Assembly (NCBI GenBank): GCA_028282585.1
Contig: JANQHR010000116.1
Coordinates: 1 to 45,287 of the forward strand
DNA length: 45,287 nucleotides
Origin: Bacteroidales bacterium
GTDB lineage: Bacteria > Bacteroidota > Bacteroidia > Bacteroidales > UBA12077
Reading direction: 5' to 3'
Below the pieces are notes generated by a model, which made no database searches, had not been told where the DNA came from, and worked only from the letters and a program-made list of their open reading frames with translations. A program made the position numbers and the translations under genes. This document shows positions 1 to 45,287 of the stretch, in pieces. Numbering within the stretch: position 1 is the stretch's first letter; each line of letters opens with the position of its first letter.

Positions 1-96
1 CTTTAGGTTTGAAGCAGGTATTTCCACTACTCTATGATTTGCCATCACGGCATTTCTAATTTGAGTAAGATAATCTGCTATAGGATCTGTGATCAT
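1..96 (-). CDS. rpsH: 30S ribosomal protein S8, 5' part (runs off window)
   Basis: Manual translation from ATG at 96: [32 protein letters not shown]; canonical position after rpsN. Confidence 0.97.
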
Positions 97-118
97 ATCT
101 CTTCTTAATTTTAATAAT

Positions 119-388
119 CTACCAACTTGCCTTCTTAACACCAGGTATTAAACCCTTTGATGCCATTTCTCTAAAGGTAATTCTACTAATACCAAACTGT
201 CTCATGTACCCTTTTGGTCTTCCCGTAATCAAACATCTGTTATGAAGTCTAATCGGATTAGAGTTCTTTGGCAATCTGCTTAATCCAACATAATCACCTT
301 CTGCTTTAAGTTTTGCTCTTTTTTCAGCATACTTATCAACCAATTTTTGTCGCCTTTTTTCTCGGGCTTTCATTGATTCTTTAGCCAT
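119..388 (-). CDS. rpsN: 30S ribosomal protein S14 (89-aa form without zinc ribbon)
   Basis: [10 protein letters not shown]...[14 protein letters not shown]...GVKKASW; only one Cys; spc operon order. Confidence 0.98.
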
Positions 389-394
389 AACTAT

Positions 395-952
395 CTAATT
401 CTTTTTAACGTTTTTAAATGGAATACCAAATTCGCGTAATAATGCAAATCCTTCTTCATCAGTTTGGGCAGTAGTAACAAATGTAATTTCCAAACCTAAA
501 ATCTTACTAATTTTATCAAGATCAATTTCAGGAAAAATAATTTGCTCCTCGATTCCCATAGTATAATTACCTCGTCCATCAAATTTAGAACTTACACCAT
601 TGAAGTCGCGAATTCGCGGAAGAGATATTGAAATTAACCTTTCCAAAAATTCGTACATTCTTTCTTGTCTTAATGTAACTTTTACTCCAATAGGCATACC
701 TTTTCTTAATTTGAAGTTAGATATGTCTTTTTTAGAATAAGTCTTTACTGCTTTTTGTCCAGCAATAAGAGTTAATTCTTCCTGTGCAGTATCGATTAAT
801 TTCTTATCTGCTACTGCTTGACCTACACCCTGATTTAATGTGATTTTAACCAATTTAGGAACTTGCATTACAGTTTTGTAATTAAATTCCGTTTTAAGAG
901 CAGGTATAATTTCCTCTTTATATTTCTTCTGTAAAACAGGCGTATATTCCAT
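395..952 (-). CDS. rplE: 50S ribosomal protein L5
   Basis: [32 protein letters not shown] motifs; operon order. Confidence 0.99.
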
Positions 953-1275
953 TACTTAATCTCCTCTCCTGATTTTTTTGAATATCGCACTAATTTATTA
1001 TTATCATTCAATTTTCTACCAATCCTAGTAGGATTACCGGTAGAAGGATCAACCACCATCAAATTTGAAATATGAATAGGGGCTTCCTTTTTCACGATAC
1101 CACCTTGTGGATTATTAGCGTTAGGTTTAGTATGCTTTGAAACCATATTAACACCCTCAACAATAGCTTTCTCCTTATCGTAAATCACTTCAAGGACTTT
1201 TCCTTGTTGTCCTTTATACTCACCAGCATTTACGAAAACAGTATCGCCTTTCTTTATGTGTAATTTCCTTCGCAT
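952..1275 (-). CDS. rplX: 50S ribosomal protein L24
   Basis: KOW motif [18 protein letters not shown]; EAPIHISN. Confidence 0.98.
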
Positions 1276-1293
1276 GCAGCAATAATTTTTAAA

Positions 1294-1659
1294 TTATAAT
1301 ACTTCTGGAGCTAATGAGATAATCTTCATGTAATTTTCACGTAATTCTCTTGGTATTGGGCCAAAGATACGAGTACCACGAATCTCACCTGCGTTGTTTA
1401 ACAATACAACAGCATTGTTATCGAAACGGATATAAGAACCATCCGGTCTACGAACTTCTTTTCTAGTTCTAACCACAACGGCGCGACTAACTGTTCCTTT
1501 TTTTACTTCTCCTGATGGTAAAGCGCTTTTAACAGTAACAACAATTTGATCACCAATAGAAGCGTATCTTTTTTTTGTACCGCCTAAAACACGAATACAT
1601 AGTACTTCTTTAGCTCCACTGTTATCTGCTACTGTTAGTCTACTTTCTTGTTGTATCAT
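1294..1659 (-). CDS. rplN: 50S ribosomal protein L14
   Basis: [17 protein letters not shown]...IISLAPEVL. Confidence 0.99.
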
Positions 1660-1661
1660 GA

Positions 1662-1922
1662 CTATTTAACTCTTTCAATGATTTCTACTAATCTCCAACT
1701 TTTGTTTTTGCTCAAAGGTCTGGTTTCCATTATCTTAACAGTATCCCCTATATTGCAAGTATTTTCTTCATCGTGAGCAGTAAATTTCTTTCTGCGCTTA
1801 ACGAATTTACCGTATTTTGGGTGTTTCACCTTACGTTCAACTGCAATTACAATGGTTTTATCCATTTTATTGCTTACAACCACACCAATACGTTCTTTTC
1901 TCAATTTTCTAGTTGTTTCCAT
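1662..1922 (-). CDS. rpsQ: 30S ribosomal protein S17
   Basis: [24 protein letters not shown]; ATG at 1922 preferred over TTG at 1928. Confidence 0.97.
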
Positions 1923-1931
1923 CTTCAAAAA

Positions 1932-2138
1932 TTAACTGTTCGAATTTTCGTTTAATTCTCTTTTTCGCAACTCAGTTTTTAATCTTGCAATATTCTTGCG
2001 AGCTTCTTTAATCTTCAAAGGATTGTCTAAAGGAGACACAGCATGATTAAGCTTTAGACGAGTTAGATGAGTACTCTCAGTATCAATTCTCTCTTCCAAC
2101 TCCTTTGTTGTCATCTCTTTTATTTCAGAACTTTTCAT
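1932..2138 (-). CDS. rpmC: 50S ribosomal protein L29
   Basis: 68 aa, LDNPLKIKEARKNIARLKT; between rplP and rpsQ. Confidence 0.97.
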   Translation of the reverse strand: MKSSEIKEMTTKELEERIDTESTHLTRLKLNHAVSPLDNPLKIKEARKNIARLKTELRKRELNENSNS

Positions 2139-2147
2139 TTCGCACTA

Positions 2148-2576
2148 CTAATTTGTTTTTTCAACATAATCTCGTCTAACAACGAATTTTACTGGTATAG
2201 GTAGTTTCTGCGCAGCAAGACGCAATGCTTCCTGAGCAACTGCCATAGGTACACCTTCAGCTTCGATAATTATTCTACCTGGTTTGATAGGTGCAACGAA
2301 TCCTTCTGGTGCTCCTCTACCTTTACCCATACGTACTTCAGCAGGCTTTTTAGTAATTGGCTTATCCGGAAATACTCTGATCCAGATTTGCCCCTCACGC
2401 TTCATATATCTTGTCACAGCTTGTCGAGCTGCTTCAAGTTGTCGTCCCGTCATCCAGCACTCATCAAGAGCTTTGATTCCGAATGATCCAAAAGCCAGTT
2501 GATTCCCTCTTTGGGCATTTCCTTTCATCTTGCCCTTTTGGACTCTTCTGTATTTAGTTTTCTTTGGCTGTAACAT
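2148..2576 (-). CDS. rplP: 50S ribosomal protein L16
   Basis: [10 protein letters not shown]; [22 protein letters not shown]. Confidence 0.99.
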
Positions 2577-2601
2577 CCTTACTAATCTTTAAATTATCGC
2601 C

Positions 2602-3312
2602 TTATTTTCTTTTTCTCTTGTTGAAGCCACCTTTTCCTGCTGGTTTTTGGCTTTTTCCGGCGTTGAAATTTGGAGTAAGATCACGTTTACCATAAACCTC
2701 GCCTTTACAAATCCAAACTTTAATACCAATTAAACCAACTTTGGTTAATGCTTCACACAGTGCATAATCAATATCGGCACGGAACGTATGTAACGGAGTA
2801 CGTCCCTCTTTGTACACTTCTGTACGAGCCATTTCAGCGCCACCCAAACGTCCAGATATTTGAACTTTAATACCTTCTGCACCCATTCTCATTGTTGATG
2901 CAATGGCCATTTTAATCGCACGACGGTATGACACTTTACCTTCGATCTGACGAGCAATTGCGTTACCAACTATGGTAGCATCAAGTTCCGGTCTCTTAAC
3001 CTCAAAAATGTTAATCTGAACCTCTTTACGAGTAATTTTCTTTAACTCTTCTTTAAGTTTATCAACTTCTTGACCACCTTTACCAATAATGATTCCCGGA
3101 CGTGCAGTATTTACAGTAACGGTTATAAGTTTTAAAGTTCTTTCAATAACAATCTTAGAAATACTTGCCTTTGCTAATCGAGCTTCAAGATATTTTCTAA
3201 TCTTAGTATCTTCAACTAACTTTTCAGCATAATTCCTACCACCGTACCAATTAGAATCCCATCCTTTAATGATTCCTAATCGATTTCCTATCGGATTTAC
3301 TTTTTGTCCCAT
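2602..3312 (-). CDS. rpsC: 30S ribosomal protein S3
   Basis: [13 protein letters not shown]; KH domain [10 protein letters not shown]; [10 protein letters not shown]. Confidence 0.99.
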
Positions 3313-3732
3313 CTATTGTTCTGTTTGAGTATCGTTGTTACTTAAATTATCAAGCACTAGTGTTACGTGATTTGATCTTTTTCTAATTCTGTGCGCTCTT
3401 CCTTGTGGAGCTGGTTGAATTCTCTTAAGCATTCTACCACCATCTACAAAGATCTCTTTCACGATCAATTTGCTATCTTCAATTCGAACACCTTCATTCT
3501 TTACCTGCCAATTTGCAATTGCTGATAAAAGCAACTTTTCTACTCGACCTGCGGCTTCTTTCGAACTAAATTTTAATACATCAAGAGCTTTATTTACATC
3601 CATTCCTCTAACCATGTCAGCAACTAACCTCATTTTTCTTGGTGAGGTTGGACAATTCTTCAATACAGCAAAGTATTGATTCTTTTTGCTTTCTTTTATC
3701 TGGTTCGCTCTTATTCTTTTTCGTGCACCCAT
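3313..3732 (-). CDS. rplV: 50S ribosomal protein L22
   Basis: [10 protein letters not shown]; [20 protein letters not shown]; Bacteroidota-type N-terminal extension. Confidence 0.98.
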
Positions 3733-3768
3733 TATAGTTTAGTATTTTAATGTATAACTATGTTTGGT

Positions 3769-4035
3769 TTATTTCTTATTACCCGCGTGACCTCTATATG
3801 TTCTGGTAGGTGCAAATTCGCCTAATTTGTGTCCAACCATATTTTCGGTTACATATACCGGGATAAATTTATTTCCATTGTGAACTGCAATTGTATGCCC
3901 AACAAAATCCGGAGATATCATTGATCTTCTAGACCAGGTCTTAATCACAGTTTTTTTACCTGATTCGTTCATTTCAAGAACTCTTTTCTCTAGTTTAAAA
4001 TCAATAAATGGGCCTTTTTTCAATGATCGACTCAT
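3769..4035 (-). CDS. rpsS: 30S ribosomal protein S19
   Basis: [10 protein letters not shown]; [13 protein letters not shown]. Confidence 0.99.
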
Positions 4036-4046
4036 AGCAATCTATT

Positions 4047-4871
4047 TTATTTCTTACGTTTTTCAACAATATACTTATTAGAAGCTTTTTTCTTAGCTCG
4101 TGTTTTGAAACCTTTAGCAGGCATACCGTTTCTTGATCTTGGGTGACCTCCCGAAGATCTACCTTCACCACCACCCATAGGGTGATCTACTGGGTTCATA
4201 ACAACACCACGAACTCTAGGTCTTCTTCCTAACCATCTATTTCTACCTGCTTTACCTGAAACTTCCAGACTATGATCTGTATTTCCAACAGTTCCAATTG
4301 TTGCTCGGCATGTAGTTAGTACCATTCTACTTTCGCCTGATGGTAACTTTACGATTGCGTATTTTCCATCACGAGAAGTTAATTGAGCATAAGAACCTGC
4401 ACTTCTTGCTAAAGTTGCACCTCTTCCTGGTTGTAATTCGATATTGTGAATAATTGTTCCTAAAGGAATATCTGATAAGAATAGAGTATTTCCTACTTCA
4501 GGAGCTACATCTTTACCAGATTTAATTTTTTGTCCAACTTTTAATCCATTAGGAGCTATAATATATTTCTTTTCACCATCTTCATATACAACTAAAGCAA
4601 TACGAGCTGTTCTATTCGGATCGTACTCAATACTCTTAACAGTTGCTTCCATTCCATCTTTGTTGCGAAGAAAATCGACAATTCTATATCTTTTCTTATG
4701 ACCACCACCTAAATATCTCATGGTCATTCTTCCGTCGTTATTTCTTCCTCCTGATCTCTTAATAGGAGCTAACAAAGATTTTTCCGGTGTACTTTTTGTA
4801 ATTGTATCAAAAGCACCGATAATCTTATGTCTTTGTCCTGGTGTAACAGGTTTTAATTTACGTACTGCCAT
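4047..4871 (-). CDS. rplB: 50S ribosomal protein L2
   Basis: [12 protein letters not shown]; [21 protein letters not shown]. Confidence 0.99.
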
Positions 4872-4876
4872 GTCAA

Positions 4877-5167
4877 TTAAATATTGCTATAAAAATCTAT
4901 TTTTTCACCTTCTGCTAACGTAACAATTGCCTTTTTAAAAGACTTTGCTCTTCCTTCGATTATACCTGATTTAGTATAACGAGATTTCTTTTTGCCTAGA
5001 TAACGCATAGTATTCACAGACTCAACTGAAACACCATACAACTCTTCAACAGCTTTTTTAATCTGAAGCTTATTTGCCCTTGTATCCACTATAAAACCAT
5101 AACGGTTGAAATCTTCACCCTGCATGGTCATTTTTTCGGTAACTATTGGCTTCAATAAAATATCCAT
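4877..5167 (-). CDS. rplW: 50S ribosomal protein L23
   Basis: PIVTEK; [11 protein letters not shown]; FKKAIVTL. Confidence 0.98.
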
Positions 5168-5182
5168 CGTATCTATTTTTTT

Positions 5183-5812
5183 CTAAATTCTAAACATTTT
5201 GTGCAATGGTTCTATTGAATTCTCAACAAAAAGAACAACACTTGCATTCATAATATCGTAAGTTGTTAATTCAGAAACCGTAACAACTTTTGCATCTTGT
5301 AAGTTTCTAGATGCTAAATAGATGTTTTTGTTTTGTTCTGACAATACTAACAATACTTTCTTGTCAGCCACTTCTAAATTGCTTCTTAAATCAACAAACT
5401 CCTTAGTTTTTGGAACTTCGAAATTAAAGTCTTCAATAACTTTAATATTATTATCGTTTGCTTTGTATGATAAAGCTGATTTACGAGCTAATTGCTTAAC
5501 CTTTCTGTTTAATTTAAAAGAGTAATCTCTTGGTTGTGGGCCAAAGATTCTTCCTCCACCTCTAAACACTGGAGATTTAATGCTACCAGCTCTAGCTGTA
5601 CCAGTTCCTTTTTGTCTCTTAATCTTTCTTGTACTGCCAGCAATTTCGTTTCTTTCTTTTGCTTTGTGTGTACCTTGACGTTTATTAGCTAAATATTGTT
5701 TTACATCTAAATATATAGCGTGATCGTTTGGCTCAATTTTAAAAATTGCGTCATTCAAGGTAACCTTCTTGCCAGTATCTTTTCCTGTTATATTAACTAT
5801 AGATAATTCCAT
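5183..5812 (-). CDS. rplD: 50S ribosomal protein L4
   Basis: RQGTHKAK; [11 protein letters not shown]; [10 protein letters not shown]. Confidence 0.99.
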
Positions 5813-6429
5813 TACTTCTGAATAATTAAATATGAACCTTTTGCTCCAGGAACTGATCCCTTAACAACTAATAAATTATTCTCTTTTATAACCTTGATAA
5901 CTTTAAGGTTAATTACTTTAACCTTTTTATTACCGGTTTGACCAGCCATCCTCATGCCTTTAAATACTCTTGAAGGATAAGAAGATGCACCTAAAGAACC
6001 TGGTGCTCTTAGTCTGTTGTGCTGACCGTGAGTTTGTCCACCAACACCTCTAAAGCCATGTCTTTTAACAACGCCTTGAAACCCCTTACCTTTGGTGTAT
6101 CCAGCCACGTCAACCCACATATCTTCGTTGAAGATATCAATTGTTACATCTTCGCCAACCTGATAGTCTTTAGCAAAGTTTTTAAATTCATGTAAGATTC
6201 TCTTAGGCGTAACACCAGCCTTTTTAAAATGTCCGTTTAAAGGATTACTAGTATTCTTTTCCCTTTTCTCATCAAAAGCCAATTGATATGCCTTGTAACC
6301 ATCATTTTCAGGCGTTTTTACCTGAGTTACAACGCATGGTCCAGCCTCAATAACAGTGCATGGAATATTTTTTCCCTCGGCACTGAAGACGGAAGTCATT
6401 CCGATCTTTTTTCCAATTAATCCTGGCAT
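5812..6429 (-). CDS. rplC: 50S ribosomal protein L3
   Basis: [10 protein letters not shown]; [14 protein letters not shown]; VKGSVPG. Confidence 0.99.
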
Positions 6430-6452
6430 GTTTCTTCGTTTTTACTTTTTAA

Positions 6453-6758
6453 TTATACTTTAATTTCAACTTCAACTCCACTTGGTAGTTCCAACTTCAT
6501 TAAAGCATCGATAGTTTTTGGTGTTGAACTATAGATGTCTAATAATCTTTTATAAGAAGAAAGTTGAAACTGTTCTCTTGATTTCTTATTAACGAAAGGA
6601 GAACGTAACACTGTAAACACTCTTTTATGTGTAGGTAGCGGAATTGGACCACTAATTACAGCTCCAGTGGATTTTACCGTCTTCACAATTTTTTCAGCAG
6701 ATTTATCTACTAAATTGTGATCATAAGATTTTAACTTAATTCTAATCTTCTGGCTCAT
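6453..6758 (-). CDS. rpsJ: 30S ribosomal protein S10
   Basis: [11 protein letters not shown]; GPIPLPT; [13 protein letters not shown]. Confidence 0.99.
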
Positions 6759-6769
6759 CTTTATCCTAA

Positions 6770-8881
6770 TTATACAAATTCACTTTTACCTTTTGCTTTC
6801 TCAACTATTTCTTTAGCTATTCCATCAGGAACTTCCTCATAGTGAGAAAACTCCATTGTAGAAGTAGCTCTACCCGAACTAATTGTTCTTAAAACGGTTA
6901 CATAACCAAATTTTTCTGCTAATGGTACTTTTGCTTTGATAACTCTAGCACCACCTTTATTTTCCATTCCCTCAACTTTACCTCTACGTCTGTTAAAGTC
7001 AGCAATAATATCACCCATATATTCTTCAGGAGTTACTACTTCAGCAGCCATGATAGGTTCAAGTAATTTTGGTTTTGCTTTTGCACAAGCATTCTTAAAT
7101 GCCTGTTTTGCAGCTATTTCAAATGATAAAGAATCTGAATCAACCTCGTGGTACGAACCATCGATTAATGTTACTTTTAAGCTATCAACAGGATACCCTG
7201 CTATTACTCCGTTAAACATTGCTTCTTCAAATCCTTTTTGAACAGCCGGTATATATTCTTTTGGAATATTTCCACCTTTAATTTTATCAACGAACTGTAA
7301 TCCCCCTTTGTTATCTTCATCAACTGGTCCGATTTCAACCTGAATATCAGCAAATTTACCACGACCACCAGATTGTTTTTTAAATACTTCTCTATGAGAA
7401 ATAGTTTGGGTAATACTTTCCTTATAAGCAACCTGAGGAGCACCTTGATTACATTCTACTTTAAACTCACGTACTAAACGATCAAGCAAAATTTCAAGGT
7501 GTAATTCACCCATTCCACTAATCACAGTTTGTCCAGAATCTTCATCTACTTTTACAGAAAAAGTCGGATCCTCTTCTGCTAATTTATGAAGTGCCAAGTT
7601 TAATTTATCCAGATCTTTTTGTGTTTTTGGTTCAACTGCAATACCAATTACCGGATCTGGGAAATCCATAGATTCAAGAACTATCTGACGTTTTTCATCG
7701 CTTAAGGTATCACCGGTTCTTAAGTCTTTAAATCCAACTGCAGCACAAATATCTCCTGCTTCAATTACATCTTTTGGATTTTGTTTGTTGGCATGCATTT
7801 GGTATAAACGAGAAATTCTTTCTCTTTTTCCAGTTCTAACATTCATTACATATGAACCGGATTCAATTTTACCTGAATAAACTCTCATAAATGCTAAACG
7901 ACCTACAAATGGATCGGTAGCAATTTTAAATGCTAATGCTGATAATGGTTCGTTAGCATCAGGTTTGCGTTCAACTTCTTCATCGTTTTTTGGATTAATA
8001 CCAGTAACACCACCAATATCTAGTGGGCTTGGTAAAAATGCAACGATTGAATCAAGTAATCTTTGAACACCTTTATTTTTGAATGCTGATCCGCAAAGCA
8101 CAGGAGTGATTGTCATTTCAATTGTTGCTTTACGAATTACATCTAACATTTCTTCTTTTGTAATAGAATCTGGATCTTCAAAAAATCTTTCTAAAAGCGC
8201 ATCGTCATGTTCGGCTACTGCTTCAATCAATTTTCCTCTCCACTCTTCTGCTTCTCCTACTAATTCCGCAGGAATGTCTACTAATTCGTAATTAGTACCC
8301 ATTTTTTCGTCATCGTGCCAAATAACAGCTTTGTTTTCAATTAAATCAATAACTCCACGAAAATTCTCCTCTGATCCAATTGGAACCTGAATAGGTACAG
8401 GGTTTGCTCCCAGTTTTTCCTTTATTTGATTTACTACTGAAAGGAAATCTGCTCCATTACGGTCCATTTTATTTACAAAGGCCATTCTTGGAACATTATA
8501 CTTATCAGCTTGACGCCAAACTGTTTCGGATTGTGGTTCAACACCTCCAACCGCACAAAATACTGCTATTGCACCATCCAAAATTCTTAATGAACGTTCA
8601 ACCTCCACTGTAAAATCAACGTGTCCAGGAGTATCAATAATGTTAATCTTAAAATCCTGATTGTTGTATTTCCAGAACGTTGTTGTAGCAGCCGAGGTAA
8701 TTGTAATACCTCTTTCCTGTTCCTGAACCATCCAGTCCATAGTTGCAGCCCCATCGTGTACTTCCCCAATACGATGAGTAATACCAGTATAGAACAGAAT
8801 TCTTTCTGTTGTTGTGGTTTTACCGGCATCAATGTGAGCCATGATTCCGATATTCCTGGTATTTTTAAGCGCTTTACTCAT
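6770..8881 (-). CDS. fusA: Elongation factor G (canonical)
   Basis: G1 AHIDAGKTT, switch I RGITI, G3 DTPGHVDF, G4 NKMD; located in str operon. Confidence 0.99.
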
Positions 8882-8914
8882 TATTAATTTTTTTAACCCC
8901 TTTTCCCTATTTAT

Positions 8915-9391
8915 TTAAAATCTAAAATGCGCGAAAGCTTTGTTAGCTTCTGCCATTCTGTGCGTTTCTTCTTTTTTCTTGAATGCTCCACCCTCTTCGT
9001 TATAAGCAGCCATTATTTCTTGAGACAATTTTTCTGCCATATTCTTACCACTGCGTTGGCGAGCATACTTTATCATATTCCTAATACTGATTGCAGTCTT
9101 TCTTTTAGGATTTACTTCCATTGGCACCTGAAATGTTGCACCACCAATTCTTCTACTTTTTACCTCAACCATTGGGGTTACATTTTCTAATGCTTTCTTC
9201 CAGATTTCGATTGGAGTTTTTTCTTCTTCCTTATTTTTTGCACCTAAAATATCCATTGCATCATAAAAAACTTTATATGCTAGGTTTTTCTTACCATCAA
9301 CCATAAGATCGTTAACAAAACGAGTAACCAAAGTATCATTAAACTTTGGATCTGGTAACAATATTCGCGCTTTTGGTTTTGATTTTCTCAT
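8915..9391 (-). CDS. rpsG: 30S ribosomal protein S7
   Basis: [14 protein letters not shown]; [15 protein letters not shown]. Confidence 0.99.
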
Positions 9392-9415
9392 CTCTCTCTA
9401 ACTCTTTGTATTGGA

Positions 9416-9790
9416 TTATTTTTTTGGTCTCTTAGTTCCGTATTTTGAACGTCTTTGAGTTCTTCCTTCAACTCCTGAAGTATCTAGAGCACCTCTAATT
9501 AAGTGATATCTAACACCTGGAAGATCTTTTACCCTACCTCCTCTAATTAAAACAATCGAGTGTTCTTGTAAATTATGACCTTCTCCAGGAATGTAAGCAT
9601 TCACCTCTTTACCATTTGTCAACCTTACCCTGGCTACCTTTCTCATTGCCGAGTTTGGTTTTTTAGGTGTTGTAGTATATACACGTGTACATACACCTCT
9701 TCTTTGAGGACAAGCATCCAATGCTGGAGCTTTTTTCTTCTCCACAATTTGAGTTCTTCCTTTTCTTACTAATTGCTGTATTGTAGGCAT
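9416..9790 (-). CDS. rpsL: 30S ribosomal protein S12
   Basis: [12 protein letters not shown]; [13 protein letters not shown]; [12 protein letters not shown]. Confidence 0.99.
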
Positions 9791-9832
9791 ATAGACAACT
9801 ATTTAAATTAATTCTTTTATAAAATCGGTCTG

Positions 9833-9864
9833 CAAAGGTATTCTTTTTTTTGACAAATCCACAA
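9833..9864 (-). promoter_or_regulatory. Bacteroidota housekeeping-sigma promoter for the rpsL superoperon
   Basis: Minus strand TTG (9864-9862), 21-nt spacer, TACCTTTG (9840-9833); fits the -33/-7 consensus TTTG-N19-21-TAnnTTTG. Confidence 0.75.
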
Positions 9865-10144
9865 CAATTGTTAATTTATTTCGTTTTCTTAACATAACTT
9901 CAAAAGATTTTAATCTTCAATCAAAATACCATTCCAAAAACCTAAAATCATTGATATTTATTTATTTAACCGTCCAAAATTTAGCCGGAAAATGCCGCAA
10001 AATTATGTTCTTTTTTAGAAAATAGCAAACTAAAGTACACTTTATTCATGTTTTTTTACTATTTAGAAAGGTTTTTAATATTACGCCTATTAACTCGGGC
10101 TTAAACCATTACTGCTTTTTATATATTTATTATATTATATACTC

Positions 10145-10174
10145 TTGTGTGTTTCCAAAAAATTACTATTTTTG
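10145..10174 (+). promoter_or_regulatory. Bacteroidota housekeeping-sigma promoter for EF-G2
   Basis: TTG (10145-47), 19-nt spacer, TATTTTTG (10167-74). Confidence 0.65.
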
Positions 10175-10257
10175 ATGCCCATTTATTTATCTTGTTATAA
10201 ATGTTTTGTTTTTAAGAAATTACAAGAATATATTATTAATTAAATCATTAAATACAT

Positions 10258-12414
10258 ATGAAAACTTATCAAACTGATAAAATCAGGAATATCGCTTTGA
10301 TTGGTAATGGGGGGTCTGGTAAGACCTCAATTGCGGAAGCGATGCTTTTTGAAGGTGGTGTTATTGATAGGAAAGGTACAGTAAACGGAAAGAATACTGC
10401 ATCTGACTATAATGAAATTGAACATGAAAATTTAAATTCAGTTTTTTCAACTGTATTATACACAGAATTTAACGACCATAAGATAAATATAATAGACACT
10501 CCAGGTGCGGATGATTTTATCGGTAGTGTTATTTCATCGTTTAGTGCAGCAGACCTTGCATTAATGGCCATTAATGCCCAGCAAGGTGTTGAAGTTGGTA
10601 CTGAAATTCTAAGCAGACATTGCGATACATATAGCAAACCTTTAATGTTTGTAATGAATAAATTGGATCATGAAAATGCAAATTTCGAAAAAGCGCTGGA
10701 ATCCTTAAAAGCATCTTTTGGAAATAAAGTTGTTGTTGTTCAGTATCCTGTCGCAAATGGTCCTGATTTTAATGCGATCATTGATGTGCTTTTAATGAAA
10801 ATGTACAAATTCAAGGAAAATGGTGAAAGAGAGATTTTAGAAATTCCTGCAGATCAAAAAGATACTGCAGAAGAATTACATAATGCATTAATTGAAGCTG
10901 CGGCTGAAAATGATGAGCAATTAATGGAGCTTTTCTTCGAAAAAGGATCATTGGATGAAAATGAAATGAGAAAAGGAATCACGGCAGGTTTAATTTCCAG
11001 AGGTATGTTCCCTGTTTTTTGTATTTCGGCTGAAAAGAGTTTTGGTATTAAGAGGATTTTAGAATTTATTACTAATGTTGCTCCTACTCCAGATGTAATG
11101 CCAGCGCCTGAAACTGAGGATGGAAAAGCAATTGAATGCAAAGAAAGCGATCCAACTTCATTATTTGTATTTAAAACTGCGAACGAATCTCATATTGGAG
11201 AAATTAACTATTTTAAAGTTACTTCAGGTGCAGTATCTGAAGGGATGGATTTAAATAATAACAATACCAATACTAAGGAGAGATTATCTCAATTATATGC
11301 TGTTGCAGGTAAAAACAGAACAAAAGTTTCTAAACTTGTAGCTGGTGATATTGGAGCGGCAGTTAAATTAAAAAATACAAAAACTAATCACTCTTTAACT
11401 GACCCAAAAACTTCATTTAAATTTCCTGCAATAAACTTCCCTGAAGCAAAACATAGAACCGCAATTAAAGCTATTAATGAATCTGATGATGAGAAATTAG
11501 GAGAAGCTTTAACCAGATTGCAAGAAATTGATCCAACCGTATCGGTTGAGTATTCAAAAGAATTGAAACAAATTATTCTTTCTGGTCAAGGAGAGTATCA
11601 TCTAAATAATATTGTTAAATGGCATTTGGATAATGTATATAAAATTGAATCTGAATTTTATGCTCCAAAAATTCCTTATAGAGAAACTATTACAAAAGTA
11701 GCTGGTGCTGATTACCGTCATAAGAAACAATCAGGTGGTTCTGGTCAGTTTGGAGAAGTACATATGGTAATTGAGCCTTATAAAGAAGGAATGCCCGATC
11801 CTGTTTCTTATAAAATAGATGGTAAAGAAGTTAAAGTTAATGTAAGAAATAAAGAAGAGCACCCACTTCCATGGGGAGGAATGCTGGTATATTATAATTG
11901 TATTGTTGGCGGGGCAATTGATGCTAGATTCTTACCTGCTATTTTAAAAGGTATTATGGAAAAAATGGAAGAAGGACCATTAACAGGTTCGTATGCCCGC
12001 GATATTAAAGTGGCCATTTATGATGGTAAAATGCACCCGGTTGATTCAAATGAAATTTCGTTTAAACTAGCAGGACGTAATGCATTTAGAGCAGCATTTA
12101 AAAACGCTGGTCCGAAAATTATGGAACCTATTTATGATGTTGAAGTATTAGTTCCATCTGATAGAATGGGTGATGTAATGAGTGATTTACAAGGAAGAAG
12201 AGCTATGATTGAAGGTATGAATAGCGATAAAGGTTTTGAGAAACTAAACGCTAAAGTACCTTTAGCAGAACTTAATAAATACTCGACTGCGTTGAGTTCA
12301 TTAACTGGAGGTAGAGCAACTTACTCAATGAAGTTTTCAAAATATGAACAAGTTCCAATGGATGTTCAAGAAAAGTTAATGAAAGCTTTCGAAGAAGAAG
12401 AGGCAGAAGATTAA
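10258..12414 (+). CDS. fusA2: Elongation factor G paralog EF-G2 (Bacteroidota type)
   Basis: 718 aa with EF-G architecture; divergent G1 GNGGSGKTS; G3 DTPGADDF lacks the catalytic His; domain IV insertion; KKQSGGSGQFG; HPVDSNE. Confidence 0.93.
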   Translation: MKTYQTDKIRNIALIGNGGSGKTSIAEAMLFEGGVIDRKGTVNGKNTASDYNEIEHENLNSVFSTVLYTEFNDHKINIIDTPGADDFIGSVISSFSAADLALMAINAQQGVEVGTEILSRHCDTYSKPLMFVMNKLDHENANFEKALESLKASFGNKVVVVQYPVANGPDFNAIIDVLLMKMYKFKENGEREILEIPADQKDTAEELHNALIEAAAENDEQLMELFFEKGSLDENEMRKGITAGLISRGMFPVFCISAEKSFGIKRILEFITNVAPTPDVMPAPETEDGKAIECKESDPTSLFVFKTANESHIGEINYFKVTSGAVSEGMDLNNNNTNTKERLSQLYAVAGKNRTKVSKLVAGDIGAAVKLKNTKTNHSLTDPKTSFKFPAINFPEAKHRTAIKAINESDDEKLGEALTRLQEIDPTVSVEYSKELKQIILSGQGEYHLNNIVKWHLDNVYKIESEFYAPKIPYRETITKVAGADYRHKKQSGGSGQFGEVHMVIEPYKEGMPDPVSYKIDGKEVKVNVRNKEEHPLPWGGMLVYYNCIVGGAIDARFLPAILKGIMEKMEEGPLTGSYARDIKVAIYDGKMHPVDSNEISFKLAGRNAFRAAFKNAGPKIMEPIYDVEVLVPSDRMGDVMSDLQGRRAMIEGMNSDKGFEKLNAKVPLAELNKYSTALSSLTGGRATYSMKFSKYEQVPMDVQEKLMKAFEEEEAED

Positions 12415-12433
12415 TATTTTATCACATACATAG

Positions 12434-12466
12434 AAAAAAGCTTGATCAAATTGATCAAGCTTTTTT
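12434..12466. terminator. Bidirectional intrinsic terminator between convergent genes
   Basis: Perfect 16-bp inverted repeat AAAAAAGCTTGATCAA-A-TTGATCAAGCTTTTTT. Confidence 0.85.
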
Positions 12467-12487
12467 AATATAATCGTTTTTACATAT

Positions 12488-13918
12488 TTAACGGTATAAC
12501 CTTATTAATCCAAAACTTGAACCTGAACTTCCCCCTGACTCAGACCCCTCTCCGCCTGCTCCTTCATCCTGTGTAGTGTTTTTGCCCCAGTTATTGTTGT
12601 TGTAATCAACATTATCCCAACCTGTTATTTCTACTACAAAGAAATAATTTCCTGCTGCAGCCTCGCGATTACTATTTTTAATTTTACCATCCCAGCCTTC
12701 CCAATCGCGTATATCGCCTTCATACTCATGTACAAGCTGCCCTGCCCGGGTAAATATCACAATTTTAAAATCCCGAATTGATTTATATCCTTCTTTAACT
12801 ATGAAAATATCATTAATATTATCACCATTTGGTGTAAAAACATTTGGAAATTCAACTTCTGAAGGTTCAACTTTTATATTTAAGAATATTGAATCGACAC
12901 ACCCAAATTCACTCTCGCTATACATTCTCAAAACATAGGTTTTTCCCGAATCAGCAGCACTAAAATAATATGTGTGTTCTGGCTCCAATAAATAATCATT
13001 TGTAAAAACTGTATCGACATCGTTATTCCATAAGGTGTCACCAAAAAACCAGATATAACTTTCACCATTTAAGGATTCATTTGAAAATCGCACCTTTAAG
13101 GGAGCTGATCCGCTTATTTCAGCATCACTATTTCCTGTACTTATAATTTCATTTGTTTTATCGTCAATGGTTGTCCACGAAAAGTCAGCATCAGTCTCGA
13201 TTGCCATATATGCTGTGTCATCTTCTGTTGTGCATCCAAACCTGTCGGTAACAAGAACCGAAAAGGTAGTATTTTCTGTGGGTAACTCCGAATCATTATC
13301 CGTAGGGTCCTCGCCAATACTTGTAAATGGACCATTATAACTCCTAAAGTTATCCATGCTCGGAGATGCAGCCCATTCATAAGTATTTATTTTATTTCTT
13401 AAGGTATACGATTCTTTAGTATCCGGATCATAATAAATAAATGGAGTATCAAAAAAAGTTGTTGTATGATAATAAGGATCGGTTAATAAAGCCAAATAGT
13501 CACAATCATTTTCTTCATGAAATTGAATTTCAACTGTTAACTCATTATTAATATATATCCATGCTATATATTCCTGTATACTTGATCCATCGTTTAATAT
13601 TACTTTATAGCCACCAATTGATAAGCCTGTTGCAGTTGAACTTGTTGAGTTATTATTAATCGTAAAACTGCTTATACTATCTGTAAAGTCTTGTGTTGTT
13701 TCGTTGTACTTGAACCATGTGTAATTAAATCCGCCAGATTCAGTTGAATCACTGGCTGTTAATATCCCAGAACTTACCTGATCACCACAAAAAACAAAGA
13801 TCATATTGCTATCTGAATATTCTGTTGCTTCCGAAAATGCAGAAGGAGAAGAAATTTGAGCAAATCCATCTATCCCAATTGCCAGCAGCAATAAAAAACT
13901 TAAATATCTTAAATCCAT
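12488..13918 (-). CDS. T9SS type-B CTD (gliding motility-associated C-terminal domain) protein with a PKD-like domain
   Basis: Signal peptide; SAPLKVRFSNES...WFFGD PKD-like segment; C-terminal FPNVFTPNGDNINDIF...IFTRAG...WDG...GNYFF...IRLYR. Confidence 0.88.
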   Translation of the reverse strand: MDLRYLSFLLLLAIGIDGFAQISSPSAFSEATEYSDSNMIFVFCGDQVSSGILTASDSTESGGFNYTWFKYNETTQDFTDSISSFTINNNSTSSTATGLSIGGYKVILNDGSSIQEYIAWIYINNELTVEIQFHEENDCDYLALLTDPYYHTTTFFDTPFIYYDPDTKESYTLRNKINTYEWAASPSMDNFRSYNGPFTSIGEDPTDNDSELPTENTTFSVLVTDRFGCTTEDDTAYMAIETDADFSWTTIDDKTNEIISTGNSDAEISGSAPLKVRFSNESLNGESYIWFFGDTLWNNDVDTVFTNDYLLEPEHTYYFSAADSGKTYVLRMYSESEFGCVDSIFLNIKVEPSEVEFPNVFTPNGDNINDIFIVKEGYKSIRDFKIVIFTRAGQLVHEYEGDIRDWEGWDGKIKNSNREAAAGNYFFVVEITGWDNVDYNNNNWGKNTTQDEGAGGEGSESGGSSGSSFGLIRLYR

Positions 13919-14209
13919 TGCATAATAAAATTTTCCGAACGTTTATGGAAACTACAATAATAACAATTATCGTCCAATTAAATTGTATTGAACCAAATGT
14001 TTTTTATAGCCCGGTGTTTCGAAATTTGAAATTCTTTTTAAGAAAACACCTTTTGATTTTAACAAATTAATGGATTTTTGGATAAAAATAATTTAATGGA
14101 ATGGCCCTTCGAATTTTACCTTTATTTAGGTATCCGGGCTTATAATGTCTTCTTATTAGTTATATTATAAATGTGTAATTAATCGCAACTGTACTTAATT
14201 CAATTACTT

Positions 14210-14563
14210 TTAGTTGTTTCTGAGCTTTTCGTTTATCAGGTTTTCGATTTCTTCCAGTTTGCCTAAAGGCACAGAATTTAAGGTTTTGGTAATGTCAATT
14301 ACTTTGTTGGATTTTTTTATATTATTTATTGGATGTTCATGGTCGATGTTGTGTTTACTTTCCGGAATCCATTCCATTAAATCGTTTGGTGTACAACGAA
14401 GTAGTATACATAAACGTTCCATTGATTCCAGATTTAGGCGGTTTATCCTGTTGTTTTTTACTCTTGTTGCAAAATTATCTGAAAAACCTGCTTTTTTTAG
14501 ATAAGTAAATGGTCTTTGAATGCCCCTGGCTTTCATTATCCGATCGAAATTATACTTTAACAT
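14210..14563 (-). CDS. Cro/C1-type (HTH_26/XRE) transcriptional regulator
   Basis: 117 aa; LNLESMERLCILLRCTPNDLMEW is the typical end of a Cro/C1 HTH; extra helical C-terminal extension. Confidence 0.82.
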   Translation of the reverse strand: MLKYNFDRIMKARGIQRPFTYLKKAGFSDNFATRVKNNRINRLNLESMERLCILLRCTPNDLMEWIPESKHNIDHEHPINNIKKSNKVIDITKTLNSVPLGKLEEIENLINEKLRNN

Positions 14564-14603
14564 AAAATACGTTTTATTTTCGTGATTTGATTATAAATAT
14601 AAA

Positions 14604-14792
14604 TAATTACTCGTTTATATTGAATATTTTATCTTGTATTTTGCATCTTTTATCGTTCTTTTTATATTTAATTATGTTCCTTATTAATTGCTTTACTTGC
14701 TTTTAGTGTTTATTATCTTCCTTTTTACTTTATTCATCTTTCTTTTTATATTTTTTGTCGTGCTTTTATAGTTTTTTGTCGTGCTTTTTGAA
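14604..14792. repeat. Degenerate tandem array of ~9 units of 21 bp upstream of the HTH gene
   Basis: Units start at 14604, 14625, 14646, 14667, 14688, 14709, 14730, 14751, 14772; rough consensus TTTTTT-RTCKTKC-TTTT-N4; last two units share TTTTTTGTCGTGCTTTT. Confidence 0.75.
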
Positions 14793-15228
14793 ACTTTTTA
14801 GAAGTTTATTACTTATTTATTCCTGATCTGAGACTTTAGTGTTTTTGTATTGCTGAAAAAACGTTAACTAATAAATTTAAAATAAAAATGTGTATAAATA
14901 CTTTTTATCTATCTTGGTTCGGCAAATAATAGGGTATATTTTTACAGGCTTAACCTGAAAAATTCTTTGAGTTTTTCACCGATGGGCTGGTATTTTATAA
15001 AATTATACAGTACAGATATTTGTATGCGATAACTAATTTGGTTTTAGAAAGACTTTATCCCAAATTTGAATTATGAAAGATTTTATAAAAGTCAGGGTTG
15101 ATCTCCAACGGATCTTATATGACTGTTGGAATCATCAGACACACAACCTTTGGTTGTTTTGATTATTCATATGAATTTATGAATAATAGAGATTAATTTT
15201 TAGGTAACTGTAAAGGATATTAAATAAA

Positions 15229-17544
15229 GTGTACGATTATTTAAAAGATTTAAACGAGGTTCAGAAAGAAGCTGTAATAAACTACCAGGGAGCATCTTTG
15301 GTAATTGCGGGAGCAGGATCGGGAAAGACAAGGGTACTTACTTACAGAATAACGCATTTACTTGCTAACGCTGTTCCTGCGTATAAAATTCTTGCTCTAA
15401 CTTTTACGAATAAAGCAGCCGCCGAAATGAAGTCGCGTATTGCTAAAATGGTAGGTAATGATGTTGCGCGTTTTCTATGGATGGGTACATTCCATTCTAT
15501 ATTTGCCCGTATTTTGAGAACAGAAGCTGAACATCTGGGCTACACTTCGAATTATACTATTTATGACACGATCGATTCTAAGAATCTAGTAAAAAAGATT
15601 ATCAAGGAATTAGGTTTAGATGACAAAACATATAAACCCGGAGAAATCTATGGCCGTATTTCCAGTGCCAAAAATAATCTGATAAGTGCTAAAGCATATG
15701 CAAGTAATCAGCAAGTAATCGTTCAAGATCAGAAAAGCAAGCGTCCGCGAACAGCAGAAATCTACATGATTTACGCTAACAGGTGTAAAAAAGCGGATGC
15801 AATGGACTTTGACGATCTACTTTTAAATACAAACATTCTATTTCGCGATTTCCCTGATGTGTTGGAAAAATACCAGGATAAATTTCAATTCATTTTAGTT
15901 GATGAGTACCAGGATACAAATTTCTCACAATATCTTATTATAAATAAGTTAAGTGCAAAAAATAAAAATATTTGCGTAGTTGGTGATGATGCTCAAAGTA
16001 TTTATGCTTTTCGTGGAGCTAAAATTGAAAATATCCTGAATTTCAGAAATGATTACCCGGGATATCAATTGTATAAACTAGAACAGAACTACCGATCAAC
16101 CAAAACTATTGTTGAGGCGGCAAATAGTTTAATTAAAAAGAATAAAGAACAAATTCCTAAAAAAGTATATTCTCAGAATGAAATTGGCGAGAAAATCAAA
16201 GTAATAGAAGCTGAAACCGATAAGGATGAGGCTTACTCGGTAGCCAGAGTAATCGAGGACACTGCTATAGATCGTGGATATGATTATAAAGATTTTGCCA
16301 TTTTATACAGAACCAACGCTCAATCAAGAAGTTTTGAGGAAGCTTTGCGTAGATTTAATATACCATATAAAGTATTTGGAAGTATTTCTTTTTACCAAAG
16401 AAAAGAAATAAAAGATTTATTAGCATACTTCCGATTAGCTGTAAATCAGAAGGATGACGAAGCCTTATTACGTATTATTAATTATCCCACCAGGGGAATT
16501 GGAAACACAACCATTTCTAAAATAGAAACTTACTCAAATAACCAAAACCTGAATATTTGGGAGACTCTTCTAAAAATAGATAAAATACAAATTGGTTTAA
16601 ATACCGGTACTATTAATAAATTAACCAAGTTTAGAAATTTGATTCAGGGTTTTGTGGAAGACATAAAGAGTTTGGATGCATATGATGCTGCTATGGAGAT
16701 GGCTAAAGAATCAGGTATTTTAAATGAACTCAACAATCCTGAATCGCATGAAGATCAAACCAAATTTGAAAATATTGAGGAGTTACTAAACGGGATAAAA
16801 GAATTTGTTGATGAAAATGATGATCCTGATTTTTTCCCTTCTTTGGATAAGTTTATGGAGAATGTTGCTTTATTAACTAATCAGGACAATGAAAAAGATG
16901 AAGATTTTAATAAAGTAACCATCATGACTATTCACTCTGCTAAGGGTTTGGAATTTAAATATGTTTTTCTTGCTGGTTTGGAGGAGGAACTATTTCCATC
17001 GGCAATGGCTTCTGGTACTCAAAAAGAATTGGAGGAAGAAAGAAGGTTATTTTATGTGGCTTTAACAAGAGCTGAAGAATCTGCCATGATTTCTTTTGCA
17101 AAAGAAAGATATAAATGGGGAGTTCCAACATCATGCCGTCCGAGCAGATTTATTAAAGAAGTTGATGAGCAATATTTAGATTTACCTGATTCATTCTACG
17201 ACCAACCAACCACACCATTTGGCGATAAGCTTTTTGAAGACTCATCGAAACCTCGATTTGAAAGAAAAAAACCGGGCATAAATGCTACCATACCACAGGT
17301 AAATAAAAAGTTAGTTAAGTTAAGTGAAGCAAATGGAAAATCAAGTAATTCAAATGTTGATTTTAAACCTGATGATCCTTCCTTAATTGAAGAAGGTATG
17401 ATCGTTCGTCATGCAAAATTCGGATTAGGGGAAATAATAATAATAGAAGGATCAGAACCAAATAAAAAAGCAAAGGTTAATTTCGAAGTAGTTGGAGAAA
17501 AACAACTTCTTCTGAAGTTCGCCAAATTACAGATCGTGAATTGA
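15229..17544 (+). CDS. pcrA: ATP-dependent DNA helicase UvrD/PcrA
   Basis: GTG start; AGAGSGKT, DEYQD, GDDAQSIY, LEQNYRS, TIHSAKGLEF, EERRLFYVALTRA; C-terminal Tudor-like VRHAKFGLG. Confidence 0.95.
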   Translation: MYDYLKDLNEVQKEAVINYQGASLVIAGAGSGKTRVLTYRITHLLANAVPAYKILALTFTNKAAAEMKSRIAKMVGNDVARFLWMGTFHSIFARILRTEAEHLGYTSNYTIYDTIDSKNLVKKIIKELGLDDKTYKPGEIYGRISSAKNNLISAKAYASNQQVIVQDQKSKRPRTAEIYMIYANRCKKADAMDFDDLLLNTNILFRDFPDVLEKYQDKFQFILVDEYQDTNFSQYLIINKLSAKNKNICVVGDDAQSIYAFRGAKIENILNFRNDYPGYQLYKLEQNYRSTKTIVEAANSLIKKNKEQIPKKVYSQNEIGEKIKVIEAETDKDEAYSVARVIEDTAIDRGYDYKDFAILYRTNAQSRSFEEALRRFNIPYKVFGSISFYQRKEIKDLLAYFRLAVNQKDDEALLRIINYPTRGIGNTTISKIETYSNNQNLNIWETLLKIDKIQIGLNTGTINKLTKFRNLIQGFVEDIKSLDAYDAAMEMAKESGILNELNNPESHEDQTKFENIEELLNGIKEFVDENDDPDFFPSLDKFMENVALLTNQDNEKDEDFNKVTIMTIHSAKGLEFKYVFLAGLEEELFPSAMASGTQKELEEERRLFYVALTRAEESAMISFAKERYKWGVPTSCRPSRFIKEVDEQYLDLPDSFYDQPTTPFGDKLFEDSSKPRFERKKPGINATIPQVNKKLVKLSEANGKSSNSNVDFKPDDPSLIEEGMIVRHAKFGLGEIIIIEGSEPNKKAKVNFEVVGEKQLLLKFAKLQIVN

Positions 17545-17621
17545 TTTTGATCTAATACAATTTTAATAAGCAACATTTTAAATTTGGTTATTTTTTTTAT
17601 TTATAAGAAAGAATATTGAAA

Positions 17622-17638
17622 TGCCTGCCTGATCAGGT
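17622..17638. repeat. REP-like GC-rich short palindrome
   Basis: TGCCTGCCTGATCAGGT; inverted near-copy at 18926-18944 (reverse complement TGCCTGCCTGAAATCAGGT). Confidence 0.55.
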
Positions 17639-17786
17639 GATAGGTTGGGAAATAGATTTTATTTGAATTACTTTAAGTCGTTGGTTTAAAATATTTATAT
17701 GCATATAAAAGTATAATAGAAACAAATCTACACCTCAATTTAATAGTTACTTTATACTTAATTATGAATAGCTTAATACACTTTCC

Positions 17787-17961
17787 CTTTTTTGGCTTGA
17801 TCCAAAAAAAGTTTCAAAAAAAATCAAGACAAAACGATGCTTCTTCGCTCTTTGCGATAAGCAAATAATTCCAGACAAAGTAAGCAAGCTCCTTCGTCGG
17901 AATTCTAAAGCTTATTACATCCACCCTACCCCACAGCTCGCCGTTTTGTCTGACCCACGCT
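17787..17961. ncRNA. Highly structured non-coding element (candidate ncRNA or non-autonomous repeat) with H-type pseudoknot
   Basis: TTTTTTGG(17788-95)/CCAAAAAA(17802-09) with loop CTTGAT pairing ATCAAG(17823-28); GACAAAACG(17828-36)/CGTTTTGTC(17942-50); nested ATAAGC/GCTTAT, AATTCC/GGAATT, GACAAAG/CTTCGTC; GC-richer than flanks; no long ORF. Confidence 0.65.
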
Positions 17962-18127
17962 TAATAATCCACATCTGAAAACTTCTTGCTTATTACTTAT
18001 CATAGTAGAAGTATAATGCAAACCTTTAGAAATTAATCTTCTATTAATTCATATCTTCAATTGTATCTATTATAAAGTCATTTGTTTACTTAAATTTTCA
18101 AGCTGTAGTATATTATCTTTTTAAATC

Positions 18128-18159
18128 TTTGATTGCTAAATCAAAATAGACTATTTTTG
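18128..18159 (+). promoter_or_regulatory. Housekeeping-sigma promoter for DUF4290-murA
   Basis: TTTG (18128-31), 20-nt spacer, TATTTTTG (18152-59), ending 21 nt before the ATG. Confidence 0.75.
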
Positions 18160-18180
18160 CACAAAATCACAATGTAAATT

Positions 18181-18771
18181 ATGGAATATAATACAAGCAG
18201 AAAAAAACTCGTATTACCTGAGTATGGAAGAAATATCCAAAAAATGGTTGAACTAACGAAGGCTGAGCCGGATAAAGAAAAAAGAAACAAAATGGCTCAA
18301 GCAATTATTGCGATTATGGGTAATATGAATCCTCACCTTAGAGATATTGCTGACTTTAAACACAAATTATGGGATCACCTTGCAATTATTTCTGAATTTA
18401 ATCTGGATATTGATTCTCCATATGATCCTCCTGTAATTGAAACCTTACAAGAAAAACCAGAATCTGTTCCTTACAATAATAAAGATGCCAAGTTTAAGCA
18501 TTATGGGCAAACCATTGAAAAAATGGTTAAGGTTGCTATTGATATGGAAGATGGCGAATTAAAGGAAATTTTAATTCAGCTGATAGCTAATCACATGAAA
18601 AAAAGCTATTTAACCTGGAACAAGGAAGCTGTAGCAGATGAACTTATTTTTAAAGATTTAAAGGTTTTATCTGGAGGTAAAATTGATTTAAATATCGAGG
18701 AAACAACCTTAACTGAAACCAAAGATATTCTTGCTAAAAATAAACGAAGAAGGATCCAGAGAAAGAAATAA
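18181..18771 (+). CDS. DUF4290 domain protein
   Basis: MEYNTSRKKLVLPEYGRNIQKMV...HKLWDHL; the usual Bacteroidota neighbour of murA. Confidence 0.88.
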   Translation: MEYNTSRKKLVLPEYGRNIQKMVELTKAEPDKEKRNKMAQAIIAIMGNMNPHLRDIADFKHKLWDHLAIISEFNLDIDSPYDPPVIETLQEKPESVPYNNKDAKFKHYGQTIEKMVKVAIDMEDGELKEILIQLIANHMKKSYLTWNKEAVADELIFKDLKVLSGGKIDLNIEETTLTETKDILAKNKRRRIQRKK

Positions 18772-18844
18772 CATCTTATACTTAAATATTCACTGCAAAA
18801 TTGTAATTTAAATTTTAATCTAAGAGGTTTCAAGAAAATTATAA

Positions 18845-18946
18845 AGGAATAATGGATTGTTGGAAATTTTAAAAATCAATTTTATTGTTTTGTCTCTTTT
18901 AAGATATTTTTCACTATTCCATCTAACCTGATTTCAGGCAGGCAAT
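18845..18946. repeat. Octamer-array inverted element with REP-like palindrome
   Basis: GGAATAAT/GGATTGTT/GGAAATTT, then opposite-orientation CACTATTC/CATCTAAC and CCTGATTTCAGGCAGGC. Confidence 0.5.
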
Positions 18947-19025
18947 ATTTAAGGACCTAAAGTATTAATTAAGGTTGCCTGGTTTATACAAGATGAATTT
19001 TAAACTAAATTAAAACTTATATTAT

Positions 19026-20333
19026 ATGAGTTCGTTTGTTATCAAAGGTGGTAAAAAACTGAAAGGTGATATTTACCCTCAGGGAGCAAAAAATGAAGCA
19101 TTACAAATTTTATGCGCTGTTTTATTAACTCCTGAACAAATTACTATCCATAATATTCCTAATATCAGGGATGTAAACAAACTCATAGATTTACTTGCGA
19201 GTATTGGTGTTAAGGTGGAAAAATTAAATGAATCATCTTATACTTTTAAAGCTGATCATATTGACTTTGACTATCTACATACGGAAGAATACAGGGAAAA
19301 ATCTACTAGTTTACGAGGATCAATAATGATGATCGGACCTCTTTTAGCACGATTTGGTAAAGGATATATTCCAAAACCGGGTGGTGATAAAATTGGACGC
19401 AGAAGAGTTGATACTCACTTTATTGGTTTTGAAAAATTAGGTGCAAAATTCGAATTCAGTCATAAAGAGAACTCTTATAAGGTTAAAGGGAAAACGCTAA
19501 AAGGAGCTACGATGCTACTTGACGAGGCATCTGTTACCGGTACTGCCAATATCATTATGGCAGCTGTTTTAGCTGAAGGGCAAACGGTTATATATAATGC
19601 TGCCTGCGAACCATATGTACAGCAATTATGTAAGATGCTTGTAAGTATGGGAGCTAAAATAATTGGGATTGGTTCTAATTTGTTAACAATTGATGGTGTA
19701 AAAGAACTGAAAGGATGTAAACACTCAATTCTTCCTGATATGATAGAAGTAGGTAGTTTCATTGGTTTGGCTGCAATGACAGGATCAGAAATTACCATTA
19801 AAAATGTATCTTTCGAGAATCTCGGAATCATACCTAATTCGTTTAAAAGGTTAGGAATTAAATTAGAGAAAATCGGTGATGACATTTTTATACCTGAACA
19901 AAGGCATTATCAAATAGAAACTTTTATTGATGGTTCAATTATGACCATTGCCGATGCACCCTGGCCCGGACTTACTCCTGACCTTCTCAGCGTAATGCTT
20001 GTTGTATCAACACAGGCAAAAGGAAGTGTATTAATACACCAAAAAATGTTTGAAAGCCGGTTGTTCTTTGTTGATAAACTGATTGACATGGGAGCTCAAA
20101 TAATACTTTGCGATCCTCATAGAGCAACTGTTATAGGTTTGAACAATCAAATTCAACTTCGCGCTACACATATGACCTCTCCAGATATTCGTGCCGGTGT
20201 TGCTTTATTAATTGCCGCTTTGTCAGCTGACGGAACAAGTACAATTCATAATATAGATCAGATTGACCGGGGTTATCAAAATATTGATACCAGGTTAAAT
20301 GCTATTGGAGCTGATATTAAGAGAATAGACTGA
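19026..20333 (+). CDS. murA: UDP-N-acetylglucosamine 1-carboxyvinyltransferase
   Basis: GAKNEAL; PGGDKIGRR; SVTGTAN; SPDIRAG; IDRGY. Confidence 0.97.
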   Translation: MSSFVIKGGKKLKGDIYPQGAKNEALQILCAVLLTPEQITIHNIPNIRDVNKLIDLLASIGVKVEKLNESSYTFKADHIDFDYLHTEEYREKSTSLRGSIMMIGPLLARFGKGYIPKPGGDKIGRRRVDTHFIGFEKLGAKFEFSHKENSYKVKGKTLKGATMLLDEASVTGTANIIMAAVLAEGQTVIYNAACEPYVQQLCKMLVSMGAKIIGIGSNLLTIDGVKELKGCKHSILPDMIEVGSFIGLAAMTGSEITIKNVSFENLGIIPNSFKRLGIKLEKIGDDIFIPEQRHYQIETFIDGSIMTIADAPWPGLTPDLLSVMLVVSTQAKGSVLIHQKMFESRLFFVDKLIDMGAQIILCDPHRATVIGLNNQIQLRATHMTSPDIRAGVALLIAALSADGTSTIHNIDQIDRGYQNIDTRLNAIGADIKRID

Positions 20334-20390
20334 GAGAATATAAAATTATTCTAATTCATTATATATTAATATTTTTCTTTCGATAAATTC

Positions 20391-20470
20391 GGAATAACGG
20401 TTAGATGGAATGATGGAAAATCCCTAATCCAACCAGTTTGGAGGCTTAGCATGTATTCCATTCTTTCAAT
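20391..20470. repeat. Octamer-array inverted element
   Basis: GGAATAAC/GGTTAGAT/GGAATGAT/GGAAAATC, a GC-richer core, then inverted TATTCC/ATTCTTTC. Confidence 0.55.
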
Positions 20471-20545
20471 TTTATATATACAAAGACATTCATTTCAACA
20501 ATTACGCTGACAAAAAAACATTAATATTATTAATCTTTAAATTCA

Positions 20546-20617
20546 TTGTCATATTATCAATAAAGTTTATTTTTGCGTGCCAATTTGGCGTAAAATTCTA
20601 TTTGGCAAATATTTTGA
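20546..20617 (+). promoter_or_regulatory. grpE-dnaJ promoter region: housekeeping promoter plus sigma54-like element
   Basis: TTG(20546-48)-N19-TATTTTTG(20568-75); imperfect inverted repeat TGCCA-ATT-TGGCG; TGGCAAA-TATT-TTGA (20603-17) with GG-N10-GA spacing. Confidence 0.55.
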
Positions 20618-20674
20618 TGTCAAATTGCCGAAAAAAATACATTATACATTAATCATTTTTCAAATTTTACGAAA

Positions 20675-21313
20675 ATGACAAAAAAGACAGATAAAGTAGA
20701 GGATCCTGCTCGTCCGGCAGGCGAAAAAGATAAAAAGGCTACTCAGCAAACAAAAAAAACAAGTTCAAAAGCCAAGAAACCAAAACAAGAAGGTAAAAAG
20801 ATTGAGGTAAAAGATCCTGAGGAAGAGGTAAAAATTGAAAAAGAAGGAAAAAAAGAGAAAGAAAAGAAAGAGAAAACAGATAAAGAAAAATACGAAGAAG
20901 TAAACGATAAATACCTTCGCTTAGCAGCAGAATACGACAATTACAGGAAAAGAACTTTAAAAGAAAGAATGGAACTGACCAAAACTGCTGGTGAGGATAT
21001 TTTAGTAAATATCTTACCTGTTATTGATGATTTTGAAAGAGCTTTAGGGTCTATGGATCAAGCAAAAGAAATTGATGCAGTAAAGGAAGGTATTCAATTA
21101 ATCTATAACAAATTCAAGGAATTCTTGAAACAACGCGGAGTAAAGGAAATAGAAGCTAAAGAAAAAGATTTCGATACCGATGTACATGAGGCAATTACAA
21201 AAATTCCTGCTCCTGATGAAAAACTAAAGGGAAAAGTGGTAGATGTTATCGAAAAGGGTTATTATCTGCACGAGAAGGTAATTCGCTTTTCAAAAGTAGT
21301 AATTGGTGAATAA
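20675..21313 (+). CDS. grpE: Nucleotide exchange factor GrpE
   Basis: YLRLAAEYDNYRKR; LPVIDDFERA; FDTDVHEA; KGYYLHEKVIRFSKV. Confidence 0.97.
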   Translation: MTKKTDKVEDPARPAGEKDKKATQQTKKTSSKAKKPKQEGKKIEVKDPEEEVKIEKEGKKEKEKKEKTDKEKYEEVNDKYLRLAAEYDNYRKRTLKERMELTKTAGEDILVNILPVIDDFERALGSMDQAKEIDAVKEGIQLIYNKFKEFLKQRGVKEIEAKEKDFDTDVHEAITKIPAPDEKLKGKVVDVIEKGYYLHEKVIRFSKVVIGE

Positions 21314-21337
21314 GAGAATAAAAGAAATTAAACAAAT

Positions 21338-22510
21338 ATGTCCAAAAGAGATTATTACGAGGTTTTAGGTGTTTCAAAAAGCGCTTCGCAAGATGAAATA
21401 AAAAAAGCGTATAGAAAACAGGCCATTAAATACCATCCCGATAAAAATCCGGGAGACAAGGAAGCTGAAGCAAATTTTAAAGAAGCTGCGGAGGCTTATG
21501 AAGTTTTGAGTAATGAAGATAAGAGAAGCAGATACGATCGATTTGGACATGCAGGAGTTGGAGGTGCTGCTGGTGCAGGAGGATTCGGTGGCGGAATGAC
21601 CATGGAAGACATTTTCGAGAATTTCGGAGATATATTTGGAAGCGCCTTTGGTGGTGGTTTTGGAGGGTTCAGCGGGTTTAGCGGATTTGGAGGTTCTCGC
21701 CAAAGGGGACGTAGAGTTAATAAAGGTTCAAACCTTAGAGTAAAAGTTAGTTTAAGTCTTAAAGATATTGCGTACGGCGTAAATAAAAAAATTAAAGTTA
21801 ATAAATACATTGCTTGTGATGCTTGTGGTGGAAGCGGAGCAAAAGATTCATCATCATATAGCACCTGTTCAACTTGTCATGGAACCGGTCAGGTTACAAA
21901 AGTAACAAGTACTTTTCTTGGACAAATGCAAACAACTCAAACATGTCATGTTTGTGGTGGTGAAGGAAAAATTATTACTAATAAATGTACTAAATGTCAT
22001 GGTGAAGGTATTGTAAAAGATACCGAAGTTATTTCGCTGGATATACCTGCCGGAGTTGCAGAAGGAATGCAATTATCTGTTAGCGGAAAAGGAAATGCTG
22101 CTCGTCGAGGCGGAGTAAATGGTGATTTGATCGTTTTAATTCAGGAGGAGAAACATCCTGATTTGGTGAGAGATGGTAACGACTTAATTTATGGATTATA
22201 CCTAAACTTTGCGGAAGCGGCATTAGGAGCTCCAGTCGAAATCCCAACTGTAGATGGAAAGGTTAAGATAAAAATTGAACCCGGAACTCAACCAGGAAAA
22301 ATCTTACGATTAAGAGGTAAAGGTTTGCCGGAAGTAAATGGATATGGTAAAGGTGATTTATTAGTAAATATTAATGTTTGGGTACCTAAAACATTATCAA
22401 AAGAAGAACAAAAGCTGGTAGGACAATTATCCGATTCAGAAAATTTTCAACCAAAACCAAGTTCTGATGATAAAAACTTTTTTGAACGAATGAAAAGTTT
22501 TTTTGAATAA
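21338..22510 (+). CDS. dnaJ: Molecular chaperone DnaJ
   Basis: J domain with HPD; G/F-rich region; four CxxCxGxG repeats. Confidence 0.98.
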
Positions 22511-22536
22511 GGTTAAATTTTGTCACAAAATAACAG

Positions 22537-22569
22537 GACTGTCGAAAAGTTTTCGAACAGTCTTTTTTT
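22537..22569 (+). terminator. Intrinsic terminator of grpE-dnaJ
   Basis: GACTG-TCGAAA / TTTCGA-A-CAGTC stem followed by T7. Confidence 0.8.
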
Positions 22570-22580
22570 GTCTTTTTTAT

Positions 22581-22690
22581 TAAGCATGGATTATAAATTA
22601 GTAAGCACGGATTACAAATCCGCGGTAGCCGGGGAAAAGTATTTTAAACAAAACTCATATTTACACAGCCTTATAAATCCGCGTGAGCTG
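22581..22690. repeat. Cluster of three REP-like GCACGGATTACAAATCCGCG-type repeats
   Basis: TAAGCATGGATTATAAATT (22581), TAAGCACGGATTACAAATCCGCGGTAGC (22602), TTATAAATCCGCGTGAGC (22671); core hairpin CGGATT-ACA-AATCCG. Confidence 0.65.
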
Positions 22691-22797
22691 CGTTCAAAAG
22701 TATGCATCAAACATAAAGTCTGAAAAACTAATCAATAGTTTAGACTATTGTCTCAACTAATTATTGACTTATCTAGATAGAAAGCTTTATTAAAAGG

Positions 22798-24300
22798 TTA
22801 TTTTGAGGGTTGTTCGCAAAGTTTTAACCAAAACTCAAAAAACTTTTCATATGGAATTATTTCTGTTGTATCGAAACCTGAAATGTTCAATTCCGCTAGC
22901 TTTTTAATCAGTTTTTTGTTATGATCAATTATTTGATCCTTATTACATCCTTGTTCAATAGTTTTAGCTAAATGATAGAAAAATACTGCTGTTCTACTTT
23001 TATTTAGCTTCTTTAGGTATCTGTGATAATATACCAACATGTTATTACCTTCATTTTCAATCTCTCTTAAATTATGAATTTTATATAATATTACTCTAAT
23101 TATTAGTAATAATATATTATACCCATATTTATCTTTTGCAGATTTTTTTGAACGTTCAAGAAAAGTATGTAATGATTTTGGTTTACTAAAAATCGGTAAA
23201 TTCTTAATTTGTTCCTTTATTTCTAAGGATTTGAAAATAAAATATAAGTATGCTTCTTGTACAGCCCAAGAAGACTTATCGTAGTTATCTAAAAACTGAA
23301 ATTGAGGTGCTGAATTTACTTCTAATAGAATTTTTACTGCTTCGGTATAACTTTCTTTTTTTATTTGAATATCGAAATTTATTTCTTGAATCAGAAACTT
23401 ATTAAATGCTCTATAATCGCTTAATTTTAAGCATTTTTCAATTGATTTATCCGCCAGATCCAACTGTTTGGTATCTCTATAATACCTTGCATAATAATAG
23501 CTTAAATCAAGCTGAAGTGCTTTGGTGTTAATAAAAGGGAATTGTTTTATATGAAGATCAAGTTTTTTTAAGTTGGTTAGTATATTTTTCTGATTATTCT
23601 GTTGATAATAAAGAAGGTTTTTTATTTGGTAATAATATAATTTTATAAATGGGCTATTATAAATCTTAAGCCACTCCTCTATTTTCTCTAAACTTTCTTT
23701 GCATTCTGTTATTATTTCTTTCAATTTGGCTACTGAGAACTTGGTTTTGCTATATAACTTTTCCCACATTCCTCGTGAAGCATTATAATAATGCTGATAT
23801 TTTACTAATTGCTTTACTTTTTCATGATATTCCATGGTTTTTTTTGGAACACCTTTTAAAGCATAAACTGATCGAAATTTCCTCGCTGCTGCTACCTGAA
23901 TATCAATAAAGAAATATTGTTCTGCGGTTTGTTCTACTTTTGCAATTATTTTGGTTGGGTTATGATAAACATTTTTTAAAAGTAACTTCTCTGCTATTAA
24001 AAGTTCTTTCTCAACCTGAAACTGAATATTCATGTAATTATCCTTATCGATCTCCTCATAATTTTGCATATATACAAGGTCGGATAATTTTTGAACTAAG
24101 TTTCTTTTTAACATTAAGTATTTTTTATCTGCCTTTGTGGAGTTATAAATTATTTCGGAAGCCTCATCATCACTCTGAACCTGATTTGTAGTTACCAGAT
24201 CGAACAGTTTTCTTGTTTTAGAGTTTTTAGGAAGAACTGCATTAAATTCTGCCGGTTTATTTTTAGATAAAATGAAAGCAAGTTCGTTTATCAAATCCAT
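22798..24300 (-). CDS. Hypothetical 500-aa alpha-helical protein (TPR-like middle), function unknown
   Basis: Long ORF rich in K/L/I/Y/E; no signal peptide; N-terminal SDDEASEIIY...KYLMLKRNL; TPR-like YYARYY...ADKSIEKCL. Confidence 0.8.
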   Translation of the reverse strand: MDLINELAFILSKNKPAEFNAVLPKNSKTRKLFDLVTTNQVQSDDEASEIIYNSTKADKKYLMLKRNLVQKLSDLVYMQNYEEIDKDNYMNIQFQVEKELLIAEKLLLKNVYHNPTKIIAKVEQTAEQYFFIDIQVAAARKFRSVYALKGVPKKTMEYHEKVKQLVKYQHYYNASRGMWEKLYSKTKFSVAKLKEIITECKESLEKIEEWLKIYNSPFIKLYYYQIKNLLYYQQNNQKNILTNLKKLDLHIKQFPFINTKALQLDLSYYYARYYRDTKQLDLADKSIEKCLKLSDYRAFNKFLIQEINFDIQIKKESYTEAVKILLEVNSAPQFQFLDNYDKSSWAVQEAYLYFIFKSLEIKEQIKNLPIFSKPKSLHTFLERSKKSAKDKYGYNILLLIIRVILYKIHNLREIENEGNNMLVYYHRYLKKLNKSRTAVFFYHLAKTIEQGCNKDQIIDHNKKLIKKLAELNISGFDTTEIIPYEKFFEFWLKLCEQPSK

Positions 24301-24543
24301 TTATAGTTCAGTAATTTACCGATTGTTTAAGTTCTTATTTTAACAACAAAAGGTTAAGTTAATTTTAAGCGTAGGATCTATAGGTATTTCATAAATCTAC
24401 TTTTTACTTTTTACTTTTTAATGTAATTTTTATTTATCGCATTTAAATCAATATAAATATAAATCTTGAAGAGTTATAATCACCTTAAAAATAATCTTTT
24501 AATCTCAAAAACGCATGTTTTAGGTAATTATTTCGATTTGATC

Positions 24544-24575
24544 TATTGCAATTTGTTTATTGCAATTTGTTTATT
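24544..24575. repeat. Perfect 14-bp tandem duplication (about 2.3 copies)
   Basis: TATTGCAATTTGTT x2 plus TATT. Confidence 0.85.
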
Positions 24576-24898
24576 CCATATCCTTAGAATCTATTATATA
24601 TTTCATCTTACTTATGAATAAAATTGTAATGGTTTTAAATCTAATTTAAGTATAATTTTGTTATCCTAATAAACTAGTTGTATAGTTTATACTAAGCGCT
24701 CATAATACAATTATTAATATTCAGGTGAAGTTAGATATTGATAAAGATTTGATTCACGACATCTGAAATTGAGAAGAACGGATTGATGTTTACACTTTAT
24801 TAGTATATAATTTATTATGGTTTATTATAAAAGATTAAATAAAATTGAAATTGATTGTTGAGTAAAAATCAGTCCCAAACCAAACCTTAATTCAATAC

Positions 24899-24927
24899 TA
24901 AAAGAGGGGTAATAAACCCCTCTTTTA
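24899..24927. terminator. Bidirectional-looking intrinsic terminator overlapping the methyltransferase stop
   Basis: Perfect 12-bp inverted repeat TAAAAGAGGGGT-AATAA-ACCCCTCTTTTA. Confidence 0.8.
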
Positions 24928-25689
24928 CTTTTTAATAAACTCCAGTTTAGCAACATCTTTGTTCGATTTAAATATTTTATCCAGTTGAATAGTAATAGGA
25001 AGTGTAATTTTTTGAAGAAGAATTGCTAATTTAGTTAATGGCTCGCCTTCTCTCCTTGTTTTTGAGCTAAACGCTTTTCTAATAAAACCGGACATAAAAT
25101 AACTAATTCGAATATTTATAAACTTCTTTTGTTGGAGTAAAAAACCATGCTCATTGCAAATATCTTCATAGTATTTAACGGGACGCCCCAAACAAAGCTC
25201 ATCTCCTTTAACACGTTTTTCTATTTTTTCAAAAAGATAAACTTTACTATTTGAAACCCGACAGATTTCTGCCAAGATCTGTTTTAACATGTGATCATCT
25301 GTATTATGTTGAAGCACCGTAGCTGTAAATACAATATCAAATTCTTTATCTTTAAATGGTAAGGTGGTGCCATCTATTTTGACCAATTCAATTTTTGATG
25401 AGAGTTTTTCTTTAGACAGGCTTATCATTTCCTGAGAAATATCGACACCGACTAACTTATTTGGGGATTTTTTCCATACTTCTTGTAAATTTCCACCTGG
25501 TCCGCAACCCAATTCCAGAACCTTTGTCCGATTAAAATCAACTCCATTTAGCAATCCTAAAAATCTCTTTCTTTTGTATCTATAAAACGGTTCGTCATCA
25601 CCTGCTATAACATTTTCACCTTTTCTTGCTTTTATTCTCTCAGCAACTTCCGACCAATAAGATTCCGGATGATACTTTATTTTATTCAT
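24925..25689 (-). CDS. Class I SAM-dependent methyltransferase
   Basis: Motif I VLELGCGPG; VGVDISQEM; LPFKDKEFDIVF; start moved to ATG 25689 (MNKIKY), which overlaps the upstream stop as ATGA. Confidence 0.88.
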   Translation of the reverse strand: MNKIKYHPESYWSEVAERIKARKGENVIAGDDEPFYRYKRKRFLGLLNGVDFNRTKVLELGCGPGGNLQEVWKKSPNKLVGVDISQEMISLSKEKLSSKIELVKIDGTTLPFKDKEFDIVFTATVLQHNTDDHMLKQILAEICRVSNSKVYLFEKIEKRVKGDELCLGRPVKYYEDICNEHGFLLQQKKFINIRISYFMSGFIRKAFSSKTRREGEPLTKLAILLQKITLPITIQLDKIFKSNKDVAKLEFIKK

Positions 25690-25868
25690 TTCTTTTTTTC
25701 TTTTCTGCCTTCTCTCCAATTGGCCCAAAAAAAGCTAATTATTCCAACAATAAAAATTATTAATAATTGTCTGTGGCTTATAGGAATATTTACAATTATC
25801 TTTATTACAAATAGTGTTGTTGTGCTTAAAAGTAATATAATTGCTATTAGTCTTACAAATTTTTCCAT
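25686..25868 (-). CDS. Small two-TM membrane protein (60 aa)
   Basis: MEKFVRLIAIILLLSTTTLFVIKIIVNIPISHRQLLIIFIVGIISFFWANWREGRKEKKK; basic tail; ATGA coupling to the methyltransferase. Confidence 0.6.
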   Translation of the reverse strand: MEKFVRLIAIILLLSTTTLFVIKIIVNIPISHRQLLIIFIVGIISFFWANWREGRKEKKK

Positions 25869-26027
25869 TATGTTTTGTTCTATTTCCTTCCAAAAATATA
25901 TTAAACAATTCAATATTTCATTTTAGAGGATAAAAAATGTTAATCAGTTGTTAATAAGAGATTTTAATCCAAAGCAACTATTTTGCTATAACATTCATCT
26001 AACCCGTATAACTATTAATTCAAAAAT

Positions 26028-26408
26028 ATGAAACCTGAAAAATTCATTGGTATTATGTTGCTAACATTACTTTTGAGTTGTGAAATGGAGGAACAACCTT
26101 CCTCTTTGGCAAACGGGGTTGATCAAAATATTGGAGAAGTTTCTTTTGAAACAAATCAATACATTATGAATAGCTCTTTTGAAATTGATATTTTTATTAA
26201 TGGAATAAAAGTAGAAAATGGAAGTAATTCAAGGAATGAAAACAACCTTTTAACCAAAAAATTAAATGTTGGAATACACAATTATGAAGTAAAAGTATAT
26301 ACCTATAACGGAGAACCTAGCAAATCCATAAAGGGTCGGTTCATAATCGAAAAAGACAAATCTTCAGAAATCTTTATCGATTTTAAAAATTACAATCGCT
26401 GGATATAA
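26028..26408 (+). CDS. Hypothetical lipoprotein (beta-rich, PEGA/Ig-like)
   Basis: Lipobox LLSC at residue 18 followed by acidic residues; IDIFING, LNVGIHNYEVK. Confidence 0.72.
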   Translation: MKPEKFIGIMLLTLLLSCEMEEQPSSLANGVDQNIGEVSFETNQYIMNSSFEIDIFINGIKVENGSNSRNENNLLTKKLNVGIHNYEVKVYTYNGEPSKSIKGRFIIEKDKSSEIFIDFKNYNRWI

Positions 26409-26465
26409 TTCCAGCTTTTTTTATTCACTCTTTCTGGTTACCTTCACGAATCACTATTTCTATTT

Positions 26466-27206
26466 ATGGAAGTTAAAGTTATCATAATTATTTTATGCAT
26501 TGTATTTATCTCGACTTTAACCAGATCAACATTCGGATTTGGAGATGCTTTAATTGCAATGCCATTATTATCTTTATTTGTTAATATTAAAATTGCAACT
26601 CCTTTAATTGCTTTAATTGCTTTTTTTATTGCAATTTCAATTTTAATCAAAAATATAAACAGGGTTGAGTTTAAAAGTGCCTGGCGACTAATTCTTTCTT
26701 CACTAGTTGGAATTCCTATTGGTTTATGGTATTTGAAGGATATAAATGAAAGTGTGATAAAACTGATACTGGGGGTAATAATACTGTTTTTTGGTATTTA
26801 TAGTTTGGTGAAACCAAAACTGGTTGAATTAAAGAAAGAAACTTATTCTTGGATATTTGGTTTTTTTGCAGGAATTCTGGGAGGGGCATATAATACTAAT
26901 GGGCCTCCAATTGTAATTTATAGTTCTCTAAAAAAATGGAATCCTCAAAATTTCAGAGCTACGCTTCAAGGTTATTTTTTTACAACAGGAATCCTTATTA
27001 TTGCAGGACATGGTTTAGCAGGTAATTTTACAAAAGAAGTGTTAACATATTTTGTTTACTGTTTACCTGTTGTTTTAATTGCTGTTATAATTGGAGCGAA
27101 GATTAATAAAAGAATCCCCTTGGAAAAGTTCCATAAATTCATCTATTTGATATTAATAATATTGGGTGCTGTTTTAATTTTTAACTCTATTAATAGCCTG
27201 ACTTAA
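26466..27206 (+). CDS. Sulfite exporter TauE/SafE family membrane protein
   Basis: About 8 TM segments; STFGFGDALIAMP and GILGGAYNTNGPP repeats. Confidence 0.9.
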   Translation: MEVKVIIIILCIVFISTLTRSTFGFGDALIAMPLLSLFVNIKIATPLIALIAFFIAISILIKNINRVEFKSAWRLILSSLVGIPIGLWYLKDINESVIKLILGVIILFFGIYSLVKPKLVELKKETYSWIFGFFAGILGGAYNTNGPPIVIYSSLKKWNPQNFRATLQGYFFTTGILIIAGHGLAGNFTKEVLTYFVYCLPVVLIAVIIGAKINKRIPLEKFHKFIYLILIILGAVLIFNSINSLT

Positions 27207-27285
27207 AAATAATTAAACAGGAAATTTTCCAACTACCACAAAGTACTTCGACTTTACACAAAGATTGATTTTTTGAAAGAAGGCT

Positions 27286-27305
27286 AGAAGCTCTTCGGAG
27301 TTTTA
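27286..27305 (+). terminator. Hairpin with C(UUCG)G tetraloop after tauE, possible terminator
   Basis: GAAGCTC-TTCG-GAGTTTT. Confidence 0.4.
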
Positions 27306-27369
27306 ACAGGCCAATTTAAACTTTCCAACTTTTTAGTTTTTTAACAGTCCTTAAAGTAAAATTTTGTTT

Positions 27370-27395
27370 TGTAACCAGTTTTGGCAAACTGCGTC
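27370..27395 (+). promoter_or_regulatory. ECF-sigma-type promoter for the ABC permease
   Basis: TGTAAC-N16-CGTC, ending 27 nt before ATG 27423. Confidence 0.55.
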
Positions 27396-27422
27396 ACAAA
27401 ATTAAATAAATACAGGAAAGTT

Positions 27423-29822
27423 ATGATAAGAAACTATCTACTCAGCGCATTTCGAAACATATTACGACATAAAGGTTTTTCGTTTATCAATATTTTTGGA
27501 TTAGCATTAAGTATGTCTATTTGCATGCTTATAATTGTGGTAATTATCGATCAATATAAGTATGATAACTTCGTTACAAAAAAGGATAGAATTTACCGAA
27601 TTGAAAGTATTAATAACGAAAACAAATCATCAATAAACATATCAAAATACGCTTCAACTACCTATCCTTTATATCACGAATTAGTCAATAACTATGCCAT
27701 TACAGAAGATGTTGTAGTTGTGAATAACAGATTCAACAGGGATGCCATTTATAAAGAAAACAAATTTCCAATTCATGGTTTTTACGCAAGTGAATCTTTT
27801 TTCGATTTGTTCGACTTTGGATTAACTAATAAGTCTTTTTCAAATCCTCTAAAAGAACCATTTTCAATTGTTCTAAAAGAAGATATTGCAAAAAAGTATT
27901 TTAAAGATGAAGATCCTATGGGAAAGTTTCTTCAGATTGATACTTTAGGAAATTTCAAGGTTACAGGCATAATCCCCAAATCAAAAGATAAATCTCAATT
28001 TCAGTTTGAATGTTTGGTTTCTGCCTCCTCAATGCCTGTTCTTGAATCAAGCAATAAAATATCAAAAATTACTGATAACTGGGAAAGATTTTACTCTAGC
28101 TATATCTATATTTTAGTAAATAAAAACGCAAACCTAGAAATAATTACTTCTGCACTTGATAAAATAAGTATTGAAAAATACAAAGATTTAGAAGAGTCAA
28201 ATCTAAGTTTCTATCTAAAACCTTTTAATGATATTGTACCAGGAGATTTTATCGGTAATGAAATTGGCGTGTTTCTTCCGAAAATCTTTATCATATTTTT
28301 AGGCGGATTATCATTAGTTATTATAGTTTCTGCTGCATTTAATTACACAAGTCTTTCGATGGCCCGCTCATTATTGCGTGCAAAGGAAGTTGGTGTTAGA
28401 AAAACATTAGGAGCAAATAGAAAACAAATTATTTTTCAGTTCCTTTCAGAAGCCTTTGTTGTTGCTATTATTGCATTATTATTTGCTATCCTGATATTAC
28501 AATTGATTCTCCCTGGATTTTCCGGTATGAAAATGATGTCGATGTTAGAAATTCAACCGGAACAGGATTTTGTGGTCTACCTCTGGTTTTTTGTTTTTGC
28601 TTTAATAACAGGCTTTCTTTCCGGTATTTTACCTTCAGTTTATATTTCAGCTTTTAATCCAATTAAAGTATTAAAAGGAGTAAGCAATATAAAACTTCTT
28701 AGCAAAATTACTCTGCGAAAAATTCTATTAGTTGCACAATTTGCTTTTTCCATGATCTTTATTATATCAATCATTGCGATTTACAGCCAAATGAATTATA
28801 TGGTAAATGCAAAAATGGGATTTGATAGAGATTTTGTATTTAATATTTGGTTACAAGACAATAATCTTGGGATAGTAAAAGATTATTATAAGCAATTTCC
28901 TGAAGTTGAAAAAATTAGTGGGGCATCACACATCCCTGGTATTGGTAATTTCCGGACTGCCATGGTTAGAGTCAATAGTGAAGATGAAAAAATGGAAGTC
29001 GATTATTTTGCTGTAGATCATAATTATATTGATGTAATGGGACTTGAACTTATAAAAGGATCTAATTTTCCGAATAAATTAAATACAGAAAATGAATCGT
29101 TTATTATTGTGGATAAAAGAATGCTGAAAAGGTTTGATCTTGGAGCTCCAACCGAAGCTATTGGTAAAAGTGTAATTATAGATGATTCAACTTTAGTAGA
29201 AATAATTGGTATTATTGAAAACTATCATTATGCTGCATTGTTTTTACCTCAAAGATCATTAATGCTTAGATACAAACCCGATGAATTCAGATTAGCGGCT
29301 TTAAAGATGGTAGCAGAAAGCAATCCGGAGACAATAAAAAAAATTAAAGATGGATGGGACGAAATAGATAAATATAAGGAGTACAACGGAGATTTTTTAG
29401 ATTATCAAATAAAAGATTATTACGCTTATTTTGAAGATGTACTATATACAGTTGGATTTGCATCTTTACTTGCTATTGTAATAGCCTGCCTGGGGTTACT
29501 TGGAATGGCCACTTATAGCACACAGACTCGTATTAAGGAAATTGGTATAAGAAAGGTATATGGAGCAGAACCAAAAGGTATCGTATATTTAATTTCTAAA
29601 ACTTATTTAAAATTATTTATTATAGCCGCTTTTGTTGCTGGCCCTCTTGCTTATATGATTAATAACATGTGGATTCAATATATTGCTGATCATGCTCCTT
29701 TTGGCTTTGGTGTAGTTTTTATAGGCATTATATTAATCGTAAGTTTTGGAATGTTAACCATAGCCTCCCAAACATTAAAGGCAGCTAACACGAATCCTTC
29801 GCAAACTCTACGTTATGAGTAA
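27423..29822 (+). CDS. ABC transporter permease with duplicated MacB/FtsX domains
   Basis: MIRNYLLSAFRNI...FINIFGL; RAKEVGVRKTLGA and RIKEIGIRKVYGA; C-terminal AANTNPSQTLRYE; ATG 27423 preferred over TTG 27381. Confidence 0.92.
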   Translation: MIRNYLLSAFRNILRHKGFSFINIFGLALSMSICMLIIVVIIDQYKYDNFVTKKDRIYRIESINNENKSSINISKYASTTYPLYHELVNNYAITEDVVVVNNRFNRDAIYKENKFPIHGFYASESFFDLFDFGLTNKSFSNPLKEPFSIVLKEDIAKKYFKDEDPMGKFLQIDTLGNFKVTGIIPKSKDKSQFQFECLVSASSMPVLESSNKISKITDNWERFYSSYIYILVNKNANLEIITSALDKISIEKYKDLEESNLSFYLKPFNDIVPGDFIGNEIGVFLPKIFIIFLGGLSLVIIVSAAFNYTSLSMARSLLRAKEVGVRKTLGANRKQIIFQFLSEAFVVAIIALLFAILILQLILPGFSGMKMMSMLEIQPEQDFVVYLWFFVFALITGFLSGILPSVYISAFNPIKVLKGVSNIKLLSKITLRKILLVAQFAFSMIFIISIIAIYSQMNYMVNAKMGFDRDFVFNIWLQDNNLGIVKDYYKQFPEVEKISGASHIPGIGNFRTAMVRVNSEDEKMEVDYFAVDHNYIDVMGLELIKGSNFPNKLNTENESFIIVDKRMLKRFDLGAPTEAIGKSVIIDDSTLVEIIGIIENYHYAALFLPQRSLMLRYKPDEFRLAALKMVAESNPETIKKIKDGWDEIDKYKEYNGDFLDYQIKDYYAYFEDVLYTVGFASLLAIVIACLGLLGMATYSTQTRIKEIGIRKVYGAEPKGIVYLISKTYLKLFIIAAFVAGPLAYMINNMWIQYIADHAPFGFGVVFIGIILIVSFGMLTIASQTLKAANTNPSQTLRYE

Positions 29823-30024
29823 GCAGGCTTTTTTATTATGTTAAATTTTGGAATTTATAGAACCTTTTAAAAAATCATATGTATAAGGAATTGTGAATAT
29901 TTAATTTTCATTGTTTTTTATGACTTATTAAATCTTTGTTAAGTAGATAAAAAAATAGAAAAGTATTTTGACTTTTTTCTTTTTCTAAATATATTTCGGT
30001 GGTAAAATTTAACGGACCTACAAA

Positions 30025-30369
30025 GTGGCATCAAAAAGAATAGTAATTGATTATGAGAAGCTTCCTGAAGATGTTGTAAACAGGATTAAGATAGAATATC
30101 CAGATGGATTTGAAGAAAATCTGGTAACCTTTACCAATGCTCAGGGCGCTTACGTTTCGGCTTTACCCTTCGAAACTGAAGAAATATATTATTTAGTTAG
30201 AATGACTGAATCCGAGGCCCGACAAATTATCAAAGATGATGAAGATTATGATGATACTGGAAAATTGAGAGATGATTTCGAGGAAGATATTAATGAAGAC
30301 GGGGAAAAATATCTCGATGATAATATGGATGAAGCTGAAAACATAAAAGACGATAATTATAACGTTTAA
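30025..30369 (+). CDS. Small conserved-looking Bacteroidota protein with acidic C-terminal tail
   Basis: GTG start; KRIVIDYEKL...YPDGF...ETEEIYYLVRM then D/E-rich tail; promoter-like TTTG-N19-TATATTTC upstream and its own terminator. Confidence 0.85.
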   Translation: MASKRIVIDYEKLPEDVVNRIKIEYPDGFEENLVTFTNAQGAYVSALPFETEEIYYLVRMTESEARQIIKDDEDYDDTGKLRDDFEEDINEDGEKYLDDNMDEAENIKDDNYNV

Positions 30370-30377
30370 TATTGCCT

Positions 30378-30403
30378 AAAAGATTCTACTCAGAATCTTT
30401 TTT
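30378..30403 (+). terminator. Intrinsic terminator
   Basis: AAAAGATTCT-ACTC-AGAATCTTTT followed by TT. Confidence 0.75.
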
Positions 30404-30437
30404 AATTTAAAAATTAATAGAAATTTAATAAATGTTT

Positions 30438-30479
30438 GCAATAGCTATTGCCTTGAATAATAGTTTTTGCATATCTTTG
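30438..30479 (+). promoter_or_regulatory. MATE promoter with overlapping palindromic operator candidate
   Basis: Perfect palindrome GCAATAGCTATTGC (30438-51) covers TTG (30448-50); 21-nt spacer; TATCTTTG (30472-79). Confidence 0.65.
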
Positions 30480-30493
30480 TTTTGATAAAACAA

Positions 30494-30547
30494 ATGAAGA
30501 TGAAACCAATTGTCTCGAATATTCTGGTCTTTACCACAATCTACTAG
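30494..30547 (+). CDS. Candidate 17-aa leader peptide MKMKPIVSNILVFTTIY
   Basis: ATG with A-rich context just after the predicted TSS; TAG sits at a small AGGTA-TTT-TACCT hairpin; ends 61 nt before the MATE ATG. Confidence 0.4.
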   Translation: MKMKPIVSNILVFTTIY

Positions 30548-30608
30548 GTATTTTACCTCCTAATCAATCTTTTATTAATTATTTGTTTTATCATTTACTC
30601 TTATTACC

Positions 30609-32048
30609 ATGTCATCAAATAAAAAGTTACTATTATTTATAAGCTCTATTAACAGAGAAAAAATTAAATCGCTCTGGAAAGATATTCTTGAATCCATTTC
30701 AGGAACGGATAAAGATTTTACTTCTGAAAAATTGAGTAAGGCCATTTTATTACTCGCAATTCCTATGGTTCTTGAAATGGTTATGGAATCGGTTTTTGCA
30801 ATTGCCGATATTTTCTTTGTTTCAAAACTTGGACCGGATGCAATAGCTACGGTTGGAATAACAGAATCTTTACTAACTATTATCTATTCAATTGGAATGG
30901 GATTAAGTATGGCAACAACAGCTTTAGTTGCAAGAAGAATTGGCGAAAAGAAACCTTATAGGGCCTCTGTAGCAGCTGTTCAGGCAATAATCTTTGGTGC
31001 TGCTGTTTCATTGGTAATCGGAATACCCGGAATCATTTTCGCAAAAGATCTCCTCCGGCTAATGGGAGCTAATACGGAAATAATTGAACACGGAAGTATT
31101 TACACTTCAATTCTTTTAGGAAGTAATATAATTATAATGCTTCTTTTTGTAATAAATGCCATTTTCAGGAGTTCTGGTGATGCTGCTATATCCATGAGGG
31201 TTTTGTTATTGGCAAATTGTACTAACATTATACTGGATCCTTTATTCATTTTTGGATTAGGTCCTATTCCTGCCATGGGAATAAAAGGAGCTGCAATAGC
31301 TACAACAACAGGAAGAGGTATTGCTGTTATTTATCAGTTTTACATACTGTTAAAAGGTAACGGAAGGATTAAGATTTTTAAGAAAGCTATCCGTGTTAAT
31401 TTAAAGATAATGTATGACCTGGTAAAAATATCTTTAGGTGGTATTGGACAATCAATTATAGCAACATCTAGTTGGATTGGGATGGTTCGTATCATTGCTA
31501 TTTTCGGAAGTACTGCACTTGCAGGGTATACTATTGCTATTCGCATTATAATATTTGTGCTTTTACCGTCATGGGGATTAAGTAATGCAGCCGCCACTTT
31601 AGTGGGACAAAATTTAGGTGCAAAAAAACCTCAACGTGCCGAAAAAGCAGTATGGACAACAGGATATGTAAACATGCTATTTCTAAGTATAGTTTCGTTC
31701 ATATTTATTATTGAACCTTACTTTTTTATTCGCTTGTTCATTGATAATGCTGAAGTAATTGCTACTGGAGCAAAAGGATTAAGAATTGTAAGTATGGGAC
31801 TTATCTTTTATGCAATGGGAATGGTTATGGTCCAAGCTTTTAATGGTGCAGGTGACACCCTTACTCCAACTAAAATTAATATTATTAGTTTTTGGATAAT
31901 TGAGATACCGCTTGCTTATTTCTTGGCTACTTCATATGGTTTTAATGAATTTGGAGTTTATATAGCTATAATTGTCGCTGAATCAGTCATGACATTAATT
32001 GCCATGTGGTTATTTAAAAAAGGAAAATGGAAACTACGGAAAGTTTAA
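30609..32048 (+). CDS. MATE family efflux transporter
   Basis: About 12 TM segments; LAIPMVLE, DIFFVSKLG, NIILDPLFIFG, GIKGAAIAT, VGQNLGA. Confidence 0.95.
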   Translation: MSSNKKLLLFISSINREKIKSLWKDILESISGTDKDFTSEKLSKAILLLAIPMVLEMVMESVFAIADIFFVSKLGPDAIATVGITESLLTIIYSIGMGLSMATTALVARRIGEKKPYRASVAAVQAIIFGAAVSLVIGIPGIIFAKDLLRLMGANTEIIEHGSIYTSILLGSNIIIMLLFVINAIFRSSGDAAISMRVLLLANCTNIILDPLFIFGLGPIPAMGIKGAAIATTTGRGIAVIYQFYILLKGNGRIKIFKKAIRVNLKIMYDLVKISLGGIGQSIIATSSWIGMVRIIAIFGSTALAGYTIAIRIIIFVLLPSWGLSNAAATLVGQNLGAKKPQRAEKAVWTTGYVNMLFLSIVSFIFIIEPYFFIRLFIDNAEVIATGAKGLRIVSMGLIFYAMGMVMVQAFNGAGDTLTPTKINIISFWIIEIPLAYFLATSYGFNEFGVYIAIIVAESVMTLIAMWLFKKGKWKLRKV

Positions 32049-32065
32049 TAAAAAACTTGCTTGTT

Positions 32066-32104
32066 TGAACTGCACCTCAAAAGTTGGATACAACATTTGG
32101 GGTG
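32066..32104. mobile_element. Collapsed IS3/IS150-like terminal inverted repeat remnant forming a hairpin
   Basis: TGAACTGCACCTCAAAAGTTGGATA followed at once by CAACATTTGGGGTG; resembles IS3-family ends (5'-TG start); no transposase. Confidence 0.6.
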
Positions 32105-32120
32105 TTTCTTGATCATTTGA

Positions 32121-34019
32121 CTAAGAATTTTCAATCCTGGATTGGGGTAACGTAAAATAAAAGGTAGCTCCTTCATCAGGGACACTTTCTGCCCATATTT
32201 TACCGCGGTTTAATTCAATAAATTCTTTACAAAGCAATAATCCAAGTCCTGATCCGGCTTCATTATTTGTTCCGGCCGTTGTATAAAAATTTCTTGTATC
32301 GAAGATTTTATTAGCTGTTTCTTCATCAAAACCAATACCTGAATCTTTGATAGAAACTTTATAATTTTTATCTTCCTCTAAAACCTTAATATCTATAGAT
32401 CCCCGTCGTGATGTAAATTTTATTGCGTTAGAAATTATATTTCGGAATACTGTCATTATCATATTCTTATCTACAAAAACATCGTAGTTATTTTCCATAT
32501 CAATACTTAGCTTAATTCCTTTAAGATCAGCAATAGTTCTAAATAATTGAACGTTTCTATTAATAACGGTATTTAAGTTGATATTCTCAGGAGAAAAAAC
32601 CACTTCATTTCTCTGACTCTTTGCCCAAAGAAGTAAGTTTTCAAGAAGATCACTTACTGATTGTACCGATTTCATAAAAATGCTAAAAGTTTCAACAAGA
32701 TTTTTGTCATTCGTGATATCTTCATCTTCCAAAAGCATCTCAATTAAAGATTTTAAATTTCCTATTGGACCTCTTAAATCGTGTCCAATTATTAAGAACA
32801 TTTTATCCTTGGTTTTATTAATCCGATCTAATTCCTCCTTCTGTTTTTGTAATTTTATATTTTGATCACGTCTTTGTTTTAAAGAAATCAATACATAAAC
32901 AAACGTTGAGGTTATTAATCCAAGAATTATTAATAATGCTGCATTGTAAGTTCTTGCTTTTTGTAACTCAAGTTTCTGAATTTGTTTGTCTTTATTTAAA
33001 AGATCTATTTCAGCTTGTTTTCTCTGCTTTTCAAATCGATATTCCAGATCAAACATTTTTTCCGAAAGTTGTTGGTTAAACAACGTATCGTTATAAGAAA
33101 TAATACTTTCCAGATTTTTAGATGCTGATTCAAAATTTTTTGTGCTTACATCAATTTCAGATAAAATCTCAAAGTTGTCCCTTATAGTTAATTTAGCTCC
33201 AATCTCCTGAGCAATTTTCATGCTTTCTTTAGCAGTACTTTTTGCAAGAACATAATCTCCCGTTAGTAAATAAGTCTTAGCTAAGTTTGATAAAGTGTGA
33301 GCAACCAAATCTTTATCCGAATCCCGTTCAACAACTTTTAAAGAAAGATTATAATTTTCGATCGCTTCCTCAGTATTCCTAAATTCAAGGTAAATATCTC
33401 CAATATATTTATAGCAAACAGCTTGCCCTGATACCTGATTTATTTCTATTCTCAGATCCAATGCTTTTTTAAAGTTAGCCAAAGCTTCGATGTTTTCTTT
33501 TCGAAGTATTTGAGCCCTACCGATGTTCAAATACACATATGCTTGCATTCTTTTATGATCTAACTTTTCGGCAATTACTTTAGCTTTTTGAAGATTTTCA
33601 AGTGCGTTATAATAATAGCCCTGGTATATATGAAGGTTTCCTATATTAATGTATGCATACCCTTCCTGTTCAGTTTCTCCATATTTTTGTGCCAACTCCA
33701 AACCTTTATAATAATAATCCATTGATTCCGAATAATTACCTAAAATCCTATAAGCAACTCCAATAAAACTATGTGCTTTCGCTAAGTTTTCGAAATCATC
33801 AAAACGCTCTGCAAATTTTATAGCTTCAATACCATACTCGATTGATTTTTGTGGTTCGGAGTTTCTTAATTTCCAACTTAAACTATTTAGAATATCTGCT
33901 TTTGCAGAATCATGCGCGTTAATCAGCTTCTTATATAAGCTATCAACCTCATTCTCGTTAAAAGCAATTGAACTAAAAGATATAAGTAAGATTGCAAAGA
34001 ATAATAAGTTCTTTTTCAT
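32121..34019 (-). CDS. TPR-containing membrane sensor histidine kinase
   Basis: Signal peptide MKKNLLFF; TPR repeats; TM; H-box GHDLRGP, N-box NIISNAIKF, DSGIG, GSGLGL; start at 34019 supported by promoter at 34036-43. Confidence 0.93.
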   Translation of the reverse strand: MKKNLLFFAILLISFSSIAFNENEVDSLYKKLINAHDSAKADILNSLSWKLRNSEPQKSIEYGIEAIKFAERFDDFENLAKAHSFIGVAYRILGNYSESMDYYYKGLELAQKYGETEQEGYAYINIGNLHIYQGYYYNALENLQKAKVIAEKLDHKRMQAYVYLNIGRAQILRKENIEALANFKKALDLRIEINQVSGQAVCYKYIGDIYLEFRNTEEAIENYNLSLKVVERDSDKDLVAHTLSNLAKTYLLTGDYVLAKSTAKESMKIAQEIGAKLTIRDNFEILSEIDVSTKNFESASKNLESIISYNDTLFNQQLSEKMFDLEYRFEKQRKQAEIDLLNKDKQIQKLELQKARTYNAALLIILGLITSTFVYVLISLKQRRDQNIKLQKQKEELDRINKTKDKMFLIIGHDLRGPIGNLKSLIEMLLEDEDITNDKNLVETFSIFMKSVQSVSDLLENLLLWAKSQRNEVVFSPENINLNTVINRNVQLFRTIADLKGIKLSIDMENNYDVFVDKNMIMTVFRNIISNAIKFTSRRGSIDIKVLEEDKNYKVSIKDSGIGFDEETANKIFDTRNFYTTAGTNNEAGSGLGLLLCKEFIELNRGKIWAESVPDEGATFYFTLPQSRIENS

Positions 34020-34035
34020 AGTTTTAGAGTATAAC

Positions 34036-34043
34036 CAAATGTA
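34036..34043 (-). promoter_or_regulatory. -7 promoter element for the histidine kinase
   Basis: TACATTTG on the minus strand, 16 nt upstream of ATG 34019. Confidence 0.55.
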
Positions 34044-34230
34044 TGAAAATATATACAATTTAAACAGATAATAAACAATAATTTACATTCTGATCTTTGG
34101 TTTTTTTAGATACGGATTCTTAAAGTTGCGCCAAATTTATTCTTTTCTTCATTTCTACTTCATAATTATCCTTTAATTTTAAGAAAACTTTGACTAAACG
34201 CTTAATTACTAAAACTAACCAACCATATCT

Positions 34231-35694
34231 ATGATGAAAAAAATAATAGTTATTTCAATACTTTTCGTTGCTACTTTATCATTGTTCGCTCAAAACGAAA
34301 AGTATGAAGTTTATGAACCAATAAAAATAAGGGTTGCAAAAACCTATACTGCTCCGGCTAAACTTTCAGCAGACCTTTTAATTAAAGATAGAAGAACCTC
34401 TTCCAAATCTTATAGCGAAAACATTAGAAGAGCGGTAGCAAATTATGTTAAAGAAAGCTATCCAAGAACTAAGTTTAACATAATCAAGAATTTCAGGACA
34501 GATTTTAAACCAGAACCAAATAAGATACTAGTTAGATTAGACATAATAGATTATTTTGTTGTAAAAAAAAACAGACAATGGATTGCTAAAACTACTATCG
34601 ATGTTGCAGTTGTTGATTTAAGAAATAATAAAGTTAAAAAATATCGGGAAAGAATAAGTCATAAGTCAACCCATGTAAATAGAAAAGGAATTCAATCTGC
34701 TAAATTAGCACTTAATGCCTCATTTAAGATTGTGGTGGTAAAATCGGTTAATTATATTGAGAATTCAATAAAAGGAGTTAATAAGTATGAACTGGTTCGA
34801 CGCGATCAAAGCATTGAATCAATTGTTAAAACTAAAATAGAGACAAAACCAACTACATTCGAGAATAGTAAAACAGAAGAATTAAAAGAATTTGTTTCTG
34901 ATATAGATATAAACGTACCAATTTCCGCTCAAAAGTTTCCAAATCGTTTCGCACTTATAATCGGGAACGAAGATTACAATTCTTATCAAACCGGCTTATC
35001 AAGCGAAGTTAATGTTGAGTATGCTGAACGCGATGCTAAAACTTTCAAAGAATATGCAGAAAAAACCTTGGGAATTCCTAATGAAAATATAGTTCTAATT
35101 ATCAATGCTAAAGTAGTTGAATTCAGTAAATCAATTGAAAAAATGAACTCAGTTGCCAAGAACCTGGAAGGCGAGGCAGAAATCTATTTTTATTATGCGG
35201 GACATGGTTTCCCGGATGAAATAACTAAAGAACCATTTTTAATACCTGTTGATGTAAGCGGTACTGATTTGGAATTCGCTATAAGTTTAAATGATGTTTA
35301 CAAGAAATTTACAGAACATCCTACGAAAAGGGTAACTGTTTTCCTCGATGCGTGTTTTAGTGGCGGTGCAAGAAATCAAGGTCTTTTAGCAGCAAGAGGT
35401 GTAAAAGTTCAACCAAAAGAAAATATATTAAGTGGAAATTTAGTTGTATTTACTGCTAGCTCTGGAACACAATCTTCATTACCTTACCGCGATCAAAAAC
35501 ATGGTTTATTTACATATTACCTTTTAAAAAAATTACAAGAAACAAGCGGAAATATTAGCATGTCTGAAATGGCAGATTATTTAAAAAGACAAGTTTCGGT
35601 AAAATCTATAATGATCAATGATAAAGAACAAAACCCACAGGTTAATATAAGTCCTGAAATAGAAGATGTTTGGCAGGATTGGATCATTAAATAG
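34231..35694 (+). CDS. Secreted caspase-family (peptidase C14) protein
   Basis: Signal peptide ending SLFA-Q; FALIIGNEDY; His motif FYYAGHG; Cys motif FLDACFSG; HGLFTYYLL; EQNP. Confidence 0.9.
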   Translation: MMKKIIVISILFVATLSLFAQNEKYEVYEPIKIRVAKTYTAPAKLSADLLIKDRRTSSKSYSENIRRAVANYVKESYPRTKFNIIKNFRTDFKPEPNKILVRLDIIDYFVVKKNRQWIAKTTIDVAVVDLRNNKVKKYRERISHKSTHVNRKGIQSAKLALNASFKIVVVKSVNYIENSIKGVNKYELVRRDQSIESIVKTKIETKPTTFENSKTEELKEFVSDIDINVPISAQKFPNRFALIIGNEDYNSYQTGLSSEVNVEYAERDAKTFKEYAEKTLGIPNENIVLIINAKVVEFSKSIEKMNSVAKNLEGEAEIYFYYAGHGFPDEITKEPFLIPVDVSGTDLEFAISLNDVYKKFTEHPTKRVTVFLDACFSGGARNQGLLAARGVKVQPKENILSGNLVVFTASSGTQSSLPYRDQKHGLFTYYLLKKLQETSGNISMSEMADYLKRQVSVKSIMINDKEQNPQVNISPEIEDVWQDWIIK

Positions 35695-35876
35695 CTTCTT
35701 CACTATTATACTATTTGATCTTCGATATACTTTTTAGCTATATCAAGATTATATACTTGAATAAATACACAACCTTATTTTGTTAATCTTATCAAACTTT
35801 TGGCAAAATTTTGTGTTTTATTTTGTAATATTTTATCGAAATTGCACACTAATTTAAAAAAATCAAAATCACTTAA

Positions 35877-36797
35877 ATGGAATTACTTAGAGCACAAAAC
35901 ATTGAAAAAAAGTTTGTTAATCATCTTGCTTTAGACAATGTAAATGTAACCATTCCTGAGAACAGTATTTACGGACTGTTAGGTCCAAACGGAGCAGGAA
36001 AAACCACGTTAATAAGAATAATTAACAGAATAACCGCACCTGATAATGGTGAAATTCTATTGAAAGGAAGACCATTGCAGCCGAGTGATGTAAATCTTAT
36101 TGGATACTTACCGGAAGAAAGAGGTTTGTACAAAAAAATGAAGGTAGGTGAACAGGCTTTGTACCTTGCTCAATTAAAAGGACTTTCAAAAAGGGATGCA
36201 TTAAAAAGGCTTAAATACTGGTTCGAAAAGTTTGAAATTCAACCTTGGTGGGATAAAAAAGTTGAAGAACTTTCAAAAGGTATGGCACAAAAAGTTCAGT
36301 TTATTACAACTATTTTACATGAACCTGAACTACTAATATTTGATGAACCTTTCAGTGGATTTGATCCTATTAATGCCAACATGTTAAAAGAAGAAATTCT
36401 TGAACTAAAGAAAAAAGGTTCTACCATAATATTCTCAACACATAATATGGGTTCTGTTGAAGAACTTTGTGATCATATTACTTTAATAAATAAATCAAAA
36501 AATATCCTTGAAGGGCAGATTGATGATATTAGAAAAAAATATAAATCAAATATTTATGAGATCTCTTTTAATGGCAATGTTGATAAGCTTGAAAGATCAT
36601 TAAATGAACATTATGAATTAATTGATAAAACAAAAGTGAATGGTAATGATGCAGTTCGAGTTAAACTGCTTCATCAAACTAATGAAAATGAACTATTATC
36701 ACTTATAATACCAGCAATTGAGGTTTTATCATTCAATGAGATCATTCCAAGTATGAATGATATTTTTATTAAGGTAGTAAATGAACATAAAAATTAA
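35877..36797 (+). CDS. ABC-2 type transporter ATP-binding protein (NatA/YhaQ-like)
   Basis: Walker A GPNGAGKT; YLPEERGLY; LSKGM; Walker B LLIFDEPFSGFD; STH. Confidence 0.95.
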   Translation: MELLRAQNIEKKFVNHLALDNVNVTIPENSIYGLLGPNGAGKTTLIRIINRITAPDNGEILLKGRPLQPSDVNLIGYLPEERGLYKKMKVGEQALYLAQLKGLSKRDALKRLKYWFEKFEIQPWWDKKVEELSKGMAQKVQFITTILHEPELLIFDEPFSGFDPINANMLKEEILELKKKGSTIIFSTHNMGSVEELCDHITLINKSKNILEGQIDDIRKKYKSNIYEISFNGNVDKLERSLNEHYELIDKTKVNGNDAVRVKLLHQTNENELLSLIIPAIEVLSFNEIIPSMNDIFIKVVNEHKN

Positions 36798-36816
36798 CAC
36801 TCGAAAATAACAAAAC

Positions 36817-38157
36817 ATGAATAAAATCAAATTAATCATATTACGCGAATATCTTACACGAGTAAAAAAAAAGTCGTTCATCGTAATGACAATTTTAGGG
36901 CCTATCTTATTTGCTGCTATGATGGTAGTACCTGCATGGCTTGCTTCTATGGAAGATACGGATGTAAAAAACATTGCGGTTATTGATAGTTCAGGAATAT
37001 TTTTGAATAAAATCTCTGATACGGATTATATAAAATTTGAATATCTTCAAAATACAACGCTTAAAAAGGTACAAAATATTTTTCCAGAGTCTGATTATTA
37101 CGCTGTTTTACAGATTCTTCCAAGTATTACATATGAGCCAAGTGCTGTTCATTTATTTTCTAACAAACAACCAAGTTTTTCTATAAAATCACACATTGCT
37201 AATGCAATGGAAAAAGAACTAAAGGATAGGAAATTACGAGCTCATGGTATTGATCAGGAGGTTTTGAATTCAATAAAATCAGATGTTTCAATTAGAACAA
37301 TACAATGGACAGAAGATGGAGGTGTAAAGGAAAGTTCTACAGAAGTAGCTATGATTGTAGGTTATGCAAGTGGATTTTTAATTTATTTCTTTATTTTCTT
37401 ATTTGGAGCACAAGTAATGAGAGGAGTTATTGAAGAAAAAACAAATCGAATAGTCGAAATCATTGTTTCCTCGGCCAAACCGTTTCAGTTAATGATGGGT
37501 AAAATCGTTGGAATTGCAATGGTTGGTTTGACCCAGTTTTTACTTTGGATCGTTCTCACAACAGGAATCATAGGTGGAGTGAAAACAGTTTTCTTCCCCG
37601 AATTAGGAACAAAGAATGCACAGGAAGTTGTGGTCGAAGACTTATTTGAGCAACAAAATTTAGCTCAAATTGATCAAATTCAACCTCAAGAGATAGAAAA
37701 GTTCACTCGAATTTTCAACTCTGTAAAATCAATTGATTTTGGTGTCATGTTTGGTTCATTTATATTCTTCTTTTTAGGTGGATATTTACTTTATGGATCT
37801 CTTTTTGCTGCAATCGGCGCTGCTGTAGATAACGAAACAGATACGCAACAATTTATGTTACCTATAACAATTCCGCTAATACTAGGAATATTTGTAATGA
37901 TGAACGCTATTCAATCGCCTGATAGCCCTGTTGCATTTTGGTTCTCAATTATTCCATTAACCTCACCAATAGTAATGATGGTAAGGATTCCGTTTGGTGT
38001 ACCATATTGGCAGGTTGCATTATCGATGGGATTACTAGTTCTAACATTCCTAGGTTCCGTCTGGTTAGCCGGAAAGATCTATCGCACAGGAATTCTGATG
38101 TATGGTAAAAAAGTGAATTACAAAGAACTCTGGAAATGGATACGATATAAATCTTAA
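36817..38157 (+). CDS. ABC-2 type transporter permease (NatB/YhaP-like)
   Basis: REYLTRVKKKSF; VIEEKTNRIVE; LMMGKIVG; SIIPLTSPIVM; KIYRTGIL. Confidence 0.93.
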   Translation: MNKIKLIILREYLTRVKKKSFIVMTILGPILFAAMMVVPAWLASMEDTDVKNIAVIDSSGIFLNKISDTDYIKFEYLQNTTLKKVQNIFPESDYYAVLQILPSITYEPSAVHLFSNKQPSFSIKSHIANAMEKELKDRKLRAHGIDQEVLNSIKSDVSIRTIQWTEDGGVKESSTEVAMIVGYASGFLIYFFIFLFGAQVMRGVIEEKTNRIVEIIVSSAKPFQLMMGKIVGIAMVGLTQFLLWIVLTTGIIGGVKTVFFPELGTKNAQEVVVEDLFEQQNLAQIDQIQPQEIEKFTRIFNSVKSIDFGVMFGSFIFFFLGGYLLYGSLFAAIGAAVDNETDTQQFMLPITIPLILGIFVMMNAIQSPDSPVAFWFSIIPLTSPIVMMVRIPFGVPYWQVALSMGLLVLTFLGSVWLAGKIYRTGILMYGKKVNYKELWKWIRYKS

Positions 38158-38242
38158 TTTGTAATTAGTGAATTGGTATAAAATTATAACAGTAATCGGT
38201 TTATTAAAGTTTACATTAGCAGCCAGAATAACAAGTAGTAGT

Positions 38243-38298
38243 TAATTTGAAATACTAAACTTTGAACTGAGAACTTTAAATCTGAAATGTTAAAATTT
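38243..38298. repeat. Degenerate heptamer tandem array (about 8 units)
   Basis: TAATTTG/AAATACT/AAACTTT/GAACTGA/GAACTTT/AAATCTG/AAATGTT/AAAATTT. Confidence 0.4.
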
Positions 38299-38404
38299 TC
38301 AATTTTACATTCATTTCGAGCATCTAAAAAAAATAATAAAAATCTAAGATTTTTTATTTTTCGAAATCTTAAATAAATTATACAACTATTTACTTCATTT
38401 TTTC

Positions 38405-38437
38405 AAAACTATCTGTTTATTTAGCAGATAGTTTTTT
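38405..38437 (+). terminator. Terminator-like hairpin just upstream of ppx
   Basis: AAAACTATCTG / CAGATAGTTTT 11-bp stem with T tail, ending 16 nt before the ATG. Confidence 0.55.
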
Positions 38438-38453
38438 ATTTAAATTAGTTGCC

Positions 38454-39383
38454 ATGAGAATTGCCATTATCGATATGGGTACAAATACCTTTAATTTGCT
38501 TATAGTTGAAACAAAAGAAAATAATCAATACAAAACTATTTTTAAAGACAAGGCTGGTGTAAAACTCGGTAAAGGAGGAATTAACAAAAAAGTTATTACA
38601 CCAGAGGCATTTGAACGAGGTATTAACGCAATTGACAATCATCTTAATACTATTAGTTCCTATAACGTAAATAAGATAATAGCTACAGCTACTTCCGGTG
38701 TAAGAAGTACCGAAAATGGTAAAGAATTTGTAGATACAATAGAATCAAAATTCGGGTTAAACGTTCAAGTTATTACAGGAGATGAAGAGGCAGAATTAAT
38801 TTACCGTGGTGTGAAACAGGCTGTTAAGTTTAATAAAGAAAATATTCTAATCCTCGATATTGGAGGTGGTAGCAATGAATTTATAATTGCTAACAGCAAT
38901 GGTTTAACCTGGAAACATAGTTTTAATCTTGGAATGGCACGTTTACTTGATATGTTCCAACCTTCGGATCCAATTACTCTCGACGAAATTAAAAACGTAG
39001 AAAATTATATAGACTCTGAACTTACCATTTTGTATGATGCTGTTAATAAATATCAACCCACAAAATTAATCGGTTGTTCTGGTACATTTGATTCTTTCCG
39101 AGCGATGATTGTTGAAAAAAACGGAGGAATCCCGGAAGGAATAAAAAGAGTAAATGCTTACCCGATTGATTTAGACGATTATGAGAAACTACACATTAAG
39201 CTAATAAAATCAACGATCAAGGAAAGAGAAAATATGGAGGGTTTAGAACCTGTGCGGATCGAAATGATTGTTCTGGCAAGTATTTTTGTTAATTTTATCA
39301 TCAAGAAATTTAAATTGAAATCACTAATTCAATCTTCTTTCGCTATTAAAGAAGGAATGGTTGATAAAATCTTAAACAGTTAA
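38454..39383 (+). CDS. ppx: Ppx/GppA family exopolyphosphatase (short form)
   Basis: IIDMGTNTFNL; ATSGVR; ITGDEEAEL; LDIGGGSNE; IKEG. Confidence 0.9.
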   Translation: MRIAIIDMGTNTFNLLIVETKENNQYKTIFKDKAGVKLGKGGINKKVITPEAFERGINAIDNHLNTISSYNVNKIIATATSGVRSTENGKEFVDTIESKFGLNVQVITGDEEAELIYRGVKQAVKFNKENILILDIGGGSNEFIIANSNGLTWKHSFNLGMARLLDMFQPSDPITLDEIKNVENYIDSELTILYDAVNKYQPTKLIGCSGTFDSFRAMIVEKNGGIPEGIKRVNAYPIDLDDYEKLHIKLIKSTIKERENMEGLEPVRIEMIVLASIFVNFIIKKFKLKSLIQSSFAIKEGMVDKILNS

Positions 39384-39394
39384 ATAATAACTCT

Positions 39395-40561
39395 ATGGCT
39401 AAAATACTAGTTATCGACGACGAAAAAAGTATTCGTGATACCCTTAAAGAAATTCTGGAATATGAAGATCATAAAGTTGATCTTGCAGCGGATGGTGAAG
39501 AAGGATTAGAGCAATTCAAAAATAATAAATACGATATTGTACTGTTAGATATAAAAATGCCAAAAAAAGATGGTATTGAGGTATTGGAAGATATTTTTGG
39601 TGTTGCAACAGATGTTCCTGTAATAATGATATCGGGTCATGGAAACATTGATACTGCTGTAGAATCTATTAAAAAAGGTGCTTACGATTTTATAGAAAAG
39701 CCTTTAGATTTAAATAGGCTGTTAGTCACTATCCGTAATGCAATGGATAGAACTTCATTAATTAAAGAGACTAAAACTTTAAAACGCCAGGTAACAAAAA
39801 CATATGATATAATTGGAGAATCTGAGCCAATTACTCAAGTAAAAGACATGATTGAAAAGGTTGCTCCAACCGATGCCCGTGTTTTAATCACAGGCCCTAA
39901 TGGATCAGGAAAAGAATTGGTAGCTCGTTGGTTACATGAAAAAAGTTGCCGCGCAGAATTTCCTTTTGTAGAAGTAAATTGCGCCGCTATTCCATCGGAG
40001 TTAATTGAGAGTGAATTGTTTGGTCATGAAAAAGGCGCATTTACATCTGCTCATAAACAACGTAAAGGCAAATTCGAACAAGCACATACCGGAACTATTT
40101 TTTTGGACGAAATTGGAGATATGAGTTTAAACGCGCAAGCCAAAGTACTTAAAGCTCTGGAAGAAAAGAAAGTTTCGCGTGTTGGCAGCGATAAAGATAT
40201 TCATATTGATGTTCGTATTATTGCAGCAACAAATAAAAATCTAAAAGAAGAAATTGAAAAATCTAATTTTAGAGAAGATCTCTATCATAGATTAAGTGTT
40301 ATATTAATTTCTGTTCCAGGATTAAATGACAGAAAAAAGGATATTCCATTGTTAGCAGATCACTTTAACGAACTAATTTGTACCGATTATGGTGTACCTA
40401 AATTGGATATTAAAGAAGACGCTATTGAGGAATTGAAGAAAATAAATTGGACAGGAAATATTAGGGAATTTAGAAATGTAGTTGAAAGGTTAATTATACT
40501 CTGTGATAAAGAAATTACGGACAAAGATGTTATTGCTTACGCCCAACCAATTTCAAAATAG
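39395..40561 (+). CDS. NtrC-family sigma54-dependent response regulator without C-terminal HTH
   Basis: Receiver VIDDE, LLDIKMP, ISGHG, FIEKP; AAA+ GPNGSGKE, ESELFGHEKGAFTSA, FLDEIG, WTGNIRE; ends at 388 aa. Confidence 0.92.
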   Translation: MAKILVIDDEKSIRDTLKEILEYEDHKVDLAADGEEGLEQFKNNKYDIVLLDIKMPKKDGIEVLEDIFGVATDVPVIMISGHGNIDTAVESIKKGAYDFIEKPLDLNRLLVTIRNAMDRTSLIKETKTLKRQVTKTYDIIGESEPITQVKDMIEKVAPTDARVLITGPNGSGKELVARWLHEKSCRAEFPFVEVNCAAIPSELIESELFGHEKGAFTSAHKQRKGKFEQAHTGTIFLDEIGDMSLNAQAKVLKALEEKKVSRVGSDKDIHIDVRIIAATNKNLKEEIEKSNFREDLYHRLSVILISVPGLNDRKKDIPLLADHFNELICTDYGVPKLDIKEDAIEELKKINWTGNIREFRNVVERLIILCDKEITDKDVIAYAQPISK

Positions 40562-40606
40562 ATTTTTGGATTAATATTAAAGTTTAAAGAAATTAAAAAA
40601 TACAAA

Positions 40607-42052
40607 ATGGGAAGAGTTGAAAAGGACTTTTTAGGAGAAATGCAGATAAATAAAAATGCTTTATATGGTATACATTCCTTACGAGCTCGAAAGAATTTCC
40701 CGGATTGCACTCCTTTTCATATTGAATGGTATAAAGCAATTGGTTTAACAAAGTTAGCTTGCTATCTAACTTATGATAGCTTCAAATCTGCAATATTAGA
40801 AAAACAAGCTGAGAATGATCTTCCCATAAATCTTTTTGATAAGTCAATAATTACGGCCTTAATTGAATCGGCTGAAGAGGTTGCAGAGGGAAAATACTTT
40901 AATAATTTCATTGTTCCTGCGGTACAAGGTGGAGCTGGCACAAGCATTAATATGAACATTAATGAGATTATTGCTAATGAATCTCTTATCAAGATAGATC
41001 ACAATCCTGGAGAATATAATATTATTGATCCTATAGAGCATGCTAACATTTATCAATCAACAAACGACGTAATTCCAACGTCGCTTAAAGTTGCGGCTAT
41101 AAAACTTTTAGTTGAGTTAGAAGAGAAAATTAACGATCTTCGATTTGATGTTGAAGCTATCGAAAATAAATACAGGAATAAATTACGAATTGGTTATACT
41201 CAAATGCAAGAAGCTGTTCCCTCCTCCTATGCTATGTTATTTAGCACGTATAATGAAGCATTGTCGCGAGACTGGTGGCGGGTTTCCAAATGTTTTGAAA
41301 GAATAAAAGTAGTTAATCTGGGAGGTAGTGCAATTGGAACCGGAATTTCTATTCCACGTTATTTTATAATGGAAGCAGTTTCTAATCTGCAACGATTAAC
41401 AAACTTACCAATTACAAGAAGTGAAAACCTATCGGATGCTACAAACAATATGGATTCACTTGTTGAAGTTCATGCCATTTTAAAATCCCATGCAGTAAAT
41501 CTTGAGAAAATGGTTTCTGATCTTCGTTTACTGGCTTCAGATGTTGTTGATAAAAATGACATAAGCATCCCCCAGAAGCAAATAGGAAGTTCTATTATGC
41601 CTGGAAAAGTTAATCCGGTAATTCCCGAGTTTGTCATAAGCGTTGCTCATAAAGTATATGCAAATGATTCATTAATTACATCGCTAAGTGCTCAAGGTTG
41701 CCTTGATTTAAATGCATACTTACCGATTATAGGGCATTCACTGCTGGATAGTATTAAATTACTTATAGCTGTAAACAAAACTTTAAAAGAGAACCTGTTC
41801 AAAGGACTGGAGATTAACAGTGATATTGCTGAAGATAAATTATATCGCAGCCCAGCAATTACAACTGCTTTAAGTCCGTACATCGGATACAATAATGCAG
41901 CAAAAATGGCAAAAGAAATGAAAAAGTCTAAAAAAGATATATTCAAGGTAAATATTAAATTAAAGCTTATTGAACCAGATAGGCTTGAAAAAATACTTGC
42001 TCCTGAAAATCTTTTAAAATTAGGATTTACATTAAAAGATATTACCGAATAA
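40607..42052 (+). CDS. aspA: Aspartate ammonia-lyase-like protein (fumarase/aspartase superfamily)
   Basis: EKDFLGE; YGIHSLRA; QGGAGTSINMNINE; QSTNDVIPT; signature GSSIMPGKVNPVIPE. Confidence 0.88.
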   Translation: MGRVEKDFLGEMQINKNALYGIHSLRARKNFPDCTPFHIEWYKAIGLTKLACYLTYDSFKSAILEKQAENDLPINLFDKSIITALIESAEEVAEGKYFNNFIVPAVQGGAGTSINMNINEIIANESLIKIDHNPGEYNIIDPIEHANIYQSTNDVIPTSLKVAAIKLLVELEEKINDLRFDVEAIENKYRNKLRIGYTQMQEAVPSSYAMLFSTYNEALSRDWWRVSKCFERIKVVNLGGSAIGTGISIPRYFIMEAVSNLQRLTNLPITRSENLSDATNNMDSLVEVHAILKSHAVNLEKMVSDLRLLASDVVDKNDISIPQKQIGSSIMPGKVNPVIPEFVISVAHKVYANDSLITSLSAQGCLDLNAYLPIIGHSLLDSIKLLIAVNKTLKENLFKGLEINSDIAEDKLYRSPAITTALSPYIGYNNAAKMAKEMKKSKKDIFKVNIKLKLIEPDRLEKILAPENLLKLGFTLKDITE

Positions 42053-43584
42053 TGTTCATTGTAAACTTATTTAGAAAGATTTATTCAAAAACATATCCAT
42101 TTGATATCCTATTTCTATTTATTCTTGCAATACTTTTTTTTTATTTTGGATATGATCATATATTCTTTTCTGAACCATTTGGGATACATTATATGAGGCA
42201 AACAGATAGCCTTTCATTTGCTTCAAATTATTATAATCAAGGATTTAAGTTTTTTTCTCCAGAACTTTATAACCTAAAAAATATAGACTCAAAGGCTGCT
42301 TGTGAATTCCCACTTACCTATTATATAACCGGTTTATTATACAACATTTTTGGAAAAGAGTTTTATATACAACGATTAGTGCATTTAATTATAACTTATT
42401 TGGGAGTTTTTTGTATTTACAAACTAGCTTTACTCTTACTAAAAAATAAAATCTATGCGTTTTTAGCGGGGTTAATAGTATTTACATCAACGGTTTTTAA
42501 TTACTATGCTTTTAACTTTCTTCCAGATATACCTGCTTTAGGTTTCATCCTTGCGGGTTGGTATTTTTTTTATAGATATTTAAATGATGAGAAAAAGTCC
42601 AGTCTTATTTTAATGTTTGTATTTTTTACTTTAGGGAGCCTAATTAAGGTTACTTACTTAATCAATCCCTTAACAATAATAGCATTTTGTATTTCTTCGT
42701 TGTTTTTTAAAAGAAACATTATTGTATCAAATAGCAAAAAAATAATCTGGACCGGAACAATATCTGCATTACTTGTAATATTGTGGAATTTCTATATAAT
42801 TTATTATAATACCATAAACGAGTCAACTTCATTTAATACTAAAGCGTTGCCTATTTGGGTAATGACAAAAGAAAAAATAGATTTTGTGTGGGAATTGATG
42901 ACTAATTATTGGTATAAACAATATTTCCCTAAAAGTACTTTTCATTTATTTTATGTTATTTTCTTTTTACAGATAATTTTGATTAAAAAAGTTAATAAAA
43001 AAAATTCATTACTAATTATAATTTTATTTTTTGCTAACCTTTCTTACTTATTATTATTCTATAGTCAGTTTAGGGACCACGATTATTACTTCCTGGCTTT
43101 TTTCCCATTATTTTTATTGGTATTAATAAATGGAATAAAAACGATACAAAACGTTACGTCGCGAAGGTTTATTCATTATATTATACAGGCTGTTATTCTT
43201 GTTATTATTATTGGCGGAATAAAAGATTCCCGAATAAGGGTATATAAAAGATTTGATAAAAAAATGGATATGTATTCAAAAACCGGATTAATAATTTATG
43301 AAAACAAAGATGAAATAAATAAACTAAACCTAAGTGTAGATTCAAAATTTATAGTTGCTCCAGATTTATGTCAGAATGGTGGATTGTTTTTTCTGGATAG
43401 GAAAGGCTGGAATTTACCGGAAGATCATATAAGTATTGAAAAAATTAACAACTTAAAAAACAAAGGTGCTAATTATTTGTTACTTGCAACAGAAGATCGA
43501 AATATAGTGTCTAAAGGTGATTCTACAGGAATACTTATCTTTGAAGGCAAAGAAATCTACATTTTTAAATTAAGTTCTGATTAG
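42052..43584 (+). CDS. Integral-membrane GT-C glycosyltransferase (ArnT/GT39-like)
   Basis: Many TM helices; first-loop HYMRQTDS, CEFP, FLPD, LIK, HDYY motifs; very AT-rich. Confidence 0.75.
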   Translation: MFIVNLFRKIYSKTYPFDILFLFILAILFFYFGYDHIFFSEPFGIHYMRQTDSLSFASNYYNQGFKFFSPELYNLKNIDSKAACEFPLTYYITGLLYNIFGKEFYIQRLVHLIITYLGVFCIYKLALLLLKNKIYAFLAGLIVFTSTVFNYYAFNFLPDIPALGFILAGWYFFYRYLNDEKKSSLILMFVFFTLGSLIKVTYLINPLTIIAFCISSLFFKRNIIVSNSKKIIWTGTISALLVILWNFYIIYYNTINESTSFNTKALPIWVMTKEKIDFVWELMTNYWYKQYFPKSTFHLFYVIFFLQIILIKKVNKKNSLLIIILFFANLSYLLLFYSQFRDHDYYFLAFFPLFLLVLINGIKTIQNVTSRRFIHYIIQAVILVIIIGGIKDSRIRVYKRFDKKMDMYSKTGLIIYENKDEINKLNLSVDSKFIVAPDLCQNGGLFFLDRKGWNLPEDHISIEKINNLKNKGANYLLLATEDRNIVSKGDSTGILIFEGKEIYIFKLSSD

Positions 43585-43588
43585 AAAT

Positions 43589-44818
43589 ATGTCAAAAGGA
43601 AAAGAATCAAAACCACATATAGGAATTTACGGGCGAAGAAATAATGGTAAAAGTTCGCTAATTAACAGACTTGCCGGGCAAGATATTGCAATTGTTTCTG
43701 ACCATGCAGGTACAACAACAGACCCTGTAAAAAAGTCCTTTGAAATAACCGGATTTGGGCCAGTTATATTAATAGATACAGCTGGTATTGACGATGTGGG
43801 TGAATTAGGATTGAAAAGAATTGATAAAACAGTAGCTTCAATAAAAACCGTTGATTTAGCTATACTTGTTATAACGCAAAATACTTTTGGTGATTTTGAA
43901 AAACAGCTTATTGAAGAGTTTAAAAAAACGGATACTCCATTCTTCATCGTTCACAATAAATCAGATATCGCTCCTTTAAGCGAAAATTCAAGGACATTTA
44001 TTGTTTCACAAAGCAATTCTGCCATTTTAGAGTTTGATACTATTAAAGCTGGAAATTTGGAGAAATTAATTCGCCTGATAAAAACTACAATTCCCGAATC
44101 TGCTTACAAAAATCCTTCTTTAGTTGGAGATTTGCTTTCATATGGAGATATTGTACTTTTAATTACTCCAATTGATATTGAAGCTCCGGCGGGAAGAATA
44201 ATATTGCCTCAGGTACAAGCGATAAGGGATATCCTTGATAATGATGCAGTAGCGATTGTTTTAAAAGAACGAGAAGTAGATGCCTTTTTAAGAAAAACTA
44301 AAATCAAGCCTGCTTTGGCGATTACTGATAGCCAGATTTTTACAAAAGCAGATGCATCTATACCTAAAAATATACCATTAACAAGCTTTAGCATAGTATT
44401 AGCAAGATTTAAAGGAGAATTTGAACATTTCCTAAAAGGAACTCCAAAAATATCCGAATTAAAAGATGGCGATCGTGTTTTAAGTTTGGAATCTTGCACC
44501 CATCACGTCTCTTGCGATGATATAGGAAGAGTTAAAATTCCGCGTTGGATTTCAAATTTTACTGGGAAAAAACTTGAGTATGATGTAGTAGCCGGTTTAG
44601 ACAATTTACCGCGTGATATAAATGAATATTCCCTGGTTGTTCAATGCGGTGGCTGTGTTATAACAAGAAAACAATTAATAAATCGCTTGCGCCCTGCAAT
44701 CGAAGCAGGAATTCCTGTTACCAATTATGGAATGGCAATAGCCTATGTTCAAGGAATTTACGAAAGAGCTGTAGAACCTTTTGTAAAAACAAAACAATCT
44801 TCTTTGGATTATTTATAA
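43589..44818 (+). CDS. hydF: [FeFe]-hydrogenase H-cluster maturation GTPase HydF
   Basis: GRRNNGKSS, GTTTDPV, DTAG, NKSD; APAGRIILPQVQ; ITDSQ; TSFS; Fe-S motif ESCTHH...QCGGC; TNYG. Confidence 0.95.
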   Translation: MSKGKESKPHIGIYGRRNNGKSSLINRLAGQDIAIVSDHAGTTTDPVKKSFEITGFGPVILIDTAGIDDVGELGLKRIDKTVASIKTVDLAILVITQNTFGDFEKQLIEEFKKTDTPFFIVHNKSDIAPLSENSRTFIVSQSNSAILEFDTIKAGNLEKLIRLIKTTIPESAYKNPSLVGDLLSYGDIVLLITPIDIEAPAGRIILPQVQAIRDILDNDAVAIVLKEREVDAFLRKTKIKPALAITDSQIFTKADASIPKNIPLTSFSIVLARFKGEFEHFLKGTPKISELKDGDRVLSLESCTHHVSCDDIGRVKIPRWISNFTGKKLEYDVVAGLDNLPRDINEYSLVVQCGGCVITRKQLINRLRPAIEAGIPVTNYGMAIAYVQGIYERAVEPFVKTKQSSLDYL

Positions 44819-45171
44819 CTATCTAAGTGAAACATACCAACAACATTATAAAACCTACCAGCATACTTCTTTAAAGCATAATATTCTTTTTTTCATAAAA
44901 CAGTTAAACAGAACCACACATATATAATAAACCGGTTTATGTAACTATTTTTCATCAATTGGTTGAAATAATTTTTTAAGAAACCATGTATTATTTAATT
45001 TCACTTTTGAAAAGATTGTGTGTATTTTCCCTCTCAAGGAAATTTTAGATTCATAAATAGTTAAAATATTCATAAATATTCTCAACATACGATCTTTTCC
45101 TTTTAATAATATTAAAACTTCAAATCAATTTTCTTTTTATCTTTAAAATCTAATTTACAAATTAGTTTATT

Positions 45172-45287
45172 ATGAAATCAACATTTGGACCTCAGAGATT
45201 ACTATTTCCTTTACCTACAGTTTTAGTCGTAACGGGTAATATGGATAAAGCAAATATCGTAACTATTGCCTGGATTAGTATGCTTAC
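45172..45287 (+). CDS. Flavin reductase/flavoredoxin family protein, 5' part (runs off window)
   Basis: Manual translation MKSTFGPQRLLFPLPTVLVVTGNMDKANIVTIAWISML; fits the family N-terminal P-x-P-x-x-L-V...N-x-x-T-x-A-W pattern. Confidence 0.75.
   Translation, partial: MKSTFGPQRLLFPLPTVLVVTGNMDKANIVTIAWISML

What the first reader, a model, noticed from the sequence alone, without database searches (positions are those of the whole stretch)
17787..17961. About 175-nt non-coding element with a pseudoknot and a long nested multi-helix arm
Seen: (a) stem TTTTTTGG/CCAAAAAA whose 6-nt loop CTTGAT is fully complementary to ATCAAG 13 nt past the stem, an H-type pseudoknot; (b) an adjoining long-range helix GACAAAACG/CGTTTTGTC enclosing about 105 nt; (c) inside it a small TCGC/GCGA hairpin, a three-segment arm (ATAAGC/GCTTAT, AATTCC/GGAATT, GACAAAG/CTTCGTC) and an unpaired C-rich strand CCACCCTACCCCAC, which is G-rich on the minus strand. 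It is GC-richer than the flanks and ends well before the DUF4290 promoter. Inference: this much ordered pairing suggests selection on RNA or ssDNA structure. It could be an unannotated ncRNA, a ribozyme-like motif or a non-autonomous mobile element. It resembles dispersed intergenic elements I recall from other Bacteroidota genomes, but I cannot assign a named family. This is the best candidate for an undescribed system in the window.
Basis: partly seen in the sequence, partly recalled or inferred. Interest (0 to 1): 0.8.

Follow-up and report, generated by a model that had tools for sequence, protein, structure and literature searches.

The report
Structured repeat module carried by MITEs
The flagged stretch is a real, strongly folded non-coding element, one lone copy of a repeat family spread through Bacteroidota genomes and carried by small transposon relics; no database searched names it and its job is unknown.

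Summary
Window 17784-17984 (+) folds better than 200 of 200 shuffles on both strands. It has no Rfam match.

It belongs to a dispersed family. BLAST finds it in 15 of 37 genomes of the genus, at 1-10 copies. A covariance model finds it in 49 of 151 sampled genomes of the order. A pattern scan finds it in Cyclobacterium, Negadavirga, Mucilaginibacter, Cytophagales and Bacteroidales MAGs.

The 5' hairpin, the loop-to-downstream pseudoknot, the long-range helix and the three-segment arm all covary. The small TCGC/GCGA hairpin does not.

The window copy is an insertion. The closest relative has about 8 nt where the window has about 527.

In sister species the module sits inside roughly 730-850-bp ISL3-derived MITEs with 22-23-nt terminal inverted repeats and 8-bp target duplications. 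Elsewhere it stands alone or occurs as inverted doublets.

No conserved neighbouring gene, promoter, terminator or RNA data were found. G-U pairs are not enriched over A-C mismatches, so the acting strand, and whether it acts as RNA or ssDNA, is unresolved.

Best reading, about 50%: a cis-acting, structure-specific module of non-autonomous mobile DNA. The main rival is a hitch-hiking structured ncRNA. I rate it a new variant of a known kind, of moderate to high interest.

The parts
17584..18110 (.). Segment absent from the orthologous uvrD-DUF4290 spacer of the closest relative. It is inserted DNA; the boundaries are approximate.
   Evidence: in G046 the two flanking matches lie 8 nt apart (L091 1422 and 1431), against window 17583 and 18111. 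Searches give the alignment and the empty-site sequence. The parts outside the core match nothing else in the genus.
17784..17984 (+). Core repeat module. 17784-17965 is the covariance-model match; homology with subfamily A copies runs on to about 17984.
   Evidence: BLAST gives 78-88% identity to copies in sister species; model R1 scores 196.2 bits, E 5e-44, and this is the only credible match in the window.
17787..17811 (+). Hairpin P1: a T-rich 5' arm, the loop CTTGAT and an A-rich 3' arm.
   Evidence: In one search, helix 1 is 97.6% paired and 7 of 9 pairs change on both sides.
17796..17828 (+). Pseudoknot: P1 loop CTTGAT (17796-17801) pairs with ATCAAG (17823-17828).
   Evidence: the pseudoknot was not part of the model, yet it is 93.5% paired. 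Column pair 20:94 reads UA 44, CG 18, UG 3; pair 19:95 reads AU 59, GC 5. Variants TTGAC/GTCAA, TTGGC/GCCAA and GTGTTC/GAACA are visible.
17828..17950 (+). Long-range helix P2 (17828-17836 with 17942-17950), enclosing 105 nt.
   Evidence: inverted repeat I11. helix 3: 97.3% paired and 9 of 9 pairs change on both sides.
17857..17915 (+). Three-segment variable arm (17857-62/17910-15, 17867-72/17899-904, 17874-80/17892-98). It is missing in minimal copies of about 105 nt.
   Evidence: helices 6-7. (helices 4-5): 18 of 19 pairs change on both sides. Minimal copies are shown.
17916..17941 (+). Unpaired C-rich strand with the conserved motifs ATTCAC-like and GCTCGC.
   Evidence: Searches show the conserved columns; the P2 interior averages 40% C against 17% G in 73 copies, and 49 of 73 have at least 2 runs of CCC.
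17951..17965 (+). Conserved 3' tail, family consensus GCC-NN-CGC.
   Evidence: alignment tails.
15229..17544 (+). Upstream gene, a UvrD-type helicase. Context only.
   Evidence: PF00580, E 1.8e-84.
18181..18771 (+). Downstream gene, DUF4290. Context only.
   Evidence: PF14123, E 1.4e-73.

Best explanation
Window 17784-17984 is a solo copy of a Bacteroidota-wide dispersed repeat module. Minimal copies are about 105 nt; this one is about 200 nt because it carries an optional three-segment arm.

As a single strand the module folds into four parts: a T/A-rich hairpin (P1); a pseudoknot between the P1 loop and a segment 11-13 nt downstream; a long-range helix (P2); and a C-rich unpaired interior bearing conserved motifs.

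The module travels as part of non-autonomous mobile DNA. In this genus it lies inside ISL3-derived MITEs of roughly 730-850 bp, with 22-23-nt inverted repeats and 8-bp target duplications. In other lineages it lies inside other composite repeats, sometimes as two inverted copies.

The window copy arrived by insertion into the uvrD-DUF4290 spacer and has since lost any recognisable ends.

Most likely mechanism (inferred): the folded single strand, DNA or read-through RNA, is the cis-acting, structure-specific part of the element. A trans-acting factor would recognise or process it. That would explain why pairing and a few unpaired motifs are kept while everything around them is exchanged.

Shown: repetition, insertion polymorphism, covariation, and the TIR/TSD of one carrier.
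Inferred: that the fold serves the element rather than the host, the acting strand, and the partner.
For: - Repeat family. 15 of 37 genomes of the genus have it, at 1-10 matches each and often at contig ends. 49 of 151 genomes of the order have it, with up to 17 matches. A pattern scan gave 53 stretches in named Cyclobacterium, Negadavirga, Mucilaginibacter, Cytophagales and Bacteroidales records.
- Insertion polymorphism. The uvrD-DUF4290 site is empty in G046, and 24 of the 27 relatives with both flanks have spacers of about 115 nt or less. The second own-genome copy (C146:24615-24793) is missing at the same site in G004, G011, G042 and G018.
- Carrier. Subfamily A has 23-nt TIRs that are 83% complementary (I1). 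Both TIRs were found in 7 of 13 copies examined, and 6 of those 7 have flanking 8-mers identical at 6 or more of 8 positions.
- Autonomous relative. A 1424-bp element with the same ends encodes an ISL3 transposase (PF01610, E 6e-47).
- Structure. Covariation in P1, the pseudoknot, P2 and the arm.
- Inverted doublets. Found in 6 of 41 loci against 1 of 41 controls, and by eye in 4 Mucilaginibacter copies.
- No fixed neighbour. 66 neighbouring ORFs at 29 diverse loci include no transposase or recombinase and no shared gene family apart from common repeat domains. Orientation relative to neighbours is mixed.
- Strand symmetry. G-U and A-C are equally rare in paired columns, 11 against 12. This is expected if both strands or DNA are constrained.
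Against: - No enzyme is identified.
- ISL3 transposase presence does not track the module. 15 genomes have both, 36 of 151 have ISL3 and 49 of 151 have the module.
- Genomes with many copies (G094, G101, G137, G133) show no ISL3 match.
- Y1 transposase loci do not carry the module: 0 of 16.
- The window copy and the C146 copy show no clear TIR or TSD.
- Conserved unpaired motifs and a strongly strand-asymmetric C-rich interior fit a transcribed RNA at least as well as a DNA site.
- DDE transposases such as ISL3 do not need intrastrand pairing, so the fold is unexplained by the one carrier that was identified.
Confidence: 0.5

Rival explanations
1. It is a family of structured non-coding RNA genes or RNA domains with a host or element function. 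Candidates are a regulatory RNA that uses the C-rich unpaired strand as a seed, or a protein-binding or catalytic RNA. On this reading it is merely spread by mobile elements.
For: - Multi-helix junction plus pseudoknot with strong covariation.
- Conserved unpaired motifs.
- The P2 interior is 40% C against 17% G on one strand in 73 copies.
- The variable-length arm is tolerated.
- The own-genome copy C146 is followed by a hairpin and a T run.
- Multicopy sRNA families do exist in Bacteroides, for example FopS (passages read).
Against: - No promoter-like or terminator-like consensus lies inside the conserved part (and reading of alignments 51 and 83).
- Orientation relative to neighbours is mixed.
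- There is no G-U excess on the + strand: 11 G-U against 12 A-C in A4, and 7 against 22 in A3. The within-genus bias even points to the opposite strand from the one with the C-rich loop.
- No Rfam hit.
Confidence: 0.28
2. The hairpin and pseudoknot complementarity is simply two abutted ISL3 transposon ends: a right end, an 18-bp spacer and a left end, as at a tandem-MITE or circle junction. It would act as double-stranded transposase binding sites, not as a fold.
For: - In subfamily A, the P1 5' arm plus loop matches the right TIR (TGGATCAAGCCAAAAA against TGGATCAAGTTGAAAA, 81%).
- The ATCAAGAC segment matches the left TIR (84%).
- Both form a 13-nt inverted repeat that is 92% complementary, with 18 nt between the arms (D1, D7, I17, I22).
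- The piece upstream of P1 is the 3' end of the transposase gene plus its TIR.
Against: - Across the order the loop and its partner drift in sequence but stay complementary (variants). This is not how two sites for one protein behave.
- P1's own stem covaries.
- The inverted repeats of the two other ISL3 elements where terminal repeats were found differ: GGTTCATGG... and GGCTCTAT....
- There is no link between ISL3 presence and the module.
Confidence: 0.1
3. It is the atypical REP/REPIN sequence of the Bacteroidetes-specific RAYT-like Y1 transposases (subclass 2.6 of Quentin et al. 2018).
For: - Y1_Tnp genes are found in 47 of 49 module-bearing genomes against 64 of 102 without the module (my tally).
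- Inverted doublets occur in some lineages.
- The pairing is strand-symmetric.
Against: - 0 of 16 Y1 loci (gene plus or minus about 1.5 kb) from module-rich genomes carry the module. The best matches, E 0.1-0.9, are generic terminator hairpins.
- The small GC-rich palindromes that pepper these repeats are better REP candidates.
Confidence: 0.07

Closest known systems
REP / REPIN (BIME) elements mobilised by RAYT transposases
   Same: Dispersed, intergenic and non-coding. Pairing is kept by compensatory change. Some copies form inverted doublets. Persistence within a lineage is long, and pairing is strand-symmetric.
   Different: This module is far larger and more complex (hairpin, pseudoknot, long-range helix and arm, against a 20-40-nt palindrome). 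No GTAG-type foot was seen. It was not found next to Y1 transposase genes (0 of 16 loci).
MITEs derived from insertion sequences (here ISL3-derived; comparable in kind to Correia, ERIC or RUP elements, named from recall)
   Same: Subfamily A has 23-nt TIRs and 8-bp TSDs, is 730-850 bp long, has no ORF, carries a remnant of the parent transposase gene and has a matching autonomous ISL3 element.
   Different: The conserved structured core is not part of the parent IS. It recurs inside unrelated carriers and alone in other orders. The window copy has no recognisable TIR or TSD.
Multicopy structured RNAs of mobile elements (HEARO/omega-RNA of IscB, TnpB-associated RNAs, IS110 bridge RNA; named from recall)
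   Same: A 100-250-nt multi-helix fold with a pseudoknot. Many orphan copies are dispersed in a genome, linked to transposable DNA.
   Different: No copy was found beside an IscB, TnpB, IS110 or any other recurring gene (66 ORFs at 29 loci). There is no Rfam match. No variable guide-like segment was seen at a fixed end.
Integron attC sites
   Same: Recognised by fold rather than sequence. In one genome (G094) copies sit between small cassettes of toxin/antitoxin and Rhs-orphan type genes.
   Different: The AAC/GTT core triplets are not conserved in P2. Most copies are solitary among housekeeping genes. No integrase link was seen.

Membership tests
Any Rfam 15 family | Match to a curated covariance model at its gathering score | tested here: not met
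   The whole window gave 0 matches. Region 17500-18250 at E up to 10 gave only a MIR530 chance hit of 16 bits against a gathering score of 85. Ten related loci gave only a tRNA. Three loci in E-value mode gave nothing on the element.
IS-derived MITE (ISL3 type) | Terminal inverted repeats and 8-bp target-site duplication at the copy's ends | tested here: inconclusive
   Met for subfamily A in sister species: the TIRs are 23 nt and 83% complementary, and 6 of 7 copies with both TIRs have matching 8-mers. For the window copy only a weak 21-nt, 76% inverted pair (17600-17620 and 18056-18076) and an uncertain T-rich duplication were seen.
IS-derived MITE (ISL3 type) | Related autonomous element with the same ends and a transposase | tested here: met
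   L175 has unit ends 1424 bp apart, ORFs of ISL3 type and PF01610 at E 6.4e-47. It lacks the core. The transposase appears as separate ORFs, possibly broken.
REP/REPIN-RAYT system | Repeat copies flank the single-copy Y1 (RAYT) gene | tested here: not met
   0 of 16 Y1 loci had a credible model match with filters off. The best E values were 0.1-0.9, on generic hairpins.
REP/REPIN-RAYT system | Inverted doublet architecture | tested here: inconclusive
   6 of 41 loci have a downstream inverted hairpin-pseudoknot partner under a strict motif, against 1 of 41 controls. It is also seen in 4 Mucilaginibacter copies. It is absent in the window.
IS200/IS605 relic or TnpB/IscB guide-RNA scaffold | At least some copies adjoin tnpA, tnpB or iscB | tested here: not met
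   66 ORFs flanking 29 diverse copies include no such family.
Integron attC | Conserved AAC...GTT core triplets in the outer helix; arrays next to an integrase | tested here: not met
   P2 varies freely, for example GCAAAATG/CATTTTGC and GAAAGAAAT/ATTTCTTTC. Most copies are solitary.
FopS/GibS multicopy sRNAs of Bacteroides | Single-stranded 5' seed followed by a terminator hairpin; a family deposited in Rfam | tested here: not met
   The architecture described in PMC11697453 (passages read) differs from this one. There is no Rfam match.
Retron ncRNA | Inverted repeats a1/a2 around msr-msd with an adjacent reverse transcriptase gene | tested here: not met
   A long-range helix around a variable hairpin is present, but no reverse transcriptase is among the 66 neighbouring ORFs.
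Structured non-coding RNA (generic) | Covarying helices | tested here: met
   The caveats are that A4 and A5 are fitted to the model (except the pseudoknot) and that kin are not independent.
Structured non-coding RNA (generic) | A transcript of defined strand and ends | not testable with these tools
   No RNA run holding this DNA was listed.

The most novel reading that the evidence does not exclude
The module is a new class of functional folded nucleic acid of Bacteroidota mobile DNA. It would be an RNA or ssDNA device of about 105 nt (hairpin, pseudoknot, long-range helix and a C-rich or G-rich loop) that partners with a so-far unrecognised enzyme. It could act, for example, as a guide, bridge or recognition scaffold, or as a self-processing element. 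That would explain why unrelated carriers in at least three orders all keep it, and why one ISL3 lineage has ends that copy its hairpin-pseudoknot region.
Probability: 0.2. Interest if true: 0.85.

Novelty: new variant of a known kind. Interest (0 to 1): 0.62.

Why it matters
Bacteroidota are poorly served by current catalogues of repeats and structured RNAs. This is a well-supported fold that includes a pseudoknot confirmed on an alignment not fitted to it. It is present in roughly a third of sampled genomes of an order and in cultured genera such as Mucilaginibacter and Cyclobacterium. It is absent from Rfam and was not found in the literature searches run here.

If the fold serves transposition, it points to a structure-reading mobilisation route outside the known REP-RAYT and IS200/IS605 systems. 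If it is an RNA, it is a new multicopy family.

Practically, it breaks assemblies, since many copies lie at contig ends, and it marks recent insertions between close relatives.

Tried and rejected
- **Group II intron.** GTGYG-like words about 45 nt downstream of the core in sister copies suggested this. It was dropped: there is no Rfam intron hit, no reverse transcriptase ORF, and the word lies inside a long hairpin arm.
- **Leader or riboswitch of DUF4290.** Dropped: the copies have unrelated neighbours and mixed orientation.
- **RAYT/REP link.** Dropped; see the rivals.
- **ISL3 dependence of the whole family.** Dropped: 15 genomes have both, against about 12 expected by chance from 36 and 49 of 151.
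- **Shared ISL3 ends.** The inverted repeats of the two other ISL3 elements where terminal repeats were found differ.
- **Remnant of the 148-aa gene that three relatives carry at this site.** No tblastn hit.
- **Weak homology of the window's flanks to other carriers.** The best local scores correspond to 15-19 matched bases and are marginal.
- **Second, inverted copy in the window.** None found.
- **Phages and plasmids.** No match.
- **Expression.** No RNA holder was listed.
- **Earlier findings of this scan.** Nothing found.
- **-1 frameshift signal (A6G plus pseudoknot).** Dropped: the A-run varies among copies and no ORF spans it.
- **Internal Bacteroidota-type promoter.** Sought by eye in both orientations; none was convincing. 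The sigma-70 scan gave 7 sites against 4.0 expected and no terminator.

Full report
**What is in the window.**
- Hairpin P1 spans 17787-17811 with loop CTTGAT.
- The complementary ATCAAG lies at 17823-17828.
- Helix P2 pairs 17828-17836 with 17942-17950 and encloses 105 nt.
- A three-segment arm spans 17857-17915.
- A C-rich run lies at 17921-17934.
- GC content is 0.39-0.41, against 0.22-0.23 in the flanks.

The stretch folds better than all 200 dinucleotide shuffles on the + strand (-37.4 kcal/mol, z -3.76). The - strand gives -53.8 kcal/mol, z -3.31. Rfam gives nothing at gathering scores for the whole window. At E up to 10 on 17500-18250 it gives only a chance miRNA hit. The flanking genes are a UvrD-type helicase and a DUF4290 protein.

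**It is a repeat.** BLAST finds only this copy in the window's own genome. In the genus, 15 of 37 genomes have 1-10 copies at 70-92% identity, many at contig ends. Homology with the window is limited to about 17782/17787-17984. I fetched 40 copies with their flanks.

A covariance model (R1: 181 positions, 37 pairs) was built from 26 copies (alignment A3). It finds the module in 49 of 151 evenly drawn genomes of the order, with 1-17 matches per genome and lengths of 57-280 nt. It also finds two more copies in the window's own genome, C146:24615-24793 and C1:25763-25951.

An exact pattern for one hairpin variant hit 53 stretches. They lie in Bacteroidales MAGs, Cyclobacterium, Negadavirga, Mucilaginibacter, Cytophagales MAGs and one MAG labelled Chlorobiaceae. 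No match was found in phage or plasmid collections.

**The fold is conserved by compensatory change.**

| Alignment | Copies | Cells paired | Slid controls | Pairs changed on both sides |
|---|---|---|---|---|
| MAFFT (A2) | 28 | 92.0% | 36-52% | 16 of 45 (controls 1-6) |
| Model-aligned (A4) | 33, many genera | 95.6% | 44-58% | 33 of 37 |
| Model-aligned (A5) | 74 distinct | 95.1% | not listed here | 36 of 42 |

- RNAalifold independently recovers P1 and the arm on A2.
- The pseudoknot was not in the model, so the model alignment is not biased towards it. It is 93.5% paired, and one position splits into U-A 44, C-G 18 and U-G 3. Variants TTGAC/GTCAA, TTGGC/GCCAA, GTGTTC/GAACA and TTGTC/GACA are visible.
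- The small TCGC/GCGA hairpin is not supported (59.8% paired).
- The arm is optional. Minimal copies of about 105 nt keep P1, the pseudoknot, P2, a C-rich interior and the tail motif GCC-NN-CGC.
- Caveats: copies are kin, model-fitted alignments lean towards the model, and shuffle controls are not probabilities.

**The window copy is inserted DNA.** In the closest relative (G046, DUF4290 98% identical) the helicase and DUF4290 flanks are 8 nt apart where the window has about 527 nt, 17584-18110. Of the 27 relatives with both flanks aligned:
- 24 have spacers of about 115 nt or less.
- 3 have about 610-670 nt. In the one I examined (G014, L106) this spacer holds an unrelated 148-aa gene.

The parts of the insert outside the core match nothing else in the genus. 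No second, inverted copy is present in the window.

The second own-genome copy is likewise present in G046 but missing at the same convergent-gene spacer in G004, G011, G042 and G018. It is followed there by a hairpin and a T run.

**Carriers.** In one subfamily of sister-species copies, similarity extends from about -190 to +600 around the core.
- The unit ends in 23-nt inverted repeats that are 83% complementary.
- Both repeats were found in 7 of 13 copies examined. Unit sizes are 734-853 bp.
- Six of those 7 have flanking 8-mers identical at 6-8 of 8 positions. The seventh is offset by one base.
- A 1424-bp element with the same ends encodes an ISL3-family transposase (PF01610, E 6.4e-47).
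- The first 124 nt of the MITE are that gene's 3' end plus its inverted repeat. The core is therefore antisense to the transposase direction, and it is not part of the autonomous element.
- By HMM, the window's own genome holds only two ISL3 C-terminal fragments, on contigs C38 and C136 and not on the window's contig C63.

Other lineages use other carriers:
- a unit starting about 95 nt upstream of P1 in G137;
- a unit of about 450 nt in G101 that shares only P1 and the pseudoknot;
- a unit of about 520 bp in Mucilaginibacter with two inverted cores.

A strict motif finds an inverted hairpin-pseudoknot partner downstream in 6 of 41 loci, against 1 of 41 controls.

**An odd resemblance.** In the genus, the 5' arm and loop of P1 resemble the ISL3 right end, and the ATCAAGAC segment resembles the left end (81-84% over 16-19 nt). 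Together they form a 13-nt inverted repeat with an 18-nt spacer (D1, D7, I17, I22). That is the geometry of abutted transposon ends.

It does not explain the family as a whole:
- The loop and its partner drift but stay complementary across the order.
- The inverted repeats of the two other ISL3 elements where terminal repeats were found differ.
- ISL3 presence (36 of 151 genomes) and module presence (49 of 151) overlap in 15 genomes, against about 12 expected by chance.

I leave the origin of this resemblance open.

**Search for a partner or function.**
- The 66 ORFs flanking 29 diverse copies are mostly housekeeping or unknown genes, include no transposase or recombinase, and share no gene family apart from common repeat domains.
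- Orientation is mixed. The upstream gene reads towards the element in 36 of 56 scorable cases, and the downstream gene does so in 34 of 59. This is a mild preference for gene 3' ends.
- Y1 transposase genes occur in 47 of 49 module-bearing genomes against 64 of 102 others. But 0 of 16 Y1 loci carry the module, and genome size confounds the tally.
- Quentin et al. 2018 (PMC6006769; passages read) report atypical REP-like structures around a Bacteroidetes Y1 subclass. The small GC-rich palindromes inserted at varying places in these copies are more likely candidates for those structures.
- FopS sRNAs of Bacteroides (PMC11697453; passages read) have a different architecture.
- Literature searches found no description of this element. 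These searches cover only the held open-access library.

**Which strand, RNA or DNA?**
- In paired columns, G-U and A-C are equally rare in the wide alignment (11 against 12).
- In the within-genus MAFFT alignment A-C exceeds G-U (22 against 7; roughly ten against two independent events by my reading). This hints at the - strand or at DNA-level constraint.
- The unpaired interior, by contrast, is strongly asymmetric. It is 40% C against 17% G on the + strand in 73 copies, and 49 of 73 have at least two CCC runs. That implies a strand-specific role.
- No RNA run was listed.
- The strand question stays open.

**Verdict.** The finding is real and is not ordinary spacer. It is a solo, end-less copy of a conserved structured module that non-autonomous mobile elements of Bacteroidota carry.
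- I put about 50% on a cis-acting, structure-read module of mobile DNA.
- About 28% on a hitch-hiking structured ncRNA.
- About 10% on abutted ISL3 ends acting as duplex sites.
- About 7% on a RAYT-type REP.

It is a new variant of a known kind (structured dispersed repeats) and is testable in cultured carriers.

Noticed in passing
L083, L084, L075, L063, L065, L072, L085, L088, L198 (various positions); window 17621-17645: Short GC-rich palindromes of the CCTGCC...GGCAGG type are inserted at different places inside copies of the module and its carriers. They look like a separate REP-like mini-repeat of these genomes. The window's insert has a related CCTGATCAGG palindrome.
   Followed up: no
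L164 (G094:C110:1-6500), L165: In one genome the module sits about 25 nt upstream of, and antisense to, each of several ORFs. These ORFs begin with the same Rhs-core-like peptide and then diverge, which looks like orphan polymorphic-toxin cassettes. ParE-like and PIN-domain genes lie nearby. The module is part of a 240-290-nt duplicated junction.
   Followed up: partly
L175 2647-4070 (G003:C9): A 1424-bp ISL3-family insertion sequence whose transposase appears as separate ORFs (66-78 aa and 248 aa) and is possibly broken. Its ends are those of the MITE subfamily.
   Followed up: partly
L106 838-1284; also L109, L114: Three relatives (G014, G007, G022) have a spacer of about 610-670 nt between the helicase and DUF4290. 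In G014 (L106) it holds a 148-aa gene with a signal-peptide-like start and no Pfam match. The window has no trace of this gene.
   Followed up: partly
window 17706-17723 and 18006-18023: An 18-nt direct repeat (83% identical), 300 nt apart, brackets the core inside the inserted segment. It may mark an older nested insertion.
   Followed up: no
G000:C146:24615-24793 and G000:C1:25763-25951: Two further, diverged copies of the module in the window's own genome were found only by the covariance model (141 and 51 bits). The first lies between convergent acetate-kinase-family and thioesterase genes.
   Followed up: partly
L066 (G017:C521) 75-249 and 621-804; L074 790-970 and 1338-1514: Two copies of the module lie in the same orientation about 550 nt apart on one contig. 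They may be tandem carriers.
   Followed up: no
L206, L211, L247 (Mucilaginibacter), upstream of the module: Another conserved repeat (GTCATTGCGAGGTACGAAGCAATCC-like) adjoins the module's carrier in 3 of the 4 copies aligned.
   Followed up: no
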